Translations under genes and position numbers: made by a program
DNA from: Podarcis bocagei
Lineage: Eukaryota
NCBI GenBank assembly: GCA_964188305.1
Contig: OZ076889.1
Reading direction: 5' to 3' (one strand)
DNA: 64,000 bases
The notes under the pieces: model-generated
Told to the model about the DNA's origin: nothing
The model's input: the letters and a program-made list of their open reading frames with translations, nothing else
The model's database searches: none
Shown: piece by piece, positions 1 to 64,000 of the stretch
Numbering within the stretch: the first letter of the stretch is position 1
Layout of the letters: the number at the start of each line of letters is the position of its first letter

Positions 1-534
1 ATGTAATGCCGTGTTCCTGTATCATTCTAGCAGGGTGGGTAATCCCATTGCCTTCCATAGGTTTGTTGAATTCCAGGTCTCATCAACCTAGCATGGCCAA
101 TGATCAGGGATATCTGGAAGAAGACAAGGCTGACTGGCCTTCTGGAATCCTGAACCTTGAACTTCCTGTTAGGGGTGATGATATGTTGCAACATTTTGTT
201 GCAGGTCCCACTTTGTAACATTGTGATAACAAACTCACTAGGAGTTGTCATAAAGAAAATTATTTAGCATCCTTAATGTACTGTAGCAGGAACGGTGAAC
301 CTACTTTCCTATGAATTTAATCTCTGAGCTGAGCCCACCTCCCTGGCTTGGAAGAATAGTCCTCACTCCTCCTTCTTGTGGATTTCCTACTTTAATTAAA
401 ATAACAAGTTGATAATGAAATTGCTGTGCACTGAGAATAAACAGTCGAACAACAGCTGTCATGATTAGCCTGCCAGAGGCTTGCATAATGGAATGCTAAT
501 CAGATGAACTAAACTCTTGGTACAATTTCCAGAA

Positions 535-655
535 GGGTAGCTGTGTTAGTCTGTTGTAGCAAAAACAACAAAGTCTTGTGACTAGCGCATTTATTATAGC
601 ATATAAGCTTTCATGAACCATAGTCCATTTCATCAGATGCATGAAGTATATTCCT
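535..655 (-). mobile_element. Penelope-like element remnant (pLTR region)
   Basis: gtagctgtgttagtctgttgtagcaaaaacaac...taagctttcatgaacc...ttcatcagatgcatgaag matches the typical reptilian Penelope terminal repeat and contains a hammerhead core. Confidence 0.65.
599..640 (-). ncRNA. Minimal type I hammerhead ribozyme motif (Penelope-associated, slightly degenerate)
   Basis: Minus strand reads GCAU-CUGAUGA-A-[AUGGAC uaug GUUCAU]-GAAA-GCU-U-AUAUGC: conserved core boxes, stem II and palindromic AGCU stem III. Confidence 0.55.
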
Positions 656-928
656 GAACTGGAAAATGGGCAGAGCACAGCAGAGAAGTGAGTTCAGAGG
701 GAAACGAAATGCAAAAAGGATAACGATTATTACCTGAAAGGAAAATAACTACAGTGACCAATCAACAAGGCAACACTGGTGATAGCACAAACATCCTCAC
801 ATGGGTAAACTATGTTTTTTTAAGCTGTAATCTCTAGTCAAGGCACAGGTAACAGAATGGGGAGTTGCTTGATAAACTGTAATTCAGAGGTTTTCTGCTG
901 AAGTTGCCCTTTGACATCCCTTTGATCA

Positions 929-1183
929 GGTAAGTAAAGGTAAAGGGAACCCTGACCATTAGGTCCAGTTGTGACCGACTCTGGGGTTGTGTGCTCATCT
1001 CACTCTATAGGCCGAGGGAGCCAGCGTTTGTCCGCAGACAGCTTCCAGGTCAGGTGGCCAGCATGACTAAGCCACTTCTGGCGAACCAGAGCAGCACACA
1101 GAAACGCCGTTTACCTTCCTGCCGAAGTGGTCCCTATTTATCTACTTGCACATGACGTGCTTTCGAACTGCTAGGTTGGCAGG
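929..1183 (-). mobile_element. Sauria SINE, 5'-truncated
   Basis: Reverse complement of the SINE at 25163-25525; (ACCTTT)n tail appears as ggtaaaggtaaagg. Confidence 0.88.
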
Positions 1184-1765
1184 TATGGCCACCTTAAAAT
1201 CAGGCAGAGAACTGTCCTTAAGGTGGCCAGCCTCAAAATAAGGAAGGGTTGGTTTTTTTAACATTTCAAAAAAGTATTTGTGTTAATTAGCCGGCCAATG
1301 TCTTATCACCAATTCTGCCTTGTTAAATTGGTCACTGTAGCTATTTTGCTTTCAAATAATCATCGTTCAGGGCCCCCTACAACCTATACCAATGCCTGAA
1401 GTGAGAAAATAGGTTATGGGATAGGAGATGAATAGTGGTCTAAATCATGGACAGGAAGTTTTAAAATGCTCAGTTTTTAGCTCAGATGATTCTATCTTCA
1501 GATGGTTACATGCCCTGTATTTAAACACCTTGACTGCCCCTGGGATGTAACAGCCACTTTGAAATATAATCAAACAGTGAAATCACGGGGTCATCTGTCT
1601 CTCCTTGCCAGCATCAGGCTGCTTTGTTTCCAGTTTCACAGCAGGGCTCATGTTTTAAATAGATTATGTACTCTACTCTGAGCTGGCAACAACTTGCTAA
1701 TAGCCAGCAGCTGAGTGATAAACTATTGTTGCTGACAAGGACCTATAGGGCTCCAGGCCTTTTGT

Positions 1766-2488
1766 ATGTTTCGGAAGTACAATTACCTTACCTCCGGGTC
1801 AGTGGATACTTTGCCTGCTAATTATTTCGAGACATTCCAATTAAGAGCAGCCAAGCCCACCCCTGACACAATTCATCTTGAATACTATTAATATCTGTCG
1901 CTTTTCTTTATGATCCCCATAAATACAAACGACACCCGTTATAACATTGATTCAACTGAAGTCCTTTATGGGAGATATATTATCCTATGGGCAATAACAA
2001 CTGGTACATCTGTACTCTACACTTCATTACAGTCCAAATCGAGGTGTCTGGCTCATCTATACTGGGTATTCCTACAATGACCTTTGGGTATTCCCACCAT
2101 GGCTGTGTCTGGATTACAGTCTATTATAGAGGAAATCAAGTGGGGAATCGATTTTCTGATTGTGCCCCAGTTCAACATGCACATACTGATTACAGTGTAG
2201 ATTCATATGGCAGAAACAGGAGACTGCATTGTATAGCAATCTAATTAGGTGGACTCTATGACCCATTTATCTGCAATGTGAAAGTTAATACTCACTGTTA
2301 ACTAGGTCCTCTTTGGACTTATTTTCTGGGTTCTTGGTATGGAGGGCTGCACAGAAGGAGCAGATCCACAGATTGTATGAACCATAATTTGCTGATTATA
2401 TGCCAAGGCTGGAGGAGCAGAAAAGATAGCAGCTAAACATCCCTGAATACACGGATCGTTTTCCCCCACCATACAAATTTTGAGATAA
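1766..2488 (+). pseudogene. Candidate degraded endogenous hepadnavirus core (capsid) gene
   Basis: By-eye collinear peptide similarity, across stops and frameshifts, to HBV/DHBV core motifs recalled from memory (see findings). Not confirmed by any search. Confidence 0.38.
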
Positions 2489-5400
2489 ACACAGTGATGA
2501 GTCCTTTGAAGATGAGTGCTTGGATGGTTGACAGTTCACCAAAGGGATTTGTGGATGAGATAATTATTTGCGAAAGTGATGTATGATCTTAGCTAGAAAC
2601 CAGGTGATTTCAAAGTTCTTCCAGGTTTAGGAATTTATGGCTTACATTTGATAAGGAAAACTGAGTTGCAATGAGAAGGAGAACAACGAAGGCACAGAAT
2701 CTTGGTGCAAGCCATAAATTAAAGAAAGCTTAATTTTAATAGGGAGTAAATTTATTCAGAGGTGTTACCAAAAAGAATCAATCATAGTGTGGGAAAAGAT
2801 AAGAAATGAAAGTGTTTTATATTAGGGAAACACAAGGAACTAAAACTGTTTTGTTTTTGTTTTTTTTTTTGTGGAGGAGAGCTTTTCCTTTTCCTTTTTT
2901 TTTTGTCCCAATCCTCATGAATTATTTTCACTCAGGAGTGGAAACCTCACCATAGCAAGTCTGGTACATATGAGCCTTTGACTCGTCATTCCAGAAAGCC
3001 CCTGTCTACCTCTTCTTTTAAAATGTGAAGTGACTTTTCTTATATTGTTTTAGAATGCCTTAATAATACATTTTCCTATAGTAGTCTTGTTGCAATTTTT
3101 TTCATTTATCAATGCAAACTTTTAAATATAATTTACTGTTTTATCACTTCTATATCATCTACTGATTAATTAAAAAAAAATGAATATTTGCAACTTTTCA
3201 CCATTTGTCACTTCTTTTAAGTACATTTTAAATTTACTTTCCTCTTGGTGTGTTTCACTATACTCATGCTCACTAGAGCAAATTTATATAGACTAGTTTA
3301 GAGCCTGTTTTTCACTCAGCTGTTCAGTTATCTGTCTTAACCATGGAACAAAAAATGGAAACAAATTAAATGCAAATGGAACAAATTAAAATGGAAACAA
3401 ATTAAATTCTTAGAGAATCAGGCTGCAATTCTATATACACTTACCTTGGAAAACATCTCATTGAACTCCCATGCTTACTTACTCCCATGCTTTCGGGGGG
3501 GGTGTGGGTGGGTGTGTGTACCATGGGTACCAGCACCGAATGGCTGCAATGGGCATCAACAACAAAAAAGTGACAGTACTTTGTACTAGTAACAACTGTC
3601 AGAGAAAAAGCACTGCTTACTCCTAAGTAGATGTGCACAGGGTTGCACTGTCAATGTAACACAGCCCTTTTATTCGAGCAGATGCAATGCTGTAAATTAT
3701 CAGGGTAGATTAAAGTTAAGTCTCAGTAGTATTTCAGTATTGGAGAGTATGTTATGTACATTGCAGCCATGAACAAATTGATACAAGATGTTAATCAGAA
3801 GATTATATTAGCATTTCTCTACTTAGCAGCCGTATTGAGTACAGCCTTGCTCAGCTGCACAAAGCTGGCAAAACAGGCAAATACCCCATTCCTCTCATTC
3901 ATTTACAAGCTAGTAGATACCTAAAGCTGAATTGCTTAGAAAATCACTGAGGTATGCTATCGTAGGGTCAATGAATTTGTTACATTTGGGAAGTGTCCAT
4001 CTTAAAATGTAGAATGCAGAAGAGGCAAACACATGTTTGGAATGGAAACACACATTATCTGCAGACTCTGACATCAGAGAGCCAGATCTGACTTGAGCTC
4101 TGTCTCAAGTATACTCACGGTGGCAAACTTGGGTTTTCTGCTTTGCAACGTGTGCAACAGCCTTAACAATCTTGTGATCAATGTATATTTTCTGCCATCC
4201 CATTCAAGTGGGATATAAATTTAATAATGAAATAAACCACTGTTGCAAGTTTTGTTTTTGTTTTTCTTAAATGTGATGAATGTTTGAATTTGGTATCTAC
4301 TAAAATAGGAAATGATGGGGCACTGAATGTTACTTAATATAGGGCTAATCAACCTCTGCCAAACTCCCAACTCTGTTGCCAACTGCCCTCCCTTTGCAAC
4401 AGGCCAAACTCCCTCCCCCTCCCTTTACTGACCCCTCCCCCAAACCCCTTCCCCTCACAGTTCACTCATTCCCCAGGCTTCCTTCTCTCAGTCAAAGGGG
4501 GGGGGACGACAAAGGAAAGAAAGTCATCCTTCCCCCTCCAGCCACAGCAGCAGCAACAACCACAGGAGAAGTGTGGGAAGGCCAGGCCTTGCTTGTGAAT
4601 GTAAACTTGGTTTTTAGCATGATGGCGGACAAGTGCTGATATAGTAAAGAGTGGCATACCTACATATTAAAATATTTATATCCCTCCTTTCAGTCCCCAG
4701 AGAGACCCTGAGGTAAAGACTTCTCAGAAGTTGGTGCCCAGTATAAAAGGCATGCTTGTAGGTTGAACATTGGATATATTGTGTGAACTCACAGCAGAAT
4801 GGCAACAGTAGTTGGACACTGTAACAGTAGTAATCAAAAATAGTAAAAACAGAGGGGCTACAACACATAAAATCCAAAAAAAAAAAAATGTAGTTATTTA
4901 CATTTAATATTCAGTTCTATTTATGCAGCTGAATAAAGAGCATCTTGGAATGAGCATAATATAGGCTTGGATGATTTGTCAAGTTAACAAGAGCAAACAC
5001 AAGCATCAAATAATTACTTTCCCAATCAGAATTTTAGACCATCTTAAGTCAAAATTAGGCAAAGAGGAAATCAACATAATATTAGAGGAAATCAATGTAA
5101 AGTGAAGAACTTGCTGGGTGTGCTTGAAGAATCAGTGATCAGGCTTTTAGAACAAACTTCCTTCTTACATTTCTCTGCAAGTCCCCTTAGCAGTCCTGCA
5201 TGGTGGAGTTCCTATTAACTCTAGTGAATGGTAATAAATGTCAAGATGTAGTTATGAATGCTGGATAATTGATTTGTTGTTTTAATTTGAACTCTGTTGA
5301 GTTGGTTAAGTTTTTTGCCTAGCCACAGGACCTGGCCTATTCACATTGCCTACCCAATTCACCTGCACTAAGTCCACACTAAGAAAAGATGAAAGGAAAG

Positions 5401-5597
5401 TGCAGATTGGGTCCCTGTCTTGCTCTGCTGGGGCTTGCTAAGAGTACTATTCCCCCTCCACAACTCCAGACACCTCCTGGTCTGGAAGCAAGGAAGAGAA
5501 ATGGGAGGTGAAAGATATAAAACATTTCCCAAGTGGTTCTTCGCCCTGTGGAACGCCCTCCCACCAGATGTCAAAGAGAAAAATAACTAACAAACTT

Positions 5598-5729
5598 TTA
5601 GAAGACATCTAAAGGCAGCCCTGTTTAGGGAAGCTTTTAATGTTTAATAGGTTATTGTATTTTAGTGTTTTGTTGGAAGCCGCCCAGAGTGGCTGGGAAA
5701 ACACAGCCAGATGGGCGGGGTATAAATAA

Positions 5730-5775
<46 letters not shown>
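5598..5775 (+). mobile_element. L2-type LINE 3' end with (TTA)n tail
   Basis: gaagacatct...ggaagccgcccagagtggctgg...gggtataaataaattattatt; near-identical copy at 38695-38846. Confidence 0.75.
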
Positions 5776-7072
5776 GAAAATACAGGTGGATTGCGTGCAC
5801 TGTTTGTCTCACAGTAAGAACAATAAGGCAATTAAAACATAAACCACAATAATCAGGAACACAAAGCAATCAGAATTACTGCTTCACAGAGTGTTCAGCA
5901 TAACAGGGTCTAGAATGGATCCCAGTGTGTCATAAAGCATATTTCCAAAATAATTTATTTCTATATAACATTTCAGTCCCATTGATTTCAGCACTGTGGT
6001 TAGGCAGGTGCTTTGCTCTTTTCCAAAGAAACTGAAATGCATGTGCTGAAATTTGCACTGTACCAGTGAATAGACAGGAAAAAGAAAAAATACAGTCAAA
6101 ATGTAAGCCAAGTCTGGAATGTTGACCATTTAATCAGTTTGCATGTGTGTTTAAAATTAGACTATAAAAAGCAGAACTAGGTGGTGGTTTCTAGTCATTA
6201 CATATATAGTACACAAGCATTCCAGGTGCAGGAGTTTAAAATAAAACTCACTGCCCCACAACTGCTGCCTACCTGCTTACCCAAATCATAACTGTAGAGG
6301 ATTGCTGGATTTTGCATACTACACCCCTAATTTCCAAGGATTCTGATACATTTTCAGCACATCAAACTTTCCCCCCATCAATCTTCAGTCTTCCTAGAGT
6401 TAAAAGATATGGTACTCATCTCACCACACTTCCCTCTGCTGGATGGAATGTATGTTGCATCATTTTACACATTTGAACTTGGGATCAGAAGCTGAGGCCA
6501 ATCTATTCTCAAGTAAGAGGGCCCAAGTTACCAATTTACCGGTATGTTGTGTTTCTGAACAGGACTTTCTCATGGTTAGTTTAAGTGTTGCCTGTTATCA
6601 TTTATCTTTATTATTATTTTTAAATCATAGACAATTCCCACAGCACTTAGAAATTATTCTTTTATTTTCAGTAAGGTTGCCATCGAAGGATATTGTAAAA
6701 TTGAGTATTTTGGAGCTGTGTCTTGAGAAAGAAGAGCCAGTTCAATGTTTCTATTACATAGTCTGCAGCACGATTGGTACAGTCATGCATTTCAGGTTCC
6801 ATGCAACTCTCATACCACCTGAATTTGACTTCCCATGTGTTTCAGACTAGCAGCAGTGTTTCGTCATACTGGGAGCCAAATGTGCTGGAATGGTGCTTAC
6901 AATGAAATCACTTGAGAAGCCAAATGAAGACATCACCACAGCCACATGCATCCCTGGCCACATGGAAGTGGCAAATACTGCAGCTATGCTGGGATAGCCA
7001 TTATGTTCTATGGAAGTGTGAAGTGGGCAGCCATCTCTGCACAAGGTATGTTGTTAATTTCAGGCCTACATC

Positions 7073-7162
7073 CATAACTGTCAACGTTTCCCTTTTTTAA
7101 AGGGAAATTCCCTTATTCCGAATAGGATTCCTCGCAAGAAAAGGGAAAAGTTGACAGCTATG
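7073..7162. mobile_element. 90-bp hAT-type MITE
   Basis: TIRs cataactgtcaacgtttccctttt / aaaagggaaaagttgacagctatg; 8-bp TSD cctacatc/cttacatc (7/8 match). Confidence 0.8.
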
Positions 7163-7689
7163 CTTACATCCCTTTCAGAGACCTTATCCATCTTTGTTGC
7201 CAGCAAAGAGATGAAACAAATATGAGTTGTATTATGTGTCTAAACTGCATATTTATATTCAGAGTCTGAAGGAATGATTTATTGCTTTGTTACTGATAAA
7301 TTATGCAATTTGCTATTACGCAAACATGCATGTTATTTGGGAGCACAAAGTACGAGGCGACACCTTGGGAACGAATTGGTTTATTGTGGCATGAGCTCTG
7401 CTTAGGCTGGTGCAAAAGCGGTGGATTGAATTTCTTACTCAACATTTTGAAAGTTGTACATATACAGAAGAAGAACCTTGCCAGATCAAATCAAAGGTCC
7501 ATTTAGCCCAGCATCCTGTTCGGAATTTGCAGTTTGCATATGGCTAGTTAAAGTGCAATTAGCAATTTGTGAACAGTTAATTGACTTTTTAATATAAGAT
7601 TCCCAATTTTATTTTAGCAAACTTGTTATTATGTTCAGTTATGGTTGCTTCACCTTAAAAAAGGATGTTGTACATTCAGGGGGGGGGGG

Positions 7690-8250
7690 GAAGGCAACCA
7701 AAATGATCCAGGGGATTGAGCAGCTCCCCTGTGAGGAGAGGTTAAAACCTTGGTTGGCCTTTTAATATAGAGAAAATGTGAGCGGCGACATGAAAGGAGT
7801 GTAGAAAATGATGTATGGTAGGAGAAAGCAGACAGAGGCAAGTTTTTCTCTTGCTCTCTCCTAACATTAGAACTTGTAGAAGCTGAATGTTGGAAGATTC
7901 AGGGCACACAAAAGAAAGCAATTCTTCACACAGTGTATTGCCAAACTATGGATCTCACCCACCCAGGAGGCAGGGATAGCCAGCAATTTGTGAGGCTTTA
8001 AAAGAAGACCAGGCAAGTTCATGGAGGAGAAGGCTACTTGCTGGCAAGTTCATGGAGGAGAAGGCTACATGGCTATGCTCTGTCTCCACTGTTGGGGGCA
8101 GCCTGCTTCAGAATATCAGTTGCTGGAAATGGCAACGGGAGAGAGTCTGCTCCGGCTTGCAGGCTCCCTATTCGGATTTGGTTGGCCACTGAGAGGACAG
8201 GATACCCGATTAGATGGGCCACTGGCCTCATCTTGTTCTTATATTCTTAT
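7690..8250 (+). mobile_element. Old CR1 LINE 3' fragment
   Basis: Decayed CR1 ORF2 C-terminus (ggaagattcagg...ttcttcacacag...ggctttaaaagaag) and 3' UTR (ctagatgggccactggcct); local 26-bp direct duplication ggcaagttcatggaggagaaggctac. Confidence 0.75.
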
Positions 8251-8619
8251 GGCTATTGGCTGATGTTGGTGGCTCAAAATGGAATTCCTTCATTCCAAAA
8301 GTTGACACCTTTCTGTTTGCAGTTTGGTGGTCTTCTTTGAGTGGGAGAGGATTCATCATTCGTGAACCAATAATCCGGAGTTTTCACTGAGTTAATCTGC
8401 AGCGGGGTTTGTTTTCTTTTCATCTACCTGTGAATCGGGTTTACTCTGCATTCTTCATGAATCCAAACCTTGCTTTTTATGAATCTACTTTACTGCTCTT
8501 TCAAAGCTCAATTCGACAGGAACTGGGATGATTTCTTGTTTACGGAGCAGGTATTTTATAGTGGACCTCCAGGAAGAACTTAAAAAAAAAAAAAGCTGCC
8601 AAATTTAATTCTTCCAGAT

Positions 8620-9670
8620 AATTCCAGCGCGAAACTAGATAATCGCCCCCAAACAGATGACTCAAGGGGGCTTGAAACGTTCGCCTTCCTTTGCGCGGAG
8701 TGGCCCGGCGCAGCTGTGGGAGGTTCCTCGCGGGGCGCTCCGCCCGCCCTCCTCCAATCAGAAGTCGAGCAGGCCTCCCGAGGCGCTCGCCTGCATTTCC
8801 ATTCATCTCCCGCAGGAGACAGGAGCCGCGCACGTGCCGGCGAGTCCCTCTCGAGAGCCCAGCAAAGGCGGACGAGCGCGAGGGCGGGAAAAAGCTCGCG
8901 GGCGGCCTGGGCGAGCGACGTCTTTCCCGGGAGTCGCTCCGCGCCCCCTCAGGGGACTTTCCCGCCCAGTGTCTCTTGGGCTAAGCGCGGCGAGTCTGTG
9001 CAGCTCCCGCGCCTTTTTTTTATGGCGCTAGGACCCAGGCGAGTCTGTCTCTCGTGAGTCAGTTGCCGCAACAGCAGCGGCGGCTCGGTCGGAGTTGAGC
9101 GAGAGCGCCGTGGATGAGGCTGCGGCGCGCGCGCGAAGTGAATGGCTCGCGTGCGTTGGGAAAGTGGCCACGGAGCGAGGCGCTCGAGGATCCCGTGCGT
9201 GAGCCTGCGCGACGGCGCCTATAGCGGCGGCAGCAGCAGCAGCGGCAGCAGCAGCTCCTAGGGGGGCTTCTCTCCACCTGCCCGCGGTCGCAGCGCTGAG
9301 GTGAGTCGCCAGCCCGCCTTGGGCCAATGGACGCAGCAGGCGCGTGAGGAGAAGTTACTGCTGGGCTGCCCGGGCGCGGAGCGGCCGGCCGCAGGGGACG
9401 CGAGCCAACTCCCAAGCCCGCAGGCTGCGGTCCCGGGGCTGTCACTGGAAATGGCACCTTGGGAGGCAGGTCCCTCGTGGGGTTGGACCAAGCAAGCCCA
9501 GCAGCCTCTGGGATGAGCGAAGATTAGCGGCGCGTCTTTCTCTGGGGAGCAGCAGCCCCGACCGAAAGTCGTGGCTTAAAGGGCGCAGGGGTCCCTCATC
9601 AAATAAATAAATCCATAAACGGCGTGAGTGTAGCCCGTTTTCGCCTAGTTCCGCGTATGGTCGCACAGGG
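8620..9670 (+). promoter_or_regulatory. NGF: CpG island, probable NGF promoter
   Basis: ~1 kb that is GC- and CpG-dense in an otherwise CpG-depleted window and lacks TE termini. Contains AP-1 TGACTCA (8658-8664) and TGAGTCA (9055-9061), CCAAT (~8755), a canonical kB site GGGACTTTCC (8953-8962) and GC boxes. It lies ~51 kb upstream of the coding exon, similar to the mammalian NGF layout. Confidence 0.8.
9050..9300 (+). other. NGF: Probable non-coding first exon of NGF (5' end approximate)
   Basis: Strong splice donor GCTGAG|GTGAGT at 9300/9301 inside the CpG island; no transcript evidence available. Confidence 0.55.
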
Positions 9671-12664
9671 GGGGGGGGGATGCCTATGGCGTTCTGGTGT
9701 AAATCAGGGCACAGGCTGTGGTTCTCTCGCGCTGTTTTTACACTTTTTGAAGCCCCCAGACACGTACAGGGTTGAGTTCCCCTCCAGCTACAAACTCCCT
9801 GCTGGGACAGGATGGAAACTGACGGTGCTCATTGATTTATGGTTTGTGATTAAGCTTTTTCCCTCACCCCTGAAAGCGAATGCCAGGCAGAAGGGGAAAG
9901 AGGCGAGCAGATGAGCGGGAGAGGGTTGTTTTGTTTTTGTAGCTCCTTGGGACAGTTTGTGGATCTGTTTCTTCCACCCCTTAACTTTTGAGCATTGCCT
10001 TGTCCAGTGGGAAACCTGCAGGAAATAAATGGATATATGAATAGTGTGCTTGTCCAGCTGGTTTTCCCCCAAATTGTCACAAGCTTGGAAATTTGTGAGC
10101 AACGAAGTGTATTACTGTAAATCCTTTGTATAAACTAGGTGTGGGTTTTCTCTTGTACAGCATAACATAGCATTGTACCTTAGCTTAACTGAAAACATGC
10201 ATCAGAACTTTGTTGTTACGCTGTAGGAAGATATTCTGTCTAGAACTCCTCATGTTAGCTTTACTTTCTCTTACCTGGTTCCAGTGATGCTCTCATTGTT
10301 TGAGCGACATTCCATCATTAAATAATTCCATGGCACTGTACTGCTATAAAATGAGAAACGTCATTATGGTCCATGAAATTGTATTATTGGGGGTGGGGGG
10401 GAGTCAGGCATTCGCCTACAGGACAAAAAAAGATAATAAGGACCAACGGCCAAATGGGTTAGATGAGTCATATATTGAGCCAAAGATGATCAGGACCTTA
10501 ACATCAAGTATCTGAATCATTGCTTAACAATCTCTGAAACATCTGGAGACATTGTTCAGTGATACAGTCACTTTCAAAGGAGTATGTGGAATTGGGATAA
10601 CGATAATTCAGCAACTTGAGAAATGCAGAGAACTCACCCTTAAGGGACAAGATCTGTTTCACAAGATGCTAGGAGAGGAAGTCATGAAGTTTCTGTTGCT
10701 CATTACTCTCTCCTAGTATTAGGTAAGCACAACTTTGCTCAGAAGCAACCTTGCTCTTCTTCTTTTAGTTGTTCTCTGTTTTCTCATTTTAAAAATGGGC
10801 AGAAAGCTAAAGAGTTGTGAAATTGTGTCTGTTCAACTTGCTTCAAAGTGTCAAAGTTTCAATTCAAGAAAACTAACTTGTTTCTGAATGGAAAGTGCTT
10901 ATCCTTTACAGTACAACATACAAAGATAAATTCAGCTGGTATATTATGAAGTCTGAAGTTGTGCTGGTGAGATAGATCCCACTTGTTGATGCAGATTTGT
11001 TTTGCTTATGTACACATTAAAATTCTGTGTCACTTGCATGTATTTCAAAGGGGGGAAAGTCTGTTTCAAGACTCACATACAGATCACTGTAGTTTGTTTT
11101 CTAAGCATCAGTTTAAAGAAGAGGTGTATTTATTATTTGTACTAAACAATTTAATTCTGCTTGTATTGTGGTTGTGTTCAACTGTTGAAAATGAAACTGT
11201 TTCATTTTTGCTTAAACACCATAAAGTGTAACATGCATGGAAATACAGTAGTACAAAATTCAGTTCTGTCACATAATGTCAGTCCAGGCCAGGCTGATGG
11301 AGCTCTCCCAGACCATCCATTACAGTTTTTGAAAATGTCACTGTTTATCATGGCCATTTAAAGCAATGGTGACCTCTGCTGGCAATTCCCATCTAAAAAA
11401 TATGTGCTGAATTCAGCCATCTGATAAACATGAATTGTTCCTGATTGATTTAATAACATGCATTAAAGTAGGTTGGCTAATAAAACCATGAAGTTCACTT
11501 ACACAGTTGTAATGACATTAATGGAGTTTGCTTCTAAGTAAGCGTACATAGGATAAAGTTGTTTTAAAAATCCTTATTCTACCACCTCTCCACATGTGTT
11601 CTTCAGTTTTGTACTGTTTTGTGAGCTAGATTACACATATAGATTCCATTTTTTTGGTTTACGTTGCTTGCCAGAAACCCTGTCTGTTTTTGAGGTGAAG
11701 GAGTAGTTTTAATAATATAACAAAATTTCAGGGGGAAGACTGTTCCACATGAATATCTGGCATTTCAGATGGAAATAGTTTACTTTGTTATTGGTTAAAC
11801 ATTAAGCAATCCATGGTCTGGAATTAATTCACCTATAGAAGCAGGGGGGAGATTCTCTGCCTTTTTTTGTTTTTTTCTTTCTCTTGGCCTTTGTATGATT
11901 ACCAGAAGACAAAAAAGATAGATATACAGTTGAGTTACAGGTAGATGAGAGAGAACTTACTCGTGCGTACACATGCAGCTGTCTTGGAATTAATGGTGCT
12001 TGCCTAATTTAACCCTGCGTTGGTCTTCTAGCATTAACATTAGTGGAAATAGTAGACCACCCATAAGACTGTAAATGATAGCAAAAACTTTGTAGTAAAG
12101 AACATGAGAATGCAGAGGTCTTTATATAAAACAACAACTGCAATACGCACACACATCTATACATCAAAATTAGTTTTTGTCTACCAAGGCAATAATTCAA
12201 TGTTGGCTCAGAATCTTGAGATCTGGACTTGATAATAGCTACTGTGCTTGGAAAATCAGCTTCTGGATAACAGAAAATAGCTAAATGGTGCTGTTTTAAA
12301 TATTGAAAGCACTCAGAGAGTTTGTTCAAATGGCAGATTCCCCAATACTGAAGTGTTAAACTAGAAGTGGATGATAAAAATGTAGAGAGGTGTAAATGAA
12401 TGTAAAAGTACATAAGGAAAGATTTTATCTGCTTTATCTTGTTAAGTCAGTTGCTTTATCTTGTTAAGTCAGCAAAGAGATCAAAATGCAGCCCCTTTGA
12501 GACAAAGGGGGAAATCAAAATAACAACAACACAAATATCAGTAAATCCCATGGCAATCTCTAAAACATGCTATCCTGTATAAGTCAGTTCAAAATTAATT
12601 CCCATTGAGTTTCCAGGTCAGAGTGAATAAGACTGCAGCCTAAAAAAGTAAAAAGGCAGTAGCA

Positions 12665-12950
12665 GTTTGTTGTTGGCATCTGTCCGTCTTGAGAGAGAAT
12701 TAGCAGCCCTGAAGTGACCTCTTCAGGCCTCAGCAGTGTGTATGGAGGTCCTGGGCTTGGCTGCAGGAGTTGCCGGTAGGAGGTGTACGAGGCCCTATCT
12801 TAGAGACTGCACTCCAAGTTTGTGTAGGGTTTATTTTTTAGCCTTTCCTTCTCTTAAATATACCCCACAAGGCAGCGGAGGCTTAGGATCAGAGTTTTCG
12901 TTCTCCTAGGTAAGCTACCTTCCCAGGTTGACGAGCCCCATCTGCCCCAG
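12665..12950 (-). mobile_element. RTE-related non-autonomous retroelement fragment
   Basis: Reverse-complement similarity to 39850-40290, including the RTE-type motif ctaggagaaggaaaactctgatcctaaacctc. Confidence 0.55.
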
Positions 12951-15900
12951 TACAGCAGAATAGAATGATAATCTGCAAAAAGACTGCTGAAATTATGCAT
13001 TCTTCACCCCCCATTTAAAAGTGTGGTACAAACCTCTCATGGGAGAGGGTACCAGTTCTTGGCTGCTGAACTAAATGTCTCAGAAATGTAGGGGAGATTG
13101 TAGGGATTCTTGAGAAATACTGGCCCCAGGCCATTTGGGGTTTCAGAGGTCAAAACCAGCTCCTTGCATTAAGCCTGGAAACAAGATCAGTTAAGCTGGT
13201 ACAAGATCTGTGTAATATGAACTGATTGACTGGCTCCTGTCCAAGCTTCTGGTTGCTGAAATCTGAAACTTCCAGATTGTCTTCAAGTGCAGCCCCACAT
13301 AGTGAACATTAAAGTGGTCTGATCTGAAGGTGAATGACTGAGACCAGGTCTGGTTTATCAAAAAGAAAGAAAGAGAAAGGGACAGTTATCATGTAAGCTG
13401 GAAGGACGTATTTCCTGAAACCACTGCCGCCAGAATATTGAACCATCACATTTCTATCTATCTAGAGTTAACAGCCCTAGTCCAGATTTGTTTACTCTTC
13501 TGTGGTATCTTCTAAAGTGCATTCATATACCTCAGGTGTGTGGGGGGGGGGCTAGAATAATAGAATTGTAGAGTTGGAAGGTATCCCAAGAGTCATCTGG
13601 TTCAACCCTATGCAATGCAGGAATTAACATAACTTCAAGAAGAACCAGCAATCCTGGACCAAATTGGAGAGGCATCTTTTACATTTGCAATATTCCCTTT
13701 GCTTAATGTAAACAAACTTCTATTTCCTTCTTCTTGTTATGGGTTCAATTCAACTGAGCCACAGTGTCCTAAAAATGTTCTTTGCCTTTGCAGTTACCCT
13801 CATGATCGAAAATTACAGATGAAATTAATTTAAAGGCAGCTAATATTAATATAACAGCTTCTTTTTCTTGCTATTACAATCTTTGGTTTATGCTTCATAC
13901 AGAGACATTTAAAAGATTTGTATGCAATTAAAGCTAGAGTAGAACTGAAGTACATAGTCAACAGCTCAAAGCTCAATGGCTTATGCAAGAGTTTGTGGCT
14001 CCTATGAGTTACTTGAAATGTGGACCAAAGCAATATTTCTTGTAGTTTTAAAATCACATCAGACTCAAGCTGAATTATTAAATGTGCATCAATATGACTG
14101 GAAGGAGGATTTTACATCACTTTTTAAATTGAATTATATATGTCTAGAATTGGATGGAACCTTGTAACCCCCTTTCTGCTGCAGGAGATGCAGACCTAGA
14201 ACATTCTCAATAGATTGCTGTCCCTACCAACCCTCTACCTAATTATTTCCATTTGTAACTGCTTTCACCTACAAGACATTTCCCCTAATATTCTCCTAAA
14301 GTCAACCAATGTGGTGTCATGGTTGTAGTGTTGTACTAGGGCCTAGGAGGTTTGTAATTCTAGTTCTGATCTAGTAATAATGTTGTTTTAGAAGAGAACC
14401 CTTTATGTTTGTAACCTTTCCCACAGATCTGGGTTGGCTTGATCATGGTATATGAAACTTACAGGAGATTAGGTAATGAAGTGCAGAGTCAGTACCTGTA
14501 CACTTTTCAGGCAGGTATTTCTACCTGTTAGGTAAAGAATGATGCTGGCTCCCAGGAATTTTAAACATTTAAACTGTCCTGCATAGCGTATCTAAATATT
14601 TGAAACTGAATACTATTGATTTTATAATTTGTTATTTATATCAAATTATTGGAAAACAGTTTAAGCACATAAAAAACCAGCAGAACAAAAATGGAAGTAC
14701 AATAGGTTATTTTACTCTTTAAATTAATCTGACATATGCGAATTCTTGGATCCTAGTAATTGCAATTCATTCTGGGGCAGGGGAGCCTCGTGGTCAAATG
14801 TAGCAAGCCAATGGAACACTTAATTTTTTTCCTTGTAAATCTTCCAGTAGGTCCAGCCAGAAAGGCTCTTAAGAACTATATGCAAAACTGTCCCCTTTTT
14901 ACTCCTTCTTGTGCCTTTGACAACAGGTTGACATGCAGATATCAAAGAGGAGAGAAAAAGCTTTACCAGTTCAACTACTGCTTCTGCATTTGCTGTTAAG
15001 GACACAAGAGCAGGTTAAAAGTCAGGCACCCCTAACTTTATGGAGCATTTGATCTAAAACTTCCAAAGGGAAAATAACCTGTGTTTCCTCTCATCTCGTG
15101 TGTTAAATGGTGAGCCTACCTAACAAACAAAACCTACTAGATCAAGTTAGCTCCAGTGTGACATGCAGAATACTGTGGGTGGCATTTTGATAAATGGAGA
15201 GAAGTCTTAGTAGCAGGGTTTCTAAAATTCAGGCAGAATCTGTGTTCGAACTGACCTTTTTTCAGCATTGCTTATCAGCTTGTGTGTCAGTGTTCACTCT
15301 AAGGAACACTTTGGAATCTTGAAGAGGAGAGAAATATTTGCTTCCCAGGAAACATCTTTTTCTTCTCTTTCCAAGGGTTCTGGGTTTATGGTATTACAGG
15401 CTTTAAAGAAAAGAAGGTCTATTGGCAAGTAGCCATATCAAAATCCAATTTTCCATTACTGGGAACAGTAACAACATATGATTATACTTTCCAAGTTCCT
15501 CTGATGAATCTACCTTGAGCAGTGGTAAGGAAGATGAGAGGGATTGGGTTAAATGGGTGCAGAGGGAAGAATGTATTCTAGCTAATGACAGGCAGAATCA
15601 TGGGCAATCATAAACCACTTTCTGTAGCACTAAATGATAACAGTCATTTTGTGTAGCAAACCTACGCTGGTCCCAAACCTGAAGCCCAAGTAATTTGCAA
15701 TAAAGCTTTAGAGAAGTTTCTACTGCTGGAAACTCTTGAGCATGAACCTTCAAAAGCATCCTGATGGGCTCTTTAAAAAGATATATAATGAAGATCCAAA
15801 ATAGCTCTCCTTTTACATGTCGTGCTTTCATTAACAATGCCCTATTGAAAGATCACTTAATTTAATAAGAGGGAATTTAAAGCAAATCTATGAGCATAAA

Positions 15901-18489
15901 CCTGCTTATAAAAAATGCTCAGATTCACAGGAATTTGCTTGAGGTACCAATTGGATAATGTGTTGGAAGCCAAATTATCACACTGCGGCCACTGTAGCAA
16001 ATTATTGGCCATGTCTATTCAAGTTATACTCAGAAGAAGGGAATGGGGTAAAAGAGAGGATGTTCCTCCTGTTTCAACACCTATTGTTTTTCTTTTTTAA
16101 AAAAACGTTGCAGATGTAAAGCAGACCAAAGCATTGCATGTATGGTGGTATGTTTTAACACACATGCCACTGTTTGCATTGTAAGGGCACTTTTACTACT
16201 ATGAGGAAATGTGAGAGATTTCTGTTATAATTGCTTCTCAGCATGGAAAACAGTGTTGTTATTATGTTAATGAAGCAACAGACACCCAACAGAAACTACT
16301 GTTGGGGTCTTTATTACCCCAGTGTTCAGCTATACAGCTTTGCTACCCCTACAATTGTAGAATTGTATCTGAAAACCTAACATGCTTGGTATGTGTGTTT
16401 GCTTGGTATGTATGATGCATGCTTGGTATGTGTGTTTAGTACCAGAAGGGGGCAGAGAAGAGAGATGTGCTCAGGAAACCCAGATTAACCACATACATGT
16501 AATTTAATCTAAAATGTATGTGTACAGTTACTTTAAATTATCCATTTTGCCTCCCCAAATTTTTTTTCACTGAATTTAGTTATTTTTGGCTTAAGACCTT
16601 AGGCCTGACTCATGGGTCGTAAATATGAAAGAGACCTAAACACACTGGCTTGACAGACAAGGCAGCACATTATTGGGGTGTGATGCGTAGGTATCCATAC
16701 CAGCTTGGTTTACTAGGTGCTACTTCAGATGTAGTGCCTGTTGCTTTAACAGATCCATTCTCCTACTTTCTTTCATTTTCCTCCACAACTATAGCAGGCT
16801 GTACTGTAGCTGTGGTTCACCACTGATGGAGAAGAAGACAAGCCCTGCTGCTATGGAGCTCTAAAAGCAAGCAACAAGTTGGTTGGAGTCAGGGCAGAGC
16901 TAGGAAGCCCACAATGGGATGCCTGGATTTCTCATATGGGTGCCAAAAGTTGGATCTCGGGTGTTGGTTGTTTTTTTAGTTTTCTTAATAGGTTTAGGCC
17001 ACTTAAAATGTGGGGTTGCCAAATCCAGACCTTTTTTCCAATGAGCTCATGGTGGTGTACAAGGTTCTCCCCCTCTTCCAGGTGCCAGTCCAACTGTCAC
17101 ACCACACTGTTTCTCAGACTTCCTGGGGTTTTGTCCTACAGCTTCAGTGTAGTTATACACACAGAATTTATTCAACTGGTCTGCAATCTCTTTATACTTA
17201 TTTAGCACATCTTTAGTTCACTTGTCATCTGACTTCCTCCCAGCTGGATTTTCTACTTCTGGGGAACTTAAAAATATATTTTTTAAAAAATCCTTGTTCT
17301 TAATTTTCTTAGTGACAAGAGCCTCAAATTCTTTATTTCGTTTCCCACCCATCTTCATCCACTTCTTTTTTGTGTTTGTGTGTGCACACGTGCCTGTTTG
17401 TGCCTCTTTTTGTTCTGATTTGTATAAGAGACCCCCATTTTCTGAAGGAACCCTTCTTGCTTGTATATAATATAAATATGCCCAGATTGTGTCAGAAGTA
17501 GGAGCTTGTGGATGTATATCACATTGAAACCAGTAGTATTAAGCTATCAGCAAATTCTCCTCTGCTATATTGTTTTGTTGAAAGATGCATATTTAAGCAG
17601 CAGAGACTGCACTGATTTTCAGCTGAGCAGGTTCAGGCATAGTTACAGGAATTCACCCAATAACAGGTATGGTGATTTATTTGGCTGTGCTTTGGGGGAT
17701 TTTCCTCTGTCTTGGTTAAATGTGACAACTGTTGTCAAAAATATAATCACAGGTCTTGCCTCTAACACTGAGCTGCAATAAACATGACTGTAAAATTTTT
17801 AGCCTGGCAGTGGGTCATTTATTTTATTTTTGAATAGCTATGCAAGTTCCAGTTTCAAAGCTGCTATGCTTAAGGCTTATTTAGCTCCTCTGTGGGGTGG
17901 TGACCGTTTGGGAAACTAATAAAAGATTAGGCTCCATTTGACAGCTTTGAACCACACAGAGGAAATTAGTGGAATTCGTATTCCAACGAGAGATGGATTA
18001 TTGCTTTGCCAGTTTCATGTTACGTGAAATGTACCTCTGCTTTTCTTGCCACCTAAGACCTTTTTTTTGGATTCTAAACAGTATTAAGGCTTGGAGTTTT
18101 GTTTTTATGGCTCTCATTAATTTAACAGTTTTTCTAAAGACTGTGAAATCATGGGTCTCAAGGGGCATTTTTTAAATAGATGTCAGCCCCACTCATTTTT
18201 ATAGTGTGGCTTGTTTCCTATACAGCACAATCCTGCTTCTCTTCTCTCCTGCACCCAAGAGTGTGTGCAGATGAATGTGGCCTTGGAAGAAAGTTGCATG
18301 CTTCAAAGCATGAAAATGGACTAACAATGGCAGTATGCTTGTATAATGGCACTCAAGTAAACAGACATTCAAGAGAATTCCATTTAGATTTAGGCATCAA
18401 ATTAGGGGCATCTGTCATCATCCCCCCCCCCAAATACTGTAGGCTCTGTCAGCCATATAATCACTCAGGTGATCAGAGACAGATAATGA

Positions 18490-18620
18490 AAGAATTGTAG
18501 AGTTGGAAGGGACCCCAAGGGTCATCTAGTCCAACCCCCTGCAATGGAGGAATCTCAGCTGAAGCATACATGACAGATGGCCAGCCAACCTCTGCTTAAA
18601 AACCTCCAATGAAGGAGATG
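18490..18620 (-). mobile_element. CR1-family 3' end fragment
   Basis: agaattgtagagttggaagggaccccaagggtcatctagtccaaccccctgcaat; similar pieces at ~13560-13625, 37340-37640 and 40300-40370. Confidence 0.75.
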
Positions 18621-18657
18621 TAGAAATAAAAGTCAAATATTTTCAAAATTCCAGGTA

Positions 18658-18884
18658 CATGTGGTACCTCGGGTTAAGTACTTAATTTGTTCCGGAGGTC
18701 CGTTCTTAACCTGAAACTGTTCTTAACCTGAAGCACTACTTTATCTAATGGGGCCTCCTGCTGCCGCCGCACCGGCGGAACACGATTTCTGTTCTCATCC
18801 TGAAGCAAAGTTATTAACCCGAGGTAATATTTCTGGGTAGGCGGAGGCTGTAACCTGAAGCGTATGTAACCCGAGGTACCACTG
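18658..18884. mobile_element. Tc1/mariner (Tigger/pogo-like) MITE
   Basis: TIRs (ca)gtggtacctcgggtt / aacccgaggtaccactg with TA TSD; same family as 19751-19975 and 47837-48062. Confidence 0.9.
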
Positions 18885-19750
18885 TACTGCAGTTAATATA
18901 AAGTTCTGAAAATTTGCAATTATGTTCCCTGTGAGACGTATGGATTAATTCCACCCCCACCCCCCCAATGATGAAGGCATTCTCAATTATCTACTGTTAT
19001 GGAATAAGCTATAACATGTGTACTACTGTACTGTAACTTAAGTGTGTTTTTTAACAGAGCAGCAGAATCTTGAAGCTTCCCTCTTAACCCTGCTTTTTTA
19101 AGGGGGTGAGGGATATGTCACATGTTGTTGGGATTTTCTTTCCCATCAACTCCAGCCACCTTGGGCAATAGTCATGGATGATAGGAGTTGAAGTCCAGCA
19201 ACATTTAGGGCCCCAGATTCCCAACCCCTGCTTTATGACAAAGGTTTTGTAAACCCATGCCTCCACCATCCTAGGAATGGCACTGACAACTCTGAATGTC
19301 ATGGAAGACTCTCCTTCTCCACAGTCCTCTCCATTCTGCCTCACCCTCTAAAAGCCACTTTTATTGCATATTTAATGGGGCTTTGCATGAGTGCTTTGGG
19401 TAGCTGTATCTACACTGGGTCTCAGATTGTTCTCCTGCATCAACACTGGGTCCCCTGTGCTGGTTTATGTGCACCATTACTTCAGAGCAGGATGGCATAC
19501 TTAGACTCTAAAGTACGGTTACCATTTGTCATTGAAGGATATGCATTTGAGGACTTTGAAGTGGATGGAGTCCCATTCCAGTTCCTTTCCAGCAGAAGCA
19601 TATTTTCATACAAAGGCTAATGTTGCTTGCTTTGACCTTATTCATTTTCTGCTTGGGTCCAGAAGTGCCAAACTCAGTTTCTGTTATTTTACTTTCAAAA
19701 AACCCCAGACCAAATCCAAATAAATATAAAGTAAAACTAAAAAACATTTA

Positions 19751-19975
19751 CAGTGGTACCTCAGGTTACAAACATAATTCTTTCTAGAGGTCCATTCTTA
19801 ACCCGAAACCGTTCTTAACCTGAGGCATGCTTTTGCTAATGGGGCTTCCCATTGCCGCTACACCACCGCCATTCAATTTCCATTCTCATCCTGGGGCAAA
19901 GTTCTCAACCCGAGGTACTACTTCTGGGTTAGTGGAGTTTGTAACCCGAAGCATTTGTAACCCAAGGTACCACTG
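19751..19975. mobile_element. Tc1/mariner (Tigger/pogo-like) MITE
   Basis: TA|cagtggtacctcaggttaca ... tgtaacccaaggtaccactg|TA. Confidence 0.9.
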
Positions 19976-20189
19976 TACTGGTAGTTTTCAAGGAGTCAAA
20001 TGCTGAGAAAAGCAGACGAAAGCAGAACGTGAAAACTGGTCCTTTCCCATTATTACCTGATGCAGAAAACAAACAAAACAAAGACAACAAACACATAGTA
20101 TTCAACCATGGAAGAAAAAATAGAACATAGACTGTAATCATGTGCACATTAGGCTGCTTAGATTCCATTGATGTAGGCAAGATGTAAAC

Positions 20190-20439
20190 CAGGGGTCAGC
20201 AAACTTTTTCAGCAGGGGGCCGGTCCACTGTCCCTCAGACCTTGTGGGGGCCAGACTATATTTTGAAGGAGAAAAATGAACAAATTCCTGTGCCCCACAA
20301 ATAACCCAGAGATGCATTTTAAATAAAAGCACACATTCTACTCATGTAAAAACACACTGATTCCCGGACTGTCCGTGGGTCGGATTTAGAAGGCGATTGG
20401 GCCAACCCTGGCCCCTGGGCCTTAGATTGCCTACCCATG
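20190..20439. mobile_element. hAT (Charlie-like) MITE
   Basis: TIRs caggggtcagcaaact / agattgcctacccatg; perfect 8-bp TSD ATGTAAAC (20182-20189, 20440-20447). Confidence 0.9.
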
Positions 20440-22037
20440 ATGTAAACATTCCCACTGTGCATGAATGCAGTCATAGAAAGTTTTTTTAAAAAAACATTCA
20501 CATTCAATTTGCACTGTAGGTTCCCCAATCCTACTCAATATCAGTGTATTTCCGGTTGAACCTACTTGTAATAGGGTTTTCATATCAATAGACAGTTAAC
20601 TTATTAAAAGCTATTGTAATCCCAGTTGCAAAGTCTTGAGCTTTGCAATGCCACGTGCAAGATTTCAAGATTGGACATAGTGATAAAAAGGTGTAGCTTT
20701 AGAGGAGGAAGGCTGGACAGCATGTGTGGAACAATATCTTCTAGGAGTCAGAGGCTCCTACTTCAAAACAAGAGATAATGCAGCACATATTTGGGAACTA
20801 AAGTTACAACTTGTCAGAAACAATTTTAAAAAGTTTCACATATGAGTACAGGACAGAAAATATTTTTCAGTTACTTGGGAAACTTCTCCTTCAGCTAGAT
20901 TTGGTAAATATCAGACAAGCAAAATCCATGCCGAGAAATTTCAAGTTACATGTCTTATAGATTATAGACTTTAAGCAAATTATAAAAGTGTAAATTAGGT
21001 CATGGTTGGCTCAGACAGTTTATTTTAGTACACTAGTCCATAGTAATTGAATCCATTTAAAATAAATCTGCCTTGAAATATGATACTGTGAATGACAAAG
21101 CCATTTTAATAAATATAAAAAGTCAGGATCACTCTCTATTCAGGTCAGTGGGGCAGAATGCCTTGCATCAGGACTGCCTGTGAACCAGAGGGTTTGGTAA
21201 CTACTAGCCAAATTATTTCCATATGTGTGGTCTCAGTACCGTAAGGCAAAAATGTGACTTTAGACAATTAAAATGTTAAGTAACATGTATAACTGCTTGG
21301 CAGCATTGCCAAAGTATATCGCTAGTTGAATCTCTAATTGTTCACATTTAGGCAGAATATACATTACACCAGTAAAATGTTTTAGCAAGGAGACAAATCA
21401 AGATAATGTTATCTATTTGAGAGGAACCCCGCTGTCTGTTCCATCTGGAAAGCTTATCTCCCCTTTGATTTTTGTTCTACTTGTATATATTGCCTCCCAT
21501 ATTCATCCCTGTCATTCTTGCAGTCCTAATTTAACATTTGGGAATTCGTGGTTTACCAAAGTCCTAACCCAAGCAAATCTTCTAACCTTCAGTATCTTTC
21601 CTATAATGTACCTCTTGCCTTGACATTCTTTCAGCGATGCAATTAAGTAACTTTTGTGCAGAGAAAGTCATGCAACATGATCTTCTTACAGTGATATAAA
21701 TTACAGAGATGGTGATTCTCAGCCCCTATTTATGCTGTTGCAGTCCCATTGAATTAATGGCATTCCATCAATGCACGTTATCTTAGGGCAAAACTAGACA
21801 TAGTAATGTAGTTTGGTTGTGCACAGCTGTTTTTTCTTCAACTAGTAGCCAGCATAGTGGGACTGCGAAATAGCATGGTGCACTTTGGTTCTCTGCCCTT
21901 GTTGTAGTTCTGATTGGAATTGACTGCTTTACCTCCTATTTGTAATGGAAAAAAAGTTCCAACTGATGCCCATTGTGAGTAGCAGGCATGGGATGGGGGT
22001 TGCAGGGGGACTGTGGTGAAGGCAAGGGGTTAAAGCC

Positions 22038-22039
<2 letters not shown>

Positions 22040-22076
<37 letters not shown>
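22040..22076. repeat. (CA)n microsatellite
   Basis: Directly visible. Confidence 0.95.
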
Positions 22077-22078
<2 letters not shown>

Positions 22079-22902
22079 CAATCTTGACGCTCCTTCAGGT
22101 ATACAGGACCGAGACCATTTAGGGCTTTAAAGGTCAGCACCAACACTTTGAATTGTGCTCGGAAATGTATAAGATGTCCATGTATATTGCATTAGTTACT
22201 GGACAAATACATATTGGGACTAGCTCTTCCCAAGCTGTTGCTGAGTTGTTCTGCCTACCTGTGATCCTAAACATACTCCTTAGCACTTTGACTTCCAATA
22301 CAAATACTTATTTCCATGCATGACTGTGCCAGTCAAGAGGTTGGAACTCCCTCCTTAGCAATGCTTAACCTGGTATTAAGCAAGATATCTTTCAGGCAGG
22401 CAGCAAATATAATCTTACTCACCTTTGTACCTGTATATTGGAACCCAAACAGAAAAAGGTTTAGGAAGGTATGACCCAAAAAGAATAGCCAAAAGTATTA
22501 CAAGAATAAACATTGTAGTTCTTGGTATACATGATAAAAGAATGGACAGATATCATTGGTTTATGAAGGTGGTTTTCACAGCAATATTTAAAGGCCACTG
22601 TTGGATAGATCTAGGATTTACTGCACAGTCCTATGTATATCTAGGGGTGGGGAAGAAATTCAGTTTGCTAAGAATTTTAATTTAAAATTAACCTAATTTG
22701 CAGTTTCAGAAACAAAATGCCAACTGAAACATAACTATCCTTTGAAATCTACACTTCTCCAAATTTTGCAGTGCAGTCAGTTTGTGGGAGGGTTATACAC
22801 TCATAACTGTTCTGTTGCAATAAGAGTGATGTGCAGTGCAATCCTATACATTGTGACTCAGGAGCTCCATTGAGTTCAGTGCGACTTACCTTCAGTATTT
22901 TA

Positions 22903-23386
22903 CCGTATTTTTCTCTGTATAAGTCGCCCCCATGTATAAGACGATCCCTATTTATTTTAACCCAAAATTAAGAAATTAAGTTGTTTAGCTTTTTTGGGGG
23001 GGGGGAGGTCACTTCCTCCAATCGCTCACCCGCCTGCCCGCCACTGCCAATCGCTTGCCACAGCCACTGCCAATTGCACACCTTGCAGTGGCCACCAATT
23101 GTCTGCTTGCTCACCCCCACCAACAGCCCACCCGCCCACTTGCTGCAGCCGCCAGTCATCTACCCGCCTCACCACAGCCGCCAATCGCCTACCCAATTGC
23201 CACAGGCACAGCCAATCGTCAACAGGCCTTACTGCAGCCACCAATCACCCACCAATCGCTGCTGCCAATCTCCTGCTTGCTGCTGCCATTAATCGCACAT
23301 CCGCCCTCTGTATTCAATATCCGTGTGTAAGACGACACCCAATTTTTTTTAGCAAAAAGCATTGTCTTATACACGGAAAAATACAG
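22903..23386. mobile_element. Tc2/pogo-like MITE with degenerate internal repeats
   Basis: TA|ccgtatttttctctgtataag ... cttatacacggaaaaatacag|TA; interior made of degenerate ccgccaatcgc units. Confidence 0.85.
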
Positions 23387-25162
23387 TATGTTCTATAAAT
23401 ACTCAACAAAAGTATCTTACTGCTTCCCAAATCCAACTCCCTCCAACTTTGGCTGCTCCTGACAATGCTTTCCTTCTTTTTCATCTTAGGCATTAGTATT
23501 AGTATTTTGAGTCCTGTAAAATATAGGCAGGTTTTACTAAAACATATGAAAATTTAAGCCACAAAAGTATGTAAGGAAAGAGTATTCCATTTACAAGCTG
23601 CTGGTCTAGCCTGTATTATCAGAGCTGTATCTCAGTAGGACCTTAGTTTCTTCCAAAAATAGAAGTCAGCTTGTGATAGGAGTTAAGTGATGCCATTGTG
23701 CTCCTTCCTTTAAGGCTGTCAAAATTATTTCAAGCTGGTTATAATGTCTGTGTGTTTATAATCTCCAGCCCCCTCCATATCAACTGCTTCCTAATTTCTC
23801 TCTGGTTTACAAAAATGGCAAAATACATGTAATGGCCAAGCTTTTCTGTTATAAACAAGGCAATCTGGAAAATTTTAATTTAAAAAATAAAGTAAAAGTC
23901 AGTTGTCAGTCTTCAGGTATCATCAACTTGTCCTTTACCCTTCAGCAGTGAATGTCTAATCACTCTCTCTAGAACACTGATAATAGCGTGAGCAGGATTT
24001 CTTCCCTGCTTCAGTTGGAACGTGCATCTTATCTTGTGCTATCGCAAGTCTTGTGTCAATAATACAATGCCTTGGAACATATTTTGTTTTTCCCGAACTA
24101 ATTACAGGAACTGAGGAGTCTAAAAAAGAAACAATTTTCACTCTCCCACCCCACCCAAGATATGTCATAATTGGAATGGAAATTGCCCTCCCCAGTGTAA
24201 CTAAGGACCTTAGAAAAAAGTTCCCATTGGTGCCAATGGGACTTGTCCCCATCAAAGCTCCCAGTCACATAGGGGTGGGCTGGGGGCAGAGGGCAACACC
24301 GTTCTGGTAGCTGTTAGAAAGCGAAGTGCTGACATCAGGCGGATAAGACCTGGAATCAACTCCCTGATCAACCCTTAAACTGACCACTGAATATGGCATA
24401 TTATCTGTCTATCTCATCCCAGAAGTCTTAACAAGAGGGAATCAAAGTGCCGTTTTGTACCCGTGTTGACTTACTCTCTTTGCATTCTCCCTCACACACC
24501 CTTCAGCCTAATTTACCACACGAAGTCTTTGAGGGGGGAAATGGAATACATGTTGCCCTGAGCTCCTTAAAGGTGCCCTACATACAGTACAAATAATGTG
24601 TAATCTGAAACCTTTAAATGCTAATATTGTGCTTTTGCAGAATTAATTTGGGGATCGTGTGTGCGCCTGTGTGTGTATTCACACAGCATGAACCACTTTT
24701 AGTGGTTTTTTGAATTCTGACAAGTCCATATATAATGGAGGAATTGGCATAAGATCATGACTGTTCAGTTATGTATCTTGAACCAATTATTCCAGATTAG
24801 TGAGGGAGGTTTGTTTTAATGCCTTATTAAATATTCCTTAAAGTGCATATAAAATGACCAGACAAGAGGAAAAATGTTTATGAAGCTTTTGCAGTGAATA
24901 GCCATGGCAATATAATGATACCAGACTGTAACCATGACCATCTGTTTTGCTGTCTAATTAATACTGACTTGCAGTAGATTGGAATATGGATTTTCCATCA
25001 GGCTTTGCCTAATTGCTGCTCTGCAGCTACATCACTGCGCATTGTGCTGACATTCTATGTTTGTGCACATCCTCACTGTAAACATGGCCTGCAGGTTCTG
25101 AGTCCTGATCTTTCCCCTACACATTCACCTATATTTAGTGGTAGGTATAACAGTGCACCCAT

Positions 25163-25525
25163 GGGATGCGGGTGGCGCTGTGTTCTAAACCACTGAGCCT
25201 CTTGGGCTTGCCAATCAGAAGGTCGGCGGTTCAAATCCCCACGACGGGGTGAGCTCCCGTTGCTGGGTCCCAACTCCTGCCAAAAGAAAGAACACCAAAA
25301 GTGCAAGTAGATAAATAGGTACCGCTCCGGCGGGAAGGTAAACGGCATTTCCGTGCACTGCTCTGGTTGCGCCAGAAGCAGCTTAAGTCATGCTGGCCAC
25401 ACGACCCGGAAAAACTCTGCGGACAAATGCCAGCTCCCTCGGCCTGTAAAGCGAGATGAACGCTGCAACCCCAGAGTCATTTGCGACTGGACTTAACTGT
25501 CAGGGGTCCTTTACCTTTTCCTTTT
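25163..25525 (+). mobile_element. Full-length Sauria SINE
   Basis: tRNA-like head (ggtggcgctgtg...ggttcaaatcc), body, (ACCTTT)-type tail; 12-bp TSD TATAACAGTGCA at 25146-25157 and 25526-25537. Confidence 0.92.
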
Positions 25526-26104
25526 TATAACAGTGCAAGGATTACATGTAGTGCTGGCCCAAGACATTTTGCTGCCTGAAGTGAAGCAAAAATCTCCTTA
25601 ATCCTACTAGGGCCAAACACTTTAGTATCACAGCAGGGCAGGGCAGGCAGGACCAGTGCTGGTTTTTGTTTGTTTCAGAATTTATCAGAATTCAGAAAAT
25701 ATCTGAATATAAAACATAGATAATAAAATAGTATTAAAACACATAAATCAACAAAAATTAAAAACTATCTAATTTGAGAAGGCTCCTGAGAAAAGAAAAG
25801 TTTTCAATGGATATTGAAAACACTAACAAATATTGGGGTTGCTTCACTTTTGAAGAAAGGGAATTACAGAGAGCAGGTGCCACAGTGCTAAAGTCACTTC
25901 ATGCCTTACTGCAAAGGTGTATGTCACCATCAACAGATGCTCCTCCACAAATGTAAATGACTGGGGCAGTTTCTCAGATTCTGTTGTTCAGAATTGCATA
26001 GGGCTTTATGCATCGGTAGTATAACCTTGAACCTAGCTTAGTAGCAGATTGGCAGCCAGTGCATCACTATCAACAGAAGTGTCACATGTTCCTGATAAGA
26101 TATA

Positions 26105-27646
26105 CCGTATTTTGCGCCCCATAAGACGCTCCGGCCCATAAGACGCACCTAGTTTTTTGGGGGGGAAATAAAGGGAAAAAATTATTTCCCCCCCAGGCGC
26201 GGGGCTGGGGCAGCCCGAGCTTCCCCCGACCCCAGCCCCCAAACAGGCAGCTCTCTGCAAGCCGTGGGAGCCCAGCGGTGGTTCCCGCTGCTTGAGGAGA
26301 GATCCGCGAAGCCTGCACGTGCTGGGATCAGCGCTTGCAGGCTTCGGGATGCCTGCAACTCTCCCCAAGCAGTGGGAACGTTCCCGCTGCTTGGGGAGAG
26401 ATCCGCGAAGCCTGCGCGTGCTGGGATCAGCGCGCGCAGGCTTCGGGATGCCTGCAACTCTCCCCAAGCAGTGGGAACGTTCCCGCTGCTTGGGGAGAGA
26501 TCCGCGAAGCCTGCGCGTGCTGGGATCAGCGCGCGCAGGCTTCGGGATGCCTGCAACTCTCCCCAAGCAGTGGGAACGTTCCCGCTGCTTGGGGAGAGAT
26601 CCGCGAAGCCTGCGCGTGCTGGGATCAGCGCGCGCAGGCTTCGGGATGCCGGCAACTCTCCCCAAGCAGTGGGAACGTTCCCGCTGCTTGGGGAGAGATC
26701 CGCGAAGCCTGCGCGTGCTGGGATCAGCGCGCGCAGGCTTCGGGATGCCTGCAACTCTCCCCAAGCAGTGGGAACGTTCCCGCTGCTTGGGGAGAGATCC
26801 GCGAAGCCTGCGCGTGCTGGGATCAGCGCGCGCAGGCTTCGGGATGCCGGCAACTCTCCCCAAGCAGTGGGAACGTTCCCGCTGCTTGGGGAGAGATCCG
26901 CGAAGCCTGCGCGTGCTGGGATCAGCGCTTGCAGGCTTCAGGATGCCTGCAACTCTCCCCAAGCAGTGGGAACGTTCCCGCTGCTTGGGGAGAGATCCGC
27001 GAAGCCTGCACGTGCTGGGATCAGCGCTTGCAGGCTTCGGGATGCCTGCAACTCTCCCCAAGCAGTGGGAACGTTCCCGCTGCTTGGGGAGAGATCCGCG
27101 AAGCCTGCACGTGCTGGGATCAGCGCTTGCAGGCTTCGGGATGCCTGCAACTCTCCCCAAGCAGTGGGAACGTTCCCGCTGCTTGGGGAGAGATCCGCGA
27201 AGCCTGCACGTGCTGGGATCAGCGCTTGCAGGCTTCGGGATGCCTGCAACTCTCCCCAAGCAGTGGGAACGTTCCCGCTGCTTGGGGGGAGATCCGCGAA
27301 GCCTGCACGTGCTGGGATCAGCGCTTGCAGGCTTCGGGATGCCGGCAACTCTCCCCAAGCAGTGGGAACGTTCCCGCTGCTTGGGGAGAAGTCCGCGAAG
27401 CCTGCACGTGCTGGGATCAGCGCTTGCAGGCTTCGGGATGCCGGCAACTCTCCCCAAGCAGTGGGAACGTTCCCGCTGCTTGAGGAGAGGTCCGCGAAGC
27501 CTGGAGAGCGAGAGGGGTCGGTGCGCACCTACCGCTCTCGCTCTCCAGGCTTCAGCGAAAGCCTGCATTCGCCCCATAAGACGCACCCACATTTCCCCTT
27601 CATTTTTGGAGGGGAAAAAGTGCGTCTTATAGGGCGAAAAATACGG
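26105..27646. mobile_element. Tc2/pogo-like non-autonomous DNA transposon carrying a tandem hairpin array
   Basis: TIRs ccgtattttgcgccccataagacgc / gcgtcttatagggcgaaaaatacgg flanked by TA; internal ataagacgcac sub-terminal repeats. Confidence 0.92.
26281..27503. repeat. Minisatellite: 12 full 99-bp palindromic units plus a partial 13th
   Basis: Units start at 26281, 26380, 26479 ... 27370, 27469. Unit: gttcccgctgcttggggagagatccgcgaagcctgcacgtgctgggatcagcgcttgcaggcttcgggatgcctgcaactctccccaagcagtgggaac. Confidence 0.97.
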
Positions 27647-27650
27647 TATA

Positions 27651-27981
27651 TTAGCCATGTTCAAATATATAAAAGGATGTCACATAGAGGAGGGAGAAAG
27701 GTTGTTTTCGGCTGCTCCAGAGAAGCGGACACGGAGCAATGGATTCAAACTACAAGAAAGAAGATTCCACCTAAACATTAGGAAGAACTTCCTGACAGTA
27801 AGAGCTGTTCGACAGTGGAATTTGCTGCCAAGGAGTGTGGTGGAGTCTCCTTCTTTGGAGGTCTTTAAGCAGAGGCTTGACAACCATATGTCAGGAGTGC
27901 TCTGATGGTGTTTCCTGCTTGGCAGGGGGTTGGACTCGATGGCCCTTGTGGTCTCTTCCAACTCCTATGATTCTATGATTC
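27651..27981 (+). mobile_element. Young 5'-truncated CR1 LINE
   Basis: ORF 27657-27905 (FKYIKG...RTRSNGFKLQERRFHLNIRKNFLTVRAVRQWNLLPRSVVESPSLEVFKQRLD) is the CR1 ORF2 C-terminus; ends in an (ATTCTATG)n tail. Confidence 0.92.
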
Positions 27982-28049
27982 TAAGATGCCCCAGAGAGTG
28001 ACCATGCAGCAGTATTTTGTCCTATCTGCAGCTTCCCAATCAAATGCAA

Positions 28050-28385
28050 GTGCAGACAAAAGATGGTATTTCTTCACACAGTGTATTGTTAAACTGCGGA
28101 GTTTGCTCCCACAGGAGACAGTGAGAGCCACCAACTTGGATGACTTTAATAGAAGATTAGACAATTTCACGGAGGATCAGGCTATCAGTGCTTTCTAGCC
28201 ATGATGGCTATGCTGCCTTCACAGTCATAGGTAGTGTGCTTCTGAATGCCACTGGCTGGAGACCACAGGAGGGGAACATGCTATTGTCCTCTAGTCCTGC
28301 TTGCAGGCTTCCCATTGGCCACTGTGAGAAGAAGATACTGGACTAGATGGGCCATTGGCCTGACCCAAGAAGCTCTTATTTTCTC
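28050..28385 (+). mobile_element. Old CR1 3' fragment
   Basis: DKRWYFFTQCIVKLRSLLPQETVRATNLDDFNRRLDNF peptide plus 3' UTR similar to 7900-8250. Confidence 0.75.
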
Positions 28386-28389
28386 AAGG

Positions 28390-29190
28390 GCAGCCTCATG
28401 TAAAGTGCATTAAAGTAATCCAGTCTAGAGGTTACCACTACATGGATCACTGTTGCCTAGCTAGCCCTGTCCAGGAACAGTTGTAGCTAGCATACCAGCT
28501 AGAGTCCTAGTGACTAAAGACACTTGAGCCTTCAGTGACAATGCTGGATCTAGGATTCCCCCCAAATTACACACCTATTCTTTCAGGGGGGAGTGCAATC
28601 CCATTCAGAGCAAGGAACTGACCAATTTCCCAGACCTGGAAACTACTTGCCCACGTGGCCTCTTGTCTTTCTTGGATTTAATTTCAGTTTATTGGCTCTC
28701 ATCCAGACAATTATTATTGAGACCAGGGATTAGTTTGTGACTTGCACGGCACCTCCTGATTCAGATGCTACAGACACAGATCTATGTGTCATCCTTGTAC
28801 TAATGAAGCATAGGGGACAAAATAGTGCCCTGTGGCACCCTGCAAAACAACTCCCAGCAGGCCAAAGGGCAATTGCCCATGCCCTGGAATCAGTCCTGTA
28901 GGTAGGAGCAACAGAGCCAGTGTAACACAGTATTCTGCACTCCCATCTCACAGAGCCAATCCAGTAGAATACTGTGGTCAATGGTATCAAAGGTCACTGA
29001 GAGATCAACAGGGTCACCCCCCCCCATCTCTCTCCCTGTATATATGTACAGGCCTGAATTCAGATTGAAATGGATCTAGAAAATCAGTCTCATCCAAGAG
29101 TGCCTGCAGCTATGCCCTGACCACCCTCTATGATACCTTTCCCCAGAAAAGGTGTATCAGCAACAGGGTGGCAATTGTGAAGAACCCCAA
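28390..29190 (-). mobile_element. Decayed L2 LINE (RT region), continuing ~25780-26095
   Basis: Minus-strand remnants of the SRLDY and G(V)PQG motifs (gtaatccagtctagaggttacc; ccctgtggcacc; aatggtatcaaagg). Confidence 0.6.
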
Positions 29191-29707
29191 AAGGGCATTT
29201 CACCATAGATATTATGAATGGTTAAAAAGGAAAACCACTCAAAGAGGAATGAAATTAATGCTGTATTTATGTTTGACAATAAAATGTTTGGAATCTGGCC
29301 CATACTTCTAGTATGTGCAGGCGAATACCTGTAGATGCTTTGTTTTCGTTATCAAATCCACTCAAATATCTCTTGCATCAAATTTCTAGTTATTCCCATC
29401 CTCCCCCACAATTTACCCCAGGACAATAAGATTATCATCATAATTAAATATTTGCATATTACTATTTGCCTGGCTCAGGAAGCAGGATCGCTTTCCAGCT
29501 CATGCTCTTAGTCAGAAAATAACCAACTTAATTTGTTTTGTTTTACCATCACAGCTCTTTTAATAAGAAAAATACCACCATGGTTCCCTCCACAACCCCT
29601 TTGAGGTTCTGATCCAACTAAAACGAGTCACTTCTAAAATCCAATGAGAACATTTAAACTAAGTTTTCCCCAACTAAATTTTCCCATTGTTTCGAATGGG
29701 ACATGCA

Positions 29708-29794
29708 GCACAATCCTGCACATGTTTACTCAAAAGTAAGTTCCATTGTGTTTAGTGGGCCTTACTCCTAGGTAAGTATGTATAGGATTGCAGT
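29708..29794. mobile_element. Short palindromic squamate MITE (related copies at ~3425, 22835, 44845, 46190, 57105)
   Basis: gcacaatcct...catgtttactc..aagtaag..ccattg...tggg.cttactcc.aggtaagtatgtataggattgca is an imperfect inverted repeat that recurs through the window. Confidence 0.65.
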
Positions 29795-30781
29795 CTTAGT
29801 CACTTGCAGACTTACTCAGAAGCCCCACGGTGCTCAGTTTCATCAAATATGAGTTAATCGTAAACTCATATTTGTATAGAACTTTCAAGTGCAACCCAAA
29901 ATGGTACATACCCTCTGCCTACCTGTCCTTTGTTCTCTGCCATGTCGGCTATTTATATTTAGCTGCTGATCCAGTATGAAACTCAGCACCTCTCAGGAAT
30001 GGCAAGAACTTGCTGAATTCCTCCATCACCAATCTCTGATGATAGATTTGGGTTTTCTTTACAATATAAGATACTTCAGCTCATACAGAGTAAGAACAGA
30101 AGAGCCCTCCTGGATCATTGTGAATAGAAAAGTTTTTGCTGTGCCCAGTTAATTGATGAATCAGCAGGTATATTGCCATCCATCTGTCTGCAGACTGCCA
30201 GCAAGTGATCTACAAACAGTTTGTTGAGTTGTGAAACACATTTGTTCATCGCAAGCATTGGCAGACAAGCTTGACATCACTGATTATCAGAATGACACTT
30301 AAATGCTTTTTTTAAAAAAATAAAAACTACTATAGAAGTATGAGTACTACAACACACTATGTTTTAGCTGCCTTTGAAAAGTGATTGAAAACTGCAACTG
30401 TCCTAGAATGTGGCCGCCAAGTTAATAAATGAACCTGGCCACTTACCAGCAATACTAGCTGAAGGTTAGTTTCTAGTAGGAGTATGCATCAGACCCAGAC
30501 AAGCCCTGAATCCCAAATTGAAGTGGGACATTTTAGACAGATTTGAGGCTTGGCCAAAGCAGGGTCTCTCTGAAGTGCCCCAACTGAAGCAGAGCTCTAC
30601 AAAGTAGTTCAGGACCATTTGACTTTAGGGACCTTTAAAAAACTGTGAAGATAGGCTTAACTTTTTGCAGACACACTTTCATCCTGTGAAAGTAGGGGTG
30701 ACTTTTATGCCAGGCTGGAGGGACGGGAGTTGGATAACTCTTTTGTGATTGACAGCTTCTAATCAGAGGGAATGGTTGTAC

Positions 30782-31462
30782 TGTTGTAAATAAAAATATG
30801 CCCTTTTCCCTTATGGGGTATCCAAGAGCCCATATAGAGTCCTTACATAGGTTCTCTATTGGTAGGAGAAAATAACAGAGGCCAACCAGAGAATATTGAG
30901 AAGCAAAGCAGCTAGTAAGCCTGATCTTTATTAATCTGTTGCAACAGGGTACTCCCCTCACACGCAGGAGAGGAAGAGGACCCCAAAAAATGCTGTGCAA
31001 TGGCTTATAAAGACTTTTGAAATTCCCATCCTCTGGATCAAGACCACCCCCAGAAACATTATGCATACATCACAGAAGGGGTGTAACCTAAGACCACCCC
31101 TCAGATACATCTCACCTACATCACAGAAATTTTAATGTTGTTTTTCTCCTGTCACAGTTTATCTCCTGTCTGGCAAGTTACTTGATTGGATTTCCTGGGG
31201 AGCCTGGCCATTCTTTTGTAGTGGTAAAATACTTATTTCCTGGGCCAGGTCACAGGCTCACACCTTATTCAAACAGACATATCCTTGAGACAGGATTTGT
31301 GAGGAAAGACAATGGGGAGGCTTTTCCAGTTTAACCTTGCAGAGAAAGGATTTGGTCAGTTTAGGAATCAAAATGGTTCCAGGTTTGTCTTTCCTGTGCT
31401 GATCTATGTACGTGTGGTTATGAACGTTGCCATATATCTAAAACCATAAAATTCCTATCACA
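30782..31462 (-). mobile_element. Solo LTR (681 bp), antisense to NGF
   Basis: TG...CA termini; 4-bp TSD GTAC (30778-30781, 31463-31466); on the minus strand, internal direct repeats (aagaccacccc..aga..cat), then TATAA (~31006), then AATAAA (~30927). Confidence 0.88.
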
Positions 31463-31509
31463 GTACCAAGTCTCTTCCACCAGTATTTTGGCACAGTAAT
31501 ATATCACCA

Positions 31510-31750
31510 TGTTCTTTTTCCCAGGCTGATGAGGAACCATTAATGAGTACTTTTTGGGTTTGGTCAGTCAACCAGCTACAAAGCCACCTAAGAGTTACCT
31601 TGTTCAACCCACATTTTACTAACTTCCTCGCAATAATATGCTGGGGGACATTGTCAAGAGGCTTACTGAAATCAAGAGGCTTACTGAAATCAAAAGGCTT
31701 ACTGAAATCCACAGCATTTCCATGATCCACCAAGTTTGTAATTCCATCAG
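31510..31750 (-). mobile_element. CR1 RT fragment with triplicated 18-bp DFSK motif
   Basis: ORF 31458-31733: VDHGNAVDFSKPFDFSKPLDFSKPLDNVP...KLVKCGL...RWLCSWLTDQTQKVLING, the CR1 RT 'DFSKAFD' region. Confidence 0.8.
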
Positions 31751-33653
31751 AATATAACTCAGAGTGGACTGACCTGGAACAGTAGCCACAGAATGTTGAC
31801 TATCAGTTGGGAAACAGAAGTGGAGGGCAGGGATAGGAGTATCCCATATGTAAGTGTGTGACTGACTAGAATCCTGAAAAGGAGTTCTCAGTACTGCATT
31901 GATTTGTTACAGGGTTCTATTTGTGTAGTTGTGATACTCTTTCTTGCATTACATATGGCATCATATCAGCATGTGAGGTATTTCCTACATGTTTAATTGT
32001 GGTCTGTCTAGATAAACTGCATACTTTACATCAAAGCACGAAACCATGTAAAAGTAAAGCTGTTACTATACAGAGGGAAGCAAAAAAAAAAAAAGATTAT
32101 TTAATTATGCATCAGCTTCCTTCAGCCTAAATGCCTGGAGCAAAGTAAGTGAATCATACATATCACTTTTGCTCTGCTGGCAGCACATTTGATGTGATAT
32201 CTTAGAGTCACTTTGCATTGAGCAAAAGTGGGAGTTCCCTCTGCTCAGCAGAAAGTGTTAGCTATAAAACTTTGGAGTAATATAATTTGGAGTCTATTGC
32301 TTTTATTTATTTCATTCCTGGTTACGCCAGATAGCAACTTGTCCTTGCTATGATATTATTGATAGGAATGGGAGCATGTATCTGCCTTAAAATAGAGTAA
32401 GTAAATTGTGTAATATGTAAACCTGGCTACCATGATCAAAGACAACAAGGGATAGTACACAACTGTATCCACAAATAAAGTGGACTTTTATTTATGCATC
32501 TCCCAGATATTTGCCAGAAAGTTGGCGGGCCCTCTGGAGTAGATTGGAGGGCACGAGGATTCCATGGAGGAATCATGTCTGCTCACATGACATTGGATAT
32601 CACCTATGGGTTTCCAAGAAGCATACCAGCATGTTTTGAGAAATCAGAAAGCAGAGCTATATCATATTGTTTCTATCTGTGGTCATAGGCTTGTCACAGT
32701 AACCCTAAGTGGTCTCTTGACATAGAACTGAAAACCTTTCCTTAGCTTATTTCAATTTTGGTCTGTGACTTTTGTAGTTATTTATGTTCTCAGGGACATA
32801 AGATGGACACAGGAAATGATGGACAGATACGGATTGGAGATATAGTTATTCTTGATTCTCTGGAATATGTGGGTGGCTTTTGTTACCATTCACCATGGCA
32901 TCCTTCTGAGCTATCTTGTCTGCATTGGACTGTGAAGTCCTGTGTTTCAGTGGCTCTGGTCCTTTTTGTCTGGTTGGTCTCAGAAAGGGATGCTGTTTCC
33001 CATAAACATTGGCATGTGGACCCCCACAGTGATCCATCTTCTCCCCCTGTGCTACATGTGCTATTCAACATGTACATGAAATTGCTGCATGAAGTTAGAG
33101 CTTTGGGAGGTTGATGATACGTGTCTCTATCTCTCTTCTCCATTTGATCAGAGGGAATGGGCAGGTTAGGTCCTAAAGCAGAGCTGGAACACAGTGATGG
33201 GCTAGCTGAATCTGAATCCAGAGAAGATGGAAGAATTGTTGCTTAGAGTTTCTGTTGATCCAGGGATAATTGCACAGACGGTGGCTATGTACACACAACA
33301 TTTTGTTCCAGAACTGATGGAGACTGAATACTTTTTTTTCCTTTGTAGTCCACAAAAAATCTAGATCTATTGCATATGTTTCCATTGAAATGTGCTTATT
33401 GAGAAACTGGTTTCATTTAGAAAATAAAAGCTCATTGCAGATTCATTCTGTATTACCCTACAGTGTGCCCATTTGAAAACAGATAGAGATACTCATGTCT
33501 AATGATGTTATGGGTGGCCTTTTACCAAGATCACAATCACCACTTCCTACTTCATTCACTTGGGGCATATGCAGGGAGGAAAAGATGTGGATAACCTAAT
33601 CAAAGAGAGGGTTTTCAAACACATATCAAATAACCATTCCGATCCTTATAGAT

Positions 33654-35061
33654 CAGGGGTGTCAAACTCAAATTCATCGGGGGCCACATCAACAGTTTGG
33701 TCCCCCTCAAAGGGCCGGTTGTATCTGTAGGACTTTATCAGAGTTATTTTTCCTTAGGCACTGGTGTGTGTTGTCTTGAACCTATACACTATTTAATATA
33801 CCTATTCCAGTACGATTTTAAATAAGAATAGAAGAAGAAATAATAATGATTTTTTAAAAAGATGACGAGATGGGCTTCCAGGCAGACTGGAGCTCCAACG
33901 GGAAGGAGACAGGAGCCTGTCCCAACAGAGCAGAGCAGAAGCAAATGTTGCCTCCCCCCGCCCTGCCGCCGCACTCAGGAGTCGGAGGATACGGAGCTGC
34001 AGTTTGGGTAGCAGCAGTTTCTTCCTTGCAAGGGAGCCCCAGCGGCACCGCGAGCGCAGGTGGCCAGGATGTCCTGCTGGGGCCCCGAGCTGCTGCAGTT
34101 GCTCCCGGGGAGGGGGCTATCTGCCAAGTCCTCCGGCCCAGAGAAAGCCGATGTGTTGGCGTGGGGAGGGGGGCGGTGTTTCGTAGCCAGGCTCCCGCAG
34201 CCAAGTTGCTGGCAGGCTCCCACTTTGCTCCAGCTGCCCAGATGCTGGCGCGGTCCTCTTCGGGGTGGGAGGCGCCCCTGCTTTGCGGTGTGGCACACCG
34301 CCCGCCCGCCTCCCTCCACCCCACTCTGCGCAGCTGAACTGGCAGCAGCTTCGCCTCTTCCAGCCCAGCAGGGGCGCGCCGCCTGTGGCAAGACCTGCGC
34401 TGGGTCCCCGCTCTCCACTCGCCTCCGCCGTTCCCTTCCCCGCCTGCCGGCCCCGCTACTTATCCACCAGGGCGACCCCCAGCCAGCCCCTGGCCCCGCC
34501 GTCCGCGCCCCCAGCCATCTCCTCGCCAGCTGCAGTGCCGCAGTGGCCTCTTCTTGCGGCCCGAGCGAGTGAGCGAGCGGCGTCCCAAGCGTGGCTCTCG
34601 CTCCCTGCCCTCGCGGCTCCCTCGCGCTCCAAAAGTTGCCGCGCGCGCAACCCGCCCCCTCAAGCAGCCGTGCCTGGGAGGCTTCGAGGGGCGGAGGCAG
34701 CCGGCTCCGAGCTCAGCTTCGCGGGACCGCCTCCGCCGCAGCGAGCCCCGGACTGGACCGAGCGAGCAGAAAGCCTCTTTGCCCGGCCCGCGAGGCAGGC
34801 GAAAGTTGTGGGACTGGCCGGTAGGCAGCGCCGACGGGGCGCTTCGGTTGGAGCCCTGTCTGCAAGCAGGCAGGGAAGGCTGTTTGCGTGGGTCACTTTT
34901 TAGAAAGGCAGAGAGCCTCCGCCGGAGTGCGGACCCTAAAATCTGGGTCGGGACCAGTAAAAAGGATGAGAAGCTCGCTTCCTCGCCCTTGATGCCACGG
35001 GCCACATGACGAGGTCTGGCGGGCCGGATTTGGCCCGCGGGCCTTGTGTTTGACACCCGTG
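33654..35061. mobile_element. Non-autonomous hAT element (1.4 kb) with CpG-island-like interior
   Basis: TIRs caggggtgtcaaac / gtttgacacccgtg; sub-terminal gggccg boxes; perfect 8-bp TSD TTATAGAT (33646-33653, 35062-35069). Confidence 0.92.
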
Positions 35062-35130
35062 TTATAGATGGTAGGGTCTAGAATCAGTATAGATTGAAAG
35101 TAGTACGTTGAGAACAAACCATAGTCTGTC

Positions 35131-36455
35131 AAACCAGTTGCACTGACTCCAATCATCATGAAGTGTTTTGAGAAACTGGTGCGCCGTCACATTATTTCCT
35201 GTCTTCCATCAACTTTTGACAACTACCAGTTTGCATACAGAGCAAATAGATCCACAGAAGACGCCATCAATACCACTCTCCATGCTGCTCTGTCCCATCT
35301 GGAGCAGCCGGGGAGTTATGTGAGGCTGCTGTTTGTGGATTTTAGCTCTGCTTTTAACACTATCCTCCCCCATAGACTGGTGTCCAAGCTAGAGGCGATT
35401 GGACTCTCCAACTCCACCTGTCTCTGGGTTTTGGATTTTTTGTCAGAACGTTCTCAGAGGGTTAGAGTAGGGTCACACATGTCCACAGCCCTTAGCCTTA
35501 ACACCGGCTCACCACAGGGTTGTGTGTTGAGTCCCCTGCTCTACACTCTCTATACGTATGACTGTACAGCCTTCTATTCCAGCAACAAAATCATCAAGTT
35601 TGCTGATGACACTACGGTGGTGGGGCTCATTTCAGGAGGGGATGAGTCCGCCTATCGGGACGAGGTGGAGCGGCTCTGTGTTTGGTGTGGAGAGAACAAT
35701 CTGGCTCTTAATACGGCTAAGACCAAGGAATTGGTGGTGGATTACAGGGGAAAAAAGGCGGACATTCAGCCCTTGTATATCAACGGGGAACGGGTGGAGA
35801 GGGTGGCGGAATTCAGGTTTTTGGGAGTAGCTATCGATCAGGGCATGACTTGGAGCGCACATACCACTGCTCTGGTGAAGAAGGCCCAGCAGAGAATTTA
35901 TTTCCTCAGACTTTTAAAGAAGAACAATCTGAGTGAGAGACTGCTGGTGTGCTTCTACCGAGGCTCCATAGAGAGCATTCTTACATACTGTATTTGTGCT
36001 TGGTTCTCCGGTTGTACAGCTAGGAAGAGGAAGGTGCTCCAGAAGGTCATAACCACAGCCCAAAGGATTATTGGTCATCCTCTCCCATCTTTGGAAGAAC
36101 TGTACGGTTCCCGTTGTCTTAGGAAGGCAAATAACATCCTGCAGGATTCATCTCACCCGGGACACGGTCTGTTTGCACTACTGCCTTCTGGCAGGAGATA
36201 TAGAAACATCAAGTCAAAGACAAATAGACTGAAAAACAGTTTCTATCCAAGAGCTGTGGCCTTTTTGAATGCTGTAACTCGATAGTGTGACCTGGGAGTT
36301 TGATGGGTGTGGTGTGGGTGTGGCTGGAATGTGGTTTGTTTGGTTGTTGTTGTTGTTTTGCTTTTGATGTTTTAAGGGATGGCATCCAATTTCGTTGCAC
36401 TTTGTACAATGTTGCACTTGTGTAATGACAATAAAGAATCTATTCTATTCTATTC
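35131..36455 (+). mobile_element. 5'-truncated Rex1/Babar non-LTR retrotransposon
   Basis: Begins at KPVALTPII-MKCFE; short 3' UTR, AATAAA (36430-36435) and (TCTAT)n tail. Confidence 0.88.
35158..36285 (+). CDS. Reverse transcriptase ORF (375 aa) of the Rex1/Babar element, endonuclease absent
   Basis: QFAYRANRSTEDAI, LFVDFSSAFNTI, GSPQGCVLSPLLY, KFADDTT, FRFLGV, KKAQQRIYFLR, HPGH.LF.LLPSGRRY, RLKNSFYPRA; no stops. Confidence 0.85.
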   Translation: MKCFEKLVRRHIISCLPSTFDNYQFAYRANRSTEDAINTTLHAALSHLEQPGSYVRLLFVDFSSAFNTILPHRLVSKLEAIGLSNSTCLWVLDFLSERSQRVRVGSHMSTALSLNTGSPQGCVLSPLLYTLYTYDCTAFYSSNKIIKFADDTTVVGLISGGDESAYRDEVERLCVWCGENNLALNTAKTKELVVDYRGKKADIQPLYINGERVERVAEFRFLGVAIDQGMTWSAHTTALVKKAQQRIYFLRLLKKNNLSERLLVCFYRGSIESILTYCICAWFSGCTARKRKVLQKVITTAQRIIGHPLPSLEELYGSRCLRKANNILQDSSHPGHGLFALLPSGRRYRNIKSKTNRLKNSFYPRAVAFLNAVTR

Positions 36456-38039
36456 ATGTTTGATTTGCCTTGATTGCATTTGAGAGAGCTAATATTTTTC
36501 TGATTTGGAGAGTATATAATAACAAAAGTTGTTGAATTTTTAAAACATTGCATTTTGTTACTTAGAAATTTCCACTATTCATAGGAGTTCTTTTTTATGC
36601 TAACTGGATATTAGGACTATTGCCATTGACAACACTGTTTCAATATAATTAAATAGAGGGATGTGATATCATTAACTCTGGGCACACAATGAATTACAAG
36701 TAGTACTCTGTAATATTAAAGCTCTGCATTTGAGCAATGCTATTAATGATGTCAAATCCTGCAGTATTTCCTGCCCATCATGTGGACCTTAACCCTCAGT
36801 AGGAAGAGTTCCAGGCTTCCCTGTAGATTAGTATGAGCATATCTCAGGCTCTGATTTCTGGCCAGAGCCTAGTTCAGTTTGGAAGTATACAAGTCCTTCT
36901 TTCCAAACAAAGTAAATGGTAACATCAGCTACTATCTGGCTAGCCTGCGCTCTGAATTCAAAGAAGAGTGTGTTCTATGAGGTGGAGCTTGGTTGTGTTC
37001 AGAGCCTCTTGTTGCAGTGCTGCTGTGTGACATAACAGTATCTCGGGACATGTCTGCAAAGTAATTTCACTGCAAAGTGATTTGGAAAGAGGACAAAGCT
37101 GAGACTGGGAAGAGGCAGGTAGCTTCTTTCTCATTCCATAAGCATGAATGCTGCCTTGCAAACTTCTTGACCTTATCCTATGATCTACCCAAATCTCCTA
37201 TCTTTGATATGTATAGACAAGAACAAGCTGATGTCTTCTGTGATTGTGGACCATGGTATCTGATGCACATTGGATAACCTTCAAAACTATTGTGCAGATG
37301 CATCTTTAGTCAGATTGTTGTTTTTTTTCTATTCTCTTTCATAGAACCATAATCAAAGATGGAAGAGACCTCAAAGATCATGTAATCCAATTCCCCCACT
37401 GATGCAAGACACTCACTACTACAGCATTGCTGGTAGGTGGTCATCCAGGCTCTGCTAAAAAAAACCCCCAACTATAACAAAGGAGAGTCTACCACCTTCT
37501 GAGGCAGCCTGTTCCACTGTCAATCAGCTTGTGCCACCAGAAAGTTTTCCTAATATTTACTCTAAATACTTTTGCTTGTCATTTGAATCCATTGGTTCAT
37601 GTCCCACCATCTGAAGCAACTGAAAACAAATTAGTTCCATCATCAGTGGAAGTTTCTGCAGGTCATGAAGGGCAGAGAGGAAAACACTAGTTACACAATT
37701 TGATTTCAGGACAGACTAGCACTTACTAACTGGAAAATATTTGTTTAGGTTGTGGAGAATGTGACTGCTTTTTCAGTTCTGTGTTAAAAGACTATTTAGG
37801 TAGATACATCCTGTGTTAGTATTTGTAACACATAAATAACACTACATATTAGCAGCAACCTTAATGTGACCTCTCCTCTCAAATCATTCTTTGCAAGTTC
37901 ATTTGCAAACTATATTCTGTCAAATCCCCTTCCATTTTGAAAGGCCTGAACATAAGCCAGATAAAGCCAGAACTAAAAAGTTCCCACTGTCTTGTGGGAA
38001 GTGTTCGGCTTTATTTGCCCCTTCTCAGGCCTAAGACTA

Positions 38040-38331
38040 CAAGCGCTTCCTTGCTATCCCGGACTGCTTTTAAAATGCTGGCGCTGGGGAGCAAAGCCTT
38101 TCGGGCCCCGCCAGCCTTCCTGGACCTCTTCTGAAGGCCGGAGGGGGGGAAAAGGCTTTGCTCCCCACCGCTAGCATTTAAAAGAGGTCCCCGGAGATTT
38201 CCCTATGGGCTTTCGTCTTGCGAAGCAAGCCCATAGGGAAATTCGTTTTGCGAAGCGCCTCCAAAACGGAAAACCCTTTCGTCTAGCGGGTTTTCCGTCT
38301 TGCGAGGCGTTCGTCTTGCGGGGTACCACTG
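38040..38331 (-). mobile_element. Partial Tc1/mariner-type MITE (left end approximate)
   Basis: Ends ...ttcgtcttgcggggtaccactg|TA; ~120 bp are the reverse complement of 40372-40490. Confidence 0.8.
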
Positions 38332-38694
38332 TATATGGTTTATTTACACATCTCTATAACCTGAGCCTACTTATGGAAGAAGGGTTTTACATGTGTTGAT
38401 GGCCTAGGATTAAACGGGGTAGCTGATACACCATTTAGGAAGGTGTTCTAGGTTAACATATGCCACTTCCATGGGATTAACATTGACTAATGCAAATCTA
38501 GAATATGCATTTTAGCACCTATAAATCTATTATTATTATTATTATTATTATTAGAATTTATATACCATCCTTCATCCAAGGATCACAGGGCAGTTTACAC
38601 CATATAAATCTATAACTATACTGTAGCTAAAATGGGGTATATGATTGAGAGAAGGAGAATAAGGGACTATTTTGTAATAATCTGAAAACCCTTT

Positions 38695-38846
38695 TAAAAG
38701 ACATCTGAAGGCAGTCCTGTTTAGGGAAGCTTTTAATGTTTAACAGACCACTGTATTTTAATATTTTGTTGGAAGCCGCCCAGAGTGGCTGGGGAAACCC
38801 AGCCAGATGGGCAGGGTATAAATAAATAATAGTAGTAATAATAATT
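38695..38846 (+). mobile_element. L2-type LINE 3' end
   Basis: Second copy of the 5598-5775 element, with a (TAA)n tail. Confidence 0.75.
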
Positions 38847-39182
38847 AGATAAAAAGAATACCTTTGTTCTAGTACAAGATGGTGAGGGAAGGTGTCAGCC
38901 AAAAACTAGGAAAAAGCCACTCCATAACTTCCTTTTTAATTGTTATCCATCCATCCCCTTTTCATTAGTGTATTCCATGGGCAAAAAAACTGACTGTGTT
39001 GTGAGGTCTATAACAGCTGCCTTCCCTCCAGAAAATGAGAACACCCACTCTCCCCTGTTCTCCATTTTCTCTCCCAGGAACTGAGAAGGTCCTGTCAAAA
39101 CTTGGATTATATTCAAGCCTTTCTCTCCTTAGCTTCCTTCCTTGCTTCACCCCTCTTTGGGAGTCATGAACCAGGCAACAGC

Positions 39183-39268
39183 GGATGGCCTGTTCTGGGC
39201 TTGTCACCTTCACACTGAATCCAGTGGATGGCCTGTTCTGGGCTTGTCACCTTCACACTGAATCCAGT
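39183..39268. repeat. Perfect 43-bp tandem duplication
   Basis: ggatggcctgttctgggcttgtcaccttcacactgaatccagt x2. Confidence 0.95.
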
Positions 39269-39849
39269 GTAGAAGGAAAGGTATTTCTGGCTTGATTGGG
39301 CTCCCTCTTGGTTTCTGATTAGACTTTAGCTAACACAGCTGGAAGCCTTTGTGAATGAACTAACTGTGTTGGAGAAACAAAGAGGTTCTCCTGGGCTATG
39401 TCATGACCTCACAATAGAGTAGTTAGCACTTACATAATGCCATCTTTTTGCAGTAGGGAAGGGTACACATTTGTGCTTGGCTGTTTCACAGAGAAAGTAA
39501 TAAGCATGGTATGCGTAAGATAAAGGTCCTCCAAAGTAACTAGGAGGATGCAGGAAATGGTCTAGAGTGGGGACCTTAGGTGATGGAGGTAATCCACTCA
39601 TAACATGTTTTGTTTGTTTTCACTTTGTTTTCCATTTTAAAATTGCTGCAGGTTTAGATTGGGTTGTATATGTATAGGTAGAAATCCAGCATTTGACTTT
39701 TCCTTGTCTTATGGAACATTTCAGAAGTGGAAATCAGCCAAGCCCCACAATGAATGCACTGTGTGCTGATGGGTCTCAAACACTCACTGAGTTAGGGACT
39801 TCCCCTGCATGTGAAGATAGGCTGTGACAGATTGAGCAGATGAGACCAA

Positions 39850-40292
39850 TAGTGGATCCAACAGTCAAGATGGCAGTTTTTGCACATGCTGTGGAAGAAA
39901 ATGAGGGGCAGATGGGACTCATTGACCTGGGAAGTAGCCCACCTAGGAGAAGGAAAACTCTGATCCTAAACCTCAGGATCTAAACCTTTTCTTTCAGGAG
40001 AAGAAAAGGCTAAAGGGTCACCCTACACAAATCCAGAGTGGAATCCCTAAGACAGTTGGATGGTGCCATGTATGCCTCTTTCAGGCAGTTTCTGCAGCTA
40101 AGCTGGTGCCAAATGTATTGCTCTGCTTTCATATGAACCGCATCAGGGTGGCTGAGAGGGGGTGGGTCTCCATACACATTGCTCAGGCTTGCACCTCAGG
40201 GAGGTCACTTCAGTGCTCCTAATGCAGCAATGTGACTTCACCCCTGGAGGTGTACTCCAGTGTACTCGAGATAGACAGATGCCAGAAACAAC
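39850..40292 (+). mobile_element. RTE-related non-autonomous retroelement
   Basis: cctaggagaaggaaaactctgatcctaaacctc motif; ends gacagatgcca..aacaac; homologous to 12665-12950 (-) and a fragment near 53200-53270. Confidence 0.55.
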
Positions 40293-40371
40293 ATGTACTT
40301 TTAGTTGAGATTCCTGCATTTTATGGGGTTGGAGTAGATGACCCTTGGGGTCCCTTCCAGCTCTACAATTA

Positions 40372-40715
40372 CAGTGGTGCCCCGCAAGACGAATGCCTCG
40401 CAAGACGGAAAACCCGCTAGACGAAAGGGTTTTCCGTTTTTGAGATGCTTCGCAAGATGAATTTCCCTATGGGCTTGCTTCGCAAGACGAAAACGTCTTG
40501 CGAGTGTTCCAATTTTTCCCCCGCTCCCCCCCTTTTCTGAGCCGCTAAGCCGCTAATAGCCTTTTAGCCGCTAAGCCGCTAAGCCTTTAATAGCCGCTAA
40601 TCCGCTAAGCCTTTAATAGCGCTAAGCCGCTAATAGGATTGCTTCGCAAGACGAAAAAACCGCTAGACGAAGAGACTCGCGGAACGGATTATTTTCGTCT
40701 TGCGAGGCACCACCG
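40372..40715. mobile_element. Tc1/mariner-type MITE with internal (TAAGCCGC)n repeats, inserted in a CR1 tail
   Basis: TA|cagtggtgccccgcaagacgaa ... ttcgtcttgcgaggcaccaccg|TA; the flanks are the two halves of a CR1 3' end (ccttccagctctacaatt / atgattctgtgattc). Confidence 0.88.
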
Positions 40716-40810
40716 TATATGATTCTGTGATTCCTAGACTGAACACAACTAGTTCTAAACTTCTGTGCCAAGCTTAGAAAGTGAATGAAATGTTTTGGAC
40801 TTGTGAATAT

Positions 40811-40840
40811 CTTCTTCTTCTTCTTCTTCTTCTTCTTCTT

Positions 40841-40873
<33 letters not shown>
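40811..40873. repeat. Compound (CTT)n(CTA)n microsatellite
   Basis: Directly visible; it explains the poly-Leu ORF. Confidence 0.95.
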
Positions 40874-40874
<1 letters not shown>

Positions 40875-41783
40875 AGCATCTCACTTCCATTTTTGGATAT
40901 ACACCACTTCAAGTTCTCTCCAGCATTCTCTTTTGTTTGCTTCCTGTGAGTAGATTAGCACCTGCATATGGCTTAAGTATTCTTAAGTATTAAGTATTCT
41001 AAAAGAAAATACCGTATGCAGTTAAATACCGTACGCAATTAAAAGTTGAACATATAGACAAATAAAGAGGGTTGTTTGAGGTCATTATTTATCATCTTAT
41101 ATTTGGAGGAATGTATTGACTAAAATATGTGGCTGCAGGTTATACAACAGGGTGAAGTCAGGACCTGCTTAATTAATCCTTCAGCAATTATAATTTACAA
41201 TAAAATAGCTACCCTTGATTGCACACTCTTAAAACTGGTGCACCATTTTAAAATTTGTGACAAAGGCCTAACCCAAAGTATTCATTGCACAGAGTAAATG
41301 CTACTGAGATTTGGATCTCTTCATCTGTTTGATGTACACAGTGAGTAAAATGTAAAGTAACATGTAATTCAAGCTTTCATTAGATTTTCCCTGTTACCTT
41401 TTTTCCCAACACAGCAAGTGTATTTCAGAGTTGTAACATGAGGCAACAAAGAAAGAATTCATTTAGTAGAAAAAGCAACCCCCTCATATGAGTAACAGAC
41501 CTCTCTCATTTAAAAACAGGAAAGAATCTCCTTGAAGTAACCAAACAAAAGAGGGAATGCCCCTACTATGAAGGAGACATACTGTTTGTCATGCAGTTTT
41601 GGAGTTAGGTTTTGGAGTTTTCTTCTTGATCACTATGATTCATTGTCACTATATGGTGCATGCTGGGTTGAGTGAGTTTGTACATACCTCTTAACTAATG
41701 TTAGTCTTTGAAATGAAAATTATTGTTAAAGCAGTAATATTTTTCCAATGAACTTTCCCCCCCCCAAAAAAAAATATTGCAAA

Positions 41784-41827
41784 GTGTGTGTGTGTGTGTG
41801 CGCGCGCGCGCACGCGCATGTGCATGC
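41784..41827. repeat. (TG)n(CG)n alternating purine-pyrimidine tract
   Basis: gtgtgtgtgtgtgtgtgcgcgcgcgcgcacgcgcatgtgcatgc. Confidence 0.9.
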
Positions 41828-44800
41828 CCCAGGAACATGGGGTTGAGGATGAAAGTTGGGGTGCAAAAGGGGTTGCAGAATAGGAGGTGGTTGTGACTTC
41901 ATAATTGGCCAGAAGGTAAAAAGGGTGCTTAGTAGTCACATTGTTTAAGAGAAAGAAAATGGGCATTATAAAACTTGCCATGCCTGAGCCTACAGCTACT
42001 CTACTCATTGCCTCCAGTTTTCTTGTAAGAGAAAGCTGGCAACAAGGAAGGAAAAGCCTTCTATGTGGAAAGGGGTGGTTTGTGTGCAAGAGAATACTTT
42101 AAAAGGAAAAAATAGACCTCTTCAGACAATTTCAATAATAGGCAGTTCCTGTCTGTAGCCTGCAGGCTTTTATAACCATGTGATTAAATATTTTAATTTA
42201 AATTAACTCACTGCCTGCACGTTTTATCATTGTATTATTAAATTTTTTTATATGGTCATAGAAGGAGCCTGGCTAGAAATAATACCCATGTTACCACAAC
42301 CTCAGCTCCACCCTGATGATTCATGGGATTTGCCCTCACCTTTTTGAACTGAGTGGCTTTTGTCCATGTGCGATAATAGTTCAGTGACTCCTTGGCCTCA
42401 GTACATATTCCAGGGTATCCAGCTGCTCAAGTCCTTGCTAACTAGTACTGCCAGTTTCCACATGGAAGCAAACTCCTGTTTAAAATGCTCCATAATATAT
42501 TGTGATATATTTCATAATTTTGGAGTTGTCCATTAGTATTTATTTTATTGTGGGCACATTCTCATGCAAAGGCAGGATGTAAATTTAAGAAATAAATGAG
42601 GACAAGGCATGTTACCAGATTTGACGTTCCTCACCACAGCTGCAAGTTACCCAGGCAGTTTAAAAATGGGATATAGTTAGAAGTATTCTTTTTAGCCCTG
42701 CACAGATATGGGTGAATACAGAAACATAATGATTTAAAGCACAGGTGGGGAACCTGTGGCTACAACTCCCATTATACCTCTCTCTTGGCCATGCTAGCTG
42801 GGGCTGGTGGAAGCTGGAGTTCAGTAACATGTCTAAGAACATGCATGCTTGTCTGAAGAAGACCTTGTAGAGCAGCCTGAAGCTCCTTCATCCCTGGATC
42901 TGATTTGATCACTCTTCCCATGTTTTCTCTAGATGACCTATTGCTCCTTTGGGATGCTGTAGTATAATGCTGCAGCTTTTGCTTACACAGTTTGACCTTA
43001 AGTGACCTCCTTATATTCAGAGCTCAGGCCGCACACATTTTGATGACCCTCACTTTCAGGCCAGCCCACATGGTTCTTGACCTAAGCTGACTTTTGACCA
43101 TGTGTCCTGCAGTGCCTTGTCTGTGCTGGGGTCAGAATGGCTGATAAACCTCTCAATTCAACCTACTGCTCAGGTGATCATAAAATCCATGCATTTTCCA
43201 CTAGTATATTATGGCACCGAGTGATTTATTTTCCATATTCGAGGAGAGACTTACACAGGGCAGATCGCAACAATTCTTGCAGTCACAGAGAGAACAACTC
43301 TCATTACAAGAGATACAGACTTAATCTGGCCTGAGGATACATTGGTATAGTTGAATCATGTCTTTTTAATTCGCTTTAAAAAAAATCAAGGTATTTTTGA
43401 ACTTTTACCAAAGCTTAAATGCTCCCAGCAATGCAAAATACTAGTTATCTAGACTGAATCATCTTCCGAACTAGTTTTGCTAGCAGATTGTTTGTGTTTG
43501 TTTTCATGCCTTTCATATACTTACTCCATGTGCTTGTGACCATACAGCTATCTGGAATCCAGAATAGAAGAATTGTTTCTCTCCCTGTTTCCTTTACTTC
43601 TGTGTGGTTGCCAAAACTACCTGGCTTCATGCCCAGCTCCTTAGATGTACCCTATCCCTCCAGTACTGCAGGTGCATTTCTCTTCTTGCCTGAAGAATTG
43701 TACACAAGCCCTCGGCTCTTGGTGTAAGGAGGCATTTTCTGCAGGTCTGGAATGTGGCCATTAACTCATTCCCTTTCACTATTTTGATAGGCCCCCTGGC
43801 ATGCTGGGCCTTAACAGTGCTAATTTTAGAACTGTTTGTTCTGCGGAGGTCATTTTTGTCTTGGGTATCGAATTTGGATTGCACTATCTCTTCTGTCAGA
43901 GTAGCTCAGCAGTGGCTGTGTCACCCTGTTAGCACTTGGGATTGTCAAAGACAACTGCTTGGCCCTGTGGCAGACCATTAACAGAATGGTAGTGCCCTGG
44001 AGGTGATGGGGTGCCAAATACAGTTGCTGGTCATTAGAAATGTGTATACTCTTTTTAGCTATCTAGTGCGCGCGCTCTCTCGCTCTCTCTCTCTCTCTCT
44101 CTTGCTCGCTATGTGTGTGTGTGTTGTGTGACCATAAAATTTAGAAACATTATTAATGGGTATTGGAAGCCTGTCTTTGTTCCTTAGTGGCACTGTTTCA
44201 CAGCGCTGGGGTTTCCAGAATCAACATTCTCCTTTTTTACTGCTCACTTTTATGAGATTCCCCTTAAGGCTGATTCTCTTTACCATCATTTTCTCACCAG
44301 ATGAACTTGGCTTCCAATGCCACCAAAGTCCCAGCAATGCTTGGAGCCTGATTTTCAATATGATTCTCAGAAACAGAGCACACTGTCTGCCAATCAGGTC
44401 ACCCGCTATTCTTGCTATAGAGTCTGTCTGAGCTGGGTGCTGGAAATGTAGAGGCGGAATGCTTAATATCTTAATTATCCACACCCAGCAATCTGTAAAG
44501 CAGAAAAATGCACCCGCCCTTGCTGCTGTGCTGTGTTGTTCTAAATAAATAACACATTCTTGTAGAAACACTTTACAGCAGTGGCACTGGGACCACCTTG
44601 GTAAAAGAGCAGCATGCTGCATAGCTCAGCACATATATAGCTATGTGCATCTTTAGCTGTACAGCTAAGCACAAGAGGGACTACAGAATATATGACCATA
44701 AATTTAAATTCATTGTTGCCCTATAAACCTTAGAAGGAAGGAATGTGGTTTTATCTCATCTCAGAGCAAAGATAAAGTAGATATTAAGACAGAGTCACGT

Positions 44801-47800
44801 GATGCTGTTTACTAGATGAACAGAGATACAACTGCCAACAAAGGCTGCAGTCCTTATCTCACTTACCTGAGAGTAAGCCCTGTTGAAATCAGTAAGACTT
44901 ACTTCTGAGTAAGCATGGTTAGGATTGTGCTGTAGGTGACTCATTCAGGCCTTTGAAATTCACCCCTATAATTTATGCATCCTGTCCAAATGCTTGATTT
45001 TGGCCTATATATTTGCAGCAGTCCAGCTACTATGCATAGAAGAGATATTTCCGGAGAGGTGACCTTGCTAGTCCATTGCAGCCAGCAAAAATTGCAAGAG
45101 TCTGTTACTGTCAGTATCTTCACATTTAAACTTTAAACTATTGACCCAGTTTGCATGTTACACTAAGGCAAGCCATGGCCTAGAGCAAACAGGGTGAGGG
45201 GAGATCCCAGAAAAGAGATCACAGCCACTTTGTTTCTCCCTGATCACTTTGCTGCTGAGCTGGGCTGAGCTGAATTAGGCCATGGTCTGGCTTACCATGT
45301 TCAAATCCAGACTTGTGCTTTTGTACTCTCCAGACAAACCATAACTTATAGCTCACAGTTCAGTTTGCCCAGACTGAGCTAAATCATAAGCCCAGATCCA
45401 GATATATAGCATTCTAAGCCATGGCTTAGCTCAGTGCTGAACTAAGTGTCCTCACGGTTTAAGTTTTACCTAAACCAGGAATTGCTATCTTTTCTGTACA
45501 TACACATGGGCATACTTACACAATAGTACTCATCAATATTCTGTACACCCCTCCCCTCAGTTACTCTAACCACACACCCTAAGCGATGGCAGAAATAATG
45601 TAGGACCTTCTACACCTGTGCAAGCACAGTTCCTCAATTTATTTCAAAAAAATGTGTGTATATATCTCCATATCCCTGATCCGTATACTTGGCTGAACCT
45701 TTATTGAGCACCAGAATCTCAGGGAGTTCATAATGTAGTCCCTTGGGTTCATTAAAGAGGAAGCAAGCAGCCTTTTTCCAACACCCATGCAAGAGAATTG
45801 TAAGCAGATGCTTTAACACACATTTCATTGTTAAATAGGCATTGTTCTCAAGTTTGTTACTATGGTGTTGGCTCCGGTCTGTTTATAATCTGACTCCATT
45901 TCATTGTGCTTGGTGATAAAATCTCTGAAGTCTATAGACTCTGGCAGGGCTTGTTGTCTCAACTCTCATTGAGGGAGCATTAATTGTGGAAACACTCAAC
46001 ACCATCTGTGTAATTTATACCTAAGGAAGTGTACTTACTACTTCATAAGCTACTACTTCATGTATTTTGTGAATTTCTAAAATAAATAAGCAACTTCAGT
46101 AACATATAATTTAGCTCCATGCATTTTGTTTGCTGACATATGTCCCAAAAACTCTGATCCTTCAGTGATGTGCTTTGTAATGTGTTTTACAGCACAATCC
46201 TACATGTTTAACCTGAAGTTACTTCCATTATGTTCAGTGGAACTTGATGCTTAGTCAACAGTGCAATCCTCAGAAGTAAGTCCCGTTGAGTTCAATGGGA
46301 ATACAGAAATGAAGAGTTGAGTAACAGAAGTGCTCCAACCTTAAGATACTTGAGTCTACTATTAAAAGTGTCTTCCTGGAGATTTTAAATACTGCAACCA
46401 GCATATTCAGCATGGGTGGGAGGAAATGGAACATCACTGAATTCAAAAAAATGAAAAGGCTCTCTTTCAACAGAGGAAACCGTATAAATACACATGCTAT
46501 GTAGCTATCTCTGTTAATTAGAAGCAAGGGAGAATTGCTGGTATAATATACAATGTAGGAGAAAGGAGATACAGATGCTGTTGGAAGATTCCCCTTCATT
46601 TGTTTCCAATAAATATTTGCCAGATTCCCATGGGTGATACTTATGCAAACTAGGGGCTGTATCATTAATTACATTTGCGATATCAGGAGTGTCCTTATAT
46701 AAACTCAAGACCTTAGCTTTCATTTTGTGCTGAGAACTGTGCAACCCCAACAGTGTGGCTGCAATTACTGATGATACAACTCAGGTTTTAATATAGTTTC
46801 CTAGTCTTTTATGTTTCAAATTATGAGCAATGACAAAGCAATGAAATCACCTTTTTAACAGAGCTGCAAAATGAAAGGAGTAAGACCTCAAAAGGGAAAC
46901 AGAGTATGCAGCTCACAAGGGAAATGTGGATAAGTGTGAAAACATTCCAGCCAGGCACAGTGAGAATTATGAGTTGTTAATAGTTGGAGCACATTTTGGC
47001 TCTTTCAGCTTATTAACGGGAACATTTTAGAACTCATGTTTGCATAGGAAATAGCAGTTTATCAGCATTCATATCACATAATCAGAACCCCGCAAAAAGT
47101 CAACTGTGCTACATTTTGAATGCATATGCATGAATCTGAATGCATATATCTGTGATTTTTCAGCTAGAAGCAAAAAGGAGAGGGAAGAAAGTGGGAGAGA
47201 TTCTTTCACTCGAAAGGTCAGCCATCAGAGCAATGCTGAATTTTCATTCTTTAACATTTACAAGGAGTAAAAAAGTATTCTCCAAAGCTTTGCTTTCAAC
47301 TTTTTCATGTGGTTTTTCATGTCTGTTCAAAACCATTGCTCTCATTCTGCTTCTGTTCTGGTGTCACCTTTAAAAAAAATTAACTGTGCTGCTTCTTTCT
47401 CCCCCAGTGTATGATTTTAGCTGGTCATGGTGACTATAGTGAGTATGAGCACATCATGTAGTCATGTATCTGCTGACACCAGTGAGTGCAAAAGAGAAAG
47501 CTATTGTCATTGAATGTGCATTGGAATGCACATTCAAGTACACATCCTACTTATAGCACTAATTGTCAGAATCCATTCTCAGCTCTACATATCAGTGTTC
47601 ATTCAACTGCATTCCATAGCCAATGTTCTGTTTGGTAGCTTCATTGCCACACCACAAGCTTGGCAAAACAGAGAGCATTGTTGCAGTTGCTGAGGCAATA
47701 GAGGTGCCCCTGTAAATACATTTTGTTTCCCTTTCAAATGCCCCCAGTATCTCTCTGAAAATAGTAACACTTTTGAAAGGGTATGCAAGACTTGATCCCT

Positions 47801-47836
47801 TTGTTCAGCTCATCTCTCCTATACACAACTTCAGTA

Positions 47837-48062
47837 CAGTGGCACCTCGGGTTAAGTACTTAATTCGTTCCGGAGGTCCGTTCTTAACCTGAAACTGTTC
47901 TTAACCTGAAGAACCACTTTCGTTAATGGGGCCTCCCACTGCCGCTGCACTGCCGGAGCACGATTTCTGTTCTCATCCTGAAGCAAAGTTCTTAACCCGA
48001 GGTACTATTTTTGGGTTAGCGGAGTCTGTAACCTGAAGCATATGTAACCCAAGGTACCACTG
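47837..48062. mobile_element. Tc1/mariner (Tigger/pogo-like) MITE
   Basis: TA|cagtggcacctcgggtt ... aacccaaggtaccactg|TA; nearly identical to 18658-18884. Confidence 0.9.
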
Positions 48063-49434
48063 TATATTTGAAGCCTAAATCTAGTCTCCTACCAACAATC
48101 TGAAAGCAACATTAGAAAAGTAAAACAGGTTATCTAATTCAAACTGATCATAAAGATGATAACAGTATGCTTTGTGTAACATTACATTTTATTGAGTGGG
48201 AGATGTTACATAGTAGTGAACACATAATTTGAGATATAGTTTTTCATTTCCACTATATATTTTCTACAGCATCAATAGGCATATCTAGCTTGGAAAATTG
48301 AAGATCAACAAAGGGAAGTATCTAGAGATGGACAAACAAACCTATTTCAATTCTACGTCAGTTTCATTGGTGCTCAATCATAGGTGTGTTCTGGCCCGGT
48401 GTTTTGCAGATATTTTGAAAGAGTACATTAATTTATATTTAAATTGTAAACATTTTATACACATTCTTCTCTTAAGATGCATGTTCTTGTTTGTACTCTT
48501 TACAAAAAATTGCATAAGTTTGTGCATTTTTCATACATCACAAAATCTGGAAAAAATAGTAATTTGGCTGATAGTTGTTTTATAATGTGCAAGCAAGTTG
48601 AAGGCTCAAAAACTGGGCTGGTCCATTGCAAAAAGCAGACCAAACTTCTCCTTCACCTTTAGAAATAACTAACCCAGGAAGAGGCAGAAACCTGAACTGT
48701 GTTAACTTCAACAGTATTAAGCCTGAGATCATAACATGGAAGTCAAAAGCTAGATTTTTCAACATAGTTGAATTGGAGTTCTTTCAGCACTTGAATTCTG
48801 CATGGGGGTGCCAGCACACTCTTTATTAAGAAGTTACACTGATTTTTCTTTCCCCAAAATGGGTGACTAAGCTCTGGGCATTGGCTATAATTCAAACAAG
48901 AAAGTCAGTAAAGAGAGGGAGGGCGTCTGCAGTTTCTGCTGGGAATTGTATGAATTCATGTTCCTTTGAGTCTTAAATATCTAAATTGCATGGGGTTAGT
49001 GGTGAGGGAGAGAGCGCCTGGTTTCCTTCATTCTATAGGTGTGGGAAAAAAAGAAATCTGCTCTTAATCTCAAGGATTCTCTTACTCAAATAAACGGAGT
49101 CTCTTGAGGCAGATGGGTTCTATGGAGCTCTTGTTAACCCCAGAGCCAATTCCCTGGGCGGAGAGCTGTCCTTTGTTCATGATGTCATGGTCAAATGGAA
49201 CCAGAAACACGAAACACTAGAAGATTGTGAGCTTTTTTTGTTTTTGAAATGTAATTATATGTGTATCGAGGAAATTTAGGATAGCAGGTTTTCATCTCCC
49301 CCCTGACCTTTGCTACTGAGTTAATGAAAGGGTAGATGGATCCACTTTGAATATGAGCTTCAAACAACCATTGATAGCTCTTTATTACAGCTAACCATGT
49401 TGTTGACATTTTGTCAGATACCAAAGGGTGGGTT

Positions 49435-49435
<1 letters not shown>

Positions 49436-49473
<38 letters not shown>
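49436..49473. repeat. (TG)n microsatellite, followed by a 39-bp tandem duplication (~49491-49568)
   Basis: Directly visible. Confidence 0.9.
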
Positions 49474-49477
<4 letters not shown>

Positions 49478-50060
49478 AAATAAATCTAAACATTTGTATG
49501 CTGTTTCTTCACGGCTTGAGGCAATATCACATTTGTATGCTGTCTCTTCAGGGCTTGAGGCAATATCTAGCAAATAAACCATCAACTGTAATAAAAAAGG
49601 AACATTTAAAATAACAGTGCACTTTCTAGCAGCAGTACGATAGGACCAAAACACCCTTTCCACAGCTGTAGGACTCCTGGATGAGGTAGACTTTGTGTCC
49701 ATTTGCAAAAGCCACCAGAAAAGTACAATTTTCTGTCTCATTCAGCAGGTTGTGCCATAACGTCAGAGCAATTGCAGTAAGAGTCCTGCTCCTCTTCACC
49801 AATTATTCTTTTTTCATGCACTACAGCCAATCATAGCCATGGCAGAGGTTATTTTGTCATATCCTTCAATAGCTATTTACATTCTATTGAATGATGTAAA
49901 AGCAAAACTGGGATTCTTAAAACCAAAAAGAAGAAAGGAAATGTAGACTGGATGCCAGCAAAGCTCCTGTTGGCCTCAACCTATAAAGTGAACAACTAAA
50001 AAGGGGGGGGGGACATAGGGAGGTTAATAATGGAATTATAATGAAGGATCAGAATTATAA

Positions 50061-50327
50061 TGAAGGACAGATCGCGAAGCTGAGGCTCCAATACTTTAGC
50101 CACCTCATGAGAAGAGAAGACTCCCTGGAAAAGACCCTGATGTTGGGAAAGATGGAGGGCACAAGGAGAAGGGGACGACAGAGGACAAGATGGTTGGACA
50201 GTGTTCTCGAAGCTACAAACATGAGTCTGACCAAACTGTGGGAGGCAGTGGAAGACAGGAGTGCCTGGCGTGCTCTGGTCCATGGGGTCACGAAGAGTCG
50301 GACACGACTAAACGACTAAACAACAAC
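50061..50327 (+). mobile_element. BovB (RTE clade) LINE, 5'-truncated
   Basis: KLRLQYFSHLMRREDSLEKTLMLGKMEGTRRRGRQRTRWLD...WRALVHGVTKSRTRLND, (CAA)n tail, TSD AATGAAGGATC (50040-50050, 50328-50338). Confidence 0.95.
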
Positions 50328-52849
50328 AATGAAGGATCGCCACTGCATAGGGACTGACAAATACATGTGAAGCACTTGGATGTAAAGAAATACTTGTATT
50401 ATAAAAATGTAAACAGGCATTGCAAGGACAAATACAATTTATACAATAGTCAATTAGCACAGTGTTTATGGGGAAGTTGGAGGTGTTGCAATGAGCTACA
50501 CAGGTAATTATAGTAAATAAAACACATTCCATTTTATGGTAGAGTCAACCTATTAATCCACATTGAACTCTGCTCTGAATGATTAATTATTATGAATGCA
50601 GCAAGTAGCTGAAGTAGAGGCAAAAAGCAAAAATTCTTGGCTTACAAACGGGTGGGCTACCAATTTAGTGACTTGATATGGGTCGCCAGTTTTCTTCTTG
50701 AGCTGTGCATAGTTCAGCAAGCATGCCTAGAAACTGTGTTCTGGCATAGTAAAAACCTCTCTCTCAAAAGTGAAAATCAGTGTAGCAATGTCAATCCACT
50801 CACAAATTTTGCATTGTGTGTGTGTCTGAGGGGGGAAGCAAGTAAGGGAAATCTAAGAGCCTACTACTGCGAGATACTAGACAAACCTACTTTCATTGGC
50901 ATGGATATAAGAGAATTATCGTTCTATTTACTTTATTTTTTGGCAGGATTTAACAGCACAGGACTATAATGTGTAATTGCAGAAGCACTCAAGATACCAC
51001 TCTTAGTTAAGTTTACCATCACTGAGGTCCACTGAGGCTGATTATCCTTAACAACTACCATCTAATGCTCAGAGCAATAGAGAATTCAAAGGATTTGACA
51101 TAAATGTTATGTACTGGCATTCATCTTGGAGAAAACACATACTGTGATCACGTGTACAGTGCAGCATAAAATATGGAATAGTATTCCATAAAGGTAGTTG
51201 GGTTTTATTTTTAGTGGTCTTCCGGTTTTGGTTTCCCCTGCCCTAATTTTTGTGACCCTTTTCTGGTTGTGTCCTCTGCATGAGCAAAGAGAGCAAACCT
51301 TTTGGAGGTGGAAGCATATAGCTGCTTGCTATTAAACTAAATGGATTTCAACTAGTTCAGATAGCAAGCGGGGGAAATCATTTATATCTGGATTGACAAC
51401 TTGCAAAGAAAGATTTCATTTCAGTGAATGATGTTAATCCCTGAGAATTGGACTGACAATGGAAACACTGACAGATTTTATCCTTAGCATCGTATGCTTG
51501 ACACTGCTTCATTTACTGGATTTAGCCTTCATGGTGAATCCAGAAAATATAGACGAAAAGAACATTGAAAAAAACTGCTGAAACTGGAACTTTTTTCTTG
51601 TGGTTAAAACAAGCCGCCAGTTGAAATAGAGGCTCTGTTTTCTTAGGGTGGCAGTGCTTGGAAATCCAATGAAATTATTTTTGGCATAAACCCGTAATAG
51701 TAGCTCTGTGGTTATCATTGCTTAAAGTGGTGGACCTAGAGCAAAACCATTGTTTTAATAGGATAGTCCTACAAAGAATGTAATTTTGTACATTCTGTGT
51801 GGCATGAGGTTTTTCTGTTTTGTGGGAAGAGAACAGCAGCCAGCTTTTGTTCTGAAACAATTCTCATTGATGAAAATTGAATTCCAGAACATTGGGTACA
51901 ACAACCTATCTATTTATCTATTTCAGAAATTTGTAAACTGCACCTTCATCCAAAAATGGATTTTAGGGCAGTATACGATCTATAGATATAATATGAAACA
52001 TAAACAATACAATAAGATTTAGAGGAACACAACTATAAATTTTTAAAATACTATAGCATAAAATGGCTAGTCAAATGAAAAGCATGGCTTTCCCAGCATC
52101 TTCAGACTGAGGAAGACTCCCCTACAGCTCCTCCTCCTCCACAGCCACACAGGAGTATGCAGCTGCAACATTTGCTATGGTGTCTTTTAAAGATTGCATA
52201 CAGCATGCCCAAGGACATAAAAATACTCAAAAGAAAATATTAAGATGGCAGCCTGAAGATGACTCTGGTGGCCTGTTTCCGTAACTGAGGCAGCAGGGCC
52301 CACTGGGAGTTGCACACAGCCCTGATCAGCTTTGCATAGCCCCACACCTGATATAGGCTTGGAAAGCTTTTGGTGTATGTCTGTCTGTCTATTATACTAT
52401 TTTATTAATTTTTACAAAAACAAACAAACATCACATAACAACTCCCATACATGGGATTTCCAAAATCCCTTGACTTCCCTCCACTCCCCCTTCTTGGTTC
52501 TTTTGTTTACATTTGTTCATGCATGCCCATAATATCTTCAATTCATAATAATTCCCAGTTTTATACCTTATGATATTACAAGTGTTTTTCGAAATCCTGC
52601 TAACATATAATATTATACACAATGCTTTGAAAATATGAATAATTAGTTTTCATTTTTCAAATTATTGTCCTTTTATTTTCTTGTGTTTCTATTTGATTAA
52701 TCATTGCTGCATAGTCCATTAATTTATTTTACCAATCTTCTTTATCTTCTTTGGCTGGGCTTCTTCTTTTTCATATTCTGGGGTGATTGTGGCCAAGCAA
52801 CTGCTATCAGATACAGGAGGAGATTCTTTGGCAGAGCAAGATTTTTGGG

Positions 52850-53200
52850 CATTACGTTAAGACTTAGTACATTGAGTTTGGCTTGTTAGCAAACAAGGTG
52901 CCAATATAGTTCTTTCAGGACTGATGTAACATGGCTGTATGTAGGAAAACCAATAAGTGCTAGCAGCTGAATTCTGTACTAGTTGAAGCTTCCAAATCAA
53001 TTTCAAGGGCAGTGCCACATATAACGCACCACAGTAGTCTAACCTGGACTTTACTAGATCATGGATCATTGAAGCCAGGCTCTCCCTATCCAGGAAAGGC
53101 TACAGCTGGTTATACAACCAAAGCTGGTGAAAGGTGCTTTGGGATACTGAAGTCACTTGAGTCACAAGCAACAGAGCACCTCAAGGCTGTGCATCTGCTC
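52850..53200 (-). mobile_element. L2 LINE ORF2 fragment
   Basis: HDLVKSRLDYCGALYVALPLKLIWKLQLVQNSAA matches the L2 'SRLDYCN...KLQLVQNAAAR' motif. Confidence 0.8.
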
Positions 53201-56163
53201 CTTCAAGGTGAATGCATGTCTCGGGAGACGATGGAGGAGTGCAACTTTGGGGGGGGGTTGAAGTCAAACTAATCCTATCCAAAATAAGAAATAAACAAAC
53301 TTTAGGGAGTCAAGAACCACCAACCCACAGTGCTCCTGTCTTGTCAGCCTCAGTCTCTTCTTGTTGTGCAGGCAATTGTGACTGATACAGAATTAAGATT
53401 GGGTGCAGTATGCCAGCTGGTTCCAGTAAAGATCTTGTTGGTGGAGCAACTTTCTGGCCAACACCCAGTTAGATATAAGGGACTACCCACATCCTCCTAA
53501 GCTTAGTTTCCCAAGGGAGGAGGAGGAAGAACATAGTAGTCAGAAGAATGTACAGGTTAGTGCTGTACTGAAACCTATCCTCTTGTTTCGCCTGTGTGAC
53601 GGAGGCTTCCATTTTTCTGCTTCATCCACACGGCACTTTATAAATTTAGTGGGCAAAGAACTGGACCTACTTTTTAATTGCAAGGTAGCCATGGGTGGTT
53701 TGTGGTTTTTCTTCCAGTTAATGGTTTCTCCAACATTCTGCTCCCCTGCCATTCCTGATCCGATCTGAAAAAGCCCCATGTGACAAGTTATCTCACAATT
53801 TCTTCCCCTGGGCTTTAATTGAAAGCAGGTCAGGAGTAGAAGCAACTTGTTGGATGAGGCGGAACCACTATGCCAGCTTCCTTGGAAGTGAGTTGGTTAT
53901 TGCTTACTGAGAGGAGGAGGGGCAAGGCTGTAATGAGGTCACTGTGGTGCAAACACACTGGCAGGAGCACTGGGTCGGCTCCGCAGGTGCATTTGCACCA
54001 CTACAACATCCCCACCATCTCACTCCCATCTCTCTCCTGCCTGGTAAGCAGCAGTGATCCACCTGCTAGGAAACTAGTTTAGTGGCTGCAGTTCCATGAA
54101 GCAACCCACTTCTGCTGGGGAGGTTGACTACTTAGCACATGAGATCAGCAAGCTCAGCACATTTGTTTTTAAGCGGATTCCTTCCTTTTACTCTTAAACT
54201 TTCAGCACCAGTTTCTTTAAAAATAAAACAAAAACAAAAAAGCCCCAAACCAGTAAACAGTTGTCAGGCACATGGTAGGAAGCCTTCTTGAACTTAAAGG
54301 AAAGCCCAGCTGAGGTGCAAAGACATGGCTTATTCCTGTCTTCATCTGTTAATTGGGCTCTTTTGGTTCAGTACCTATATTTTCTTAGTGTGAGCTGAGT
54401 ACCTCATACAGAGAAGTAAGACCTGACAACCCCCTGCAGTGTAACTGTTGGCTGTTTTCAATAGGAAAAGCTAAGCAGTCTACTGCTAACATTTACCCTT
54501 AGCAACTTGCTTCAAGAATTTCCTGCTGTGTAGTTGGCTCCACAGATTCAATAAGCCTCGTGAATGATGTGTCTGCCATTACTTGCCTTTTTTCACTACA
54601 CTTAATACACTTAGTACACTGCTGCTCCTTATTCTGGATATCATGCCTGTTCCAAACCTTGCTGTAAAAGAGTGATGCAGGCAACTTAAGTCACACATTT
54701 TAGGAAGTGACAGCTCTTACATTGTCAATCATCCTGGAAAAGTTCCACTTTGCCATGATGAGGAGTCACCTAGACTCTGGCCAGCAGGGAGAAGCCTGAG
54801 GCATTCCCTCAAACGTGAAGCTGCAGGGCATTTTTTAGGATGGGGAAATGCCATACTAGAACTCAAAATTCCCCATCAATAAAGTGCCCTTTTGTGTTCA
54901 CTCAGCTTCTTTCTCAGTATAAAGACATGGATCCCTTTGCCTCTCTGCCCATCTGACCAGTCTTGTGCCCCTTCTCAGTAAACGCAAATCCACCCACCAC
55001 TGCTCAAGTGCCATTTTCACACTGTCCCTTCCAAAATATTGTTTATAGCACCAGACAGTCAGAGGGCATATTAAAACAAATGGTAAAAATGCACATTGAA
55101 AACAATGGGACATTCCCCAAAAGTTTGTTGGAGATAATTGAGCTGTGATTGTCAGTTGGAATAAATACAAACTTGAATATTAAATGTGATGAAAGCTTGT
55201 GCACTTGAATAATTTGCTATTTTAACAACAGGAAGAGGACAGAAAATAGTCTGAAAAAATTCCTTATGTCCAGTCTTTTATATTGCTGCTGATGCTAGAG
55301 AGGATGGCAGGGAAAGAATTTAACCCTTCTTTGCTAAATACATAATAGAGTGGGCTGGGGGTCAAGAGGAAGAGAAAAAGAGCTTGCTTGCCTCTATGCT
55401 GAGAATTCTCATACTTTGCATTCATTCTTTGATTTAATTTGTAACTCTTTGACCTGCTGCATACTGGTCTTGCCTCACCTTAATAAACATGCAGCCCTAA
55501 ATGCCAATCTAAGATATTTTACTGAAATGCAAGAGCCAATCAGAGTGTAAGGAAGCACCTCTAAGCACTCTTTCTGTATGTCAGAGACAGGAAAGCCTAG
55601 ATTGGAGTCTGGGGTCTGGGTTCCGGCTGATCTGAGCATTCATCCTGATTTGTTTGCAGTGTGCTTAGATGACATTGCATCATGCAAACATTATCCTACA
55701 CTTTCCAGTCATTTTCCCCATGTACATTTCCCATGCAAGCAGTCCAATATTTGGGGGGAAGAAAGTTTGTTACATAAGAACTCTAAATATATTTTTATTG
55801 CACAAACTGAGTTTGCCAGTATGTGACTGAATCCCACCCAAAAATAGCAACACTCTGGAAGTGTCCTGCATTGTGAGATTAAGTTGGTAGTCAATCAGCA
55901 TAAGAGACTTGGATGGGTTGTTGGTATTATGGCAAATGCTAAAAGAAATGCTAAAAGAAGCATACAAACGTGCAAGAGGCTGCTGAAAAATGTCTTAAAT
56001 TGGCATGCCTTTTTGCCAAGTGCTCATCAGCTGCTACTATTTCTACCAACACTTGAGAGAAAGCTATTTTGGAATTAGGCACCCACTAGCTGTACTTCTG
56101 GAAACAATTCCAGATGTGAATGTCTCTGCCTAGGTATTGTTTGTAAGCCTATATTTGGTTGTA

Positions 56164-56441
56164 GGGATGTGGGTGGCGCTGTGGTCTAAACCACTGAGCC
56201 TCTTGGGCTTGCCTATCAGAAGGTTGGTGGTTCAAATCTGCACAACGGGGTGAGCTCCTGTTGCTCTGTCCCAGCTCCTGCCAACCTAGCAGTTTGAAAG
56301 CATGCCAATGCAAGTAGATAAATAGGTACCACTGTGGCGGGAAGGTAAACAGCATTTCCGTGCACTCTGGTTTCCGTCACGGTGTTCCCTTGCGCCAGAA
56401 GCGGTTTAGTCATGCTGGCCACACAGCCCGGATAGCTGTCT
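56164..56441 (+). mobile_element. Sauria SINE, 3'-truncated
   Basis: Collinear with 25163-25420. Confidence 0.88.
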
Positions 56442-59400
56442 TTGTAAATCCCTTTGGGTATGAGAAGAAAGATAACCCAAAAACTGACCCACAATGCATC
56501 ATAAAAGAGACAACCAATGGAAAGGGAGATGGCTGTTATCAAGTCATAAGATCTAATGTGAAGTTTATTGGCAGAATTGAAATTATTACTTGAAGCTGTT
56601 TAAGAATGAGGGGGGGATATTTGTTGCTTGTAAACTGTGGCAAGACTATAGAGAAAAGGGGGGAAGCACTCAGAGAATAGGACTTTTCTAACTGCTAGTG
56701 GTGCAAGAGCTGAAGGGAGAAGATTCAGCTGCCAGACTTTCAGATTTGCTTCTCAGACACAGTCTTCTCCATCAGTTGTTTCTAGAATGTCTCCTGTGTG
56801 TTTTAATTATTTTCTGCTGTAGCTTGGCTTAGCCTCTTGAACTTTGTGTACATTTCACTAGTTGCTGATTCTGACCTAATTGTAGTGTGGATTGTGTTAA
56901 GTTGATGGTTTTTAAAGTCCCTTTTTAACAAAGGTATCTCAGTGTGTGGAGAGTTGGACAGACCAGCTATTTATCTTATTGTTGTTTTGCTGATTGAATA
57001 CATTTAAATGAGCTTTCAGAGATAGATAGATATAGATATATAAAACACAAGCTTAATGTGCATTTATAGATAAGCAATATTCAAATACTAAAGACTAACA
57101 GACTGACCCTATGCATGTTTATGTGGAAATAGGTCTTGATATATTCAGTGGGGCTTCTGAGTAAACAGAAATAGGATCTGGGTGCAATTTGCAGCGAGCT
57201 TTCAAGCTGGTACCTTATAACAATTTCAGTCTTTCTCAATGAAACGTTCTTTCTTTTAATAATTTTGTGTTTAAGATCTAAGGGGGAAAGAGCTTTGCTA
57301 TTGGTATGAGGAAACTGATTACTATTTCATCAACAATTCAAAACTTTACTATTGGGAAAGGAAAGCCCTGCGTTTTACTAGAACAGCTCTAGCAGTATGG
57401 AGAGTTCAGTAAGTTTATACTTCAATATTCTGTATAGCGACATGTTAAAGGCTTTTTGTGGGGAGGGGGATGCACATTGAAATATGCTCTTGCGTTTATT
57501 CATCTCAAATAAATACTTTCCCCTATTCCATATTCACAATTATTTTTTCTTAACAGAATTCCCAGTTTACCCATTAAGGATATATTATAGAAATGGTATA
57601 CAGGGTCAACACCACTCTGGTTTTGAGTGCAACAGAGTCATTAAATTAGAAGCAGGGGTGTGTAGAAGTCATTAAATGATTTTTAATCATTTGATCAATT
57701 TTGAAATAATTAAAAGAGTATCAAACAAGATAGCGAGACCGTTTCAGTGAATTGTGTGTCCTTGAATTTTATAAAAGGGAGGATACATGAGTCCACCAAT
57801 TTCAAGCTAATTATTCTTTCCAAGGATCTTTTAAAGGCTTTTGGTATTTAAGCTGATTTTTGCCATGGAAAAGTGATAAAGGGGAGGGGAGGATGCAAAA
57901 AACAGGATTCCAGTTGTGGCAAAGCACCACTGGGAGGGGACCAAGGTTTTCCTCGGAAATGGGTGGAGAGAGACAAAACTTGTTCTTCTGCTTGTTCTTC
58001 AGACAACAAAATGCTTTGGGACAGCCATGATTACAATGCAATACATGCAATTAGTTAATTACAGCAATGGAAGCTTATCCAGTTGGCATTACCATATGCC
58101 AGACTATATTTTCTCCCTGTTGATAAAACTGAAATTTTTCATGCTGAAGCCATTGTGAAATCCTACTTGATAAAACTTACAATGAGATATGCTTGCAAGC
58201 TATGCCTGCCATTGGCATTATTGCTCTCCTTGAAGATAGATGCATCTGTGAACAGCATGCTCTGTGAATATTAATAAAACTTCTTACCAAGAAACAATAG
58301 TGCTATAGGGCCTATGAATGGAAGAACAGAAATGACCTTTGATGTGGTCCCCATACTGAAGTGTACTCATTGCAGATGATGCACAGAACTGTGCCAGCTT
58401 GAAACTCCATGTGACAATCATACCTGACCTGTGTCCTTGCTTTTTAATTCTTCCTCTTTCCTCTCAGTGGCGTAGCGTGGGGGGTGCAGGGGGGGCCGAC
58501 CGCACCAGGCGCAACATCTGGGGGTTAGGGTTAGGGTGCGCAAATAAAAAGACCCAAAGGAAGGGAGATAAATCCTTTCTTGAATGTTGCTACAGTTCAA
58601 AGCAGCAAATCTGCCCATGTATTTAACCCCAAACAGCATTTTATGGCTATCCCTAACCTCCTTTTTCCTATTCAGAAGGGAGTTACATACCAAGGTATTG
58701 TATTTAAACAACAAAGGTGGAGATGCTACTATGTGCTAGAGTCTGGATTTTGTTGTGCAAACCTTTTTTCATTAGCATCCCTATTGAAATCAGAAAACTC
58801 GTTTGAGCTGTCCTGACACATCTGACTTTAATTTGAATTGTTCATGAAATGGGGCCTGCGTATTCCTGCATTATATGGCTGGTGTGCTTCATTTGCCCTT
58901 GCCCAAGAAGCATCTGTCACTTCCTGCCACACAGCACAGGGCTTCACTCTGGGTCTAAACATGATTTGAGGTGTGCCAGAGAGCTCTGGCTAATGAGTGC
59001 CCTTTGTCTAGGAGGGCTTTGCAACTGATGCCTAGTATCAGAGTCTGAACCATTTCCTTATGAGAGCTTGAGACATTTGTCCACTCAGTATACTCAGCCA
59101 AAACACGACAAAAAGAAGGGGAAATCAATCTTGACAACACTTACTCAGTTTACATTTGTTACATGCGTTTCAACTCCCTGAAATCAATGCCCTTAAGCAG
59201 CCTAAATTGTGGGTTGACTTGTTTATTACTCTTTTCTCTGGCTTTCGACATTTGAGGTGTATATTTTTAGGACCCTCCATTCTTTTGTGACTGCAGGTTG
59301 TTCCAAACAGTTTTTAATATTGTGTTTTCATGTTGTAACCTGCCCTGGGAATTTAAAGCGAAGTGTTGGTAATAAATTAATAATAACATCATAATATATT

Positions 59401-59629
59401 AATGCTTCACTACTGACAAAACTGACAAATGTAGATGGGTTAATGGTCAGGTCAGGGCTTATATATTGATTTTAATTTCAGTATATCAGGTGTTTTTTTT
59501 TGCAAGTTTCTTACATGTTATTTGGATATATTTTTAGGAAGCTGATTATGTCCAAACTGTGTGTCTAGTATCTTGTTTGGAAATATACCAGTTCTGGCCT
59601 CCCTGTGGAAATATTTAATTTAATTTCAT

Positions 59630-59875
59630 TTAATTTATTAAATTTGTATACCACCCTTCATCCGAAGCTCAGGGCAGTTCACAGCATAAAAATGCAAAAT
59701 AAAAACACAAAATACATAATAAAAATGAAAACAAAACCATAAGCCCCTCTCCCACAAATGTAAACACATTTAAAAGGACATGGAATGTTAATCAGCCCTT
59801 CAAGGCCTGGTTGAAGAGAAACATTTTCACCTGGCATCTAAAGATGTATAACGAAGGCGCCAAGCAAGCCTCCTT
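59630..59875 (-). mobile_element. L2-type LINE 3' end
   Basis: tttattaaatttgtataccacccttcatcc...agggcagttcaca...aggcctggttgaagagaaacatttt; short related pieces at ~38550 and ~62190. Confidence 0.6.
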
Positions 59876-60352
59876 TAGCCATGTTTGCTATCTTTGTGGC
59901 TCATTCCAATCTAGGAGAAGAAAATAATTCTTGTGAGATAGATAAATATCTTTCTCCAAAGGTTCCCATGTAACCAGTGGAGAGTCTTGCCAGGAGCAGC
60001 ACTTCGCATTAAAGCCCCCAAACAATGGCTCTATAAGTCATCTCCTAATAACAAAAACCACAGGAATTAACAATAACCCAGTTATGATTTCCTAGTGTTC
60101 CCACTTTATGAAGCACATCACTGCTATGTGAGTTAGTCTTTCTGAAAGGAGTGGGGGGGGGAGCCACATCTGGCATCCACATGCAAGGCCTTCGCGAAGA
60201 AGATGAAATATTTTAACAGTGCACTTTCACTGGGACTGCCTTATCAGCACATATCTATTGACTAGGCTTGAAATGGAACCTTTTGCATGTCGCCCTTTTT
60301 TTTTTGCTCACAGTAATGTTCCTGGTCTGTTCTCTCCTAGGTGCATAGCGTA

Positions 60353-61084
60353 ATGTCCATGCTGTGCTACACTCTGATTATAGCATTTCTGATCGGCATA
60401 CGGGCAGCACCAAAAACTGAAGATAATGCACCACTGGGGTCTCCTGCAACATCTGGCATTTCTGAAAGCAGACGGACTAAAACACACCACATTATGAAAA
60501 CGTCTCAGCACAGAGACCACAGCCAGCCTGTTACTGGGAAGGTAGTGAACAGGAAATCCGGGCAAGCTGCAAGCATCATAGTGGATCCAAAGCTTTTTCA
60601 GAAGAGGAGGTTCCAGTCACCTCGGGTTTTGTTCAGCACTCAGCCTCCACCTTTGTCAAGGGATGGGCTGAGTGTGGAGTTCCTAGACAGCACAGACTCT
60701 ACGAACAGGACGATCCGAGCCAAGCGCGCAGCTCACCCTGTGCACAACCGAGGAGAGTACTCTGTGTGTGACAGTGTTAGTGTGTGGGTTGCCAACAAAA
60801 CCACAGCGACAGACATTAAAGGCAAAGAGGTGACTGTGGTGGTGGACGTAAACTATAACAACTACCCTTACAAACAGTACTTTTTCGAGACCAAGTGCAG
60901 AGACCCTAAGCCGGTGTCCAGTGGGTGCAGAGGCATTGATGCCAGGCATTGGAATTCCTACTGCACCACCACACACACCTTTGTCAAGGCACTGACAATG
61001 GATGGCAAGCAGGCAGCTTGGCGCTTCATTCGGATTGACACTGCCTGCGTATGCGTAATCAGTAGGAAAACGGAGAACCTCTGA
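60353..61084 (+). CDS. NGF: Prepro-beta-nerve growth factor (243 aa; mature NGF starts at 60728 after the RAKR furin site)
   Basis: Signal peptide [18 protein letters not shown]; pro-domain motifs [19 protein letters not shown] and NRTIRAKR; mature cystine-knot domain [19 protein letters not shown]...KQYFFETKC...[23 protein letters not shown]...[15 protein letters not shown]. Preceded by a polypyrimidine acceptor (tctctcctag|GTGCATAGCGTAATG, exon start 60341), the conserved VHSV-M junction of vertebrate NGF. Confidence 0.98.
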
Positions 61085-61240
61085 GATAGACCAACCCTCC
61101 ATCTTATACCCACCTCCTCCCAGCCCCCTACCTCAGCCTGTAAATTATTTTAAGTTATGAGGACTCTATGGTATATTTATAGTTTATACAGTAAAGAAAT
61201 GAATCCTCATTATTTATTAAAATCTTTTGAAACTGCTGAT
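61085..61240 (+). terminator. NGF: NGF 3' UTR with AU-rich elements and ATTAAA polyadenylation signal (61216-61221)
   Basis: cctcagcctgtaaattattttaag...tggtatatttatagtttatacag...ttatttattaaa resembles the conserved NGF 3' UTR as I recall it; ATTTA motifs and the ATTAAA hexamer are seen directly. Confidence 0.7.
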
Positions 61241-61733
61241 GTGGTGTATATTTTAATGGCATCTCTTTCCTTTTAAAACAGGAGCTTTTTCCCCTTTCTT
61301 TTTTTACAATTTTGTTAGCCGCAACTTTCCCTTTTAACATGATTGCCATAGCAAGATTTTGAAAATGGAATACTTTGCCTTTTAGCCTTCCACATCCTGA
61401 TTTACCACGAAACAGCAGTTTTTGTGCGTGACATTCTATAGTCTTGAAATAGACAAAAAGCAAAAGCTGTCATATTAGTCCATTGGAAGAATTCCAGATA
61501 TCCTTCAGCTCCTCATCCAAGCCAAAATTAAACCCAAGTAAGCGAACCCAGATAATTTAATATTTGCATTCAATCAGGCCACATATCAGAAGATACATAA
61601 TTCTGCACCTTCAGTCATTCCGTAGTGGTCTTCATGTTTATACATCCTCATAGATTTCAGCTGACATCTTACAAAGCTTATTTAAAATCATCAGTTTTCA
61701 CCAACTTTCATTGTGCCTGTTTACCTATTAGAA

Positions 61734-61869
61734 CAGGCATCCCCAACCTGCAGGCCTCCAGATGTTTTGGCCTACAACTCCCATGATCCCTAGCTAACAG
61801 GACCAGTGGTCAGGGATGATGGGAACTGTAGTCCAAAACATCTGGCGGGTCGAAGGTTGGGGATGTCTG
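61734..61869. mobile_element. Palindromic hAT MITE
   Basis: caggcatccccaacct...ccagatgttttgg.ctacaactccca / tgggaactgtagtccaaaacatctgg...aggttggggatgtctg; 8-bp TSD TATTAGAA. Confidence 0.9.
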
Positions 61870-62351
61870 TATTAGAAGGTAAAAACCTTTTTATTTAAGT
61901 TGGTTGGTGATGCCCTTTTAAAGGAAACAATTGAGCAAATATTTTGTAATAAGAAAAATTATCTAGTTTGCAATATGCAATGAAACCACTAGTCTTTTCT
62001 ACATTTCATTTGGGTCAACTGCAGCTAAAATTAAGACAGGTCCTAATCAAGCTCGATTTAGTTCTAATGAAGTCCCATTCAAACTAACATGAGTGATGAA
62101 TTATTTGTCTGTTGCATTCAATGGGACATGCAGTCAAATCTATTTTTACTCCAAAGCAGGCCTTACTGATTTTATTCATTTATTTTAATAAATTTGTATA
62201 CCGCCTTTATCCAAAGATCCCGGGGTAGTTCACAGCATAATGGGATATGCACAATATTATATGCATCATCATTTTAATGTGATATGCTCCGAAATAAGTG
62301 TACATAGAATTACTATCTGACAGCACATGCCTAATGATGTCCATTGGCAAA

Positions 62352-62546
62352 GGGCTGCAACTCAGTGGTAGAACATCTATCTGCCTTGCATGCCGGAGAT
62401 CCCAGGTCTAATCCACAGCAACTTCTGGCAGGGCTAGGAGAGAATCCTGCCTGAAACTCTGGAGAAGCACTGCCAGTGAGTGCAGACTGTAGTGAGCTAG
62501 ATGGACCAATGTTCTGCTTCATTGTAAGGTGGCTTCCTATGTTCTT
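62352..62546 (+). mobile_element. tRNA-derived SINE with CR1-like tail (Squam3-like)
   Basis: Head gggctgcaactcagtggtagaacat...cccaggtctaatcc (decayed A/B boxes); tail gagctagatggaccaat...cttcctatgttc. Confidence 0.7.
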
Positions 62547-64000
62547 AGTCCCAAGTTAGTGGGTATATGTACAATGAATTTGTATGTTGCAACCTGCTCT
62601 GAGATCCTCTTTATAATGTAGGGTGGAATATCCATTTTGCTTAATAAGTAGCTAAAATGGCTTAGCTGGATTGGGACAAATGTAGATAGGAATTGATTGG
62701 CAGTTCTGTTGGATTAACCTGAATACAGTTTATCATGCAAAGCTTTTAGGGCTGGAAGGTGGGAAGATCTGAAACAATCTTTCTCTGATCATGACCAATT
62801 TTTAAAAAAACAAAAAGTTCTAGTGGATGCTTCAGACACCCACTTTCTTCTGCAGTCACAATAACAAAAAAAAGCACACAATCTTAATGGCATTTAGGAA
62901 TGCATCTATGTATGCAGCATCCTGGTGCTTCTGAATAAAATGATACTCAAGCTGCCCAGCAGTTTTTACTAAATGAGACACTATTCATGCAATTAGCAGA
63001 CGTCAGGTTCCAGGGGTGGAGGGATTTGGGTCAGACCCTAACATTCAGGGTTACAAGGTTTTAAGCCTTTGCTCCCTTTAGTGGTCCCAACCCAGACACT
63101 ATTTGCATCAGAGGGGAGAAGCTCCCATTTGAACATTGCTGGTGTGTGCAGTAGGGGATAGAGAGGAAGAGGAAGCAATTCAGATTGGGACCATAACAGG
63201 GAACATAGGGTTAATCTTCATGCCAGGACCCTGATCTAGACCACCACCAGTTTGCATATCTAGACCACCACCAGTTTGCATCTGTAATTTGCTTTTTAAA
63301 AGCTACACACACAATTACTAATTGCTTGAATGCTCCTCAGAGACTAAATGAACTTGAGTGCTTCAGCGAGAGCAGCCAAAAACTGTAAGATTGTCTGGAG
63401 AAGTTAAGAACCTTATTCTGTTTGTACAAGAGCATTTATGGATTGGGTGACAAAAATGTTACTATTATTGATAATCTTCTTTTATTTAAAAGGATGGGCC
63501 TTCAAGCATTTTTCTTCCTACCATAGCTGTAAAAACGCAGATGGCTTCCTTTTGCCAGCTAATAATGGGGATGGAAATGAGTATGTTTACACAGGTTTTT
63601 TGTTCTTTTTAAAGAGCATTTTGGCCATTTTTAAGGTAATATAATCCAAGAGAAACCCTTCTTTTCCTGGTGCCTTTGCTCCCACGCTGGAGAGACAGCT
63701 TGTTCAGCTTGAAGACCTCCACAGTGTAGCCTTTGGGCTTAGACCTATAATGTGTGTTCCAGCCCATAGGGGCTGCAAAGAATAAAAATCTTCATAGTTC
63801 TCTTGTTTTCTTTGAAAAAGCAACTGCTGTCTGTTCAACAAACCAGTTCAAGATAAATATCACACAAACTCTTTAAGTTATAAAGTCTTTCAGAACTCAG
63901 GAGAGCAGCTAGTTTCAGCTCCCTTTTTTCTACTTGCACACTTATTTCCCATCTTATTGTTCCCACCTACAGCCAAGACAAAGGATCTCTGCAGGACATT

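Follow-up and report, generated by a model that had tools for sequence, protein, structure and literature searches.

A palindromic minisatellite, probably grown in place, within a TA-flanked mini-transposon upstream of the NGF coding exons of Podarcis bocagei

The window analyzed here is a stretch of 64,000 nucleotides of contig OZ076889.1 (assembly GCA_964188305.1) of the lizard Podarcis bocagei. Demonstrable exons of the NGF gene lie at 57.3–61.1 kb. An open reading frame at 60353–61084 encodes a protein with 242 of 243 residues identical to NGF of Podarcis muralis, the one difference from the P. muralis UniProt sequence being F for L in the pro-region. The main coding exon (60341–61084) is preceded by a polypyrimidine tract and an AG. 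Four additional N-terminal residues present in P. muralis NGF were found, as MESS, at 57397–57408, followed by GTAAGT, and a small exon (57276–57408) is therefore placed 2.9 kb upstream. Upstream of these coding exons lies an element of about 1.54 kb (core 26105–27646), which harbors a tandem array of a 99-bp unit and whose backbone, the array left aside, amounts to about 320 bp.

Whether the array is located inside NGF depends on where the gene starts. Two CpG islands are candidate start sites, and only the one at 8.5–9.9 kb puts the array inside the gene. This island (8500–9900) reaches an observed/expected CpG ratio of 1.1 and a GC content of 0.69, and contains an AP-1-type TGAGTCA at 9055–9061 and a donor-like GTGAGT at 9301; judged by its sequence, it is likely to comprise the promoter and first exon of NGF, about 51 kb upstream of the coding exon. 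The second island (34200–35100, GC up to 0.74) abuts a 5'-truncated LINE ORF, a reverse-transcriptase frame found directly downstream of the island at 35158–36285 (RVT_1, E 6e-24). This second island could be an alternative start site of NGF or part of a repeat. If the gene started at the first island, it would span about 52 kb and its first intron, about 48 kb long, would contain the array, dimensions that resemble those of mammalian NGF. If it started only at the second, the array would be found 7 kb upstream of the gene. We consider it likely that the array lies in an NGF intron.

The first-pass annotation had located the array inside intact terminal inverted repeats, and inverted ends were indeed found on both sides, positions 26100–26129 matching the reverse complement of 27622–27651 at 28 of 30 positions. 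Within these stretches, the left terminal inverted repeat was assigned to 26105–26129 (plus strand) and the right one, by comparison of the ends, to 27622–27646 (minus strand). The left repeat contains a 13-nt end motif that occurs four times in the window, always inside the element, against 0.03 occurrences expected by chance. Motif search placed a second, subterminal copy at 26134–26146 (plus strand), and a direct copy at 27572–27584 takes part, together with the right terminal repeat, in a right-end hairpin (27568–27640) recognized by motif search, self-matches and folding. Self-matches and folding also revealed a small A/T–G/C hairpin in the left backbone (26158–26195), with 14-nt arms at 26158–26171 and 26182–26195. 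A TA dinucleotide adjoins the core on both sides (26103–26104 and 27647–27648), and on reading the sequence the two were taken as a candidate target-site duplication; a second TA is present on the left at 26101–26102, and with only 2 bp beside a palindromic end, exact placement is impossible.

No coding capacity was found in the element, whose ORFs are translated repeat only. Across the array, each of the six frames stays open only because 99 equals 3 x 33. A coding reading of the array ORFs was rejected, given that their Pfam matches included no stretch that passed independently and that protein word searches with two array reading frames, aimed at assemblies of lizard sequencing runs, returned no relatives; the latter blank is weak, as gene callers may choose a different frame or pass over the repeat. 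Neither the array ORF nor NGF gave any record in exact look-ups. The best reading of these features is that the element is a non-autonomous, TA-flanked DNA transposon bounded by terminal inverted repeats, that is, a MITE, known here from one copy. In superfamily it would be most like the Tc1/mariner–pogo group. The sequence directly to its right (27690–27985) is presumably a repeat of the squamate SINE or LINE-tail type, and the transposon may have inserted into older repeats or beside them.

A single array was reported by Tandem Repeats Finder, at 26281–27503, with a period of 99, 12.4 copies, 98% matches and 0 indels. Repeat finding, folding and unit comparison characterize it as a palindromic minisatellite (12.4 x 99 bp, with no strand assigned), in which the units are arranged head-to-tail and each is a nearly perfect palindrome. 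Several structural claims of the first-pass annotation were borne out at this level. Each unit had been described as folding back on itself, and folding of the units on both strands produced a single hairpin. As predicted for RNA, the hairpin of one unit consists of an outer stem of 21 bp and an inner stem of 24 bp with a 1-nt bulge, separated by a one-sided 8-nt bulge on the 3' side. The outer arms, said to pair at 20 of 21 positions plus a G-U, differ at one position, which is a G.U pair on the plus strand, and the inner arms close a 4-nt GGAT loop, as had been proposed. Predicted RNA energies of the units ranged from -79 to -86 kcal/mol on the plus strand and from -72 to -79 kcal/mol on the minus strand, with z-scores of -10 to -13 and none of 200 shuffles equally stable; DNA parameters gave -52 and -47 kcal/mol. 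Since the unit is self-complementary, the junction between two units forms a second palindrome, which spans 42 bp as claimed and is self-complementary at 40 of 42 positions. The unit itself being a near-perfect 99-nt hairpin, the array is thus palindromic in two registers. The further hairpin that had been noted after the array was located in the backbone at 27496–27553, where it combines the base of the unit's inner stem with a different top (-61 kcal/mol, z -7.9).

Unit-like sequence was also found on both sides of the array. On the left, a decayed copy of the 3' arm of the unit is present at 26246–26268 (plus strand), with 19 of 23 positions matching unit positions 75–97 in local alignment, and on the right the sequence aligns to unit positions 52–87. 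These remnants in both flanks indicate that the array grew from the backbone of the element itself and was not captured. Captured cargo was on this basis disfavored relative to growth in place, the alignments concerned being short. Within the array, nine columns vary, and the 12 units comprise seven distinct sequences. Variant B (G37, G55, C56) makes up units 2–6 and variant A (A37, T55, T56) units 1 and 8–12. Unit 7 is a hybrid that carries G37 together with T55 and T56, its 5' part belonging to variant B and its 3' part to variant A, and a block boundary therefore falls within it. A15 is found in unit 1 and in the last partial unit, G occupying this position in all interior units. As read from the order of the units, the contiguous blocks, the hybrid unit and the older edge variants together present the usual signature of unequal exchange or slippage within the array.

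The units were then compared for signs of selection on their pairing. A double change in the stem was observed at one pair only, 37–56, in the 12 units with their seven distinct sequences. No covariation above shuffles was detected among them: at least the same number of double-change pairs was obtained in 349 of 500 shuffles, and the score was reached in 81 of 500. Covariation preserving the stem was rejected, given that the change represents a single event spread by block duplication, that it is broken to G.U in unit 7, and that it does not stand above shuffles. Positions 37 and 56, where the transitions occurred, belong to mirrored CpG sites, and two ordinary CpG mutations could therefore yield the double change. 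On the plus strand, 27 cells are G.U and 3 are A.C, proportions that are reversed on the minus strand. When only independent single changes were considered, the plus strand showed 5 G.U versus 3 A.C, that is, no bias, as expected without selection. No sign of selection on RNA pairing was seen in the 12 near-identical units, a comparison of little power that amounts to absence of evidence. The pairing is inherited along with the palindrome. Palindromic DNA repeats copy their own pairing, and therefore neither the perfect hairpins nor a single 'compensatory' change is evidence of a functional RNA.

These observations bear on the proposal, made in the first-pass annotation, of a cluster resembling a pri-miRNA or hpRNA. 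In its broadest form, this rival reading holds that the array is a cassette for small RNA or double-stranded RNA, transcribed within the NGF pre-mRNA or from a promoter of its own, and giving rise to Drosha or Dicer products or to ADAR editing. In favor of the proposal, transcription would yield an RNA that is double-stranded over almost its full length. The whole element is predicted to fold at -1279 kcal/mol into helices of 42–46 bp, neighboring junction palindromes pairing into 42-bp helices, and this is the long near-perfect intramolecular duplex looked for in an hpRNA or long double-stranded RNA. According to the fold, such an RNA would possibly suit ADAR and, in principle, Dicer, provided that the region is transcribed. 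The array may plausibly be intronic, other species are known to have miRNAs derived from MITEs, and the NGF-sense strand pairs slightly better (27 G.U versus 3 mismatched cells); this strand bias, however, comes down to two fixed positions copied 12 times and is reduced to 5 versus 3 when events are counted independently, and the covariation stays within the range of the shuffles. The geometry of the hairpins also argues against the proposal. In Drosha substrates, the stem measures about 35 bp, the flanks are single-stranded and the apical loop has at least about 10 nt. The geometry found here is not that of a canonical pri-miRNA, the stem measuring 45–46 bp, the loop 4 nt and the linker between hairpins 0 nt; abutting without a linker and closed by a 4-nt loop, the hairpins therefore offer neither the single-stranded flanks nor the large loop of Drosha substrates. 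Long hairpins, in turn, are inefficiently converted into siRNAs by vertebrate somatic cells. Searches of Rfam at gathering scores returned no family at threshold in the whole window, and an E-value scan of 25–29 kb gave only sub-threshold matches, on both strands and to several unrelated miRNA models. The best of these scored 60 bits where 94 are needed, again on both strands, and the matches were rejected as generic, of the kind that any long perfect hairpin would give. Hairpin geometry, the Rfam scan, covariation and strand counts all failed to support the cluster, and we regard a cassette of this kind as very unlikely.

A different role for the element was considered in view of its composition. 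The array has an observed/expected CpG ratio of 0.82 and the whole element one of 0.81, versus 0.30 for the window, in agreement with the earlier description of the CpGs as largely retained, and the CpG content supports the accompanying claim that the expansion is recent or unmethylated. With a GC content of 0.64, the element qualifies by composition as a CpG island along some 1.5 kb. Another meaning of the high CpG content could be that methylation is kept away from the array, hinting at some activity; the element might then be regarded as a mobile CpG island, in other words a GC-rich block free of methylation that would function near NGF as an alternative promoter, an enhancer or a boundary. 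The composition agrees with such a role but would be shown by any young GC-rich insertion; moreover, three or four of the nine variable columns fall in CpG sites, which suggests, from the pattern of variation, that CpG decay has begun. A mobile CpG island in this sense appears extremely unlikely. We hold as highly improbable the more general idea that hairpin-array MITEs of lacertids, this copy included, are mobile intronic sources of double-stranded RNA that are edited by ADAR or diced, or that travel as unmethylated CpG islands. If it were true, insertion and expansion in a gene such as NGF would add a block of more than 1 kb of 42–46-bp helices to the pre-mRNA, and the length of the array would tune the output of the host gene or the sensing of double-stranded RNA. 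Finally, the length of the array might be an artefact of assembly, the true allele having far fewer or far more units. Short reads have difficulty with near-identical 99-bp repeats that extend over 1.2 kb, and copy number is often polymorphic in minisatellites. The array is nonetheless composed of seven distinct unit sequences in ordered blocks with a hybrid unit, unlike a collapsed or inflated repeat, and the window contains no runs of N (0), making this explanation most improbable.

The preferred reading, to which we assign a probability of about 0.8, is that of a non-coding, TA-flanked cut-and-paste transposon whose own palindromic module expanded in place into a young, probably neutral minisatellite. 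The interior of the element would already have been built of GC-rich palindromic modules when one 99-bp stretch of it doubled and went on to multiply in place until 12 copies were reached, probably through replication slippage or unequal exchange. Formation of hairpins or cruciforms on single-stranded DNA may have favored these events. The hairpins would be a property of the DNA palindrome and not of a selected RNA. The array is probably young, as suggested by its 98% identity and by CpGs that have not yet decayed, and probably neutral for the host, neutrality being judged from the absence of a signal in 12 nearly identical units, a comparison of low power. The interpretation first given to this locus thus holds in part: a transposon-borne, young or unmethylated, cruciform-prone seed of a satellite is retained, the array being a palindromic repeat of the satellite-seeding kind, and the pri-miRNA or hpRNA cassette is not.

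Read as a minisatellite grown in place, the locus is a clean and young case in which a mini-transposon has converted a portion of its own sequence into a minisatellite. This is one stage of the recognized route by which transposons give rise to satellite DNA. The significance of the locus would increase only if processing, editing or a maintained lack of methylation of such arrays inside genes were demonstrated by RNA or methylation data. The locus carries a caution as well, namely that the perfection of hairpins in a palindromic DNA array is no proof of RNA function.

Relatives of the element were sought within the window and in other collections. No second copy was found within the 64-kb window, where short-word blastn of both ends matched only the ends themselves. 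A scan of metagenome contigs for the end pattern returned one match, a contig of 3.8 kb (Ga0209629_10056137) that carries at 3070–3107 a solo transposon end resembling both termini of the lizard element over about 35 nt. The contig looks arthropod-derived, as judged by a weak match to the HTH of Mos1, and no linked transposase of the DDE/pogo type was found on it beside the solo end. The occurrence of a similar end on an arthropod-like contig indicates that this type of end exists outside vertebrates; its likeness to the lizard ends would possibly reflect shared ancestry within an old superfamily or horizontal transfer. Neither the end pattern nor the unit pattern matched any of the viral and prokaryote genome contigs scanned.

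Transposon palindromes that give hairpin RNA once transcribed are represented by MITE-derived miRNA genes, such as the human mir-548 family from MADE1, and by the hpRNA loci of Drosophila, and the lizard element is like them in this respect. It differs in that small RNAs of those loci have been sequenced and their geometry fits Drosha or Dicer-2, whereas the lizard hairpins misfit Drosha and are known from DNA alone.

Parallels are also offered by MITEs with expanding internal tandem repeats that are able to seed satellites, as described for miDNA4 and Xstir of Xenopus, for bivalves and for Drosophila, stem-loop formation being invoked in several of the proposed amplification mechanisms (PMC12628747). 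Among squamates, a survey of DNA transposons in Anolis described non-autonomous Tc1/mariner families with Tc2-related ends (PMC3014272). As far as the work of Scalvenzi and Pollet is summarized in PMC12628747, miDNA4 is a Tc1/mariner MITE with an internal satellite, and the lizard element resembles it in being a short TA-type MITE with terminal inverted repeats, inside which an array of one to many internal repeats expands. For miDNA4, the same summary reports a proposed capture of a pre-existing repeat through AT-rich microhomologies, whereas the lizard unit looks backbone-derived and each unit is a long hairpin. In the apparent origin of its repeats, the element resembles Xstir of Xenopus (Hikosaka and Kawahara 2004) and the MITEs containing tandem repeats of Donax trunculus (Satovic and Plohl 2013, PMC3879986), which, in the account given of them in PMC12628747, derive their repeats from internal MITE sequence and for which stem-loop formation is invoked in amplification. 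These systems, compared here by description, differ from the lizard element in hosts, ends and unit sequences. Tandem repeats within DNA transposons, extensive secondary structure and the potential to seed a satellite are further shared with Tetris of Drosophila virilis and with foldback elements (Dias et al. 2014, PMC4079207, as outlined in PMC12628747). In foldback elements, to the extent that they are outlined there, the tandem repeats build long terminal inverted repeats; in the lizard element, by contrast, the ends measure 25–30 bp, the array is central and the unit is self-complementary. Combined, these comparisons place the element within a known kind of MITE containing tandem repeats, from which it is set apart by one distinctive trait, a repeat unit that is itself a near-perfect hairpin of 99 nt.
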